Assembly (NCBI GenBank): GCA_003971905.1
Contig: RSEE01000027.1
Location: 372,001 to 436,000 of the forward strand
Reading direction: 5' to 3'
Source of the DNA: Moniliella sp. 'wahieum'
Lineage: Eukaryota
DNA: 64,000 nt
Shown here: positions 1 to 64,000 of the stretch, piece by piece
Numbering within the stretch: the first letter of the stretch is position 1
How the letters are laid out: every line of letters starts with the position of its first letter
Notes under the pieces: model-generated
Told to the model about the DNA's origin: nothing
The model's database searches: none
What the model saw: only the letters and a program-made list of their open reading frames with translations
Program-made: the position numbers and the translations under genes

Positions 1-103
1 ACAAAAAGGGCGATTGAAAAGCGATAGCGTACTACCCTCATAAGGGGATAGAAAACACTATTAGGGAACCCCAACAGACTTCATACGGCAGAGTCTGTTG
101 AAT

Positions 104-1824
104 CTAATGGCAGCACAAAGGGCGAAGGTACACAGCAGTGTGGCGGGGTTTATTTATACGGAAAGAGGGCCTGAATGCTGAGAGGAAGAGAGGCGGGTCC
201 GTAGGATCAGAATGTTCGGAAAGGCTTTCTTCGTGCGTATCCCATTCTTGTGTTGAAAAATGTTGGTTGATGTAGGGCAAGATGAAGTCCCCTCCTTTGT
301 CCTGATGTGTGCTGAGAACATGGTTAATGCGGTCCACGCTCGCGTTGATCAGTTTGGCCTGATTGAGCAGGGGCGTGAGCAAGTTGTGCCGCTCCCTCGC
401 TCGCACCTCGAGTTCCGCCCGTTTGTTGCTTCTTCCTCCTCTAGTTCACCAATGGCGACGTAGAGCCGGTTAAAGAGGGCTTCGTGGTCGGAGGGAATGG
501 CAATTTTGCAAAATTGCGGGCGTTGCTCCCATGCCACTTCGACCTTGTTCAAGACAGCAGCAAGGTGTCTGTGTCCAGGCCGGACCAGGCGTGCAAGAGC
601 AAAAAGGGGGGTAGACGAGTTGGAGGGTGGTTAGTGAACCAATTCTTTTCATCGCCAGCCAACCGAGCGCAGGAGAGAAGGAGAAGGAGGAAAGGAAGAT
701 GTATAGTATAACGTACGCAATCCGCTTGACCGTCTTGATATTCGCGTCGTGGGCTGCAACCACTTTGGGTAACCCCCTCCACAATGGTCCTCGCTTAGCA
801 ATCGCGTCACTCAGGCACGCCGCCTCTTGAGGGTCTGGCGGGGTGCCAGTTGGGTAATAAGAAGGGAAGGCATCTGGTTTTGGGGCAATCAAAAAAGCAG
901 CCTCAATCAGATCGTCAGATGCCGACCAAAGATTGTGGTGGCCCATAGAAAGGGAGTCGACGACTCTCGACCTAAGTTTCGCGGTCCTATGAGTATCTTC
1001 TTTCAAACGAGAAATGTTTTGGTCCTTCTGGGCTCATGCAGGATCACAATCAGCAAAGAGAAAAGAAAGAGGAAAAGGCCCAGGTCAGTCTTGATGGCCC
1101 GTTGCGAACGAGGGCGGGGGGCGACTTACGATGCGGAGGTCGTTTTGAGCCGATGCCACCTCGAGTTTCAGAGAGTCAATTTGTTCGGCCAAGCGGTTGA
1201 TTCCTACGCCCCAGTATCTCGGCTGCAACGACACGCACGAGTGTACTGTGTGCTTCTTCCGGCACGAACTCGCTCGACAAGGATTGGTATATGCCGGAAT
1301 CGGTGTCATCGACATCAACCAAGGGCCGTAACCAAAATTCCGGAAGTGGCACCATCCTTAGGATTAAGGCCATGAAGTCAGGACGGATATAAGTTCCAGG
1401 GGAGGACAAATCGCTGGCGGCAGAATCGGAGTCCGGAGTAGTAACAGGGCCATCCTCGTTCAGTACTCCCACGGGCTTTTTTTTGGGGGGGGGGGGAGAT
1501 GGGGGGGGGGGGAAGCAAGGATGAGACGGGTGTTTATATACAGAATGGATTGATGCATGCATGCATGCTTCCTGGCACGTCCATTCGTTTTGTTCCATCT
1601 CGGGGCGCCGAGAAGAGGATGCTGAGTCCCAGGATGGTTGGTGCGTTTGGGCCATCCTCTCCAAGGTCGCTTGAGTCTTCGCTGCGGAGGCCTAGGAGCT
1701 CCGCCGTTCTCCCGCTTCTGTGTGTCTCGCTTGCTCCGCAGCCACGGAGCAGTGGCGACTGGCTGCTCCCCGCTGTGGTGCGATTGCGTTGCACGGCATC
1801 ATGCTCGATCGTGGGCCCTGCCAT
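104..1824 (-). CDS. Orphan spliced hypothetical protein (acidic, with a coiled-coil-like segment)
   Basis: Intron 1028-1129 (GTAAGT..CTGAC..CAG) joins ...AQNDLRI to KDQNISRLKEDTH in frame. Intron 569-716 (GTACGT..CTAAC..CAG) joins ...TVKRIA to HLAAVLNKVEVAW in frame. The 5' exon (ATG 1824) and the 3' end are uncertain because of indels. No family recognised. Confidence 0.6.
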
Positions 1825-2060
1825 CACAGAGATGCTGCTCCGGCAGGTGTCTTCCAACCGAGCTTCCCTTCGCTGCACGGAGGCGTTCCGTGGAAACGAA
1901 TAAGCATGCGGCAAAATAGAGAGAAGCAAATCCCAACACCATATAGCACGCCCTCTCTTCCACACATATATAGCCCCCCCCTCTCTCTGATCTATCCCCC
2001 CTCCCTTCCGCTTCCTGTGCTCTCCTCTCCCGTTTACTGGATTGCGGGGCCTCCTATACC

Positions 2061-3487
2061 ATGCCTGTTCCCCACCCCTCTTCCTCTGCCCCCCCGCCGA
2101 CGGACGATCCAAAACAGCGCCTCTGGCTCTTTCACACTACCTCCCACCTTCTTGAAATTGCCCGCGACAACGATCCTCTTGTGTTCTGCCTTATCCCCAA
2201 GAATCGACTGTCGGTCCGACCTGGCCGAGTGGGCGTCCCAGCTCCAGGGGTCCATCGCTTGCGCCGGGGATGGGATTCTCCCGCCTCCGCATATTTGGCC
2301 TTGACCAAGGTCTTCCCTAATTACCACTGGCAGACACACCGTCTGTCGTGAAAGGGCTGACGTCGCTCGTGCCCAATCGCCGAAAAGAAAAGCGCTTCAT
2401 CTCCTTTCTGTTAAGGTGGTCGGACGCGTTGCGAGCGGAGTACAAAGCTGCTGAAGCCGAGTTCGACCACCTGCGCACCGAACACAGCAAGCTCGTTTCC
2501 AGTTTGGCCCAGCACCTACTCTTCTCGCCGAGGCCCAGACTGCCTACGACAAAAGGGAATGGTTCGACGGCCTCTCTTCCGATGTGGATGCCACAGACAA
2601 CGACGAGTACACAACACCATTCTTCGTGACCTCATGGAAAAGGTCTGCCACCAGTGGCCCGGCCCATTGGGTCTCCAACGCAGCACAGGCGACAGCGAGC
2701 TGCATTGGCCCGTCCAGGAACGATTATACATTAAGCGGTTAGAGAGAGGAGGTTTATATAACCCTTCAACAAAGTATTCAATCTCTGATTTTGCGAGCTG
2801 TTTGCCCAGGTGGCCAAACACAAGCGGAGTATGCCTACGAATTCCGCTACTGTGTCTGCGACTGGCACCTTCTTGAGTATGTCCCACTCCTTCCCTCCTT
2901 CGTCTTGGCCTTCTCTTTCGTTGGACCGTCAGATAGCTGTATCCTAACCCGGCTCCGTTCTTGTCGGTTGTCGCTTGATTGGATTTTGTTCCCAGGGAAT
3001 GGGCTGTGTTCGCCAAAGAGACGGGAATGAAGTTGGAAAAAACGTACAGGGAGGTGACAGCCCTTAGCACCGCCTTGTACCGCGACATCGGACCGCCCTT
3101 GCCCTCGCTTTGCCAGCACGGCAGCACGGTGGAAGAAGAACGAGAAGCAGAGCAGAGCGACCAAGAAGGCGAGACGGAAGCCGGGGGACCATCTGCTGCT
3201 GAACGAGTGGGCCCGAATGTTTCGCTCGAGTTGTAGAGTCCCAGCTGGCTTCCCTGAGTCGGTTGGCACGAGACTCCTCAAGGCGGCTGCGCGCGTACCA
3301 TGCTTGGGTCGACCAGAAGGAGCTACTGGACGGTATCCGCGTTGGACTGCTGCAAGAGTTGCAGACAGAGGCGATACCGGCGGAGGAGGAGGAGGAGGAG
3401 GAGGAGGAGGAGGAGGAGGAGGAGGAGGAGGAGGAGGAGGAGAAGGAGGAGGAGAAGGAGGAGGAGAAGGAGGAGAAGGAGGAGTAG
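2061..3487 (+). CDS. Orphan hypothetical protein with poly-Glu C-terminus
   Basis: Chain of overlapping + ORFs (2061, 2348, 2559, 2979, 3263). Canonical intron 2877-2995 (GTATGT..CCTAAC..CAG). TATA-like CATATATAG near 1965. Ends in 34 E/K codons and TAG at 3485-3487. Confidence 0.55.
3383..3484 (+). repeat. (GAG)n trinucleotide repeat with AAG interruptions (poly-Glu)
   Basis: 20 consecutive GAG, then a GAG/AAG mix up to the stop codon. Confidence 0.95.
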
Positions 3488-3795
3488 CAACACAAAATGG
3501 TTCAGGGGGCCATACTTCGATAGCTAGTAACTAAGCGCCACGGTGGTGGTATTGGGTATCAACAAAACCACAGTATACTTTTGGAATGTGGTGTACGCAG
3601 CGTGGGTCAGGCGGAAAGGGCGGAGAAGGCACACGATGGGTGACGATGGGTGATGATGGGCGCGACGCGAAGAGAGTTTAGCGTGTAGGCTGCTTTCATT
3701 AGTCGGATCGGATGGGTTGATGGGCTTCGCTCGCCTGCAAGCGCGTCGCCTCGTCTCGCCGCCCCCACCGCCCCTCGGCTGTGCGCAACCAACCC

Positions 3796-6700
3796 ATGAG
3801 CACCACCGCCGCCGCTCGGCCGGCCGCCGTGCCTTTCCCGCCGCTCGACACGCGTCCTGTCGACGGCATGGACGCCGTCAGCACCGCCGCCCTCCTCGAC
3901 CCCACCCGCCCACGCGCCGTCCTGGCCCTCGCCTCGGGCGATGATGCGGAGGTGGATTGGGCCCTGGCCCGTCTCCTCCGCGCATCCTTCCACACCCCGC
4001 CCCCGGCATCCAGCTCTCCCTCGCGCCCCGTCTCCTCGATCTGGTCGCCGACTACCCCATCCGCCTTGCCCATGCCCTCGCTGGCCACGCCCCTGCCCTT
4101 TGGGCCCCTCGTGACCAGCCTGCCTTTGGCCTCGACGTGGATTCCGACGCGGATTCCGGTTCGGACTCTGACTCGGACTCCGACTCGGACGCAGGCTCGT
4201 CCTCGCCCTCATCCCCGAAGGGCTCGGGTTCCAATCCCCATCCGGCTGCCCGCGACGACCTCCTGACCGCCAAGACAGCAGCACGTGCGCCGTCGCATTT
4301 TGCTCCAGCCACCAATGACGCTCACCGCGCCTTCCTGCGCCGCGCTCTCGAAGCCACAGTTTTCTCCGCAACGTTTCCTTCGAGCCCTCTCCCGCGCCCG
4401 GGTTCGACACCAACTCACGCTTACTCAAACGCTCGAATTCTCCCTGCTATTGTCATTGCACTTACCACGTTGCTCCAGGAGCAACATCTTCTCCCCCCCG
4501 CACCCTGCGCCGTCCCCCGCTTGACTCAGAAGCCGCAGCGGGGCTCAACGAACTGGTCCTCAACTTGCTCGATATCATCGAGTCGTTTGCTGATGATCTG
4601 AATGCTGCAGCCAGCGTCGGCCTTGAGCTGCAACAGCTTCTTCGCCTCCTCGCCTTTGGCTCGGACCGGCAGCGGATGGGGCCCGGAGTCGCGTCCATTC
4701 CGCTGGGGGGAACGACGGACCGGTCCATGCTTCTATGTGCTCTGCGGGTGCTGGCAAAGATGGCATCGCAGCCGAACAATGCTGCTGCCTTTCACGAGGA
4801 TGTCCCATCTTTCTCTGCCTCTGACCCAATGGATGGACGCGACCCCCCTCGCTGGCCCCTCACCTGGCTTGCACTGCAATGGACATTGGGAGCGCTGGAC
4901 AATGATTTGCTCGAGTCCAGCCTTGAGCTGCTGCATGAACTCGTCATGGTGGCGGGCAATGGTCTGTGCTTGGCCGCCTACTCGGGTTTTCAGCCCACGG
5001 CTCTCTCCGCGCATCTCGCCCCGGTGCTACCGCCCTTGCCGTTCCGGCGCTTCTGCGTGCTCTCACGCTACACCGGACCGAGTGGGACCGCGAGACACCG
5101 TTGGTGCCTCACAATGCGTCTGCACCTGCGCCACCTGCGCCGCAGTCGCGTCGGGCCCGAGAACGAGCGGCGGTGGAGTGTGGAAACGCGCGGCGGTCCA
5201 GGCTGCCGCTGCGCTCACTGGCCAACACGTCGGACGTGCCAGAGGGAGAAGAGCGTTCCTTGGCCCAACTGCCGCCCTCCCCTTGGCTGGGAGCGAGGTG
5301 GGCTCGCCTCTGTACCGTGCCATGCGACTCACCCCTGAGGAGGCTGCCTCCTCGTCGGCCACCTCTGCCACGCCGACCGCGCTGCAACGAGGCCAGCAAT
5401 GGGTGGCTACTATCTTTGAGTCGGACCCGGCAAGCAAGAGTCTCGTTCGGGTCAGGCGGGACGGTGGTGGGAGGTATCCCAAGCTGCGTTCTGCGCGGCC
5501 TACCAAGACTCTCGGTCTCTTGCCAGCAACGTGGCTCAACGCCGCCTCTCACCCCCGAAGCGATTCTCAACCTGCCCAAATCTGTTTTCAAGCCGGCTGG
5601 TCCGGCTGACGCGGGCGGAGGAAAGTTTATCGTGCGGGGAATTCGAGTGCGCGCAGATCGGGTGGTGCGGGCGGTGCGACAGACGGCCGAGGCGCCCGAG
5701 ACGACGGCCGCATTGCGCGCTGTGTGTCACGAATGGCTGCGTACCTATTTGGCTCGCAGTGCGGGCGCGCCGGCCTGGGCCCGTGCGGGTGCGTCGGACC
5801 CAGCTTGCGCCCGCTGGAGCGTGTTGCTGGACCACCTGCCTCGACCCTGGCTCGGGCTGAACCAAGAAAGTCAAGGACACATCGCTCGCCATGTGGCCGA
5901 GGCAGGAAAAGTGGTGTGCCAACCACCTCCGTCCTCGGAACCGGACCAGGAGGGGAAGCATGAGCACGACCGCTTCCTCGATGCACACCAGTGCTTATGG
6001 GATGGTGCTTTGCTACTCCGCCCGAGGGGGTCCAGGGCGAGGAGGCCTATCACTGGCTCCAAACCCATGTGCTTACCCATTTACCTCCCGATTCGCCATC
6101 GGGAGCGTCGTGACCCCCGCGTTGACGCAAGGCACGGGGGAGTTACCAGCTAGTGCGGTGTGGGCGGACGAGAACCAAAAACGCCAGGCCCAGTTCTTTG
6201 TGCCGATGTGGGTCTCGCCGCTGGACCCACTACCCCTCTGGCCTATTGGCTCTCCTCCGCTCCCGTTGCAGCGAAACGTGCGGTGCCCGATGCTGGACAC
6301 GAGGCGGACGGTAGGAAACGGATGCGTCTGTCGGGCGATGCGGAAGAAGGGGGTGAGTTGGTTTGCTACGCTCCGCTGCACCACGAACCTTCCTCTGGCG
6401 ATGCTGCTGGGGCACAAGGACAGGAGGGGGCAAGAAAAGGAGACGGTGCCCTGGTACCTCGCGCGGGGGGCCATGTCGGTCGCGCGTCCCATTCGCACCC
6501 TCAAGGTGCCAGGCACAGTCAAGTTTGTAGTGGCACGTACGCCCTTGCACCTCAACACCTCCATCCCCTCGGGCTGTCCGGCGTTGGCGGCGCTGTTGCT
6601 GCGCGGGGTGACGTCCCAAGTGGCTGACGTCTTGGGCGCCGAGGCGGACGAGCAAGAGGAGGAACAAGAATGGCTGGCGCAGCAGCAAGAGAAGCGGTTG

Positions 6701-7029
6701 CGTGCCGTGACCAAGGACGAGGCGGCACAGGTAGGCTTTCCCTTTGCGCCGGCGCGCGCCGGTGCCAGCCCGAGCGACGCCATGGCAATGCGGCAGCCGG
6801 GCACGGCTACGCGGCGGCCGAGGCAGCAGAGGCCGAGGCGGAAGGCGAGGCGGGCGAGACGGCGCGGCGGGCGGCGGTGCGGGCGGTGGCGCGTGGCTGG
6901 CTGGATCGGTTGCTGGAGGCGGAAAACTACGTGGTGCTCCAGTCGGCCTCGAACGACATTCTGTCGGGCATCCTGCAGGACACACTCGCCTGCCTGCCGC
7001 GCCCGCGCTCGCGGCTGCGCGAAACGTAG
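3796..7029 (+). CDS. RSC9: RSC9/ARID2-like chromatin remodelling subunit (ARM region, RFX-type winged helix, possible Zn-finger remnants)
   Basis: LALASGDDAEVDWALARL resembles the Rsc9 'LSLRSG..EI.WAL.RL' motif. DNDLLESSLELLHEL is an ARM-like helix. QQWVATIFESDP...GKFIVRGIRVR resembles the Rsc9 RFX-like domain. Multiple frameshifts; DS repeat at ~4140-4195. Confidence 0.65.
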
Positions 7030-7301
7030 CTAGAGCAGCTCCCGGCTGGCATGTTGGAATGGGATGGGATGGGATCCAGACGAACGCATGTGTTGGACGG
7101 CGGACAGGGGAGGAGGATTGATAGGGCCGGCGGAGAGCTCCAACGCCAACGCCAGCGACAGCAGAAATCGAGTCACAGCCAAAAGTAATCGTGTTGACGC
7201 AGTTGATGGGGACGGCCGGAAGAAATGTTAATGACAGGAAGAAACATGCTTCGTAGATTCACCGTCGATAGAACCTCCGCCGCGACCGCCATTTGGCTGC
7301 G

Positions 7302-10300
7302 ATGATGCGTCTGCTGCCTGCGCACGCCCCCATCCGCGCGTCGTCGCCATGGCGATTGGGCTCGTGCGCACGCTTCAGCACCACCGCCCGCCGTTGCGCC
7401 ACCGACACTGCCCCACCTGCCCCTGCCCCCGCCGCCACCCACGCCTACAACCACACCGTGGCCCTCCCCAAGACCCTGTTCCCGCTCGGGCCGATGCCAG
7501 CCGGCGCGAACAGCTCTTCCGGCCCCGCACCACCACGCAGCTCTACGAGCGCCAGTGGGCCCGCTGGGATGCGGCCGGTCGCGCCGCGTCCGACGTCTTT
7601 GTCCTGCACGACGGTCCTCCCTACGCCAACGGCGATTGCACATGGGCCATGCCCTCAACAAGATCCTCAAGGACATTATAACCGCTACCAACTCCTCGCC
7701 GGCCGCACGGTCCACTATGTACCCGGGTGGGACTGCCATGGGCTTCCGATCGAGCTCAAGGCTCACAGAGCTCGGCATGCAACATGTCCAGGCACAACAG
7801 GCTGCTGCTGCCGCTACGCGCAAGAACCCTGCTGCTGGTGCTGCGCAGCCCGTCGACCGCGCGCAGGCCAAGGCCTTTAAGGCCGCCTCCAAGGGCGACA
7901 AGGCGGCCCAGGCCAAGATGGCCCAAGCGGCGGCCGCAGGCATGGACCCGCTCTCCATTCGCCGGGTCGCCCGGCAAAAGGCCGAGGGTGCGTGGCTGCG
8001 CAGCGCGAGCAGTTTGAGGACCTGGGCATCCTCGCTGGCTGGGGGCTTGGGTCCGGTATGGCCGCACGTCCGGGGGAAAGCGTGGTGGACAAGCTGCGAC
8101 AGGGCGGGGGCGTGTACCGCACTCTTGAACCGGCTTACGAGGGGGCCCAGCTCGAGGTGTTTGCCCGCATGGTCGATCGCGGCCTGGTCTATCGCGCGGA
8201 GCGGCCGACCTACTGGTCGCCTTCGTCGGGCACGGCGCTGGCCGAAGCTGAGCTCGAGTACGCAGACCGCCCTGCTACCGCAGCCTATGTCCGCTTCCCC
8301 CTGCACACGCTCAGTCAGGCCCTGCGCGATGCGCTGGCCAATGTGCCCCTCACGCCCGGGGCGCCGAGGCTGTGCGGCATCTGCTCAAAGCTGGGCCCGG
8401 CAAGGGGTCCAATTTGGTCGTGTGGACCACTACTCCATGGACGCTGCCGGCCAACATGGCTGTGGCGGTGCACCCCGACTTGGAGTATGCTCTTGTCCGC
8501 TCCTCCTCGGGCGCACTCGACTGGGTCGCTACCGACCGGCTCGACGCGGTGGGCTCGCTTCTTGCCCCCCGCCGCGGATGGGACGGCCGAGGCTGAGGCA
8601 GCGACAGAGCAGACACAGCAACAGAGGCCCAGCCTACTGTCCTTCTTGTCTGCCCGGACACACGCTTGTCGGAAGCACCTATACCCAGCCTTTCCTCCGC
8701 CCCGAGACAGCGACGGCCGCCGAGGGACAGGCAGCTATCGTCTCTGCCCCCTGGGTGTCGGCCACGAGCGGAACGGCTTGGTGCATTGCGCGCCGGCCCA
8801 CGGCGCAGAGGACTACGACCTGCTCCGGGCCAAGGGCATTGCCGGGCCTGGGCTTCCGCGCGGACTCTTCTCGCCTGTGAATGGGGAGGGCAGGTACGCA
8901 CCCTCGCTCGCGATTGACCCGCCCGCTGACGGGCGGCGAGGTGCAAACTGCCGACCTGGTTGGGCTCGACGTTTTGACCCAAGGAAACCAGGCGGTTCTC
9001 ACCAAGCTCCAAGCTGCACCTGCCGCCGCCTTGCCCACCGAAAGCAACACTCTTGTCCCGATCCTCGTCCACTCGCACACCATCGATCACCGTGAGCCAA
9101 CAGATTGGCGGACGGGGGGGCCTGTGCTCACTCGCGCTACAACACAGTGGTTTACCGACCTGGGTCCGCTCCAAGACGCCGCGTTGAATGCCATCGGCCA
9201 AGACGGTGCTCAGGCCGGGCCCCAACAGGGCGAGCACGCGCTTCGTTGCATCCGCCCGCTGGGCGCTCGCGTCTGCGTGCCCACGTTCGTGGCCGTGCGG
9301 AATGGTGCATCTCTCGCCAACGCGCGTGGGGCGTGCCGATCCCCGGTGTATGCCCCTGACGGTTCGGTCATCCTGACCGGCGCCAACGTACGGCACATTG
9401 CTTCGGTTTTGCGTCAGCGGGGCGCCGATGCATGGTGGACCGACCCAGCTGAAGACTTTGTTCTGCCCGAGTTGAGGGTAGCTCATGGCCAAGGCCCGAA
9501 CCCCTGGGCGACCGGCCGGGATACACTCGACGTTTGGTTCGACTCGGGTGCCTCGTGGGCGCACTTGCAAAGCAATTTGCTCAAGCCCCTTGGCGAGGAG
9601 CTGGCCGCGCGCCAACCTGTAGCCGATGTGTACCTCGAAGGCTCAGACCAACACCGTGGATGGTTCCAGTCGGCGCTCCTGACTGCCGTTGCGGCCTCGG
9701 ATGCCCCCGATAACGGCAGTTCCCCCTGCCAGAAGTGAGCGCCGATGGCAAGTTCCACGGCCGGGCGGCGGCGCCGTACGGGACACTGATCACGCACGGT
9801 ATGGTGGTTGACCCCTCGGGCCGCAAAATGAGCAAGTCGATCGGGAATGTGTTGGCGCCGCAGACGGTCTTGCGTGGCGGAAAAGCGCCAGACGGGATCA
9901 TCCCACCGTTGGGCGCAGATGTGCTTCGCTTTTGGGCTGCCCGTACCGACACTTCTCGTGACGCTCCGGTGGGAAAGACAATCCTTACTCAGTCAGCCGA
10001 AGGGTTGCGCCGATTGCGCAACGTGACGCGTTTCCTCCTGTCCAACCTGGGGGCAGGGTCACGGTCCGTTTGCCCCGTGGGCGAACGCAAGTTCAACAAA
10101 AGCCTCCGGGGGATGTGGTGGCGCAGATGCAAGTGTCCGAGCATCTCCTTCTTTCCCAGCTGCATTCAGCGATCGAGGAAATGAACGAGGCGTATGCGGC
10201 CAACGACTTTAGCTTGGCGGCGCGCAAACTCAGTGACTTGGCCACGGGACCGCTCAGTGGTCTCTACCTTGACTCAGCCAAGGACGCGCTGTACCGACCC

Positions 10301-11125
10301 GCTCCACGGACCCCGCCGCACTGCCATCTTGGCCACGATGGAAATTGCGTTCCGCTCCCTCTTGAGTGCGCTCGCTCCCATTGCGCCTCACCTTGCCGAG
10401 GAAGCGTTCGAGTTCCGTCGTCGTGAGACGGAGGGCTACCTTGGTCTGCCGCCCATCCCGACAGATGCCGCTGAGGGGGACACGCGCATCGAAGGCAGCC
10501 TGTTTGATCTGGGATGGCAACCCGTCCCGCCCGTCTGGAGCAAGGCGCGTGCCGAACAGGGCGAACGCCTGCTCTCGCTCCGGACGGACCTGTTGAGCGT
10601 CATCGAGACGGCCCGCGCCAAGGGGTTGCTTGGCACAGCGCTCGAGGCTGATGTGGCGTTTGCCGTGCCGGCCGAGGGGGCTGACGTGGAACTAACCAAG
10701 GCGTTGGAAGAGAATCGTACGTGCCCCCCCCCCCCCCCCCACCCCTTGTGTTGAGCTTGTAGGCTGACCTTCTTCCCCTCCCCTCTCCCCACAGAAGCCG
10801 ACCTGGCTCGGTTTATGAATGTGTCCCGTGTCTTCCTACCCCACATTTCCTCTACGCCCGTCTCCCCAACGGGAGGGAGTACGGGCACGACGGTGGAGAC
10901 TCCTCTCTTGGCTGAACCGTCGTGGACCGAGGTGGGGGAGCACCTGGGCATTCAAATCCGTCTCGCTACGCCTGCTCTGAGCAAGTGTCCGCGTTGCTGG
11001 AGCTTCACACGAGCGAGGAAACTGCCGACTTGTGTCCACGGTGCGGTGAGGTGGTGGCGCATCACGGCACTAAAGTCAGGCCTATACAATCAATCCTACA
11101 CTGCTGTTACTGTCGTTCCCTTTAG
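7302..11125 (+). CDS. ISM1: Mitochondrial isoleucyl-tRNA synthetase
   Basis: Motifs [100 protein letters not shown] and KMSKS, plus C-terminal CPRC..CPRC. Arg/Ser-rich presequence. Intron 10717-10794. Stop at 11073 or 11125. Confidence 0.95.
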
Positions 11126-11164
11126 GCATGGCGGAAGAGGGAAAAGATATGAAACCCGGTTGCA

Positions 11165-13807
11165 TTACGTGTCGCTAACCAACGGGGCATCGAACACCAC
11201 CCGTGCCACATGTTCGGCCCTCCGTGCACCAGGCGCTAGAAGACCCATATCATGTAGAGCAGTGAGGGAAGTGGTAAAGCGGGCTTGGATCTCTTGCTCC
11301 GCCGCGGCGGGCTCAACTTCTTGTCTGTGCCAGTGCACCCCCTCCGGCTCTGGCTCGGACAAGGGCGAACTGGACAAGTCTTCCTCCTGCGTTTCGGCCG
11401 GGGCAAGAGGCGCGGTCTCCGTCCAAACCCCCTCGCTTGTGGTCGCCGGAACACGCTGGGAAAATACACCCCACCAATCGCGAGCGAAGCAAGCCGAGGT
11501 TGCTCCGCCATGAGTTGATAGGCAACCGCCATATCTGGCTGAATGCGTGCCGAGGCAGCCTGCAAAAGAAAGGTGCGCAGCCGGTGGACCAACTGCTTGT
11601 CTGCCTTAGGATCCGATGCAATTCGTCCAGTGATGCAGCAAGTGCCAGTTCAGGAAGCTCCAGCGCCAGCTGTACATCCGTCCTTGGCGAAGGCAGCAGC
11701 CGTCGCCGGGCATCATTAACAGCCGCGGCAGATGGCAGCCAGGCATCGGCCAAGGGGATACAGGTGGCCGGAACTTGAAGCAGATTCCTAGTTCACAAAG
11801 GTTAGTTTTCATGTGTGTGCTCAAGCCCAGTTTTCAGCTCTCGCATTGTGAGGCGCGTCACATACAGAAACATCTCGCCCACCCAATTTGCGGCCTTGGC
11901 CAAGGCCTGCTCTTGTTGCAACACTTTCTCGCCATCAAGAGGACCCACATCTTGGTCCACGAACGGATCAAGGGAAGCAATCAGAAAACGTGTCCTATCA
12001 CCTTGAGCGGTCGATTGAAGCGTATGGGCCAGAGGCAATGTCCCAGTGGACGAACGCAGTCGGGATAGGTTGGACTCGTCATTTCCTCCCAATGGAAACG
12101 GTCGTTTCAGATCTTCCACCGCCTCTGAAGCATCACTCTGCAGCTGAGCCAACGCCCGTTGCGCACTCCGAGGCGAGGCCGAGCACAGCGCGCTCTTGGC
12201 TTTGTTCACGTACGGTTCCAGTGTCCGCCATGAAGGCGCCAGAGATGCAATCAAGATTGACAGTACCAGGCCACGGTCGTCCCCAGATGTGCCAACTTGA
12301 TCCGCACGGGGGTCCTTCTTGGCGTCCTCGTGCATTTCGGACTCTTTGAGGGACCGGGTGAAGCCAGCTAGCAATTTGGCAGCCCAAGCACGATGCGCCA
12401 GGGCGGGGTACACGACAGAGGCCGTATGCACAAGGTATCGCATCAAACTCCCCTGCGCTGTTGCCAAATCCGTATCGCTTTCGCTCTTTTGATTCAGAAG
12501 ACAATGAAGGCACCAACTGCCGGATTCCAGCAACCAATCGCGTTCCGATTGGTGCACCGCCTTCAAGGCGTGAGGGGCGGTCTCCTCAGGCTCTAATGTG
12601 TTTTGAGTTACGACACAACGGGCAAGAGCCACGCCGTACGCTTCGGGTGTCCACATATCGCACTGCGGCTCTCTCTTTCTCCTCTTGCTCCATTCCCCTG
12701 GGGGTAAGGAGTGCCGTAAAAGGATCCGAAGTGAAGTGACTCTGAAGAACCAAGACAGAGCGGCGGCCGCTCGTGACAGAACCTGACCGGGCGGTGCCAA
12801 CTGCACAATGCTTGGACGAGCTGGATGGCAGAGTAGGAAAGCGCAACACTCAAATCTTCGGGGTTTGAATGAGCGGGACGGTGTGGTAGACGCGTGATGT
12901 AGCTTGTTCCGTTTGGGGTGGGGGCTGAGCAGCTGCTTGTCTAGGGGGAGGGGTAGATAAGGTTGCTCCAACCCCAACAAATAGGCCAGGAAGAGGTCAA
13001 CCTCCTGCTGCGCCGTGATCCGGGGAGTGAAGTGGATACTCCTCGCTTTGGTTCGCAGTTGAATCGGAGAGGCAAGCCAGCGTTCTTTGGTAGGACAAAC
13101 GGCAAGCAGAACGATGGCCGGCGGAATATCGTACACATCCGTCGGGGAGGCCAGAGCTTCTTGCAAGCTGAACACCACGTCGGCAATAGGCTGGTCAAGG
13201 CAAGGACATAACAAAACAAATGATGACACCTCTCAACGCCAGATGCCTGCATCGCGTCGGTAGGACGCTCAAATCCCCGGCGGCAAGGGCTTGATGGCAT
13301 CTTCATCGCTTACCCCGTCCAGGGGTGGGAAAAATGCGGCAAGTTGTGTACCCACGGAGGCCAACAGCGATGCTCTCGCCATCCCCCCTCCGCCTGGAGC
13401 CGTAGATGGCTGGGGTGGAGTAGGGATCCGCGCCAATGTGGCACGTTCCAGGGCTGTGGCTACGTTGTTGAGTATCCCGGCATGGGGAAGAGGACTGCAT
13501 GGATCCCACCATCCGTCTGGCCGAGGGGCACGGATGGCTCAGGCTTCGCATCCACGACATCCTGGACGAGGTGCTGGGTGGGGCTTAGAAGGTGGTTCTG
13601 AGCATGGAGCGCGGCTCGTTGGATGCGGCGTTGAAGCGTGCGAAAGTGTGCGTGACGGCGGGCGGCGGCGGCGGCTTCCTCTGTCGGGAGCGGGGGCCAC
13701 GCCCGGTCGATCTGTTGGTGGGGAGGAGCATGCTTGCGTTTTCCTCTGCGCGCAGGAGGTGGTAGCAGAGACTCTACCGCAGACGTGCGCGAGCTGGGGA
13801 ACGACAT
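11165..13807 (-). CDS. ORC3: Origin recognition complex subunit 3 (divergent)
   Basis: C-terminal EIQARFTTSLTALHDMGLLAPGARRAEHVARVVF matches the ORC3 winged-helix end (ARF..A..EL..LG..KP...K.DHVARL). PDMAVAYQL and PSPRTDVQLALELP also match ORC3 blocks. 5' end uncertain: a possible upstream intron end (CTAAC..CAG) lies near 13817-13845. Confidence 0.75.
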
Positions 13808-14054
13808 GGCCGCCCTGGGGCGATGGTGGTGGTGGTGGTGTTAGTGAGTTGATCACGTTGATCTTCTCGTTCTCCTCAAAGTTGCAAATAAAATGGTAGT
13901 GTTTATAAACGCGACTAGTACGCCGGTGGAACTGCAGTAGTACCGGGTATCACTACATCACTACGGTGCTAGTGGATTTTTCTCGTTTAGTTTCGCCAAC
14001 CAGTGTCCGCTGTACACATGACAGTCGATAATGTGCATTGCCATTTCCACATTT

Positions 14055-15785
14055 TCAGCTCGAGCTGGACGGCGCGAGGCCCCGCAGCGCCGGCGCCAAA
14101 CGGGCCAGAGCAATGAGGACAGCTTCTTCGGTGCGGATGGTACGCGAGCCTTGGTCTTCCGCCACGTTAATCCACGCATCGAATAGCTGGTGTGCTTGCC
14201 CCGCAGGCAAAGGGATGCCCTCGTCGTGTTCCACCGCCACCTCCAGTCCAGCCACACACCAAAGACGATCAGAGCATGCTGGAAGGGCCGCAGAGCAACA
14301 GCCTCGTCTGCAGCAGGTGGTTCTGCACCAGGCACAACCCCGCCGAAGCGGCCGCCTCGGGCTGGGAAGCAAATGTCTTGCTCAACACTTGAGTCAAAGC
14401 CGCCCCTCGCTCCGAGGTGCCGATGACCAGGTCGTACGCATCCACACCCCGTTCGGGAGCGGGGACAAAGGTGGAAGACTTGAACACATCCGCCAGTGAG
14501 GGGGCGAAACGAATGGCATAGCCCCAGTACGTTCCGTCTTCTTGCGTTGGTGTCGAACGAGGAACCAAGGTGGCTTCTTGGGTTACTGCTCCACTCATCC
14601 GGTGCTTTTGTCTGGGCATGCGAACCGTAACCCTCGTTCCGGCTTCCAGAGAGCCACGAGTGCCGTCCTCGTTGAGCGGGGGGATGACGTGCACTGGGTC
14701 CCACAGCCCAACATCTACATCCCACGATCCCTTCACTCCGCGGTTGCGCCCTCCCTTGGGAGATGGCCCGATAATAACACCCTCTCGGAACCGAGCGTCG
14801 TCGTCCCGGCGAACGTGGGCGGGTAAGTCCAATGGAGGTAACAGCCCTGCCAAACGCAGATCAGGGTGCATAGGAGTCAAGGCTCTGCGGAGATATTGTG
14901 GAATCTCGAGATAGGACAGAAGACGGATCATAAACTGATCAGGATCGAACTCAGACTTGCTCCCATCCTCCTCCGTAGCAGTGTCCATGCTTCGGTCGCC
15001 ATGCCGGCCACCAAACCCACCACGAAATCCTCCACGGCCACCACGTACAGGGCGACCGCCCCGCGGAGGAGGCATAGCAGGAGGTGGAGACGCGTCGTGC
15101 CACACTACAATCTCGTCAATGTTGAAGATAGCTGCTGCACGGCAATGTGAGCGACCAGGCGAGCACGTAACTCGGGCGACTGGGCATTGAGAACAACGCT
15201 GCCAGGAACAGCCAAGGATACGGTCTGTCCAGGCGGCCAAGAGTGTGGTGAGTGCCCACTGCCGAGGGCTTGTAAGGGTTGTTCTGGCGAAGAACTCGGC
15301 ACCCTCGCTCTGGCTATTAGACGTGGATACTTCGTCCGCGAACTTGACCGTCCGGGGCCGCGCAGGCTCGTGCTCTTTTCCTTTGCTACAGCATCAGTGG
15401 AGGGCTGAGGCGCCTTGGAGGGGACAGCAATGTTAAGGGAAATGTCGTCGGTCAGGGAAATGCTGTCCCAGAATGACGCACTTTCACCCGATTCCTCCGT
15501 AGCAGGAGGAGCGTCATCGGAAGATGGGGCGATGGATGCGGAATGAGAGCGCTTGCGAGAGAGGGCGGGCTTGAGAGCGGGTTTGGCGAGCGAAGAAGGA
15601 CTGGTTGGGCCGGAAGGGGGCGCCGCGGGATGCAGGTGCTCGACGGCAGCGACCGACGTATCAACCGCAGGTGCAGCGGGACTAGCCACCGACACATCGC
15701 CCTCGGTGTCCTGGTCGGTCCCGTTCTTCTTGCCGCGCGAGCGACGGCGACGTTTGCGGGGAGCGTCTGCGCCAGCGTGATCCAT
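14055..15785 (-). CDS. SPOUT-family RNA methyltransferase (SPOUT1/C9orf114-like)
   Basis: Motifs TVSLAVPGSVV.NAQ, AAIFNIDEIVV, LSYLEIPQYLRR, AGLLPPLDLPAH, YWGY, YDLVIGTSERG and QGSRTIRTEEAVLIAL. Basic NLS-like RKRRRRSR near the N-terminus. Confidence 0.9.
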
Positions 15786-16486
15786 GGTGGGTGGGACGGA
15801 AGCAGGATGAGTCTCCTCAGGCCGCGCTAACACTCGAGTCGTTCCCCCTCTTCTTTGGTGAAAGGGAGCGTTGGCTGCCAAAAAAATCGATCGGTGCAAG
15901 CAGGCAGCGGGCCATAGACTGGGCAAGGTAGGGTTGCTATTGGCAGCCTCCAAAATTTGTGAGGTCCACATCACGCATCGCACATCACAGGTGACGCGTG
16001 ATACACGTGACGCGTGATGCCTCTTCTTTCTGTCAACTCAATGTGACCGGTGACCGGCGACCGGTGACCGGCGACCATTAATGAGGAGAGTAATGTCGAG
16101 AGAGGGTTGCAGCTGAAGCTCTGAAGTTCGTGAAGCCGAAGGAGGTAGTGGCGACCGCGGTGGCGTTGTCGTGAGCACCAAGATCGCCAGCCAACCACAT
16201 GGACGGGTGTTGGAAGCAGGCGGGACTTTTGGACACGTAATGCGCTGCGGTGCCACAGGGGCTGGCAGCAGTAGAACGCACAGACCACCCGCCCACTGGC
16301 GCGGTGCCTCCCGACAGCCCCCACCCATAAGATCTAAGAAGCGTCTGGACGGGTCCGCTGATCGATCGGTCGGCGCTGAGCCGTGCTGATATCCAGCCGG
16401 CCTCATCTACGCTTGCAATGACACCGGGTTGGAATCGCGCCGGCCTCCGCTAACCCCTGTCACCATCCCCCGTCCCCTCCACGCCC

Positions 16487-17549
16487 ATGACCACTCTCAC
16501 CCTCGGTCCCGACTTTTCGCCACAGGTGGGCACCATTGGCCAGGAGCCAGCCGCACTGTCCAAGCTCATCGCCGACACGTTTGCCGACTCTCCCATCCCG
16601 CTGGCCAGCAGCCCCCTGGATACCACCTCGCCCTCCAGCTCGCCGACAAGGTCATTCTTGCTGTCCAGGCTGATCCAGGCAAGGCGGATGAGATCCTGGA
16701 CTGGCTGTTGGCTGCAACCTCGGGTCCTCACCGGGGCGGGCCCGAGAGTTTGGACGGGTGGGCGCATGACTCGTACATCGGTCCTGCATGGCAAGGTCCG
16801 TCTCCCTCGCGCCTGCGTCCAAGCAATGGTCGTCAGGCCTACGTTGTCGAGCACGTGCTTGCCCGCTACAAGGCCATCTGGGACGATATGGACCATGTCA
16901 CCTCCGACCCCTGGACTGGGACACCAGCCCCGAGGGGCCGAGCAAGCGGCTGGCCCAGGCACGACTCATCCTGGGTCCCACCCTGTTACTCGGCTACCTG
17001 TTCACCATGGACCCCTTCCGCGCCCAGGCATGGGATGCGGTCCAAGACATCATTCGCCGAGTGGGCATGACCCCAGGGAGTCACTCGGGGGGGTATTTGG
17101 CTTTAGCTGCCATCATCGAGACCGCGGCGCCTGCGCTGGACGAATGGACCCACCCGGCCCCCGATGGTGAAGGTGTCTTTGGCTGGGGCACCCACTGGCT
17201 CGAAATTTATGCGACGGTGCAGAACCCTACCAACGGTGGACCTTCCGTTCGGCTTGCCACTTCACGGCCTCGCGCGACTGGCGGCCGTCACCCAAGCACA
17301 TGGACCACATGCCTAAGCCCGTCCGCCGCCTCTTTAATGACATTTCTGCTTTGGCCCAACGCTGGGCCCAGGCTGGTTCGCTACGCCATTCGTCCTTTGG
17401 CTACCCCCCCGCCCTCACGAGTTTGGGTGCAATGGAGAAGTATGGCTGGTTTCTTCAAGAAGACGATGCTTGAAGAGCCAGAAGGAGGCAAGCCATTGCC
17501 CGGCTTGTTGTACCTTCCTCAAAACCTGTGGGGCATGTGTCGTGAGTAA
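16487..17549 (+). CDS. Hypothetical helical protein (possible remote MIF4G/HEAT-like fold)
   Basis: Overlapping ORFs 16487/16429/16788 stitch into ~350 aa with coding-like composition. Family not securely recognised. Confidence 0.5.
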
Positions 17550-17976
17550 ATGAAGTGTTGGTAGCAGTGGGGTCTACGGCTCTCCTACCACCAGGGGTCC
17601 GTTTGTGCATTAGCGCTTAGCTCTCCAAGAACTCCCTTTATGGAACGTCACACGAACCTCGTAAAAGAGGGTAGGCTGGCCTACGGGCTGGCCCCCACAA
17701 TCTTAGTTCTGCCCTGTCTGTTCTACATTTAGTCCGAGCGTGGGGTTATGGCCAGTATAGCGGGGTCCAAAACCCGCCACACGCTCTGCTTCAAGCTTCA
17801 ACACGTCTGTTTCTCTTTTTTGTGGGTAATTCCCCCCACCTGTTGCCCCAGACATCTGCGGGGGTGTTGTCAACATCATCATCAACCACAACCCAATGAA
17901 ATAAAGGCCTTTTCTTCGGGACACCATGGTGATCCATATTTCTATCTCTTTTTGTAGAGGTAGGGAAGTATCTCTG

Positions 17977-18035
17977 TGCCTTGCTTTGCTTTGCCTTTCC
18001 TTGCTTTTCTATGCCTTGCCATGCCATGCCTTGCC
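17977..18035 (+). repeat. Degenerate pentanucleotide microsatellite (TGCCT/TGCTT/TGCCA)n
   Basis: tgccttgctttgctttgcctttccttgc...tgccttgccatgccatgccttgcc. Confidence 0.8.
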
Positions 18036-19515
18036 TGAGTTCGGTTGGGGCAGAAGCCGTGAGGGGTTCCACTTGCATAATAGCAGCTACATGTAGTGGA
18101 ACCACAGCTTTCGCTAGCAATAAATGTGGTTAAGACCCGCCTCAGGCACATCGAGATAAGCTACGAGTCGATGAGGCCCTTTGAGAGCACATATGTGTAC
18201 TCATGCTGACATGCGTTGTGCTGGTCACATGTCACAGCCCTACAACACATCTTGGGGTCGACGCAAAGCCCAGTGTGTTGATCTGTATATAGAGACAACG
18301 GATGGGTACTGTGGCGGCGTGCCCCGACGAAGCGCTGCTACTGTAGTGGGGGAGGGACTGCCAGGGTGGGGGACAGCAGGGGGAAACGCATCGAAGGTAG
18401 TGCGACATGGCCAGAAATCTGAAGCTTCAAGCTTAGCGCTTATTGGCGCTTTGAAGAGGCGGCCTGTCTGAGATGGAACTCTATTGAGCAGGACAAAGAG
18501 AGGGGGAGGCAGTAGCGGGACAACTCATGCCGTCACTCCGCCGGCTGAGCTCAGCCTGCGGGAGGATATGTCCTGTAGTCGTGGTCAGCAGAATTGTGGT
18601 TGCGGTTATAACCGACCTATTTCCTCGTCTTCACCCTTGGCAGTCACTCTTCCTTGTCGCTCTCTCCACCGGCCGAAGAGGGCCGACGCCACAAATGTTG
18701 GGGGTCACGTCAACACTTCTCAGATCTCATCAGCATCAACCTTCAAGCTGCTCAGCGCGCTCAGCCAGCTTCAAGCTTCACAAGGCTCCACAGCCGCCGG
18801 GAGGTGAATGTGTGTTCTGACGACGTTCAGCATTTTCCCCACCTTCCTCCGACAGACCCACAAGTCGAGGGGTTCAGGGGCTAGTGTGGGACCAAACACT
18901 GGCGTAATGCATTATCCATCATGCTCCCCCATCAGGCCTCAAGCGTCTGTGATGCCGCCGGGATGAGGGAGCAGCAGGCAGCACAACTGCAGGACGGTGC
19001 CTGAAATACAAATGGCTACTAGCAGATGCTTCAACTGCTACTGTGGGCGTATATTACCTGCTGAGCTGAGCGCTGGTCTGGCCTCCCTCAGGCCTGAGCC
19101 TCAGGTCTCACAGCGCCAGAGGCCATATCCTGCGCCGCCACAGGGACTTCAAGCTCACAGGCTGTCCGGGTCGCTCCCGCTTGTGGTCAATGCCACATTG
19201 TCAGCGCTGTCCTCAACTTCTTTACTACGCCTTAGTTGTCCCAACCTGCTTCTACTGCACTCAGTACTCATCACTAATCCCGCCGGGTGTCTGTGCCTGC
19301 TGTGCCTCGTGTGGAGCTTGCCGCGCCCCCCACTCTGTTTCCCCTTCAGTGAACCTCTGAACAGCCGTTCCTGGACCTTCGTTAGTTTGTATATCAGTAC
19401 CGGTCTTCTATAGTATCAGCTGTTAACGTGTGAACCCACACCCGCAGGTTCCTTTATCACCACCACCACAGCCGCTGTTACGGTAGCATCCTACTTTTCT
19501 CAGGGCTATACCAGC

Positions 19516-20633
19516 ATGCCGCAGATCTTGCACTCCTTCCGCCAACCAAAGGACGTCGAGTCCTCCCAGGACGGCCACGTGCCCGAAGGTGAAGAGACGA
19601 GGCCGGGCTTGCCCTCCATCTTTCGTGCTGTTACGCGTACGTATCCCCTTCTCTGTGCTCTCCCTTATTGATGGTCTGCAGAGAGTGCGTGCTGATTTTA
19701 GTATACAGCTGGGGGGCACACCCTTGATACATCCCAACCGGCATTCCCCGTATTCCATCGGTACGCACCCTCCGCCCTGCAATCCCTCTTTCTCTGCAGC
19801 TGTGGTACCACAACAATCATAAACTAACTGTTGTTTATACCCCTCCCTTCACCAACAGGAAGTTCGCTTCTCCCTCGCCTCTTGGTCTTTCGCCTTTGCC
19901 ACCACCACCTTCATCCTCTCGCTTTTCAACGTGGGAGCCAGGGGTGTCAGTCACCCCAACCTGATTGTTGCCCCTGCCCTGGCAACCGGAGGACTGGCAC
20001 AGCTAATCGCCGGCATCTGGGAGTTCGCGTCGGGTATGTCCATTCGTTCATATCCTTTGTCTCCTCCTATTCACCGAATATAACAAGATGACGCTGACTC
20101 TCTTTTCTGTTGCGTTTGCGTTTGCGATTGCGCTTTTATCTTCCTTTTCCTTTTCTACACAATAGGTAATACATTTGGCGCTACAGCCTTCTGCATGGTA
20201 CGCATTCACTGTCCTGATAAAAACTAACGCCATGGTAACGTGCTAACTCTCATTGTCCACAGTATGGGAGCTTTTGGGTTGGGTTTGCCATCATCTTTAT
20301 CCCTTGGTTTGGCATCCAAGGGGGCGTCCCCGCGACGAACTGGATTCGAGCATTGGGATCTTCCTTGCCACCTGGTTCATCGTCACATTCATCTTACTCT
20401 TTGCTACGCTGCGCGCTTCGCTGGCCCTCTTTTCTGTGATCGCATCGCTCACCATCACGTTTCTCTTGCTCTTCTGCCACTACTTGTCGGGCAATTCACA
20501 CGTGGGTACCGCAGGCGGCGCCTTTGGCATCCTATGCTCCGCATGTGCCTTCTACACTGCCGCCACGGGCGTCATCACTGCCGACACGTCCCTCTTTGTC
20601 CTCCCGGCAGGCGATTTGACCCGCAAAGACTAA
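19516..20633 (+). CDS. GPR1/FUN34/YaaH (ATO/Ady2, AceTr) acetate transporter
   Basis: Spliced reading gives QPAFPVFHR|KFASPSPLGL..TTFILSLFNV..GGLAQLIAGIWEFASG|NTFGATAF..|YGSFW..GIFLATWFIVTF. Introns at ~19637-19708, 19761-19858, 20034-20165 and 20198-20282. Probable 5'UTR intron at 19381-19447. Confidence 0.92.
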
Positions 20634-22817
20634 CCACAGCGTTCTCACTCGCCCTCCTTCCGGGCTCGTTCTCTCTCGCTTAATTGTACGATCGCGGCTC
20701 TCTCTTCACCTCTACTTGGCCTCCTCCCCCCCGCGCGCCTCCCCCTTCTCGCCCTTCCTTCCCAAGTTATATATATATAATCTTGCCTCCATCATTGCTT
20801 GCCATTGCGCTGTGGAACGACATAATACCAGTTCGGATTCATTTGCTGTAATGGCGGTAGAGGACCGCTCCACAGGTCAGTTCATGGTTAATGTCTGTGC
20901 ATGAGTTCATACACAACACCTCCCTATCTTATGTAATATTGACGTTCCACCCTTGTCCCGGCCCCTTTTGCGTTGCGAGATACACATCGTCCTGTGGTCC
21001 CTTCGCGACGATAAGTGCATGGATTTTATTTCCCCTGTGGACGACCCAGACTGCCACCAGATGGACTAGCACATACCCCTCTTTCGATTACTTTCCTCAA
21101 CCTTTCATAGTGTGCGTCCTCGTCACCCACCTTTTCGCCCCATGGGAGAGACCACCCCATTCCGTCTGGGTTAAGTACCTACGTTACGACGGCAGACACC
21201 AACCAACCCCCATGCGGCGTGGAGCCAAGGCAATCAACTGTTCCGCGCGATGGTTAATATAGTTGTGGTACAGTATGTTCCGGTGTTGCGGCCTCCGGGT
21301 CGAACGGCCCCGGCAGGTTCCGGTCCGCTGGGCCCTAGTTTCATTTTGCGAGAGGATGCTGCGAGGTGCTCTGAGGCTGCTCTTGGCGTTTGCCTTTCCT
21401 TGTCTCTGTCGTCTCCCTTACGGCGCGTTGATCGTTGATTGGCATACTATGATGATGCCACAGAAGAGGGAGCACGATGTGTGCGTGCGCCAAAGGAGAC
21501 CTATAACCTGCATCGGGTTCTTCGGGTCCGCACTACTGCAATACTTAATACTCAGCGTCAGCTCAGCTGCCTTTTGTTCTCGTAACGCGTAGCGCGTAAC
21601 GCGTAAACGCACGTGCGGGCCTGGGATTGGTCCAGTGGCGAAGGTGGAACGTTTGCAACCTTGTCTGGTAAGGAGATGGGAGGCGGCAAGTGCACCATCG
21701 ATCATCGATCACCGATTATGGGTCGACCACGGGTCGATCATGCATCATGCATCACAGTCGGGTGTCCGTGTCATGCCATTTCTAGCTCATTGCCGTCCTC
21801 AGCCGCGGAGGGGGGCAAGTCGAACAGACTGAGCAGGCCGAACCCGCTGCGGGGGACGCGGGCAGCGCCAGTTTTGCGGGGGCTGGGACGGGAGCAGTGT
21901 GGCGAAGAATGAGCTGAGCCGCTGAGCCGCGGTATCAGAAGCTAGGTATCCGCGGCTGAGTCAAGCCTGTGGGGGCTGCTGAGAGGTGTAGCAGGTGTCG
22001 CAGGTCTGGCCCAGGCGGCGGAGACCGTAGGGAGAGATAGATAGTAGAGCGACCGGATCCGATCTAGATTCGATATGTTCTTGCTATTAGGGAGGAGTAA
22101 AAGGCCTAAGGTTGGCGCGACTGGATTTTTGACTCTTGCCAAGCGCAGGCTGGGCAGTTCGGAAGGGGGTACGCGGGTACGCAAACACGGGTGCGTCGCC
22201 TGCCTCCCAGCGATCCTCGGCCGTCTCGTGTGGCCCCCGGTGCTGTGTATCCTTTGATGGATGGCATGCGGCTGGATTGGGTTTGGCCAGGGCAGGCCAG
22301 TGCTGTTGGTTGTTGCGATCGACGGAGCGTTGGGAGCTGAGATCGAGGGAGTGTGGGCTGGCTGATCCATCGATGATGGTGATCGATGATCGATGATCTG
22401 ACGCCCTTTAAACACATTCTCAAAATCACCTGCCCACAACGTCATCAACGTCATTGCTGTAGGGCCCGTTCGCGCCGCTTTAACCGGCACAATATGGCCT
22501 GGGCCAGCTGGGCCACCCAAGCTCACACAGTTCTTCTGCCGCCACCGGACGGGGGCCCGGCATTCTGAGATCGGAGATTCGGAGCGCTGAAGCTCGGAAG
22601 GGAGAGAGGAGAGAGGGAGGATGCGTGGGGTTACTCTTCCGCTTGGTGATACTCTCAGCACTCAGCCAGTCTCTTTCTCCGCCGACTCTTTCCGTCTGGG
22701 GGTCTAGGTGCCTCAGGCGAGGCCTCAGCTCTGGCGCCAGTCGGCCTTGCGGCTTCTTGACCTACCACCACCCTCCCCATTATCCCCTCTAACATCTCAT
22801 CTCACCCTTCCCATCTA

Positions 22818-23353
22818 ATGTCGTCGACCATCGAAGAAGCACGCCAAGCCGCCAGCGCCGAGGCCCTGGCCGAGGCCCACGCCGCCACCGAGGCTGCTGC
22901 CCAGGAAGCCAAGCAGGCCGAACGCGAAGCCAAGCTGGCCTCGGCCAAGGCCGACTGGGCCGACTTGAAGGACAAGTGAGTCTCCCTTCTCCCCCCCCCT
23001 CCCCCCGGCCTCTTGCGTGGTGTGCCCAGGTGTGGGATAGCTAATCTCTCGCTGCCTCTTTTGCTTGTTTGATTAATAGGGCGGCCGCGACGGAATCCAA
23101 GATCAGTTCGTCGCTGCAGTCGGCATGGACCACGTTTAGTACGACGCCTACCTACTGGGTTTCTGCTCTGGGTGCGGTCAACCTGTTGCTGCTCGGCGGT
23201 TTGGGCGGGTGGGCGTACACGCGCAAAGAGCAGGTCCAAAAGGTCGACCCGCCCGTTGTCGCCGGCGCGGCGGTCGCGCTGGCGGCGTTGTTGGGCGCAG
23301 AAGGGTATGCGGCAACGAACAAAGCCAAGCAACAGTCGGGAAAGTCCAAGTAG
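22818..23353 (+). CDS. Small two-TM membrane protein, OM14-like (mitochondrial outer membrane)
   Basis: Ala/Glu-rich helix in exon 1. Intron 22976-23079 (GTGAGT..GCTAAT..TAG) splices in frame. The C-terminus VNLLLLGGLGGWAY...AALLGAEGYAA resembles recalled basidiomycete OM14-like proteins. The gene itself is solid; the family call is weaker. Confidence 0.6.
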
Positions 23354-23828
23354 GCTTGAAGCTTGAAGAAGCAAGTGCAGAATGCGGTATGGGTACTATC
23401 ACTTAGCCACGCAACACAAATCCAATCTACTCCATCTAGTTCGTACCAAGGGCCTCTGGCTGGTCTTTTGCTTATAGTTTTGGCAGGGAGCGCAGGGAGG
23501 ATCGTTGTGCGCTGGTTGCAGTTTATCGGTCAAGGTACGCAAACTCCCAAGGCAAATGTCCCTAATTACGCCCTATACACACTTTCCTGGCCAGTAGATC
23601 CATGGAACGCATTCTAATAGCAACTAATCAGTGCCTTTTGGTATAGCCTTGTGATAACGGTCACGATGCATTCTTCCAGAAGATTGAGGGAGCTGATTGG
23701 AGTTGGTGAGCGTTTTGGGAAAGGAACAAGAATAGCGTTGCAAAGGGGTTATTAATGGTTGGTGCTCGACGCTGCTGGAACCAAAACCCCTTAGCACCCG
23801 ATTTCGTCCCCAACCGATCCGTTACTAA

Positions 23829-25699
23829 TTACTTCTTTCCATCCCGTGCGAGCGCCAGAGCAATTTCACTCAGCACACGACGCCGATTCGCGCGTGCCGT
23901 GCGGGATGGGGTCCTCGGGCGGGGTAGGGTTGACGACATGCTCTTCCGTCAGGGGGGCCCGCGCCGCAATCGGGGTCGCTGCCGCTTCGGCCGCCTGATA
24001 CAATCCCTTGGCTTGTTCCTTCGCCGTCTTGCCCCCTGCGCTTGGGCGGCCAAGGTGCGGCCCAGGGCAAAGAGCAGCCCAGCCTCGCCAACTTACACTC
24101 GTCCAGTGTTTCGGCCGAAACGACGGGTGCAGCCGGCAGCGGTACGTTCGACGTGGACAGCGGTGCGACCGAGCCTTTCCCTACCGTCGTCACCGGGTCG
24201 GGCGAAGGAGGAATGCCTACTTCCGCCTCGGTCGCACGGACGAGCGCCAAGCCGTCCCGCGCCGAAGCGAGCGCACGAGCATGCAGCTCCGTCTGTCGCA
24301 CGCCTGCCTCAGCCTTGGTCTTGCCCTGCTGCTGCCACGGCCGGTCGGCCGCGGCGAGCAAAACGTTGACTAGATTGTAGAACAGCACACCGGCGTGGCA
24401 CTTGGTCTCGGTGGTGAGCTCGGGCAGGAGCGCCTGCGGCGCAACAACGTCCAGCTGGGCTTGGGCCAACGGCGTGGTGACCGGCGGCTCGGTCAGGGGT
24501 GCAGCGTGGGCAAGCGGCGAGCGCAGCAAACTAATCGCATGATTGTACAGCTGGGCCGCGCGCCGGGATGCCCGCGCGACGAGTAAAAGGTCGCGAGGGA
24601 TTCCAGAGCGGTGCCCAAGTCCGTGCTCTCTGCCCAGGTCGGTAGGTTAAGGTGCTGCAATGGCGTATAGGCCGTCTTGAGCGGCGCCTGCACCCCGCTC
24701 TGACCCTCAGGGGGTACGTAGGAAGTAGGATGGGCCAGGGGACCGGCTCGCCGCGCGGAGGCTCGGGGCCTTCCGCGCCTACGCCTTGGCCCCCACTCGC
24801 CGCGGTCACACGGGCGCCATGAGCGTCGGGAGGCAGAGCAAGCGGGAACATGTGCTGCACCGCCCAGCGGTAATACTCGTCGGCCAGGCCATCCATGTCG
24901 GTCACACCAGGGGTACCGTCCTTGTTGGCTTGTTGCGACGGTAAGATGAATTTGCCGCTGGAAGCCATGTCGCCCAGTTTCTTGGCCAACGCCACGGCCC
25001 GCATCGTGTCGGCCGGAGTAGCTTGTTGAACCGACAAGGGCCCAGCACGGATCAGCTCCTCAAACGCAGCTTGGAACGTGGTAAACGCCTCGACGTACTT
25101 GCCCGAAAACTCCAGCGCCGTGCCACGGCCCACCGCAATGGCCGACAACTTGGCCAACACATCTTCGGGCGAATTGGCCAGGCGGGTAAAGAAGCCCGTA
25201 TCGCCAGCAGCCTTGCGGGCGGCCTCTTGGGCTTGCTCATAGTACGTCTCGGCCGCAGCAAAGTCGCCCTTGCGCTCAGCACACGCGCCGCTTCCTTCAG
25301 CGGCGTCCGCACCGACTTGGGCCACGGCGAGCCCATCAAGTAGTACAGGTCCAAAATACCCACGGCCTCGAGGACGAAGGGCAAGCTCAGCAGACTACGG
25401 GCAGCAAGGCGGCAAGGCAGTCAGCGACAGAACCGCGCCAGGAACAAGCGGGTATGGGGTACGTACGAGATCACCACCACGCCGCCCACTTGATCCTGGG
25501 CGGCGGGGGCTGGAAGTTGCCATCGTCGCGCTGGGAAACGGTGGCGGGGTGGGCAACGCGCAGGCGGGGGGCCGAGGCAAAGGAGCGGTGGGGCACGAGG
25601 CGAGAAGGGAGGATGGCGGGGGCGGGCGACGCACGGGCGGCCGAGGCGAGCACGGCGGTGGACAAGACGCGGCGGGAAGAGGCAGGCGCGCGGGAGCAT
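23829..25699 (-). CDS. Mitochondrial TPR-like protein, MGR3-like (i-AAA protease adaptor)
   Basis: Presequence (..HRSFASAPRLR), one hydrophobic segment, then WPKSVRTPLK, LAKLSAIAV, MRAVALAKKLGDMA and LPTWAESTDLGTALESLATFYSSRG, similar to fungal Mgr3-type TPR proteins. 3' end inferred across a frameshift. Confidence 0.65.
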
Positions 25700-26486
25700 G
25701 ACGGGCAGAGGAGGTGGAGGAAGAGAAGCAGGCGGAAGCAGGCGGGATCGGCTTCTCGGTTGTTGTCTGGCCTGGCTGAGGCGCACCAGCAATAATGGAT
25801 CGAAGCGAGCCCGACGGCCGATCCCGTCCGTTGCATGCGTTCCATCATCACCATCACCTGTGTCCCCCCCGCCCAAGGAGCCAGCCGCGCAACCTACCCA
25901 TCCGTCTCAAGACACGCACATGCACAACTGGCCACTGCCCCCGCGCTGCCCCCACTCTGTGTGCACAGACCACCACCAGCACCGCCTCTCGAACTCTCCC
26001 GTGCCATGGCCATCAGTGCATCAGTGCGAAGAAGTGACGTCACAGTGCATGTCCCGCTCCCCCCAAAGCCAAAGCCGCCGGACAAAGCGGCTTCGCTGAG
26101 CGGGTCCGTGCTGAGGCTCAGCCGGGCTCAGCTGAGGCGCTGCCTGACACGTCCTGGCACTGCGCCCCGTGATGATCAATCGATCGCTGATCCCGCCTCT
26201 CGTCGGCGCTTGGTCGTACGTGGTTCGTCCTGCTCTTGGATCTTGGATGTTACCGGGTATCGGCGTAGCGCGTACCCGACCCCTCCCGTCAGCCCTCCCG
26301 TTCGGGCGCGCTTCGTAGCCGGTCCTCTCCGGCCACAGCAGGCGCATTTCGGATGGCACTGCTGCGTCTGTACCGGGGCCATCCAGGCCGCACGACTTGA
26401 CCCGAATTGCTCTGCATATGGGGTGATGCGTGATGCATGATGCGACCGGGGCCGATGGTGCGATGGTGCGGGCCGATGAGCCTCAC

Positions 26487-26523
26487 CGATCATCGATCAT
26501 CGATCATCGATCATCGATCATCG
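26487..26523. repeat. (CGATCAT)5 heptamer tandem repeat, member of the TCA-N4 lattice family
   Basis: Five perfect copies plus CG. Confidence 0.95.
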
Positions 26524-27306
26524 CTGAGCTCAGCCGGAGTGCACAGGCTGAGCGGCTGAGTTAACGGGTAACCCTGGCTAACCCAGAAGGCTCCTCAAGC
26601 TTCAAGCTTCAAGCTCTCAAGCCGAGCCGCTGCTCTGCCTCAGCCGCCTCAAGTCAGCGTCAACATTGTTCAACCGTTCAACTTGAGCTTGAGCCATCCG
26701 ATATCATGCATCATAGATCATCGACCATTCATCATGCATCTTCCGGTCCGCCACGCGCACGTTCACAAGCACCCCAGCCGTCGGCAACTTGATGCGCCCA
26801 ATACCATGAGCGTCGTCTCCCGTTCGCCCTTGTTCTTGCCAGCTATCCGGTGCATCTTGCCCTCTTTAACTGATCTCGCATCCACAGGTACACTACAAGC
26901 TCTAACACATCCACAGAGAAAACAAGGCAATAGATGATGGAATTGGGGAAAAGTCGAGGCATAAGAGGGACTGGGTCCAACGGTCATATAGAGGCTTTTC
27001 TCAGAAAAGATACAACAGGGCCACCTCCGACACAAAGGAAGGGATAGCGCTTGGAATGCTTGATTCGGACACATAAAACGAAACATAGAGCCGCGCGCGC
27101 TCGCATGTGCAAACCCCATAACTGGTATGGTGGCAGGACAAACCAAAGCGTAGAGGAGTCAGAGCGCACAGGCACATTTACTACCATGATAGAGTACGGT
27201 TAGCTTCCATCTTGCCTTCGAAGGTGCAGCGAGAGCCATACAAAGGGACGTATACATACCACAAGCATGGATGCTCATATCAGCAGGGTTCAAAAGAATC
27301 CCATCC

Positions 27307-27498
27307 TTAAGCCCAGGGCGAGCGGAGGGGCGAGCGGCCAGACAGACGGCGGCCCTTGCTAGCGTTCGCCGCCGCTTGGACTTGGGCAGGCGTGGGCTTT
27401 TGGGCCGAGGACTTGGCCAACGAAGCCTGGTTGGCCGTCTTGGGCAGGCGCAGCGTAGCGCGCGAGCCGTAGTTGCGGAGGACAGTCGAGGCGAACAT
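27307..27498 (-). CDS. 63-aa basic micro-protein with presequence-like N-terminus
   Basis: MFASTVLRNYGSRATLRLPK...GRSPLRSPWA*. CACACC-ATG context, TATAAA at ~27586-27591 on the - strand, pyrimidine-rich leader, C/G-ending codon bias. Confidence 0.55.
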   Translation of the reverse strand: MFASTVLRNYGSRATLRLPKTANQASLAKSSAQKPTPAQVQAAANASKGRRLSGRSPLRSPWA

Positions 27499-27987
27499 GG
27501 TGTGGTTGGTGGGGCGAAGAGAGCAGAAGAGGCGGGAGGATGGGGTGGATGGCAAGTCGGACGGTGGGAGGCGAGGGTGGGCGACTTTATACTGCTTGGG
27601 ATGTGTGCGTGGCCCCATGCCACAGCCCGATAGCAGGAGCGATAAGGCACGTGGGCAGTGTTCCCCGGGTTCAGGCCACCCGGTCGGCCAACCGGGCAGG
27701 GTGGGCCCGGGCTGGTGAGGGCGAGCACTGGCGTGGTGCTGCTGCACGGAGGGTGGGCGCGATGCATGATGCGTGGATAGATGACGTCGATTCGCTTGGG
27801 GGCGCGGGGTTTGCCAGGGGGATGGCCAGCCATTGCCTGGCACAGTGCATGCGCCCTTCTTCCCCGGAATTCGACGTCACATTGACCCATGATGCATGAT
27901 GCATGACGCGCATGACGCAATGACGCGTGATCGAGATCATAACATGCCAGATTCACACATGGGCTAGTAGGCGGTAGGGAGGAGGCA

Positions 27988-28043
27988 TGATGCATGATGA
28001 ATGATGCATGACCGGTGACTGGTGACCTGTGACATGTGACCGG
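27988..28043. repeat. TGA-N4 7-bp periodic array (8 units, variable spacers)
   Basis: TGA at 27988, 27995, 28002, 28009, 28016, 28023, 28030 and 28037. Confidence 0.9.
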
Positions 28044-28253
28044 ATAAGCGCACCGCGGAAAAATAGAGCTTCGATGCTTGGCTTGTCCTGAGATCTGAGA
28101 CACCTACTGCCTTTCCCGCAGCTGCCCCCCGGCCTTCCCCGCACTTTGGCCGAACCTGGGGGCCTATCCCACACGCCCGGCTGCTCGGGAGTTGTCGTGC
28201 CGGATAAGTAAAAGAGCCACTGTGGCGAATCATTAACCAAGTCATCGATGCGA

Positions 28254-28324
28254 CCATCGGCCATCGACCATCGGCCATCGACCATCGGCCATTGCATCAC
28301 GCATCATCCATCATACATCATACA
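28254..28324. repeat. (CCATCGR)n followed by a TCA-N4 7-bp array
   Basis: CCA every 7 bp from 28254 to 28289; TCA at 28297, 28304, 28311 and 28318. Confidence 0.9.
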
Positions 28325-29970
28325 TGCAGTTTCAAGCTTGCAAAAGGGCAGGCATTGCTATGTCCGTCGGCACCATTCACACGTTCCCCCGCCCATTTCC
28401 ATTTCCGTTCCCGGTCCCGGTACCGCGACAAGCTCCGCTCTGTTGTGCAATAGCCACCGGCGCCTCAGCCTGACTCATCATGCACATTCCCCAGCGTGAG
28501 GCCTTCGGGCGCGATCGGATATCCGGCCTCTTCCTAGCAGCATCTGTTGCTGGAACGTCGCCCAGGCGGTGGCCACATCCATATTCGCTGCTGCGGGTGG
28601 GGATCTTTGTGCTGGTTTCGATCTGACCTCCACCACCCAAATCCAGTCCTAGTCAGACCTTTCGAACTACCGATAAGGACAAAAGACTGCGCAATATTAA
28701 TAGCGGGTACGGCTTATTTTGGTACTGTGTGCACGTACGCATATAGCAGGCCCTTCAAGCTTCAAGCTTCAAAGCTATCTTCAAGCTTAATGAGCTTAAT
28801 GCATCCCCCCCCCTCTATCAGCATAGGCAGGTATAGATAGACACGAGATTGTGCGTTAGGCGTTACGCGCTGCGCGTTATCGCCGCCGCAATCATCTACA
28901 AATCGCCGCAGCTCCACGATATATGGAGACGCTTTTTGTACGTACCCACATCCCCCCGCGTTGCTTTTAGGTATCACAAAAACGGTTGGGCTTCAAATCT
29001 TTGGGACAGTGGACAGTTTGGAAGGGCGACGCTACCGCTGTAGCAAACCTTTGGGATCTAGGGACGACGTTGAGCTACTGCGGGTGGCTCGTGTGTATCA
29101 CGCCAAGGTCCCATCAGTGCATCAGTCCCTCGGTCGTTTTCTCGCTTCTGGTTTTCTTATTGGCCCGCTGCCAGTCGTGACGACTGGCTTTTCTTGATGT
29201 TCCTCTGTAGCCGTTGTTGGTTTGATTGGACCAGAACCACCACCACCACTGGTGCGATTGCATCACCCTCGAGGACCATCCGAACTCCAGGTCTCATCAG
29301 CTGCATCAACGACGGTGTATATCCTCACGTGCATAATCGTTCAGGGAATTTTATTGGGCTAATAAGATTGCCGTTGTCATGCGTGCCACTACTCCCCTAG
29401 AGGGCATAGTAGGAATGTATTCACTGGCCTGTGTAGTTGGTATTCCACGGTACAATGTGATTAAAAGTGGCCACAGAACATTACTCCCGTTGGTTGTGCA
29501 ACGTCAAAACACAAGGAGCTGGCTCACCTTGGGAGCGTCCCGTTGCAATTTCACGGTTCAGGTGGCCTGCCTGTTTTGTGGCAACGTCAAACACGCCTTG
29601 TGCATCAACTCTGGCTTTAGTACGCACGAGAATGGCATTATCCATGGAGTACAGCCTCAGGTCTCAAGGCCCACTATACTACGGGCCTCTGTTCTCCAGA
29701 GTTGGTAGCAAGCCACTTGCAGAAACGGTTCACCGATGAGCCTCACGGCACTTCATTGGCTACGCTACACGAGGTACTAGATATTCCCCACCCTTTCTTC
29801 AATGGGGCCACAAGGCCAAGCAACAATGGGACGCTTGAAGCACACGAGAGACTTTTGCTGAAGGTCGTCGCGAACCTCATTTTTTCCCTTTACCTTGGCG
29901 ACGGAACTTTCAACAGACAGACCCCCGAGCCTCGGTGTTTATCCATGCCAACCTGCCCCCTGACGACTCG

Positions 29971-30008
29971 CGATGGCACTTTCCCTTACCGATGGCACTT
30001 TCCCTTAC
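29971..30008. repeat. Perfect 19-bp tandem duplication CGATGGCACTTTCCCTTAC
   Basis: Copies at 29971-29989 and 29990-30008. Confidence 0.9.
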
Positions 30009-30530
30009 ATCGTTGAAACATATGCACAAGCGCACACCTTTTTCTTTTTTTGGCCGCGGGTACATGATGAGCGTGCCCTACTGTGTCACTGGTTATTGGG
30101 GGCGAAGAGAAGAGGGATGCTGGTAGTGGTGGTGGTAGTGGGCATGGTATCATCCACTGTCAAGTTACCAACACCAAATGGAGTGGAAGCCGAAAAGCGC
30201 TTGTACCTCTGCATCTGTTCTGCCACTGTGCCTTCATCTCTCTGGCCAGACATATAATAGCCCTCTGGGAACCAGCCAATGGACGGTTGCAATGTTGCAA
30301 CCCAACGTGGCGGTTGATGGCGGGGAGGCGGAGCGGAATGCGGCCCAGAGCAGAGACTGCTGTGTGCGAGCGCGGCGCGGGCCGGGAATTAGTAATGGGG
30401 AGTGGTGGCAACGGCGCGGGGGCCCATTGACGATTGGTTGGTTGCAAGGGGCTCGGCCAAGCCAGCGCTTTTTGTCGGCTGCTTTGGTGGGTGTTTGGAC
30501 GCTGCTCTGCCCATCATCCGCCTGGTTGCC

Positions 30531-31292
30531 ATGCTTGCCCACCCGCTCTCCTCTGGCCTGCGTTCTGGTACGTGTTCCCCGTGATCCCCCATGTGCGCCA
30601 TGTGCCTGCGCGGCCCCACTGACGCTCGCTTGGTTTGACCTGCTTCCTCAGGGGCCCTACGCATCGCCCGTCCTGGCCTCCTCGCGCCCTCGCTCCTGCC
30701 CTCGCGCCGCTCGCTGCCTGTCCACCAGCCCTGCCCCCGGCTCAGGCTTGGAACCATCCCCCGCCACCCAAAGAATGGACGGTCATGGCCGACGCGGGGT
30801 CCAACCAGCAGTCGCTCGAGACGCCGCAGAACAAGGCCGAGTGGGTGTGACCAAGATGGACCAGATTGTCAACTGGGGCCGGCAGGGTTCGCTCTGGCCC
30901 ATGACCTTTGGTCTGGCGTGCTGCATTGAGATGATGCACTGCTCTACCCGCGGTACGACCAAGATCGACTGGGTATCATTTTCCGTGCCTCGCCGCGTCA
31001 GTCGGACGTGATGATTGTCGCTGGCACGTTGACCAACAAGATGGCCCCCGGCTTGCGCAAGGTGTACGACCAGAGCCCGAGCCACGGTGGGTAGTGTCCA
31101 TGGGCTCGTGCGCCAATGGCGGCGGGTACTACCACTACTCGTACTCGGTCGTGCGTGGGTGTGACCGCATTGTGCCAGTCGACCTGTACGTCCCTGGATG
31201 CCCGCCCACGGCCGAGGCTGCTGTACGGCCTGATGCAGCTCCAGCGCAAGATGCGCAGGAACCGCAAATCGGTCCTGTGGTACCGCAAGTAG
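30531..31292 (+). CDS. NDUFS7: NADH:ubiquinone oxidoreductase PSST/20 kDa Fe-S subunit (NDUFS7/NuoB)
   Basis: Motifs [42 protein letters not shown] and [41 protein letters not shown]. Intron 30568-30651. CCAAT boxes at 30276 and 30433 (reverse). Confidence 0.97.
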
Positions 31293-32053
31293 TTGTCCTT
31301 GTTTCTATGTATCATTCATCCTGCATTGGCGTTCCTCTCCCCTGATTTCCCTTGTAGTCGTGCGCTGCCTAGCTCTCCGATCATGCCATGCCGTCTTCTT
31401 GCCCCAGCCGCACCCTCGACGCGAAGGGGAAGAAGTGGTGCTTAAGGAACGGGGGTCGTGATTGCACGGCCCCAGTAGGCCTCGTTCTCCGGGCCAATAC
31501 AACCGCCATGACGGTATGCTTTGACTGACTACAGCCCGAGACCGAAACCGAAACCGGCCGGGATCGGGAAAATGTCCCGATTTGGACCTTCGGAGCGAGG
31601 GAAATACATGGCGGATCTGCTCTCTGACCTCTGACCTCCTCGGATAACATGTGTGTTCGGGTAGGCAGACCTTGTACCAACCGATTCCCCAGCCGCGACG
31701 CTCTCGACAGTGGTGAACTATATCAGGGAAAAGAGGGGGCAAAGATAGTGTGGATACCGTGGGGCATATGTTTTGCAACGACCAACATGGTCGAACAGGG
31801 AGGTGATCGACGCGGTGCGCTGACACGGGACAGCCACAGTTCCCGAGGGACCGCCGAATCAGCCGAGTCAAAGGCAAGGCATCCGGCGACATCATGCAGC
31901 CCCTGCGGCGCTGCCCTCCGTTCGTGCGGAGCAGGCGCACGTACCATGGCAGGCACAGGGGCGAGGGGAGGGGAGGGAAGGGAAGATGAGGTGGTGGGGA
32001 CGGGGAAAGGTAGGCGAGAAGACAAAATGGATGAGAACAACCGCTTGGATGAA

Positions 32054-32613
32054 TTAGTCAAACAGACCAAAGCCCATGTCGTCGTCCGACTCCTCCTCTT
32101 CCTCCTCTTCTTCTCCTCGGCAGCAGCCGCCTCACCGCCGGCAGCCGCGGCCGCGGCCGGGGCAGCGCCAGCGGGCGCAGCGCCCACGGCACCGATACCA
32201 GCCAGGAGCTCCTTCACGTCCTTGCCCTCGAGCGCCTTGGCGAGCAGAGTGGCCCACACGGGCTCCACCTCCACCTTGGCGGCCTTCGTCAGGGTAGTGA
32301 TCTTCTCCGCCTGGAACGGAAACGGGAACAAGGGGGTCAGTGTTCTGGCTTTGCGCAGGCCGATGCGGGAAGTGAGTCCGCTGGGCCGTCCTATTGCGAA
32401 TGGGTGCGGGCCATGGCAGACGGGGAGGAAGCAGGATGGCACGAGACGAAGGGGTCCAGCTCTTCGATCCAGCATTCAGCCCGTACGTCCCTGGGCACAG
32501 CTTTGAGGGTACCCATTGCCCATACCCGAGCCACCAGAAAAGAAACGTACAGAGATCTCGACTTGCTCGTCGGCAAGGATGAGGGTGGCGAGCGTAGCAG
32601 CGTTGGCAGACAT
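32054..32613 (-). CDS. RPP1: 60S acidic ribosomal protein P1
   Basis: [57 protein letters not shown], Ala hinge, C-terminal [12 protein letters not shown]. Intron 32311-32550. Confidence 0.95.
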
Positions 32614-33154
32614 GGTGTCGGCGGACAGGCAAAGTGATGCTGGGCTGGAGCAGACGCCCGACCGCCATGGCCAGCAACGGAGGGGGAAGCCAACGACGCA
32701 GGTTAGGGTTGCCGGCTTGGTCGGGTTTGGGCGCAATAAATTTGGTGTCCGGGGGGGGGCTACCTGAGTCTTTCGTGAAACGTTCATTTCATCCGTGGCC
32801 GTATGCGCTGCGTTCCATCTGAAGCCAACTGGTCCCAGCTAAGATCGAGCCTGCTAGAGCCCACGACGACAACCACCGGCGGGTGTATAGTCACCAGCGG
32901 ATGTGGGACTAGCTGGCGGGGACGGGCCGTTCGCCCGCTACTAGTGGTGCATGGGTGTGCTTGATTTATTCCTGGGAAAAAACTATGGTTCTTGCGGGCG
33001 TATGGAGAGGGGGAAAGGGGGAAAGAAAGGAAGCAAGGAGCGGTCGAGGTCCCGCATGCGGCGGTGGGGGTGGGCGCCCAAGCCGACGCAGGCTATTGCG
33101 CTGGTGGCGGTGGATCAGTAGGGTTTGGTCAGCTGGTGCGGAACATCCAGGCCG

Positions 33155-34338
33155 CTAGGCAGGTGGGTGAGCAGCGCATGCAGACAAGCCCCGTAGCCTT
33201 TTATGCTGGAGCGGGGGGAGACGGGCATGGGAGCAGGTAGTGTGGCAGCCCTCATGGGCGTCCCGGTGCGAGAGACCACGTTCGCCTTGATGAGGGGCTG
33301 TTGGACTTATGGGCAAGCACCAGGCGATCCTGCTCCGGGGCAGGACAAGCACCCGCACCCGTGTGGATGGCCACGAGCGCACTGCTCAGCACCAATAAGA
33401 TGGGCGGCACGCCATGCTCCACGTGCAGTTGCGTCCAGTCCCTCAGTGCCGACCGCAGCGCGTCGTTGGTCCCATCACACGACCGGGCAGACGAAACGGA
33501 CCCGCTTGCACGTGGGCCATGCGGGTACGCCGGTGCGAAGATCATATCGATCCCACGCACGTGCGAGGCAGCTGCGACCTGGCCGTCCGACAAGGGTGGA
33601 GCATCAGCAGACCCATCCGTATGGGCCCCGACTACCATGGTGGTGTACAAATCGTGGTCCGCGCGACCGATCCGGGCCAGTTGGCGGCGGACAAAGAGAC
33701 GGAGACAGAAATCGAGCTGGATCCCCCCGGTTGGAGGCGGTGATGGCACGGGTCACGGCGGTGCCCATCAACGATACCCCAAACTGCGGCGCAAGGAACT
33801 GTGCTAGGGCCACGAGCGCGTCCGAGGGAAGGGCGAGAAGAACGTTGGGTCCGAGTGCCAAGGCGGCATGAATGGTTGTGCTCCGATCTGCCCGTGTCGG
33901 AGCCGCACGTAGGACAGCCAATGCGCGCAGATGGTCCCTGTTCCCCACCGAGGGGGGAAGAGGGGAGTGGGCCAACGTCCAGGCCAAGTTGTTGGCTGCG
34001 ACCAAGCGGAGGTGGGAGGCGCGTCGGGTCACGGCTTTGGCTCGCCGGGTCTGGACCTGCTTCCACGCTGAGCTGATTTTTGGTCCTGCGAGCGAACCAA
34101 ACAAGAAGGTACAAATCTTTCCGGCCGGCCCCACCGCTTTCTGGGGGTGCCACAACGAGTTGGGCCGTATACTTGTCACCCCATTGGGGGGAGGTAAGGG
34201 ACAGGCGGAACGTCGATGCCAGGGCCGTGCCGGGTAGGCGAGTGAAGTGTGCGAGGGGTAAGCGGGGGGCGGGACGGGGAGGCGCAAGGGATGCGAGAAA
34301 GAGGAGGAAAGGGGTAAAATGAAAGGACGCGGGGTCAT
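33155..34338 (-). CDS. Divergent LETM1/Mdm38-like ribosome-binding-domain protein
   Basis: LLALPSDALVALAQFL..FG / LRLFVRRQLARIGRADHDL / LSDGQVAAASHVRGI / DALRSALRDWTQLHVEHGVPPILLVLSSAL parallel the Mdm38 blocks LDNLSRPQL.AM.KFM..FG / LRYQIR.KL..I..DD / LS.EEL..AC..RG / L...L..WL.L.L...IPS.L.VLS. Both ends uncertain. Confidence 0.6.
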
Positions 34339-35135
34339 GGCGGACAGGAAGAATTGGATGATACGGAGGTGGATGGAGATGAAAGGAAAGATGGCGAGGG
34401 GGAATGAATGCGATGGAACGAGGGGAGGGGCCAAGCGAGTAATATGCAGTGAGAGAGGCGGAGGGCGGAGAGGTAGTCGATCAACGAAAGATGGGGTGCT
34501 CGGTTGCAGTTGGGAGGTTTTTGTGATAGTAAGGAATGGCAAGCTGCACGTGTCGACCTGCGGCACGGACAGAGTGATGGCTGGGGATGGGGAGGGGGGC
34601 AGGAGGAGGTGGAAGATGGCGAGGAAGGGTGGGGCAAGAGGGGGTTGGGTTATAATGGAGCTAGGCATGCCAATTAGATTGGATTAGAAATGGTTGGACC
34701 TCCCATCCGAGTCCCGCCCTTTCCTTATCGGCTTGAATGGAATCAGCTGAGGTAAGCCATTCGTCGCGCACAGCCAGATAATAAGCGCCCAGCCACGACC
34801 AATAGAGCTGGCTTGCCGCGCTAGCCAAGGGGGGCGCTTTGTTGCATCGCTACCAGAGAAAGTTGGCCATCGTGTATACAGTGAAATGCACTGCACATGC
34901 CTTCTGCCAACAGCTGACGCGAAGGCAGGAAGAAGTAGCTAAGAACGTGGAACTACAAAAAATGAAGCATTGCACAGATGCCTTCCGTCCGCGTCAACCG
35001 CTGACGTAGAGGTAGGAAGAAGCAACTGGTGCGAAAGAGACCGTGGAACTAGAAAAAAGTCAACACTTGTCCCAAGTAGCGCCTGATTTGGGAGAGACGA
35101 GGGTGGGCGAAGCAGAGGGCGAACCAAGACGGTAC

Positions 35136-36535
35136 TTAGGCCTGCTCGCCCGCGGGCTCAGGCGCTGCTGCCGATTGCGCACGAGAACGGGAGCGAGAGC
35201 GAGAGCGGGAACGGGAACGAGAGCGGGAGCGAGAGCGGGACCGGCTTATCCTGGGCGGCTTGGGACGTAGGAATTTGGGAGGCTTCCAGATCCCGTTGAA
35301 CACCATGGTCCCTGTCACAAGAAAAGAAAAGCCCAAGGCTTGGAGGGACCCTTGGACGAGGTGAAGGTGCTCCCAGCCGAGCAGAAGGCTGACGAGCCAA
35401 ATTCCCAGCGTACGGCACGTGTCGATGGTCGAGCGTGCTGCGGCGGAAATGCTTCGCGTAACGCTCAAGCCAAAAAAGTTGAAAAAGGCAATGGAGAAGG
35501 CGGTGGCCACCGCATAGCCGCGCACGGCTGGATATACGCCAGTTGTTCCCACCCGGTGCGAATATCAAAAACACCCCCTTGGCCGCCTGCCGTCTGACCA
35601 ATGAACAAGTGCAGCAGGACCATGCCGATCAGGGTGGTGGAAAACCCAAAGAAGCCTTCGGATCCAACAGCAATCAGAGGCTCCACCGTGTGCTGCTCCA
35701 TGATCTTTTCCTCCAGAACAAATTGGGAGGCAGTGAAAAGCTGGGCAAACAGGATGAAAGCACGCCCAGCAAAGACTCAGCCACTTGAGGAAGTTCCTCC
35801 TCGTCATCAACCAAGAGCACAGCCTGAGGTGCTGGCTGGGGCAACGATCCGCTCAGACCCACAATACCTACCCCTACCATAACGAGGGCGAGGCAGAGCC
35901 ACTGGAACGTGAGGAGGTGCCGACGAAGGAAGATGACACTGAACACACCGACCCACAGCACCAGAGCACCGCGTGTCATTCTGAAATCGAACCAAAGTGA
36001 GTCAGTACGATGCTATCAGCAGTACAAGGAAGCTGTGAGTGGACGTACTGGTAGATACTAACGGGGTCAGGATGAGGCCTACGTTCATAAGGGTCGTGCC
36101 GATAATGTCGCACAGAGCAGGGAGGAAGAAAAGTAACATGGCTTGGCCATGAATCAAGGGTTCATCCTCCTTGGTGCCATCCTCTGGGGGTCGCAGCCAA
36201 TGGGTCGACGGGTTCCAATACGGGTGTGGGAGGGAGGGAGCCGTATCGGGCGACGGCTCGGCCGGTCCGCTCTCAGGGAGGGGCGCGTAGCGTGGGTGCG
36301 GGTTTGATAGCGCGTTACCGCCCCATGGACCTGGCGTGCCAGAACAGGAAGCAGACACAGCATCTCTCCCACAAACATGACCAAGGTCTGCCACAGGCTG
36401 AGCATACTCGGCGTGCTTGCGCGGATCGGGGTCGTCGCAGTTGGCCACGCACACCTGGTCCTGCGCCTTGGACAAGAGGCTGTTGGTGATCCCAGTCGCC
36501 AGCATGAAGGCGACCAGGACGGGCACAGGCGCCAT
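35136..36535 (-). CDS. SLC35F6-like (DMT/nucleotide-sugar transporter family) membrane protein
   Basis: Motifs MLATGITNSLLSKAQD, WQTLVMFVGEMLCL, FFLPALCDIIGTTLMNVGL, QMTRGALVLWVGVFS, VGSEGFFG and SIAFFNFFGLSVTRSISAAARSTIDTCRT. One intron near 35985-36055. Confidence 0.9.
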
Positions 36536-36853
36536 GGCGAAGCAGTACACGGACCGACGAGGGCGGCCGAGGAGTAGGGAAGGGGGAGTGGTGGGGATGC
36601 CGGCTCGAGCAGGGGGATATTGGTCGGGCGACCGTACCTTGGACGTTATCGGGGCTCGAGTGCAGCAGCTCCCGCGGGGCGGCACCCCAACCCTAGCAGT
36701 GCCGCCTAGCTCCCTGCCATCCATCCTGCATCACTTGTCACATGCCCTCCCATGTGATGTTCATGTGATGCCCAAGGCAGGACGCACTGCTAATGTCTAT
36801 CCACCACTACCTCCCCGCCTCGCGCCCGCAACCAGATGAGCGCATATTCAGTA

Positions 36854-37666
36854 TCAGGCATACGTGTCCACCAGCGCATCGCGCAGCGCGTCCACCGACT
36901 TGGCGCCGCCCTCGCCCGACACCTTCAGTGCCGCCTCCACCACCGAAATCTCCGTCGCTGTCGACTCCATCCCACAGAACGCAGCCCAGTCGTTGGCCAG
37001 CAGCCCGGCCCCAATAATGTCCGACCCGCGGTTCACTGTGCCTGCCACCACAGGCACTTGCAGCAGCGACGAAAGCTCATCTTGGTCTTGGATCGTCGTG
37101 TGGGGGCTGACAATCGCGCCCTGGTTGGTAATGACCGAGTAGGAGCCCCACCAACACATTCTCCCCAATCGTTTGCCGGAACACCTCGACCTTGAGCACA
37201 TCTGCAATGATCTCCTCCGTTTCCCGGTCCAGATCCGGATGCACTACCGCCACATAGTCTGCATCGCCGCAACAAAAGTCAGATTAGCCTTCACACATGC
37301 AGAAACACCAGAGCAGCGAAAAAGACACGCACCGTTGCAGGCAATAACGTTGCCAAGCGCCGATAACCGCTCCTCGACCCGCTGGATAGCGACCGAATCA
37401 GGGAGAGAGTTGCGCAGGTGTTGCAGTTCTTGGTCGGTGGTCGTACTGGGAACAAGGAGGCCGTGGCGGTTTCCCACTGTCAAGCGGCCAACCAAGCGGG
37501 TGCTGGCAATGGAGCAGTGGATCACTGGCACCACATCGCCCAGCTCCGCCTCAAACGTGCTGTAAAAGTTGGTCGAGCCGCCCTGCGCCACAAGGCAGTA
37601 GGAGTTGGTCAGGCGCGCAAAAACACCAATCTCCGACGAGTTCTCAAAGCGCGTGCGGACAGCCAT
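36854..37666 (-). CDS. TIF6: Eukaryotic translation initiation factor 6
   Basis: [45 protein letters not shown] and [19 protein letters not shown]. Intron 37259-37332. Confidence 0.97.
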
Positions 37667-37933
37667 GGTATCCAAGGGGAAAGCGCTCGTGGTGGTGAGG
37701 CAACACAAGCGAGAGGGGGGGCAGCGCGGACGTCGGCTAGGCGAGTGGTCCGGCGGAGGGAGGCTGAAGAAATAGAAAAATTGAGGCGGAGCGTTCCGCT
37801 GCGTCGCTTCGGGTTCCGCTCGGGGCGGGCAGCACAAGAAGTTTGAATTTGGCGCGGCGCCCCTCGAATGAATGACTCCTTCGAGTTGGACAGGCGCCAC
37901 CATCCGCCACCTTCACCCTTGGCTGCCCGCACC

Positions 37934-38366
37934 ATGGATCGTGCGTGTCTGTTCCTGCCCGCGTGCCTGTTCCCAGGTACCATGCTTCTGACTCGACGTT
38001 CCCCTCAGTCTCCCACCTCTCTTCCGCCGAGCAGGCGTCGATGACGCGCATCATTGAGCAGAAGCAGATGAAGGACTTTATGAACCTCTACACGGGCTTG
38101 GTCGACGCTGCTTTGCATCGTGCTGCAATGACTTTACCAGCAAGGCTCTGAGTTCCAAGGAGGACACTTGCGTCGAGCACTGCACCACCAAGTTCCTCAA
38201 ACATTCCGAGCGGGTCGGGGCACGCTTTGCTGAAGAGAACGGTACGTCTTAAACCCTTAAAAAACGAGATGAATCATTGGTGACTCTTGCGACTGACTAT
38301 GCCGTCCCCTCCTCCCCCTCCCCGGCTCTGTTTTTAGCCAAACTCATGTCCCAGCAACAACGCTGA
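37934..38366 (+). CDS. TIM9: Mitochondrial small Tim chaperone Tim9
   Basis: [14 protein letters not shown]..., twin CX3[18 protein letters not shown]. Introns 37941-38008 and 38242-38337. Confidence 0.95.
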
Positions 38367-38464
38367 ACGGTTGCAGACAGGCACGCATACCACGTGGATG
38401 GGATGAAGATGAAAGATGGATGAATGATTGGACACTCCTCTACGGATTGGGGAAGCACGGCAGC

Positions 38465-40123
38465 TCATCGCCTCTTGTAGATGCACGGTTTGAGCAATGC
38501 CTCACCTTTCTTGACCAGCTCAGCTTGGTGCACGCGTTGCTCGGCATGGATCTGGTCCCAGTTGGGGCTGCGGAGCCAGGCGGGCTGGACCAGCTTGTTG
38601 TCATTTTTGGTAAACTCCAACAGGGTAAAGAAGGCCTTGGAGGCCTCATCTGCTGCCGAGCGCAAGTCAAATCCCAAAGCTGTGATGAGGTCAATGAAGC
38701 CCTGGTTGGAGGCCAACCGAGAGGTCACCTCGGCCACCAACAGCGTCCCACTACAAACGGCACAGGTCAGCGTCACCTCCCAACCAGCAGATAGAAATAA
38801 GGTAGCAACGTACTTGGGCTTGAGAATGCGCCGTGCTTCCACCAACATATCCACCCAGTTGGTGCCCATGAGCGACAGGCAAAACACACCCCATCCACCA
38901 CGGACGCGCTGCCGACCGATAAATCTTTGCCGACCGCTTGCACTTGCTCGGATATGAGCCCTCTCCGACCCGGAAGGGGGATCCGAGTCCCGACATCACA
39001 CCCCCACCATGCCATCTTGGCTGTCCAACAATCATAGGACAGCACAGTAGCCCAAGGGTCCTTGGCCAGCTCCCGCGCCAGCGGAGCAGTGCCCGCGCCC
39101 AAGTCGGCAATGGTCAGATGGCTGGGCCGCTTCCCGTTGCCCTTGCCACCGGAAGAAAGCTGGCGCAAGCGCGTGGCGATGCGCAGGACCGGATTGACGG
39201 GCCACTTTTTAGCTTGGCTGGAAAATCCCTCATGATACTCGGCCATCGTCTCGGGCTCGGTTTGCATCAAGTGGAGCGCTTCTTGCGTCGTGGTCGTATA
39301 GCGTCTCGTTGATCGACCGGAAACGAGCACCAGCGAGCGAGGCACTCATTTGCTGCTGTAGCTTGGTACGTTGAACGGGCGCCGGCGCGGGAGGGAGGAG
39401 CGGTAACAGGCACCACGGGAGTCGCCACCGTGTCTTTGGCTAGGGGCGAGGCTTTGCCGTGATCCGGCACAGCATCCAGCGCCCCCTCGCTCGTTTCGTG
39501 CTCTGCATCGTCCTTGCTCTGGGAAACCACCCGCTGAGGTGAAGCAGGGGAAGGCATCGACGTGTCCGCCGTGTCGGCGGGGGTGCCCGAAAGGCGCTGT
39601 TCCTGCGCAATTTTTTGCGTTGCGCTTTGGACAGTCCTTGCTCCTCGGGCGCAAGGGTCGGTTTGGCAACCTTGCTCGCCGCAATATCAAACACATCCTT
39701 CTTCTGCCCCCGGGGAGCGGATGAACGCTGCGCCAGGTCCGCGCGCGACGGTTCTTGCTCTTCGGGGGGAGGCGCATGCCGTTTGCGCGCCGCCTGCGCC
39801 GCCGCGTCCGTCTCGTCCGAGTGCTTCCGCTTGGTCAGCCGTCCTTTCAGACGCGGATCGACCAAGGTGGCCCCAGCGGCCCTTTGTGCCACCGCTTCGG
39901 CGCCCACGCCCACGTTCCCGATGGGCGGGGCCGTGTGGGGGGGCGTGGGCGCGGGTGTGGCCGTGGGTCTTGGGCGGACGGTGGGAGTGGTTGCGGGTGT
40001 GGGATTGGGCGTGGCGGGGGATGTGGAGGAGGCCGAGGCAGGGGCGAGCTGGGCCAGGATGCGTTCGGCGAGCTGTGCCTGCTGCGCCTGCATGGCCGCA
40101 GCGAGGGACGACACGTCGGCCAT
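38465..40123 (-). CDS. RRP8: 25S rRNA adenine-N1 methyltransferase Rrp8
   Basis: Motifs EYHEGFSSQAKKWPVNPV, IADLGAG, FCLSLMGTNW, EARRILKP, LLVAEVTSR and C-terminal LLKPCIYKRR. Intron 38751-38813. Confidence 0.95.
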
Positions 40124-40873
40124 GATGGTGTGGGGAGGGGGAGGGGCTGGGCACAGGCACAGGGAACAGGCGGGAGGCGTCGGGCGAAAGGCTAAGCCAG
40201 CCCCATCTAACTCTGGAAAGGCTGGCAGCCAAAAAAAAAAGCGGAAGGCGGGCGGAAGCACAAATGAAACATGCAGGGGTGCCCTCCGGCTGACGTATGC
40301 GGACAGGGTCCGCCTATCCAAAGGCAGAGGGAGCGGGGCTGAGTGCTGAGTACTGAGTGGGTTACTAGTTACTAGCTTTCCTGGGCTACTTGAAGCTTGA
40401 TCCAAGCCGAGGGGCTGGACAGAAGGGGAGAGGGGGGCTACGTGGACTGGGGCAGCGCAGTGCCATGTGGGGGGCCCGAAAGAGGAGCGGATGGAAGGGA
40501 GACGACCAGCCCGGCTTGCCGGGGGGGGGCGGATGAGTTGGCAGGACGGATGCATTGAGGATGCCATGCCAGGCTGGGTGGGGTAGGTGGGGCCGAGTCG
40601 GTGGGGCGGGGTTGAACGTTGATCGGCTGGGCGTGAATGATGATCGATGATCGCGTGCAGGCGCGCGTGAATGACCGATGAAGTCATCGATGACGGGGCC
40701 GCGGGGCACGTGACGACACTGCCCCCGTGCGGATTCGATGCGCCCCAGGCTGCCAGGCCAGGCGGGGCGGACGACGATTCATTCGGGCAGCACCCACAGC
40801 AGGCAGCCCAGCATTCGGCCAAGGCACACGCTCTCTCTCCTCCCTCCCACCCCCCCCCACCCCCACCCCCGCC

Positions 40874-43800
40874 ATGGACACCCTCGACCTCGCCACCCAC
40901 CAGTTCATATTCAGCGAGCTCGCCACCACCCTCGCCGCCCAGGCCGCCCGTGGCAAGCTGGCCGAGGGCGACCTCGCCGTCTTTGCGACCCCCGCCCGCA
41001 GCGCCCCTACCTCTCCCTCGCCGATGTGCGCACCCAGGCCGGCCTGGCCGACTCTGCGCCACCCTGGCCGCCCCAGGGCCCCTCTGCCGTTGACCAGATC
41101 CAGCCTGTCCTCGCCGACATCCGCTCCCAGCTGGACCAGCTCGTCGACACCCAGTTCGAGGAGTCCATGGTCTGGCATGGCTGGGCCCCGCCCGACCAGC
41201 TCGCCTACGCCCTGGTCGCCGGTCTGCTTCGTGTTGCGCGCCACGTTCCCTCGGTGCGTGACGCTAACCTGCACAGCATCCTTGCCTTTGCCCACAGTCT
41301 GGGCACCAAGCTGTCTGCCTCCACCGGCGACACCCACGCCATCGCAACTCGGTTCGCGCCCAGTTTCCATGGCCTGTATCGCGCTGTGGCCGACGTTCCG
41401 TTTCCATGGAAACCCTCCGAGTTTGTGGAATGAGCAAGGTCTTCCACCTCATTGGATCCTCCACCCTCGTCCTGCGCCGCCTCAATGACGCCCTTGTCAT
41501 TCTCCCCAGCAGGAGGCCGCGTACGACCAAGCCACCCGCTCTACCCGCCGCCGCGCCAAGGAAGACCCTGGCGACAACGCTTCGGTTACCACCTTTCTCA
41601 CCCAGTCCGATGTCGAGTCGCTGGAACAGGACGAGACAACGTTTGAGGACAAAGCAGACGAGGATGCGTTTGAGTATCGCGCTGGCCTCTTGACCTTCTA
41701 TGAACGCTCCCATCGTCCCCTGTCGGGCCAGTTTGTGCTGTGCGCCAGTGTCGAGATGTTGACCAGCGTCTTGTCGCAAGTGCTCGCTGCTTACATTTCT
41801 CCCTCGTCGGCCGAAGGGAAGCGGTCCCAGCCTCTGGACGAGCCAGCTCAAGTCCAAGCTTCTCCGAGGAGGATGCGACCTCGACGCACATCGCCTGGGG
41901 CAAATTGCTCACTGTGCCCGTGTCTTCCATTGAGGATGGCGAGTTTGCCCATGCGCTTGCCACCACCCTTCGTCTGGCCGGTCAAGCGTACCACAATGTG
42001 TACCGGTTTGTGCTCAACGAACAGATTAAAGAACACGGCGCGATCGTAGCCGAGCTCTACTCGCTCGAGATCCTCTCGGAAACGCTCAAGCTCAGTGTTC
42101 TGTCAACTGTAGGCCAAGCCCGTTCGGACCCGCCGCCATCAGTCCCGTGGTGGATGGAGACGTGTTTGGACGGGTCCGGACCCTCCTCTCGGACCAAGCG
42201 ATGATCTACGAGCCCATCCTTCAGAGCGCCGCCCTGCAATGCACCGGCATCCTGGTGCTCAACTTCCCCAGCCTCGTGATGCCCATGACGAGCCAGCGCC
42301 GCTTTGTGACGACCCGTTGGCGATGTTTGAGCCGCTTCCGGATCAGGAGGGACCTATCTCCCCTATTCTGGTCAGCGCTGCCAAGGCCTTGCGCAGTTGC
42401 GTGACGGCCCACGGCGACAAGGACCTGGTCGTCTCAACGGTGTATACATTGCTCAACTACCTCGGTCGCGACATGGGATATACTTCCACCGGTGGCTCGA
42501 CCCGCTCAGGCTTCTCGCGCATGAGCACACGTGACCGCGAACCTGTCATGGCTGGCCGGACCGAAGAACAAAGGCGGCCATCACGGCCAATGCGCTCGCT
42601 CTTGTTTCGCGCCTGGCAGCGGAGGTGGGCACACCCGAGGTGATTAGCCTTACGCTGAGCATGCTGCTCCAACGTCTCCGTGCCGCCGATGGATTTACCG
42701 AGGGGATCATCATGCTCAACATTATTCCTCTGGCGATTATTGGGAGCAAGCACTCGTTTATTGAGGTTGTTCGTGCCTTTAGCTCGGTTCTGCGCAGCAC
42801 CATGGCTGGCGGGGTCCAGCGTCGCGACAGTGAAGCTACTCATGTGGCCCTTTCCAGCTGGCGCGCAGCCTGAAACAACGGCCCGCTGAAGCAGCGTCGT
42901 CGGTGGCCCCCGCTGCGAATGGCACCAGTAAGGAGGCGGACAAGGCCGACGAGGCGGCGTCCAACCCCAAGGAAATGTTCCTGGTTGAATTACTGCAACT
43001 CTTCAATGAGCGCGGAAAGCAGCTGCAGGCGGCAACAAGTGCGCGAGCTACCAAGGAGGAGCTGTCTGAACTGCGGCTGGAGATGGCGCGGCTGTTGCCG
43101 ACGATTGCCGAACTGTTGACGCACAAGGATCTCAACCCGCAGCTGGAGCCCACCCTCGACATGGTCGCCCTCTTCCGAAACATGTGGTTCTTGTCGGTCT
43201 TGTTCAACTTGACCAACATCCAAGTGGCGCGGGGTGCGGCGTTGTTGGCCACTCGGTCGCACGCACCCCTGCGCCTTTCGGTGGATTCCGTCATCCATCC
43301 TGCGTCGGACATCAGCGCATCTTTGCTCTCGTGGCGCTCAAGACGCCCACCTTGGTCCCGGAGACGACGCGGAACTATCTCGAATCCGAGCTGCAGTACA
43401 ACTCGGTGCTCAAGAGCGACTTTGGAACTCGGCGATCGAGACGCAGCGGCAGCAATTGGCCAAGATTGTTCCTGCGCATGCCGCGACGGTCAAGGCGTTC
43501 AAGCTGCCTGAGATCGTCTTTTTGCTGACCATCTACAATGTCGAAGTCATTCGCAGCAGTTTGGGCCAGCCGTCGATGCTGCTCTGGTACTTTGTCAATG
43601 ACGGTCTCAACTCGTCGCGCCTGGTCGGTCCGATGGAGAGCATTGTGGACACGGTCATCAAACAGTACCTCCAGGACATTCGCGCGCGCATGGCCGAGCA
43701 CAGCGTCGATCCGCAAGTGGTCAACGAATTCAAAACCTGTTCCTCTCTGTCCACCGCGTCACCAAGGTGCGCGAGATTTCTCGCCGCTTCTTGGACGCGC

Positions 43801-46800
43801 TCTTTGGCACGTACCCGGCACTGCTGTGCGACCCCAAGCTGATTGTGGTGGTACTGGAGATGCTTACCTTGCTTCGCCAGGGATGCGAGGCGGCTTACAC
43901 GGACGAGTACATGCCCGTCTACACCTTTGTTTCGTCGCGGGCATTTCCTTTGACTTGACTGACAATTACGTCCAACGCGAAGAGATCCTGCGCTCTTTCC
44001 TCCAGAGTGCGCAAGTACCTCCAGCTGACCTCCGGGTCGCCCCCGTCGAGCTCAAGAGCTTGCTAGAGGAGTACCTCTCCAACGTCGACGGTTCCTCTTC
44101 GGGATCCTACACAGAGTTGGGCAAGAGCGTCGCGGCCGAGATGGCTCGGTCGGCTTCGGTGGGAAACCGTCAAGAGGCGTTCCTCCCGGCGCTGGGTGGA
44201 TGGCAGGCGGACGCCAGCAGCAGCTTGTTTGACGATCTGACCGCCAAGTCCAATACGGCGGCGAGGTCACCGGGATTCACCTTGCCCTTACGCGCCAACT
44301 CGCCGAATTGAAGGATGATCCCTCGGCCGACTTTTCCGAGGCGACCATCTCCAATGTCAAGGCCCAGCTGGTTGCGGTTGCCAAGGCCACCAGCCCCCCC
44401 CGGCTGCCGATCTGCGCCGTCTGCTCTACCGCACAGCCGCCTTGATTGTGGCTTTGCCTCACGTACGTTCACTTCTGCTTTGCTCTGCCCCGACTGCCCC
44501 CCTGGTTTGTTTTCCTCCATACCGCGAAAGCTGACATATCCCTTCTGTATAGGTGGACTTTGACCTGATCCACTACCTTGTCTCCATCCCAGTTCATCTG
44601 TTTGATCCGGTGACCGTTCTGACTGCGACCCATACTTGGTCGTGGGTCCTCTCAGCCCGGCCGGCGGCAGAGAGCAAGTTGATGACCGAGTTGACACTCG
44701 CCTGGACCTGGACCATCCACACCGCCGAGGCCTCTTTTCGCCCATGCTCACCTCCAAGCATCCCTTCTTCCAGAAAACCGAGATGAGCGCCTTTGATCGC
44801 AACCTGATCACGGCCGAACTGAGCACAGCCAAGCAGCTCTTTGAACCTCACTTGATTCTCATCCGCCTCATCTCGAGTCGCTACCAGGCGTTCCAGAGCC
44901 GAGACCCGGCCATGGCCTTGTCCACCGCACGCTTGCTTGACAACACGGCCCGTGCGGCCGACTTGATGAGCACGCACCCCTTGAGCCGCGAGGTACGCTT
45001 CATGATTGTTCAATTTGGGTTGCGTGTGCTGCAGGGCGGCACGCTGGATGTGTTCCTGGAATATCAGCTGCGCAAAGGCTTGTACCGCGTCGCGTTGAGT
45101 TGGTTTGCCGGTCTACCCTCTTGGTCCTTTGGCAGCAACCGGCTGCAGGTCTTGGCCGAGCTGCGCCTGATGCAGGAAGTGATGGCGCTGTTGCAACAAG
45201 ACCGTCTCGCTGCCGTCGAATCGCTCACGTCGTTCCCTGCCGACCCGCTGTACGTGCGTTTGGGTGGCCACATGTCGGTGGCCCAGGCGGCCCAGTCAAT
45301 TGCCGAGCAACGCCAAGTGCTTCTCCTGCTCATCGAGAACGAGGTGTCTCGTTACTCGGTTTGGTCCAACCCGCTCCAAGCGCCGGCGCGCGGCAAGGAT
45401 TATGTGGGCCCCGTGACGAGCAAAATGACCGAATCCGGCTGGGCGCGGCGGTGCGGGTGGCCTGGTCCGTGTACCCATCTGTGGTGGTGCAGATGATGCA
45501 ACGGCTGCAAGTGCCTACCGTTGGGATGGAAGCCGGCCGCCTGGTTCGGTCCGAGCCGTGGAAAGTGGTGGACTGCCCCGATGCGCTGCCGCTCCTGACG
45601 GACAATTACCTTCAGAGTGCGCTGCGCGAACGGTCGACTTGAGCTGGCTGTTGTACTGGGCCCCTGTCTCGCCAGTGGAGGCCGTGGAGCTGTTCCAGCC
45701 CAAGTACGGAAGCAATCCGCTTCTGTTCCAGTATGCCATGAAGACGCTCAAGCACCATCCGGTCGACTTGACCTTCTTCTACGTTCCCCAAATTGTCCAG
45801 GCGCTGCGGTCGGATCCGTATGGGTACGTGGAACAGTTTATCTTTGAGCAGTCCAAGATCTCCCAGCTGTTCTGCCACCAGATTATTTGGAACATGCGCG
45901 CCAACAGTTACAAGGACGACGATGCATCGATTGAAGACTCGCTCAAACCTACCTTGGACCGGATGGTGGATTCGATTGTGAGTCACCTGTCGGGGCAGGC
46001 CCAAGAGTTTTACGAACGCGAGTTCTCCTTCTTTAATGAAGTGACCGACATCTCGGGTAAACTCAAGCCCTACATTAAGAAGTCCAAGGCGGAAAGAAGG
46101 CCAAGATTGACGAGGAGATGGCCAAGATCAAGGTGGATCAAGGCGTGTATTTGCCGTCCAACCCGGATCGTGTGGTGGTTTGGCGCGCAAGTCGGGTCGG
46201 CCCCTTCAATCGCACGCCAAGGCGCCGTTTATGGCACTTTAAGTGCGCCGCGAGGTCCTCGGGGCCGGGCGCGCTGGACGCCAACGGTAGATCCCATGAT
46301 GCCCATTGACGTTTGGCAGTCGGCCATCTTCAAGGTGGGTGACGATTGTCGGCAAGAGGCTGGCGCTGCAGATCATTGCCATGTTTAAAAACATCTTACC
46401 AACGCTGGGCTCGACTTGTACCTCAACCCCTACCGTGTTACCTACCGCCACCGGACGGGAACGGTGTGATTGATGTGGTGCCCAACGCCACGTCGCGCGA
46501 TGAGATGGGCCGCGCCCAGGTCAACGATCTCTATGCCTGGTTCCTCTCCACGTTTGGCAACCCGGACAGTATCTCGTTCAAAAGGCCCGCATCAACTTTA
46601 TCCAGTCCATGGCCGGGTACAGCTTGGCGACGTACATTGCCCAAGTGCGCGACCGGCACAATGGTAACATTATGATTGATGGCGAGGGCCACTTGGTCCA
46701 CATGACTTTGGCTTCTTGTTTGATATTGGGTACGTCCTTCTTTCCTTTCTGCTGGCAACGGACCCCTTCTGACCGTGGGTGTGTGGGTGTGGATGTGGTT

Positions 46801-47178
46801 GTGGGGTACAGACCGGGTGGGATGCGCTTTGAGCCGGACAGCTTCAAGTTGACGGGGGAGATGATTGAGGTGATGGGCGGCGGCAAGAGCCAAGGGTTCC
46901 AACTCTACTCGGAGTTGGTCGTCAAGGGCTTCCTCGCCATTCGGGAATACGCCGAAGACGTGATTGCAGTGTGCCATTTGATGCTGCCGACGGATCTGCC
47001 TTCGTTCAAGGGCGAACCTACGATTGGTCGGCTGCGCGACCGGTTCAAGTTGGACCTCAGCCCACGCGAGGCAGCCAAGTACGCCGAAGGCTTGATTGCC
47101 AATGCGTACGAAAACCGTCGTTCCACCGCATACGACGAACTGCAGTACATCCAAAACGGTATCCCCTCCCGTCGTTAA
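40874..47178 (+). CDS. STT4: Phosphatidylinositol 4-kinase type III alpha
   Basis: Motifs LFRNMWF, LMSTHPLSREVRF, LLYWAPVSP, FFYVPQIVQALRSD, SQLFCHQIIWNM, AIFKVGDDCRQ, SMAGYS..QVRDRHNGNIMID and YDELQYIQNGIP. Introns 44463-44552 and 46730-46811. Confidence 0.96.
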
Positions 47179-47958
47179 AGTGGTGTTATCCCCCCCCTCG
47201 ACCTCCTCCAGGGGCCGTGGCGTGGCTCGTGTCTCGCCCTCCCTCTGCCATGATTTGCTCGACGACAGTCGCGGATGGCTTGAATGGGCTGGCGGCTTTT
47301 GTGTTCTCCCCCCCCCCACTGCCCTATCGTATCTCCTTGTGATGCCTCTGGCCAGCTTGGCCTCTTGCTTTCCTCTTCCACACGTACAAATCTATCTTTC
47401 TTGTTTCGTACTATACACTACACACTGCCCGCTTGCCACACCCTCGCACTGTTTCTTATCCAGGTCTCCTTGTAGCCAGCCCGCGATCCTGGGATGCGGG
47501 ATGGGGGAGCAAACCGCTTCCCTTGACAGAGCGTCCCGGCTCATCCAGCCGTCTCTGGCCGTCCTGTCCCCCGGCCCATGCACGCAAGCTTGTATTGCCA
47601 TAGTGCATGTCACATGTCATGTCGCTTGGCAATGAACCACATTCTCACCTAGGTAGTCTAGAGCGCACTCCACCGGAGACGGTCCGTCAGCCGGTCACGA
47701 GATCCGATCGGGGGCAAACAATTAAAGCGTTGTGCGCACCGGCTCTTCTTCGAATCGAGCCCTGCCAACCGGTGGTGGTGGGAACCAAATGAGGGCGCCC
47801 CGTCCCAACGCTTCCCCGCCCTGGTGCGAGGGGCCCACGGGGTCAGGCACGAGCAAACCCACGATGCGAGCAACCTCTACCCCCGGCAGAATCTCAAGGC
47901 AAAATGGGACAAAAGGATGCAGGTGTCCTACATCAAAGATCTATTCGCAACCCAATTC

Positions 47959-48043
47959 GCCTCGCTATTTCAATCGGTAGAATTTGAGACTCTTACTGCA
48001 GAGGTCTATCTCACGGTTGTGGGTTCGAGTCCCACGTGGGGCG
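47959..48043 (+). tRNA. tRNA-Lys(CUU) with 12-nt intron (47996-48007)
   Basis: Acceptor GCCTCGC/GTGGGGC, anticodon stem TGAGA/TCTCA, anticodon CTT, T-arm GTGGG-TTCGAGT-CCCAC, downstream T4 tract. Confidence 0.93.
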
Positions 48044-48266
48044 CTTACTTTTGTTTGGTGGTGGTGGTGGACCAGCGACTGTCGGAACGCATACATCTCT
48101 TGCCCTGTGGGTCCCCTATGGTAGTTTGGCGGGACCCCGAGAGCAAGGGGCGCACGTGTGCGTATAGGTTTCCCGAGCAACTCCCTTTTGGTGGAGCACT
48201 GGCGGATGGGGCGAGGCAATATAGGGGGGGGACGCAAACACGTTTGTGGTGCCCAATGTGGGAGTG

Positions 48267-48390
48267 GGAGCAAGCGAGAGCAAATGAGAGCAAAAACGAG
48301 AGCAAACGAGAGCAAAAACGAGAGCAAACGAGAGCAAGCGAGAGAGATCAAGCGAGACCAAGCGAGACCAAGCGAGACCAAGCGAGAGAG
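48267..48390. repeat. Purine-rich degenerate tandem repeat (CGAGAGCAAA)n/(AGCGAGACCA)n
   Basis: Roughly 10-bp units visible directly, downstream of the tRNA. Confidence 0.85.
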
Positions 48391-49948
48391 AAGGAATATA
48401 CGAAAGAAGGGGTAGCGCTTCCGATGATTGATCGGTTGACCGTGACCGCCGTGCACACATCGTGGCCGCGGGCATATGCCGCCGTAATCGAGATCTGGGT
48501 CCACTCTGTCCAGTATCCCAGGCTAACTAAGGGTTAACGGGCCGGTTAACGTTCAACGTTTAACCCTGTTAACGTAGGGTCCCACGCATCTCCTGGCGCC
48601 ACGTATCCATGACGCGCGTACGCGTGACGGAGGATCCAGACATAGGCGTCGCTACGCCAGGCTACATCTGCTACACCTGCTACACCTAGCAGCTAGATCT
48701 GCTAGACCTCGCTCCCTCCCCGAAGGCCCTATCGACCCGCTCGATCCCATCAGCATCAAGCCTAGCGTTGCTGCCGCCTTGCGTGCCACATATAAATCAG
48801 CCAGGGCGAGCTGGGAGAGAATGGGCGCAAGAGGGCTGTGTGGGCGCCCCTCCTACGTATGCGATGCATGGAGGCACAGGGCCAGCGGGGCCAGCGGCGT
48901 GTCAAAATTCAGAAGTTTGAAATTTAAGCAGATGCACTGCTGTTCCTGGCCGAATAGTCTCGCAGCCACGCAGCCTCGGATTCAGCTCTCGCTTTCGGGA
49001 TCCACCAGCAGACAGTGTGCCCCCCTGCCCCCGCGCCGGTGCTTCGCCCTCGCGCCGACAGCCATGGGGCAGGGGGGCGCTAGGGGGCAATTGGATTGCC
49101 ACGCAGCGGCGCGAGTGCGAGCGTCCCTCAGAATGCGAATGCGAACCACTGAGCTGGCTGTCTTCCCAGGGCCTACCTACTGCGAGGCTTAGCGCTTACC
49201 AGGCGTGCCCGGTGTACCCTGGCGTGCTGATGCATGATGGGCGTGGACGAGGAGTGACTAGTGAGCGTCGCCATTGTCTGGAGAAGGGGAGGGATACAGT
49301 GGCAGTGTGAAGGCAGAGCGGGAGTGGGTGCGGGTCGGCTGGGAGCAAGGGAAGGGTGGTGGGGGTGGTGGGCGGGGGTGCTGCTGCGCTGCCGGGCGCC
49401 GCACCGACGTGGAGTGTGGTGGGGCGGCGCGGGGGGGCTGTGGGTGGGTCGCGGATGGGGTATGGGGGATGGTCAATGGTCAATATTCCAGATCGCCCGC
49501 CCGATGGCAGTGCACGCCAGTGCGCCCCTCCTGCCTGCCCGTCGCCGCGGCTGGCCAGCGCTGGCCTGCTGCCCCGTGCGTGCGGCCTGCGGGTGCTGCG
49601 GCCGGCATTTGAACGCGGATGCATACATGGATGGGATATGGGCAGCACAGCGCAGCACCACACCCGCCTGAAGCTCTGCAGCGGTGTACGTACTCAGTAG
49701 TGCCCCCGTCGAGACGGCCCAAGATCGCTCAGAGGCAGAGCACCCACCGCACCAGCCCTACGGCCCAAGGCCACGTGCATCACACTGCCCAGCCGCCGGC
49801 GCGGGCGGCGCCATATATGGCGCTGGCCCCAATACCAACTCCTGCTCGCCGCGCAGCCCCTCCCGTGGCGCCTCCCGCTCGCCCCCTCGCCGCCCCCTCA
49901 CCCGCCCCCTCGACTCTCTCGTTCGCCCGTGCTGGCCACCACGACAGG

Positions 49949-51817
49949 ATGAGCCACGCACGCTCACTCCTCCGTCGCCATCTGGCTCTCATCGCCCAGC
50001 GAGGACGAGGGCGACGCGTCAGCGACCGCACCCTCCTAACCCCTCCCCCACCCGTCCGCCGCCTCCCCCCCGCCCCTCTCTCGCGCCGGCAGCCCGCGCG
50101 CCAAGTGGTGGTAAACAGCGCTTCGACTACTTCCCTCTGCCTGCCGCGACCCGTCTCTCTCTCTCCTCCCGCCCATCCAGCGACGGGACGGAGAAAAGAC
50201 ACCCACCTCCCCTCTCATTCCCGCTCGCCCTCGTCGACCTGCCGCCGCCCCCCCCGCCCCTGCTCGCGGCGCGCAAGGTAGTCATTGTCCTCGTGCTGCG
50301 CTCGCGCCGGCTTGTTGGTCCTCGGAATCCTTTCCCAGCTCTTCCGCGCCCCGCCCTACAACCTGCTCGCGCGCAGGGTTATGCACAGCTGCTCGACGAC
50401 TTTGTCCGCACCCAGCAGCTCTCTCCCGCCCAGGGCAAGCCGTGGGCCAGTGCCGTTCTTCCCACCTCGCGCAGCTCTCTTTCCGCATGCAAGACTGGCA
50501 GGATGCCCGCTCCTGCCCTGCCTCCGCAACGCCAAGCCTGTTCCCTACCCCATCGTACGTCATCCCCCAGCCCTCCCCAACACCATGTTTAGTTCCGACC
50601 GTGTCGCTCCGCCGGCCGACGAGTTGGAAGCCTGGAAGTCGTCTTGGCGCACCTTGGATTCGACCCCACCTTCCTTACCGATGAGATGGCGGATGCATTT
50701 GTTGCCACCCACTTTGGCAGTCCCAACTCGTCTCAGACTCCGAGCGCGACAGAACATGCATGGCATGCGCTGCCCCGTGGTTGCCTCCGTGCCGATTTTC
50801 TCCGCTACATTCTCCTTCTGTCCGAGGCGGGACGTGGGCGGAATGGATGTGACCCCCCTGGCACCCATGGCCGGATGGGCCGAAACCAGATGAACGATGG
50901 ATCCCTGCTCCCGATCCTAGGTCGGGCCTCGGGCGAACTGCCTACCTCGCGGCCTCATTCCGCCCCTCTCGAGCCCATCCGGCTCGTGGTCGGACTGGAG
51001 TGTGAGCCATGGACGTACTTCTCCACAGCGCTCGGGCTGGCTCGAGTCCCTTCGCATTCTCCCCATGAACCGACACCGCGAGGTTCAATTACCAGGGGCG
51101 CTGCATGGTAGCGCGGGCCACCTGTGCTGGTGGACGTGCTGCGCAGGCTGCTCAAAGCCGACACGCTCTACTCGGCGTACACGGTACAAAACGCCCATCG
51201 CGTCTCGTACGAAGTCTCGGCCGATGCGTCTCGTCTCGCCCCGCCCACGACCCGCACCCCTGGACCGACATTGGTGCGGCGCGGCACTGGACGCCCCCCG
51301 CGCCACTCTAACCCGCCCCTGTCTGAGGGCGAGGCGGACGTGCCGTCGTGGCTGCGCTGGCGCCTGTGGCCGTGGATGTGGCCCTGGCCACGGCTCGGCT
51401 GGCATCCGCTCAGCGTGAGGAATGGACCGGACCCGCACTTTGGACCGACGGTAGTCAGTTACCTCTACGCCGTCGGAGGTGTGCGCCCACGCGACCTGTA
51501 GCGGCCTTACGCACCCCGTGCAAGTGGCCGACGTGCTCATTGCCCCCTCCTCTTGGTTCAACCCGGACGACCCCGAACGGGACCAGGCCAAAGTCATCCA
51601 CAATTTCCGTGGTTCGTGGAAACACGGTGCCGACGTGCCACCCAACCCAAACCAGATAACCAGACACTTCCCGCCCCTCCCATCCATCCGACCTTGCCGG
51701 CCTTGGGCCGGACACTCATTCCATCATGTCATGGGCCATGTCAGCGTCTTTCCCCTTCCCTTCTCACTAGCCCTTAAACCAGTTGCTACGTTTATTCATT
51801 TCCAGGACCGTTTTTAA
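49949..51817 (+). CDS. OCH1/HOC1-family alpha-1,6-mannosyltransferase (GT32)
   Basis: N-terminal TM, LRADFLRYILLL, a DXD-type (.MDV) region, RLVVGLE, VLVDVL, EWTGPALWTD, PVQVADVLIAP and AKVIHNFRGSWK. Start and stop uncertain because of indels. Confidence 0.85.
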
Positions 51818-52487
51818 CCCCCTCCCCCCGGTCTCCTCCCCCCTTTTCCCGCGGTCCGAGCTTGACCTTCGGAACCTGGGTTTGTTCCCTAGCCTCGTCA
51901 CATTCCTTGCCTTTCCTGCCACCATCATATGCCACCCCTCCTGACACTGAGATTGGGTGCATCATTTTTTGTTTCAGCCATGCCAGGGTACATTGCCATT
52001 CACCCCTCTTGCCTCTTCTCCTCCCCTGATCCCTGTCCTTGCTCTCCTGTTCCCCGACTCGTACTGGCTGCGTGCGTGGACTGTCTTCCTTCCTGATGTT
52101 TTCTCCAGGTCTGGGCCTCACAAGGGCCGTCTGTACACCGTATCTAGACAGTGGTCCGAGGTGCGCCCTGGCGTGCAGCTACGCTGGAAAGGGGGCGGCG
52201 TGTGTGCGGCTGCTCGCTGCCGAGCGGGTCGGACGCGCGCGACGCCCCATTTCACATTTCAACATTGCAACTTGGCACGCTGCAGCCCGGGCGGAACGGG
52301 CGGAATGCCCGTGGTCAACGAGCGTGGACGGCGTGGCCGAGCGTCAGCCGCCTGTGGCGGCAGAAGAAGTGGGCCGGCATCACCACCACCACCACCACCG
52401 CTGTGCCCATTTCCTAGCGCACACCGTACGTTCCACCACGGGTTTTCTCTGGCGATCTACTGACCCCGAACCGTGTGACCGCGTAGG

Positions 52488-52927
52488 ATGTCCAACGCGC
52501 CCGACCGCTTCGCCTGTTCATCCTCGGGCCCGGGGAAAAGCGGCTGGAGATCCAGAAGATGTGCGGCTGCCGAATGCCATCTCGGTGGTGCTGAACAAAG
52601 AAGACCATACGTTGGGCAATATGATCCGGTACGCGGTGATGCGCCAGCCGCACGTGCTGTTTTGTGGGTACCAAGTCCCGCACCCGCTCGAACCGCGCGT
52701 GGTGATCCGCATCCAAACCACCGGCGACGTGACGCCGGTCCAAACGCTCCAGGCCGCCTGCCAACAACTCATCTCGGCCGTCGACTCGACCCGGTCCCAG
52801 TTCCGGCAACAGGTCGTGGCCAAGTTGGGTCCCGACGCGGCCGCACCACGGACAGAACGCGGCCGCGCCCATGACTGGGTTTGCCGTCGAACAGGAATAT
52901 GGCGAAGGGGTGTTTGTGGATATCTAG
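52488..52927 (+). CDS. RPB11: RNA polymerase II subunit Rpb11
   Basis: MSNAPDRF..., LPNAISVVLNKEDHTLGNMIR and VLFCGYQVPHPLEPRVVIRIQT. Confidence 0.95.
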
Positions 52928-55353
52928 CGGCGATCCTACTGTTGTATTGTACCTGCTCTAGCAGCTCGGGCTGGAACGCGAGGGCAAGACGGGGAGGAGA
53001 CGAGCCAGGGTAAAAGGGCGGCTGATAAGGTGTACAGGTGGGAGAGGAGAGGACAGGGGAAGGGGAGAGGTGGGTGGGGGGGAAGAAACGTCAGGGCGAG
53101 CCCCAAAGTGCTCCTGAAAAGCGCTTGGTGGGCTCGCACGCGCGGGCGGGCATGGCGAGGAAGGCAGGAAGCAGCGCGTCGGCCAAACCCAAGCCCCACT
53201 CGCCATACCCATCTCATTCTCAGATCTCATCGATCATCTCTCCTTAGCTAGGCGCGTTCGGGGCAGGCGCCGTGGCATGCGAAACTTATTGTCTGCAGAC
53301 ACTAGCCTTGCTCGTTCTAGTGGCAATGCTCTGCCCCCCCACGCGGTCTCGGACCCCAGTTCACGTGCGCAACTCATGTCGGAGCGTACGGACCCTTTCT
53401 CCAACATCGTGGGGGAGGCTATAGCGGGGGGAAACGCCATAGATGGTGATCATCTCGTTGACTGGGGTTCACCAACGAACTAGTGCATTTCTTCCTCTAC
53501 TTGTCACCCGCAACGCCCACATTCAAGTAGGCATGCAAGCTGTCCCTGCGGGGTAGCTCTACCAGCCGATCCGGCCCCCCCACACCTGCGGACCATTATT
53601 GGCTTCACTGCCCAACCTAGTACGACTTCAACTATGGAAATATTTTGCGGTGCCAACACGGCTATGCTGAATATAGAGGTACTCAGGATTCGGCGGCCCA
53701 ACATATGGACCGTGTTTAGGTGTACGATGAGAGATTAGAGGGAGAGAGGGAGGCAAAAGGGAGCACCGGATGAATCATACTGATCCCTTAGCCCCGATAA
53801 TCTTGTTATGTATAGCGGCACATTGGGCCGTGGCCGAATTGATGCAGCTGTCAACCAACCGTGGCGGTGCCCACTTCACGTAGCTGGACGGAAGCAGGGT
53901 CCCATATTGGCTTGCGACGAAAACGTGATGGAGCTAGAGGCAGGGATTCGCGGCGGAATCCCATGCCGGGAAAACGTTGGCAACTTGCGCTGAATCCCCA
54001 ACGGAGTCTCAGCGCCGAGCTGTGTCCGCCCCCGGTCAGCTGCACCAGTTGGGGCAATCCAATGACGCCGCCGCAAAGCGAACATCGTTGTAGGCTGAGG
54101 CGCTGTGCCGTGTATTGCGTGGACGGATTCGCCGTGGCGGCAAATCGGATGTCGGTCGTTTTGAGGACGTGGAGATAGACGGGGTAAAGACTAGCAAGTC
54201 CTAGTTTGGTCTCACCTGGTTGTCCGTTGTAGGACATACGGTTGCTTCGGGAATGTAACTTTGCTTAGAGTTGATCGCACGGAGCATGCCGAGAGAAAAG
54301 GGGCTAGCGTAGGTACCGCCGCCATATACGCATCCTTGTTTGAGGGGGACTCCCAACACGGTCGTGATGGCAGAGAAAAGGAACTAGGACGTGGCGAGGA
54401 AAGTGTAATAGGGCAACGAGAGGAGGGAATGTGCGCTCACGCCGACATTGCTGTAGCAGGTCTCTCTTGCAACTGACCGATACGTCGTCCTAACGCATCT
54501 GACGATGGGATCAGGTTGTACTCCCACACCAAACTGGCTATGACCAAGAACTGTTGCAGTCCCCTGACAGCGTTCGCATCCGCCCCGCCACGAGCCATTG
54601 AACTTAGACCAAGCAGCAATTTCCGGTCAGTGGACGAGGGTGAGGAGCTGTGTGATGAGAAGAGGTGCGAGGCCACACTTGCAGGCGATACCGGGGGGAG
54701 GATTTGAGAAACCTCCAGCGCCTGTAGCCTCAGCTGAGCCTTGTAACGTCCAACATGGATGTGAGATGCCACTTCGCCCGACCCACAGTACGCCTTTGTA
54801 CTCATCGACTCAATCGCATGATCCGGTCTGCCCGGCCGGTTTAATGACAGTACACATCTGGGGTTGGACCATGACATGGGGCGTGAACAACCTGATTAAT
54901 GATTCAGGTCTGAGGCCAGGGCAAGCAGGCAAAGAAATCACTGGGACTAGGGTTGGCGCAATCAATTTTCTGGATGTTTGGCACGGCGCTACTGTTGCGA
55001 TCATATGGCAGGTGCTAGGGTTCTGGCTTGCGCCCTTTTTCCTGCTGGGCATGCCGCCCGGCGCAGGGAGCAGGAAGGCAGGCAGGCTTCTTGGCGGCCT
55101 CCCACCACGGTCATAAGGCCTTATCAGTGAGTATTTGTCCTTGTCGCAGGGCAAGTGCTGCTCGGCCCCGCCATCTCGTTCCCTCTGCTTGTGCCATGTT
55201 CCGGCAGCGACGGGGACAAAGGGCAAAGTGGACTGGAGATGGTCAGGCGCGGGACGGCAACTCAGTCACCAAGCTCGGGACACTCGGGGACGAAGACAAA
55301 TGGGCCCCCGCATACTAACTCTCCTCTTTTTGGTCTTGGCAGAGAACATTAGG

Positions 55354-56468
55354 ATGGCTTCGCGTGCGACTGTTAGTGTGCGCGCTGCCGATGGCAGCGC
55401 TAGTGGTGCCAGCCTCCCTCTGCCCGCTGTCCTGACGGCTCCGATCCGTTCGGACGTGGTGCAGATTACCTACACCCAGGTGGCCAAGAACAAGCGTCAG
55501 CCGTACGCTGTCTCGACCAAGGCTGGCCACCAAACCTCGGCCGATCGTGGGGTACGGCCGCGCTCTGGCCCGGATTCCCCGTGGGCGGCTCGGGCACCCA
55601 CCGTGCCGGCCAGGCTGCGTTTGGTAACATGGCCCGTGGCGGTCACATGTTTGCGCCGACCAAGGTGTGGCGTCGCTGGTGGGTCAAGACGAACCAGAAC
55701 CAAAAGCGTGTGGCGACGGCTTCGGCGCTCGCTGCCACCGCCGTTCCCTCGCTCGTTCTCGCCCGTGGCCACCGTGTTGGCAGGTGGCCGAGGTGCCCCT
55801 CGTGGTTCCCACCGAGGTCGAGTCGTACTCCAAGACCAAGGAGGCCGTCGCTCTTCTCAAGGCGCTCAATGCGTACGACGATGTGCTCAAGGTGTCCAAC
55901 TCGCGCAAGATCCGCGCGGGTCAGGGCAAGCTGCGCAACCGTCGTCACGTCCAGCGCCGCGGCCCTCTGGTTGTGTACAACGAGGACCAGGGCATCTACC
56001 GCGCTTCCGCAACCTGCCCGGTGTCGAGCTTGTGTCGGTCACCGCCTTAACCTCCTCCAGCTTGCGCGCCCGGTGGTCACCTGGGCCGCTTTGTGATCTG
56101 GACTGAGGCTGCCTTTAAGCAGCTCGACTCGATCTTTGGCACCTACGATGCTGCCTCGGCGCAGAAGAAGGGCTTGTCCTTCCCGCGCCAAGATCACCAA
56201 CACGGACGTTTCGCGTCTGCTCGCCTCGGAGGAGATCCAGGCGGTGCTACGGCCCGCTGGGCCCAAGGCGACCAAGCGGCCTTTCACCCAAAAGAAGAAC
56301 CCGCTCCGCAACAAGTTTGTCATGGACCGCCTCAACCCGTACGCCAAGGTTCAGCGCAAGATCGAGGCCGAGATTCGCGCCAAGGGCGGCCGGCACCTAC
56401 AAGCCTGCTGCCAAGCCGACCAAGTTGCCCTCAACCCCAAGTTCCTCGAGTTCCTCCACGCGCCCTAA
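55354..56468 (+). CDS. RPL4: 60S ribosomal protein L4 (uL4)
   Basis: Motifs [69 protein letters not shown] and [17 protein letters not shown]. Probable 5'UTR intron 55127-55342. Confidence 0.97.
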
Positions 56469-56988
56469 ACCACTCGATGGACCACAGGGCACGGTTCGGT
56501 TCCTCGTTGGGGCGCAACGTGGACTGGAGGTAGCACCGGTCCGGGGGGGAGGACCGATCGCGGTTTCCGTCCGAAACCCGTCGGCGTTGGGTATCACGTC
56601 TTATTTCCTTGCCCTGCACACTGTAGAGGGGAGGTACGCATCGTAGCTGTGTCCCTCCCGTTCCCTCTTGCGTCTCTCCTCTCCTTCTTATGCTTCAAAC
56701 GTCATGTTTGCTAGGGAAAAATGCATAACCTTCGTTGTGCGTCGTCCATCCTCGGTACGTTGGGTTGTCAGTGGAATAGAGCGATGTGGATGATGAGGAA
56801 GGGATGCACAACAATGGGGCAGGTCGCAACACCAATCAGTACTTCTGCTTGAGGGAGTTCCGTTTCTGAGAGTGGGATTTGACGTGTAACGGTGCCATCC
56901 TTGATGACGGCGAAGCTATCCGTCATTGACGGTCTCGTCGTGATGATGCTGGTACGGGACTGCTGAGCCCGCGTTCTATGATAACGTT

Positions 56989-57072
56989 GCCTCGCTATTT
57001 CAATCGGTAGAATTTGAGACTCTTAAAGAGAGGTTCATCTCACGGTTGTGGGTTCGAGTCCCACGTGGGGCG
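56989..57072 (+). tRNA. tRNA-Lys(CUU) with 11-nt intron (57026-57036)
   Basis: Exons identical to the copy at 47959, intron different, followed by a TTTTT terminator. Confidence 0.93.
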
Positions 57073-58091
57073 TCTTTTTGGCTGGCCAGGTAGCTTGAGG
57101 AGCGGTCCATGGGTTGTCGTTGGTGGGTTAGGTGGTTAGAGTGGCCAAGGGTAATCTGGCTGTCATGAGATAGATGGTGATGGGGTCATTAGTTGAGCAG
57201 CGGACACTAGCCAACTTGGTCAGATTTCAGATCTGAAAGCATAGGGAGGCACGTTGTGGGCCTCAAAAGTCAGCACTCACTCCGCCAAGCTCCGTGACAG
57301 GTACGGTGAAGAGTTCATTGTTCTCGCCCACTGTTGATCTGTCCATGAGCGCGTTGCGCCGACGTTGTGCCACTTGCCAAGCGTCTTTCAATGCTCGGAA
57401 CTTGGAAACCAGCGCATCACGTCGACAGCTATATAAGACGAGACGTGACGACAGGTAAGAAGGACGACTTGGGGTTGGTTGGGCCCAAGTGAGGGTGGAA
57501 GGGCATTTGTTAACTTGCCTGCGACGATGTGGTGACGGTGCAAACTTGGCAAAAGTGGGGCCAATGGGGCGGATGGTTTGAAGGTGCGTTGCGGAGAGAC
57601 AGGCGTGGCTTGCTTCTTAGCAAGCGCGGCACAAGGGGCCCCACGGGCGCTGTGCGACATGGGATGCATGATGCGTGTCGCCCGACAGCAGTGTGCCCTG
57701 CTGGCTGTCGGTGCAAAGGCCGTGCGTGCGGGGCAGGGCGGAGCGGCAGAGGCGGCAGGCGGCCGGGCGGGTGCAATGCGAGGGGGCGTGGCGCCTGCTG
57801 CATGCACCCATCGTGGCTGACACAGGCACCGGCGGCGGGTGTGTGCGCTCTGCTGCGGCGGCGGCGGCACGTGGCAGGCGGCGTCTGCAATGTTGCAATG
57901 TTGCAAGCTCCGTTCGGTGTGCCCTGCGTGTGCGCCGATGGGCAGCTGGGCGCAGCGGCAGCCTTTGCCTCAGCGCTCAGGCCACCCAGCCCATTCGCAC
58001 CCACGCTCCCACAAGTACTTAGGCTGGTGCGCTCTGGCTGTCGTCCGCCTCTTTCCCGCCCTCCCAGCCCACCCCGCCCTCTGCGCCCGCC

Positions 58092-59479
58092 ATGCCCCCG
58101 CCCTTTGACCCCACCGACGACACCCACCGCCGCTACAACCCCCTCACCGACAGCTGGGTCCTCTGCAGCCCCCACCGCACCAAGCGGCCCTGGCTCGGCG
58201 CGCAGGAGAAGCCGCCGCTGCCCAACCTGCCGAGTACGACCCCAAGTGCTATCTCTGCCCTGGCAACACCCGCGCCACCGGCCAGGTCATGCCCACCTAC
58301 ACCAGCACCACCGTACGCACCCTCCTCACCTATCTGTGTGTTCTGGCCTGCTGCTGACCGCCTGGCGCGCTGTAGTACTTTGAGAACGACTATGCCGCGC
58401 TCAAGCCCAACGAAGCTGGCCAAGCCCCCCAAGGTGTGTCTTTGTTTGGCCTGGGTCTATTGCCTTTGCTGTTCCTCCATACTTACTCTGTCCGCCCCAC
58501 CTGTCCCCAGTCCACCCGCTTTTGCGCCAGGAGACGGCTCGTGGAAAGTGCTATGTAGTGTGCTTCAACCCTGCGCACAACCTCTCCTTGCCGAGCTCAC
58601 CACTGCCCCGCACACGGCGAGAAGGACATTATGCCGATTGTGCGCACGGAAGTCGCTATTTACGTCGATTTCGGACGAGAATCCGTTTGTGCAGTACATT
58701 CAAATGTTTGAGAACAAGGGCTCGGCCATGGGTGCCTCCAACCCGCATCCGCACGGCCAAATCTGGAGCTTGGATTACATTCCTGGCGAACCCCTGACCG
58801 AGCTGCAGAACATGCGCAAGTACGCGCTGCAGAGGCCAACTACGATCAGGCCAACGCCCCGCCCCGGGACCACAAGGGCCGGCCCTCGATGCTGCTGACC
58901 TACGCGACGTACGAGCTCAGCTTGCCCGATCGGCCCCGGGTGGTGCTGCTCAACGAGCACTTTGTGACGGTAGTGCCGTTCTGGGCGCTGTGGCCATTTG
59001 AGGTGCTGATCTTGCCGTACAAGCGGCAGATCCAGAGCTTCCAGGACATGCAGGAAGAAGAAATGGTAGCCTTTGCCGACATTCTCGGACGCACGGCGTG
59101 CCGCCTCGACAATATCTTTGAAACCTCCTTCCCTTACTCGATGGGTATTCACCAACGCCCTGTGCCCGTTGGTCGTGGAACAGCGGCAACCGAGGAACTG
59201 GCCGACTTTGCCTGCTTCCACGTCCACTTTTACCCGCCACTCCTCCGCAGCGCCACGGTGCGCAAGTTCCTCGTTGGGTACGTTTTGTTGTGTTACATGA
59301 TTCCCACGCGAGTGGGGACGCGATAGAACCTTATGCTGACCCTCCCTTTTTCCTCTCTTTTCTCTCTAGCTTTGAGCTGATGGCTGAACCGCAGCGCGTG
59401 ATCTGACTGCGAGCAGGCCGCGGACCGGATCCGTGCCACCCCTGAACAACACTACAAGGTCCAAGCCTCTAAGTCCTAA
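58092..59479 (+). CDS. GAL7: Galactose-1-phosphate uridylyltransferase
   Basis: [45 protein letters not shown] (catalytic HPH), [10 protein letters not shown] and [20 protein letters not shown]. Introns 58313-58375, 58434-58510 and 59278-59369. Confidence 0.97.
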
Positions 59480-60103
59480 GGGCTTTAGGACTAGGCTAGT
59501 ATTGCTGTCGCCTATTCGTTCAATATCAATATTCAATGCCCTATGCAAGACATTTGGCTTTTAGATGGAGCGGGACGGGCACTTAGCGCGTGGCCCTCAA
59601 AGCTCAGCCCGTCGTTATTGTGCAGGCTAGTGGATCAATGAGAGGCGAACAAGTGGGTGTACGGGCTATAAACTGAGGGATGGATTTTCCTGCTTCAACC
59701 AACGTTCAACGTGGCTTCGACCAAGCCCACACTGGTACGCATGCGCTACTCTTACCCTTACCATCGGTGTCAGCACTCACAGCCTGACATGTCCCTCAAC
59801 GTTGTTTCTACTCAGTTGTATCGCCTCAGCCCGCCACTGCTATCTCCAGCAGCGCCGAGGTGCGCAGCCGCGAAGTAGAATCGGTAGTACTTGGTACGGC
59901 AGTGCGTTCGATGAGAGGGCGAGAACAGAGCGCCGGTATAGCCGTAAAGGCGCAATATGCATACTCAATGGCGATGATGGTAGTCATAAATTGGGAGCTA
60001 TAGCAGAATGGTTTTGCCTGGTGTGGACATCCAATGCTGGCTGGATCCCACGAAGGCGTAAAAGAGGGAGGGGAGGGGTAAGGCTGATGATGAAATGGAA
60101 GGC

Positions 60104-62027
60104 TTACTCCGCCTCCTCACAAGCAGCCCGAACAAACCGGTCCACTTGCGAAGCAAAGTACCACTCCTCCATCCCCTTTTCCATCACACCATACGCACCC
60201 CGGTCGGTTAAGCACATGCGACCGCGGGGATGCGTGATGGGGTAGGGACACTTTCCGATCCATCCCATCCGCCTCCTTGGTTCCTCGCTGCGCCAGGGGG
60301 GGGCAAGACCCGGATAGTCATCGTTTCGAGACCCAGTACAATTGGCCGCTTGCCACCCCAGAGCAGACGCCCCTCGCAGAGATCCAGCCCGGTGCGTCCC
60401 CACTCTCGGGTCCACTCTTGCATCGTGCCAACGTAGGGCGAGAAGCCCCAGATCGAGTATGCTTCCACTGCCGGTTCCGGCAGTTCCAGCATCAGTAAAG
60501 TCTCGGGTCCCCGAGGTGGAGAGGGATGGTCGCTTTCCGCTCCATCAGCCTGTTCCTCCTCCTCCAGCACCTTCCCCTTACCATGGAGTGCGTTCGGAAG
60601 ACCGACGGGAGAGTGCGTCATCAAGCGTGCAAAGTAGTCACGGTAGTTCTTCAACACAAGCAGTGTCGTCCCGCTCGACGCAAGCAACGTTCCACTTGCT
60701 TCCTCCAGCTCGACCATGGCCCAGCCACGACGGTAGCGGTAGCGGTGAATCACGTCCCAATGGGTCTGATCCAGTCCGTACCCGGATCACCAAGAGGTCA
60801 ACATAACAGGATCCACACAGAACGACGAAAGAGAAGAACGTACACTCGGTGTGGCGGAGCCCTGTGGGCCCTTCATAGGGGTCTGTTCGCCTTCATATGA
60901 TACCTGCATCCACTTGTGCTCCCGTGCATACGGAGGGCGGTGCGCATGGCTAGGCATGTACCCCATCCGGGAACGTTGCCCGAATCAAAGGGAAAGGGGC
61001 CTTGCTCCAACGACCAGATCACCTCGCCTGTATCGAGGTGCACCACCACCACGTCCGCGCCATCTTGCTGCGGAATGCCAATCATGCCCGGATGTCCATG
61101 TGGCAGGGTACAGGCAACGACGAGAAAGCCCCTCGGGTCAATGGCAAATGCCTTGATGCTTCGCAGGCCCAGATGTTCCAAGGAGAGTGTACGGCGATCT
61201 GTGGGGGTGATGGTTTGCAATCGATGCTGGTTTAACAGGTACATCTGCTGACCTACTTGTCGCACGTGGACGGGACACGCGGGGGAACACAACGTGTTCC
61301 GTCGCGCTCGGCACAAAGCCCACACCCTTCTTTTGGTACAGATCGATCTGCACTTGTTCTTCTCCTGCCTCTGCCTCTTCCTGCGCCTCTCTGCCGTTGA
61401 CGCCATCGCCATCTGGCGCGCCTTGTGCTTGGGGCGGAGGAGGGGCTTCATGGGCGTGGGGCGGATGCACGATAGCCAACCAGCCGTGGCTATATTCCAA
61501 TTGGCAATGGGGTGGGACGGTGGCAGAGGGGGCAGTCCAGAGAATTTGGCCGGTACGGGTCTGCACTTGCATCCCGCCTTGTTCAAAGCCAAGCAGGAGC
61601 AAGTCATCTACGTTGCGTATGCTGCACGGTGTGCTGGGCAATGCGATCTGATGGCCCGCATACGAAGAGGATGATGTGTTGGACGGTAGCGGCGGACACA
61701 GTTGGAGCTGGGTGAGAGCGTGAAGCTGCACAAAGCGTCGCCAACTGCTGTGGGCAAGGCGGTGCATCGCACGGTCGCTCTTGCTTCCAAGCGGCGGATG
61801 GAGACGCATCGCGTCCGCCAAGCATACCGCCGGCGGGGAAGGTACCGGCGCGCAAGACGGCGCCAGAGCCATTCGGTGTGGGCGTACTGGCGCCAGCGCC
61901 GGCTGGCCTGCGCAACGGTCAGAACGTCTTGCATGGGGAGGTAGGCCAGGATGTCGAGCGCCACTTCATAGGGCACGGCTTGAAGCAAGTCTTTCTTCGA
62001 GGGCACAGAAGATGATGCACTGCGCAT
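60104..62027 (-). CDS. F-box domain protein (C-terminal region possibly beta-propeller-like)
   Basis: N-terminal F-box LQAVPYEVALDILAYLPMQDVLTVAQASRRWRQYAHTEWLWRRL. Downstream ORFs 60873, 60208 and 60104 continue on the same strand. Probable intron 60766-60843. Confidence 0.8.
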
Positions 62028-64000
62028 GATGCACGACGGGAGGGGGGCGTCCGGATGGGGACGAGCGAGAGGGACGGGCGGCTGGCTACAGGTTATACTT
62101 CGGCGTGCTGCCGGTAACCGGTACGAACCGTACCTAATTGTAATAGCGGGGAAGCGTGAGTTGTACTATAATACTAGCGCCTAGCTGCTGGCTGAGGCTC
62201 TAGGCCTGTCTGCAGACACCCCAGCCCACACACCTACCCGGTACGCGGCAACCAATACACTGCCGGCACCCGCGTGGGGGCGCCGCTCCCCCGCGGGCCT
62301 CAGCCTGACGCACTCAGTGCCCAGTACAGTACTCAGCCCAGCCCCTCCGCCGCCATCGGTCTAACAGCGCCAGACTGCACTCAGCCTACCACAGCCTATA
62401 CCCAACTTACCCCAGAATCGACACAATCCCCGGCCCGCAATAGTGTGCACATGCGGGGTAGCCGGTAACCGGTAACTCTTGCACGACGTGTTGGCCCGCC
62501 CGCTCAGGGCCTCACGCGTCACGCCTGAGCCGCCGGCCGCACTCCACGCCTGCCTGTCTCCACCCGCTCTCCCACCCGCGACCGGGTTTGAAGCTCCGCT
62601 TGACTATACGCTCACCATTCAGATTCATTTCATAGTCACAGTCGTACGCGTTCCCTCCGTTGTACGGTCCGTGTTGCTACGTTGATATGCGCTCTGATCG
62701 ACGTTCGAGAGATACAGTGGTGAGCGTCGCAGGCTCGGGCGATCGAGGCTCCTACCATATGCGTTCACGAACGTCAGACGAGTGTTTCAGAGCAGTTTGC
62801 TCGGACCCGGACCCCCACACCAGAGCTGTGCCACCTGGAGGTGCATTGTCCCATGTCATACGCTGTCCTAACAAGGAGACCGACTAAACTCCGTCGACGG
62901 GGGGCGGTGGTGGAGTTGTTGAATATCTTTTGGAACCACTGGCGTACTGCGTATTCAGTACTGACACATTATTGGCGTTTTTAACGCACGTTGGCGAGGA
63001 TAGCAAAATGAAGATCAAATGGGTTAATGACCGCCCCCCTCCCCCAAACTCCTGCATCACACCACAGCGGGCTCACATGTCACATGTCACAGGCACACCG
63101 CCCCACCCCCACCTTGCCATCTCTCTGGCAGCCAGGCGCTATACAGCAGGGCCCGAATTGCGCCTACCAACGCAGGAGTAGTGCGTGCTGGCCTATACTA
63201 CGCACGCGTGTGCTTATGCATCGAGACAAACAAATCGTGTCCATCGCCCACAGGAGGCGTGACGCGTGACGTGACGCGTGATGCGGGAGAGCGAGCTGGT
63301 CCGTGTGAGCCACATCGCCCCATCACCAATCAGATCACGAACACGACCGATTGCGTTTCTCCTGTCCCAATAAGCGAGTAGCGGATTTATGCCAGCAGGG
63401 CCAACAGACTCGATATACCGCGGCTGCGACGCTCAGCTGGGAACTGCACGGCTCAAATCCCCCCCCTCCTGCCTACACCCTCCAGAAGCATTCCATGTCA
63501 ACTGTCAGCGCCCTCAGCACTGGCAGACTACTCAACCACGCAGCTCACTTTCCAAGCCCCCACATCGCGTAACGCCACTAAATACCACACCAAGGAGATC
63601 ATTCGCATGCCAGTGTGGAGAGAGGGCAACTCAGCTCACGGTGGACTCTCAGTGCCGGCATCAATTAAAGTCTCCATTGATCTTTTTTGCCACCGTCGGC
63701 CGATGTTACACACCACGAGGGGAAGCTGGGGTACCGTCGGACTCAATCCACCCGTTCGGCTTCCTCGCTGCATTATACGGCGCCCCCCACGTCGATACCA
63801 ACGCAAGAAAGCGGAGAGGTATCCTGGACCTTACCATATAGTATCTTGCCCCACAGCTTCCTCAGTTGAACTGCTGAGCGCAGTCGAGTCGATGCTCCCG
63901 CGTCACATGCATCACAGGGCTTGATTCCCGGCCTGAGGACTTTTAACAGAGAGTGATCCAGGCCAGCGACATGATGAACGACAAGTTTTCGCCGCGATGG

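Follow-up and report, generated by a model that had tools for sequence, protein, structure and literature searches.

What process would keep one triplet at a fixed step, while the four bases between its copies change and stay for the most part self-complementary, is the question raised by the TGA array at 27986-28043. The window, meaning the whole stretch of DNA that was analysed (64 kb), has a G+C content of about 60%. The preliminary description of the array was accurate to the letter: TGA occurs in eight copies at exact 7-bp steps (starts 27988, 27995, 28002, 28009, 28016, 28023, 28030 and 28037), and its spacers are TGCA, TGAA, TGCA, CCGG, CTGG, CCTG, CATG and CCGG.

27986..28043, unstranded: type array of eight in-phase TGA, TGCA block on the left and CCGG block on the right

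When the whole window is considered, TGA recurs at lag 7 at 4.1 times the expectation and TCA at 4.9 times, in line with the excess that had been predicted; at the other lags between 3 and 21 the recurrence is 0.65-3.1 times the expectation. Period 7 is found in 29 of the 140 rows reported by Tandem Repeats Finder. For 5-mers containing TNA the recurrence is 18-22 per 1000 at distance 7 and 6-9 per 1000 at distance 14, compared with only 1.4-5.7 per 1000 at distances 5, 6 and 8-13. The predicted enrichment of palindromic spacers also holds: outside predicted coding DNA the spacer is self-complementary in 68 of 149 TNA-N4-TNA pairs (9.3 expected), in predicted coding DNA in none of eight, and 15 of the 16 palindromic tetramers are in use. 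The strict 12-mer TNAcd-d'c'-TNAcd, in which d'c' mirrors cd, is matched 63 times when both strands are counted, at 39 loci, whereas 20 dinucleotide shuffles give 0.15; the number of loci following this grammar in the 64-kb window is thus 39, with about 0.2 expected. Without any condition on the core, 100 12-mers composed of a 5-mer, the mirror of its last two bases and the same 5-mer were found (7.2 expected), and in 63 of these the 5-mer has T as its first and A as its third base (background 3.3%). The cores of the 63 are TGA (29), TCA (27), TTA (4) and TAA (3). The core T[G/C]A given at first is too narrow, and TNA replaces it: the loci divide into 32 with G or C and 7 with A or T as the central base, vs 1026:420 for the sites (Fisher p = 0.15).

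As an external control, 122 metagenome stretches (337,082 bases) were picked for at least six in-phase TGA at 7 bp. The spacer is palindromic in 127 of their 2804 TNA-N4-TNA pairs (4.5%), compared with 46% in the window, and loci obeying the rule occur at 0.044 per kb, compared with 0.61 per kb. Given the low share of palindromes in the controls, the rule is no general property of 7-bp repeats. One control stretch, L049, the sole G+C-rich one (63% G+C) with at least three palindromic spacers, carries TCA-GGCC repeats following the rule at 3021-3047, with flanks that are free of further events.

Structure of the insertions

When the loci are read in register, it can be read from their letters that one event adds seven bases at a site ab-TNA-cd, the product being either ab-TNA-cd-d'c'-TNA-cd or ab-TNA-b'a'-ab-TNA-cd. 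The 7-mer ab-TNA-cd is doubled, and the four joint bases cd|ab give way to cd+d'c' or b'a'+ab, so either flank can serve as the source of the spacer, which mirrors the upstream or the downstream dinucleotide. The array units in register consist of a 6-bp palindrome A-NNNN-T and one odd base. Among the 27 solitary events the 7-bp period is continued upstream in none, downstream in 7 and on neither side in 20. The seven loci with downstream continuation are arrays with decayed copies. The 20 solitary events without a periodic flank are therefore neither 7-bp tandem copies nor products of slippage, and in them the two mirror bases are newly made, with the flank as template.

The type array and its neighbours can be described in these terms. 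In the left block the TGCA spacers are the mirror of the upstream CA, in the right block CCGG is the mirror of the downstream CC; TGAA, CTGG and CCTG are one-base variants of rule spacers, and CATG is the rule product at a TGA preceded by ..TG, after the change of CCGG to CCTG. The ancestral site would have been ..GGAGG-CA-TGA-CC-GGATAAGC, and the history of the array would comprise at least seven events plus three point changes. An event at the boundary TGA would add TGCA (CA mirror) or CCGG (CC mirror), and an event inside a block would add the spacer of that block once more; boundary and within-block events together would give a TGCA block followed by a CCGG block, matching the observed array. 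The initial argument, that slippage alone ought to copy entire units, is sound within its limits, and the variety of spacers in this array would come from the rule and the three point changes.

27888..27906, unstranded: CA-TGA-TGCA-TGA-TGCA-TGA, two stacked +7 events at one TGA, as read in register
27902..27927, unstranded: +9 and +8 variants CATGACG-cg-CATGACG, whole 7-mer doubled with two mirrored bases (Tandem Repeats Finder and matrix); readable also as a 9-bp tandem repeat
28089..28100, plus strand: solitary event TGAGA-tc-TGAGA
28309..28325, unstranded: plain 7-bp duplication CA-TCA-TA, 2.4 copies, joint unmirrored, class k = 0
28753..28771, unstranded: CT-TCA-AG array with AAGCTT joints, two events
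28786..28801, minus strand: +9 variant CATTAAG-ct-CATTAAG with a TTA core

The extent of the doubled block was read from the rarer classes. TNA-centred 7-mers followed by a mirror of kL bases and by a second copy beginning kR bases in (W7 + mirror(kL) + W7[kR:]) were counted in a matrix against shuffles. On the diagonal the counts are 34 for (0,0), 38 for (1,1), 63 for (2,2), 63 for (3,3) and 2 for (4,4), with shuffles giving no more than 0.7; since T and A are mirror bases of one another, k = 2 cannot be told from k = 3 in the product. The off-diagonal cell (2,0) has five matches in four loci and (1,0) four loci, each with 0.0 in shuffles. When TNA pairs are assigned to exclusive classes, k = 2/3 holds 63 matches (0.15 in shuffles), the plain 7-bp copy with central TNA eight matches in four loci (0.3 in shuffles), k = 1 two matches and k = 4 two matches. 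The class of other junctions holds 12 matches (2.65 in shuffles), several of them one base off the mirror. Four off-diagonal events have exact 7-mer boundaries:

26668..26682, minus strand: clean +8 variant GTTGAAC-g-GTTGAAC, exact 7-mer ab-TGA-cd doubled with one mirrored base
29112..29126, minus strand: clean +8 variant ACTGATG-c-ACTGATG
18750..18765, unstranded: clean +9 variant GCTCAGC-gc-GCTCAGC
13848..13863, minus strand: +9 variant GATCAAC-gt-GATCAAC

The period-9 pattern TNAcd-d'c'-xx-TNAcd has eight matches in seven loci, and xx equals the upstream 'ab' in five matches (four loci), where chance would give 1/16. From the +8 and +9 classes and from the identity of xx with 'ab' it follows that the duplicated block is 7 bp long with TNA at its centre. 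This target duplication is retained, the whole 7-mer being repeated in the +8/+9 and plain +7 classes, and the main class has a net gain of 7.

Further loci of the window are given below. At 53218-53238 the spacer GATC is the mirror image of the TC before it and the spacer TCGA that of the downstream TC, in the order that the rule predicts, and the precursor would have been TC-TCA-TC.

26488..26522, unstranded: longest perfect array, GA-TCA-TC in five copies, ATCGAT joints
26595..26613, unstranded: TCA-AGCT array
53218..53238, unstranded: two events flanking one TCA, TC-TCA-GATC-TCA-TCGA-TCA-TC
40338..40373, unstranded: GC-TGA-GT plain duplication, then TGAGT-ac-TGAGT, then TTACT-ag-TTACT
40389..40400, minus strand: solitary CTTGA-ag-CTTGA
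40611..40652, unstranded: GTTGA-ac-GTTGA and a GA-TGA-TC array
16006..16076, unstranded: CGTGA-cg-CGTGA and a TGACCGG array with degenerate copies
17610..19270, unstranded: seven solitary events in one long spacer (starts 17610, 17789, 18225, 18431, 18718, 18769, 19259), with cores TTA, TCA and TGA
21595..22398, unstranded: four loci with joints ACGCGT, ATCGAT and ATGCAT
62464..63281, unstranded: four loci, namely GG-TAA-CC, TCACG-cg-TCACG, a TCACATG array and a CGTGACG array
about 28251..28292, unstranded: exception, CCATCGG/CCATCGA array, 14-bp repeat CGACCATCGGCCAT in three copies, GGCC joints

The last of these has the core ATC, which is not TNA, and cannot be derived from the rule. Loci with a 5-base repeat and two mirrored bases around non-TNA cores number about 14, vs about 7 expected, and with these the TNA preference may be incomplete. 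Rule-like events with near-TNA or unrelated cores (TTG, ACT, CTA) were seen at 26236-26247, 1428-1439 and 62174-62185.

Position of the loci and contents of the window

The absence of the pattern from coding sequence, claimed at the outset, is borne out. Predicted coding DNA holds none of the 39 loci; it covers 34% of the window on a crude self-trained codon model that misses known exons, e.g. of the NADH-dehydrogenase gene at about 30.9-31.3 kb. By comparison of coordinates none lies inside an ORF with a Pfam match, and none inside the merged gene spans. The loci are clumped, with seven in 17.6-19.3 kb and five within 586 bp at 40.3-40.8 kb between divergent genes; the locus at 40338-40373 belongs to the latter cluster. 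Several loci lie between divergent genes, a count that comes from a gene-orientation analysis too crude for a claim of promoter bias. There are 51 perfect events in the 64 kb, and 30 of the 39 loci hold a single event. The nine loci with several events compare with 0.86 expected if 51 events were spread evenly over about 1485 TNA sites, and this excess requires hot spots, renewed targeting of scars or some additional slippage.

Genes of the window include split housekeeping genes for a class I tRNA synthetase, an ORC subunit, an RNA methyltransferase, a PI4-kinase, eIF6, ribosomal proteins and GalT. One window protein has its best named relatives in Tilletiaria (42%) and Microbotryum (45%), and two further contigs match at 66% and 59%; with these as best named relatives, the source is a basidiomycete without a close named relative in the database. 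A search of metagenome contigs by way of the neighbouring methyltransferase gene gave 76 pattern matches and no relative. ARAGORN reported one tRNA gene (Phe, anticodon read as aaa, 87 nt, probably intron-bearing) at 56988-57074. The 44 nt at 48000-48043 are 95% identical to the 3' half of this gene and gave no tRNA call; just downstream, at 48268-48388, lies a degenerate 10/22-bp repeat of the GAGCAAGCGA type in about 11 copies. A (GGA)34 repeat occupies 3382-3484 in a predicted coding segment that is rich in glycine and glutamate. Long imperfect homopolymers are present in non-coding DNA (G28 at 1485-1512, C22 at 10724-10745, C29 at 40842-40870).

The window was also searched for an element that could be responsible. 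Pairs of terminal inverted repeats with a TNA-bearing 5-bp duplication numbered zero in the 64 kb, and those with a 3-bp duplication one, which is spurious; the search covered duplications of these two lengths. No transposase family was found by Pfam in the 199 ORFs of at least 130 aa and 25 further ORFs of the window, and no dispersed or inverted repeat of at least 40 nt is present in it except the tRNA-like pair. A literature search of article texts found no published account of a 7-bp footprint centred on TNA, or of a uniform genome-wide scar of this kind, and nothing on footprints of the transposon T1.

Proposed route and known systems

The events are very probably scars of hairpin-type break repair. 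Taken by analogy, the pattern would be a TNA-centred variant of the hairpin-type excision and repair footprint, a kind of footprint already known. The most likely source, held with some preference rather than with confidence, is the excision of a transposon with a 7-bp target duplication. From the observed insertion structure, TNA centre, flank templating, 7-bp block and restriction to non-coding DNA we infer hairpins, an opening offset, ligation of either strand and a staggered cut made by a mobile element. A cut-and-paste element would insert by a 7-bp staggered cut centred on TNA and produce the target duplication nnTNAnn, and its excision would leave two hairpin flanks, each sealed precisely at the boundary of the duplication. 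A nuclease of the Pso2/Artemis type would open the hairpins, each at 2 nt 3' of the tip. On the left, the top strand would then end in ...cd-d'c'; on the right, the top strand would start at T because its 'ab' had moved to the other strand, so that two 4-nt 3' overhangs would end up opposite each other. Ligation of the top strand would give TNA-cd-d'c'-TNA-cd, and ligation of the bottom strand ab-TNA-b'a'-ab-TNA. More generally, opening k nt 3' of the tip would add k mirrored bases on the left and let the right copy start k bases in; any symmetric opening would give a net gain of 7, and an asymmetric one +8 or +9 and two full copies of the 7-mer. Repeated events at one TNA would stack into 7-bp arrays whose spacers are fixed by the two original flanks. 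The symmetric model fits all classes, i.e. the constant +7, the two mirror classes and the rarer +8/+9 variants.

Several steps of this route have parallels in experiments. In the passages of the reports drawn on here, yeast Pso2 opens hairpins on the 3' side, by preference 2 nt from the apex, and, when Ac/Ds excision was assayed in yeast, was responsible for more than 95% of the revertants recovered (PMC3299998); in Candida, yeast and plants the footprints of Ac/Ds bear P-nucleotide palindromes, and experimental ones comprised 28 types among 128 clones (PMC5873905). The scars described here are far more uniform than those Ac/Ds footprints (PMC5873905), which counts against a transposon source, as does their density, 51 events in 64 kb being high for an element-free stretch.

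A comparison with particular families gives partial likenesses. Ac/Ds and other hAT footprints are alike in that the target duplication is kept at the empty site and the joint carries flank-derived inverted (P) bases, as far as these are described in the cited part of PMC5873905, and the opening of fungal Ac/Ds hairpins by Pso2-type nucleases resembles the proposed route (PMC3299998, PMC5873905). However, hAT palindromes are odd-length and centred on the complement of the element-adjacent base, whereas those in the window are even (cd|d'c'), and Ac/Ds footprints are heterogeneous, whereas one type dominates here (PMC5873905). An 8-bp hAT-type footprint (x1-7, x8', x2-8) predicts D6-g-D6-g', which is absent among the period-7 runs of length 6. 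Duplications made by hAT elements are usually 8 bp long, nTnnnnAn. This form was tried and rejected, since the block has 7 bp and carries its T and A as third and fifth bases.

In V(D)J recombination the hairpin is shut exactly at the boundary, and opening 2 nt 3' of the tip produces an overhang of 4 nt that is self-complementary, with P additions of 2 nt. The joints of V(D)J recombination are varied, while the scars of the window are uniform. The target duplication of RAG/Transib is 5 bp, compared with the 7-bp block found here, and we know of no TNA-centred target for this group. The boundary hairpin, the 2-nt P additions and the parallel in Pso2 (the cited part of PMC3299998) are the points in which RAG/Transib coding joints agree with the scars. 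Further geometries were rejected. A Transib/RAG duplication of 5 bp (TNAcd + 2) fits the main class, but is contradicted by the clean +8 variants and by the +9 variants with xx = 'ab' (4/7 loci). With P bases at both ends it predicts TNAcd-d'c'-N'A-TNAcd, which fits two of the eight period-9 matches, both of them also equal to 'ab'. A 3-bp TNA duplication with P bases predicts TN'N'A spacers, none of which was observed, and the copying in tandem, at 7 bp, of palindromic sites already present is ruled out by the solitary events.

P-type excision leaves element-derived overhangs and no flank hairpins. Galileo, of the P superfamily, makes a 7-bp duplication with the palindrome GTANTAC around a free central base, as in the window, yet its centre is A-N-T rather than T-N-A and it is an insect element (cited part of PMC4168063). 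Basidiomycete DNA transposons with 7-bp duplications are on record, namely hAT7 and Kyakuja (KDZ), which belong to the same phylum (cited part of PMC12730594). No element or transposase of the hAT7 or Kyakuja type was found in this window by the searches for 5-bp and 3-bp duplications and for Pfam families. T1 of Cryptococcus deneoformans is alike in being a basidiomycete cut-and-paste element that lands between genes and has no recognisable transposase; 41 of its 46 insertions are intergenic, 34 of these 41 within 200 bp of a start site, with none in spacers of convergent genes (PMC9942834). For its integration sites the authors report no motif in the part of that paper cited here, unlike the TNA of the present loci (PMC9942834).

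Other explanations and meaning

A host-encoded or domesticated hairpin-forming nuclease, RAG-like, might cut nnTNAnn with a 7-bp stagger in open chromatin, with no element at the site and with repair as in the main model. This is considered rather unlikely. A window in which the above searches found neither element, transposase nor repeat would suit it, as would the high density of scars, their very uniform outcome and the gathering of loci in few spacers; however, for the 7-mer to be duplicated the two staggered ends would have to be filled in or held apart, a point that the insertion of an element explains directly, and we know of no candidate gene. Improbable to a greater degree are ordinary 7-bp microsatellites, whose units of a 6-bp palindrome plus one base would fold, slip and expand, the TNA/palindrome rule being then a survivorship bias. 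Slippage may well extend an array once two copies exist, and the arrays, which reach five to six copies, and the excess of multi-event loci (9 vs 0.86) agree with this. It requires a prior repeat, however, and the 20 of 27 solitary events consist of a 5-base repeat and a 2-base mirror in aperiodic flanks; mirror bases that are absent from the inferred pre-insertion site, the T.A requirement (63/100 vs 3.3%) and the +8/+9 variants of the whole 7-mer are left unexplained by it, and the TGA arrays of period 7 in the 122 metagenome stretches are non-palindromic.

The first interpretation had offered half-site arrays for a factor multimerising on T[G/C]A at 7 bp, a chromatin, nucleosome or replication-origin code, and a foldback-copying mutational process. 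Only the last agrees with the loci, in which the spacer equals two flanking bases plus their mirror already in solitary events (20/27 with aperiodic flanks). The arrays look like mutational scars, with no signal or binding code. That the loci lie exclusively between genes, several of them between divergent genes, would suit half-sites or a nucleosome or origin code under selection, and we take the TGACG- and ACGCGT-like words among the products to resemble known sites, which was counted on that side. Coding absence is, however, expected of any +7 frameshift. A factor that reads TSA half-sites needs no spacer templated by the neighbouring dinucleotide, so the binding reading is unsupported, and the flank-templated spacers, the use of 15 of 16 palindromic tetramers, the free central base and the phase-breaking +8/+9 variants speak equally against the chromatin or origin code. 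Most loci hold one pair (30/39 single events), and decayed copies are common, with 12 matches in the class of other junctions. Selection for a code of either kind is thus given very little credence. An artefact of assembly or sequencing is hardly to be entertained at all: the mirror bases are flank-templated, bound to TNA, confined to non-coding DNA and accompanied by decayed older copies, and no error mode of sequencing known to us inserts flank-templated mirror bases solely at TNA outside coding DNA.

To our knowledge no described family has even-length palindromes together with a TNA centre and a duplication of 7 bp. It is tentatively proposed that an undescribed cut-and-paste system, with a new or domesticated transposase, targets nnTNAnn at a 7-bp stagger and that a fixed geometry of hairpin opening writes a near-deterministic +7 scar. 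Such a system might have made thousands of hits on the promoters and spacers of this genome, and would hence be the main source of its 7-bp tandem repeats and a steady generator of 6-bp palindromes A-NNNN-T in its regulatory DNA. If this is true, the genome holds a natural, genome-wide record of one pathway of DNA-break repair with near single-outcome fidelity, from which the offset of hairpin opening and the ligation of mismatched 3' overhangs would be readable from sequence alone. Short tandem repeats and the palindromic hexamers of promoters would be born without a start by slippage. A very active element or enzyme would leave scars and hardly any copies, and standard repeat annotation would overlook it. 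It would also call for caution, as phase-locked intergenic 'motif lattices' can be wholly mutational.
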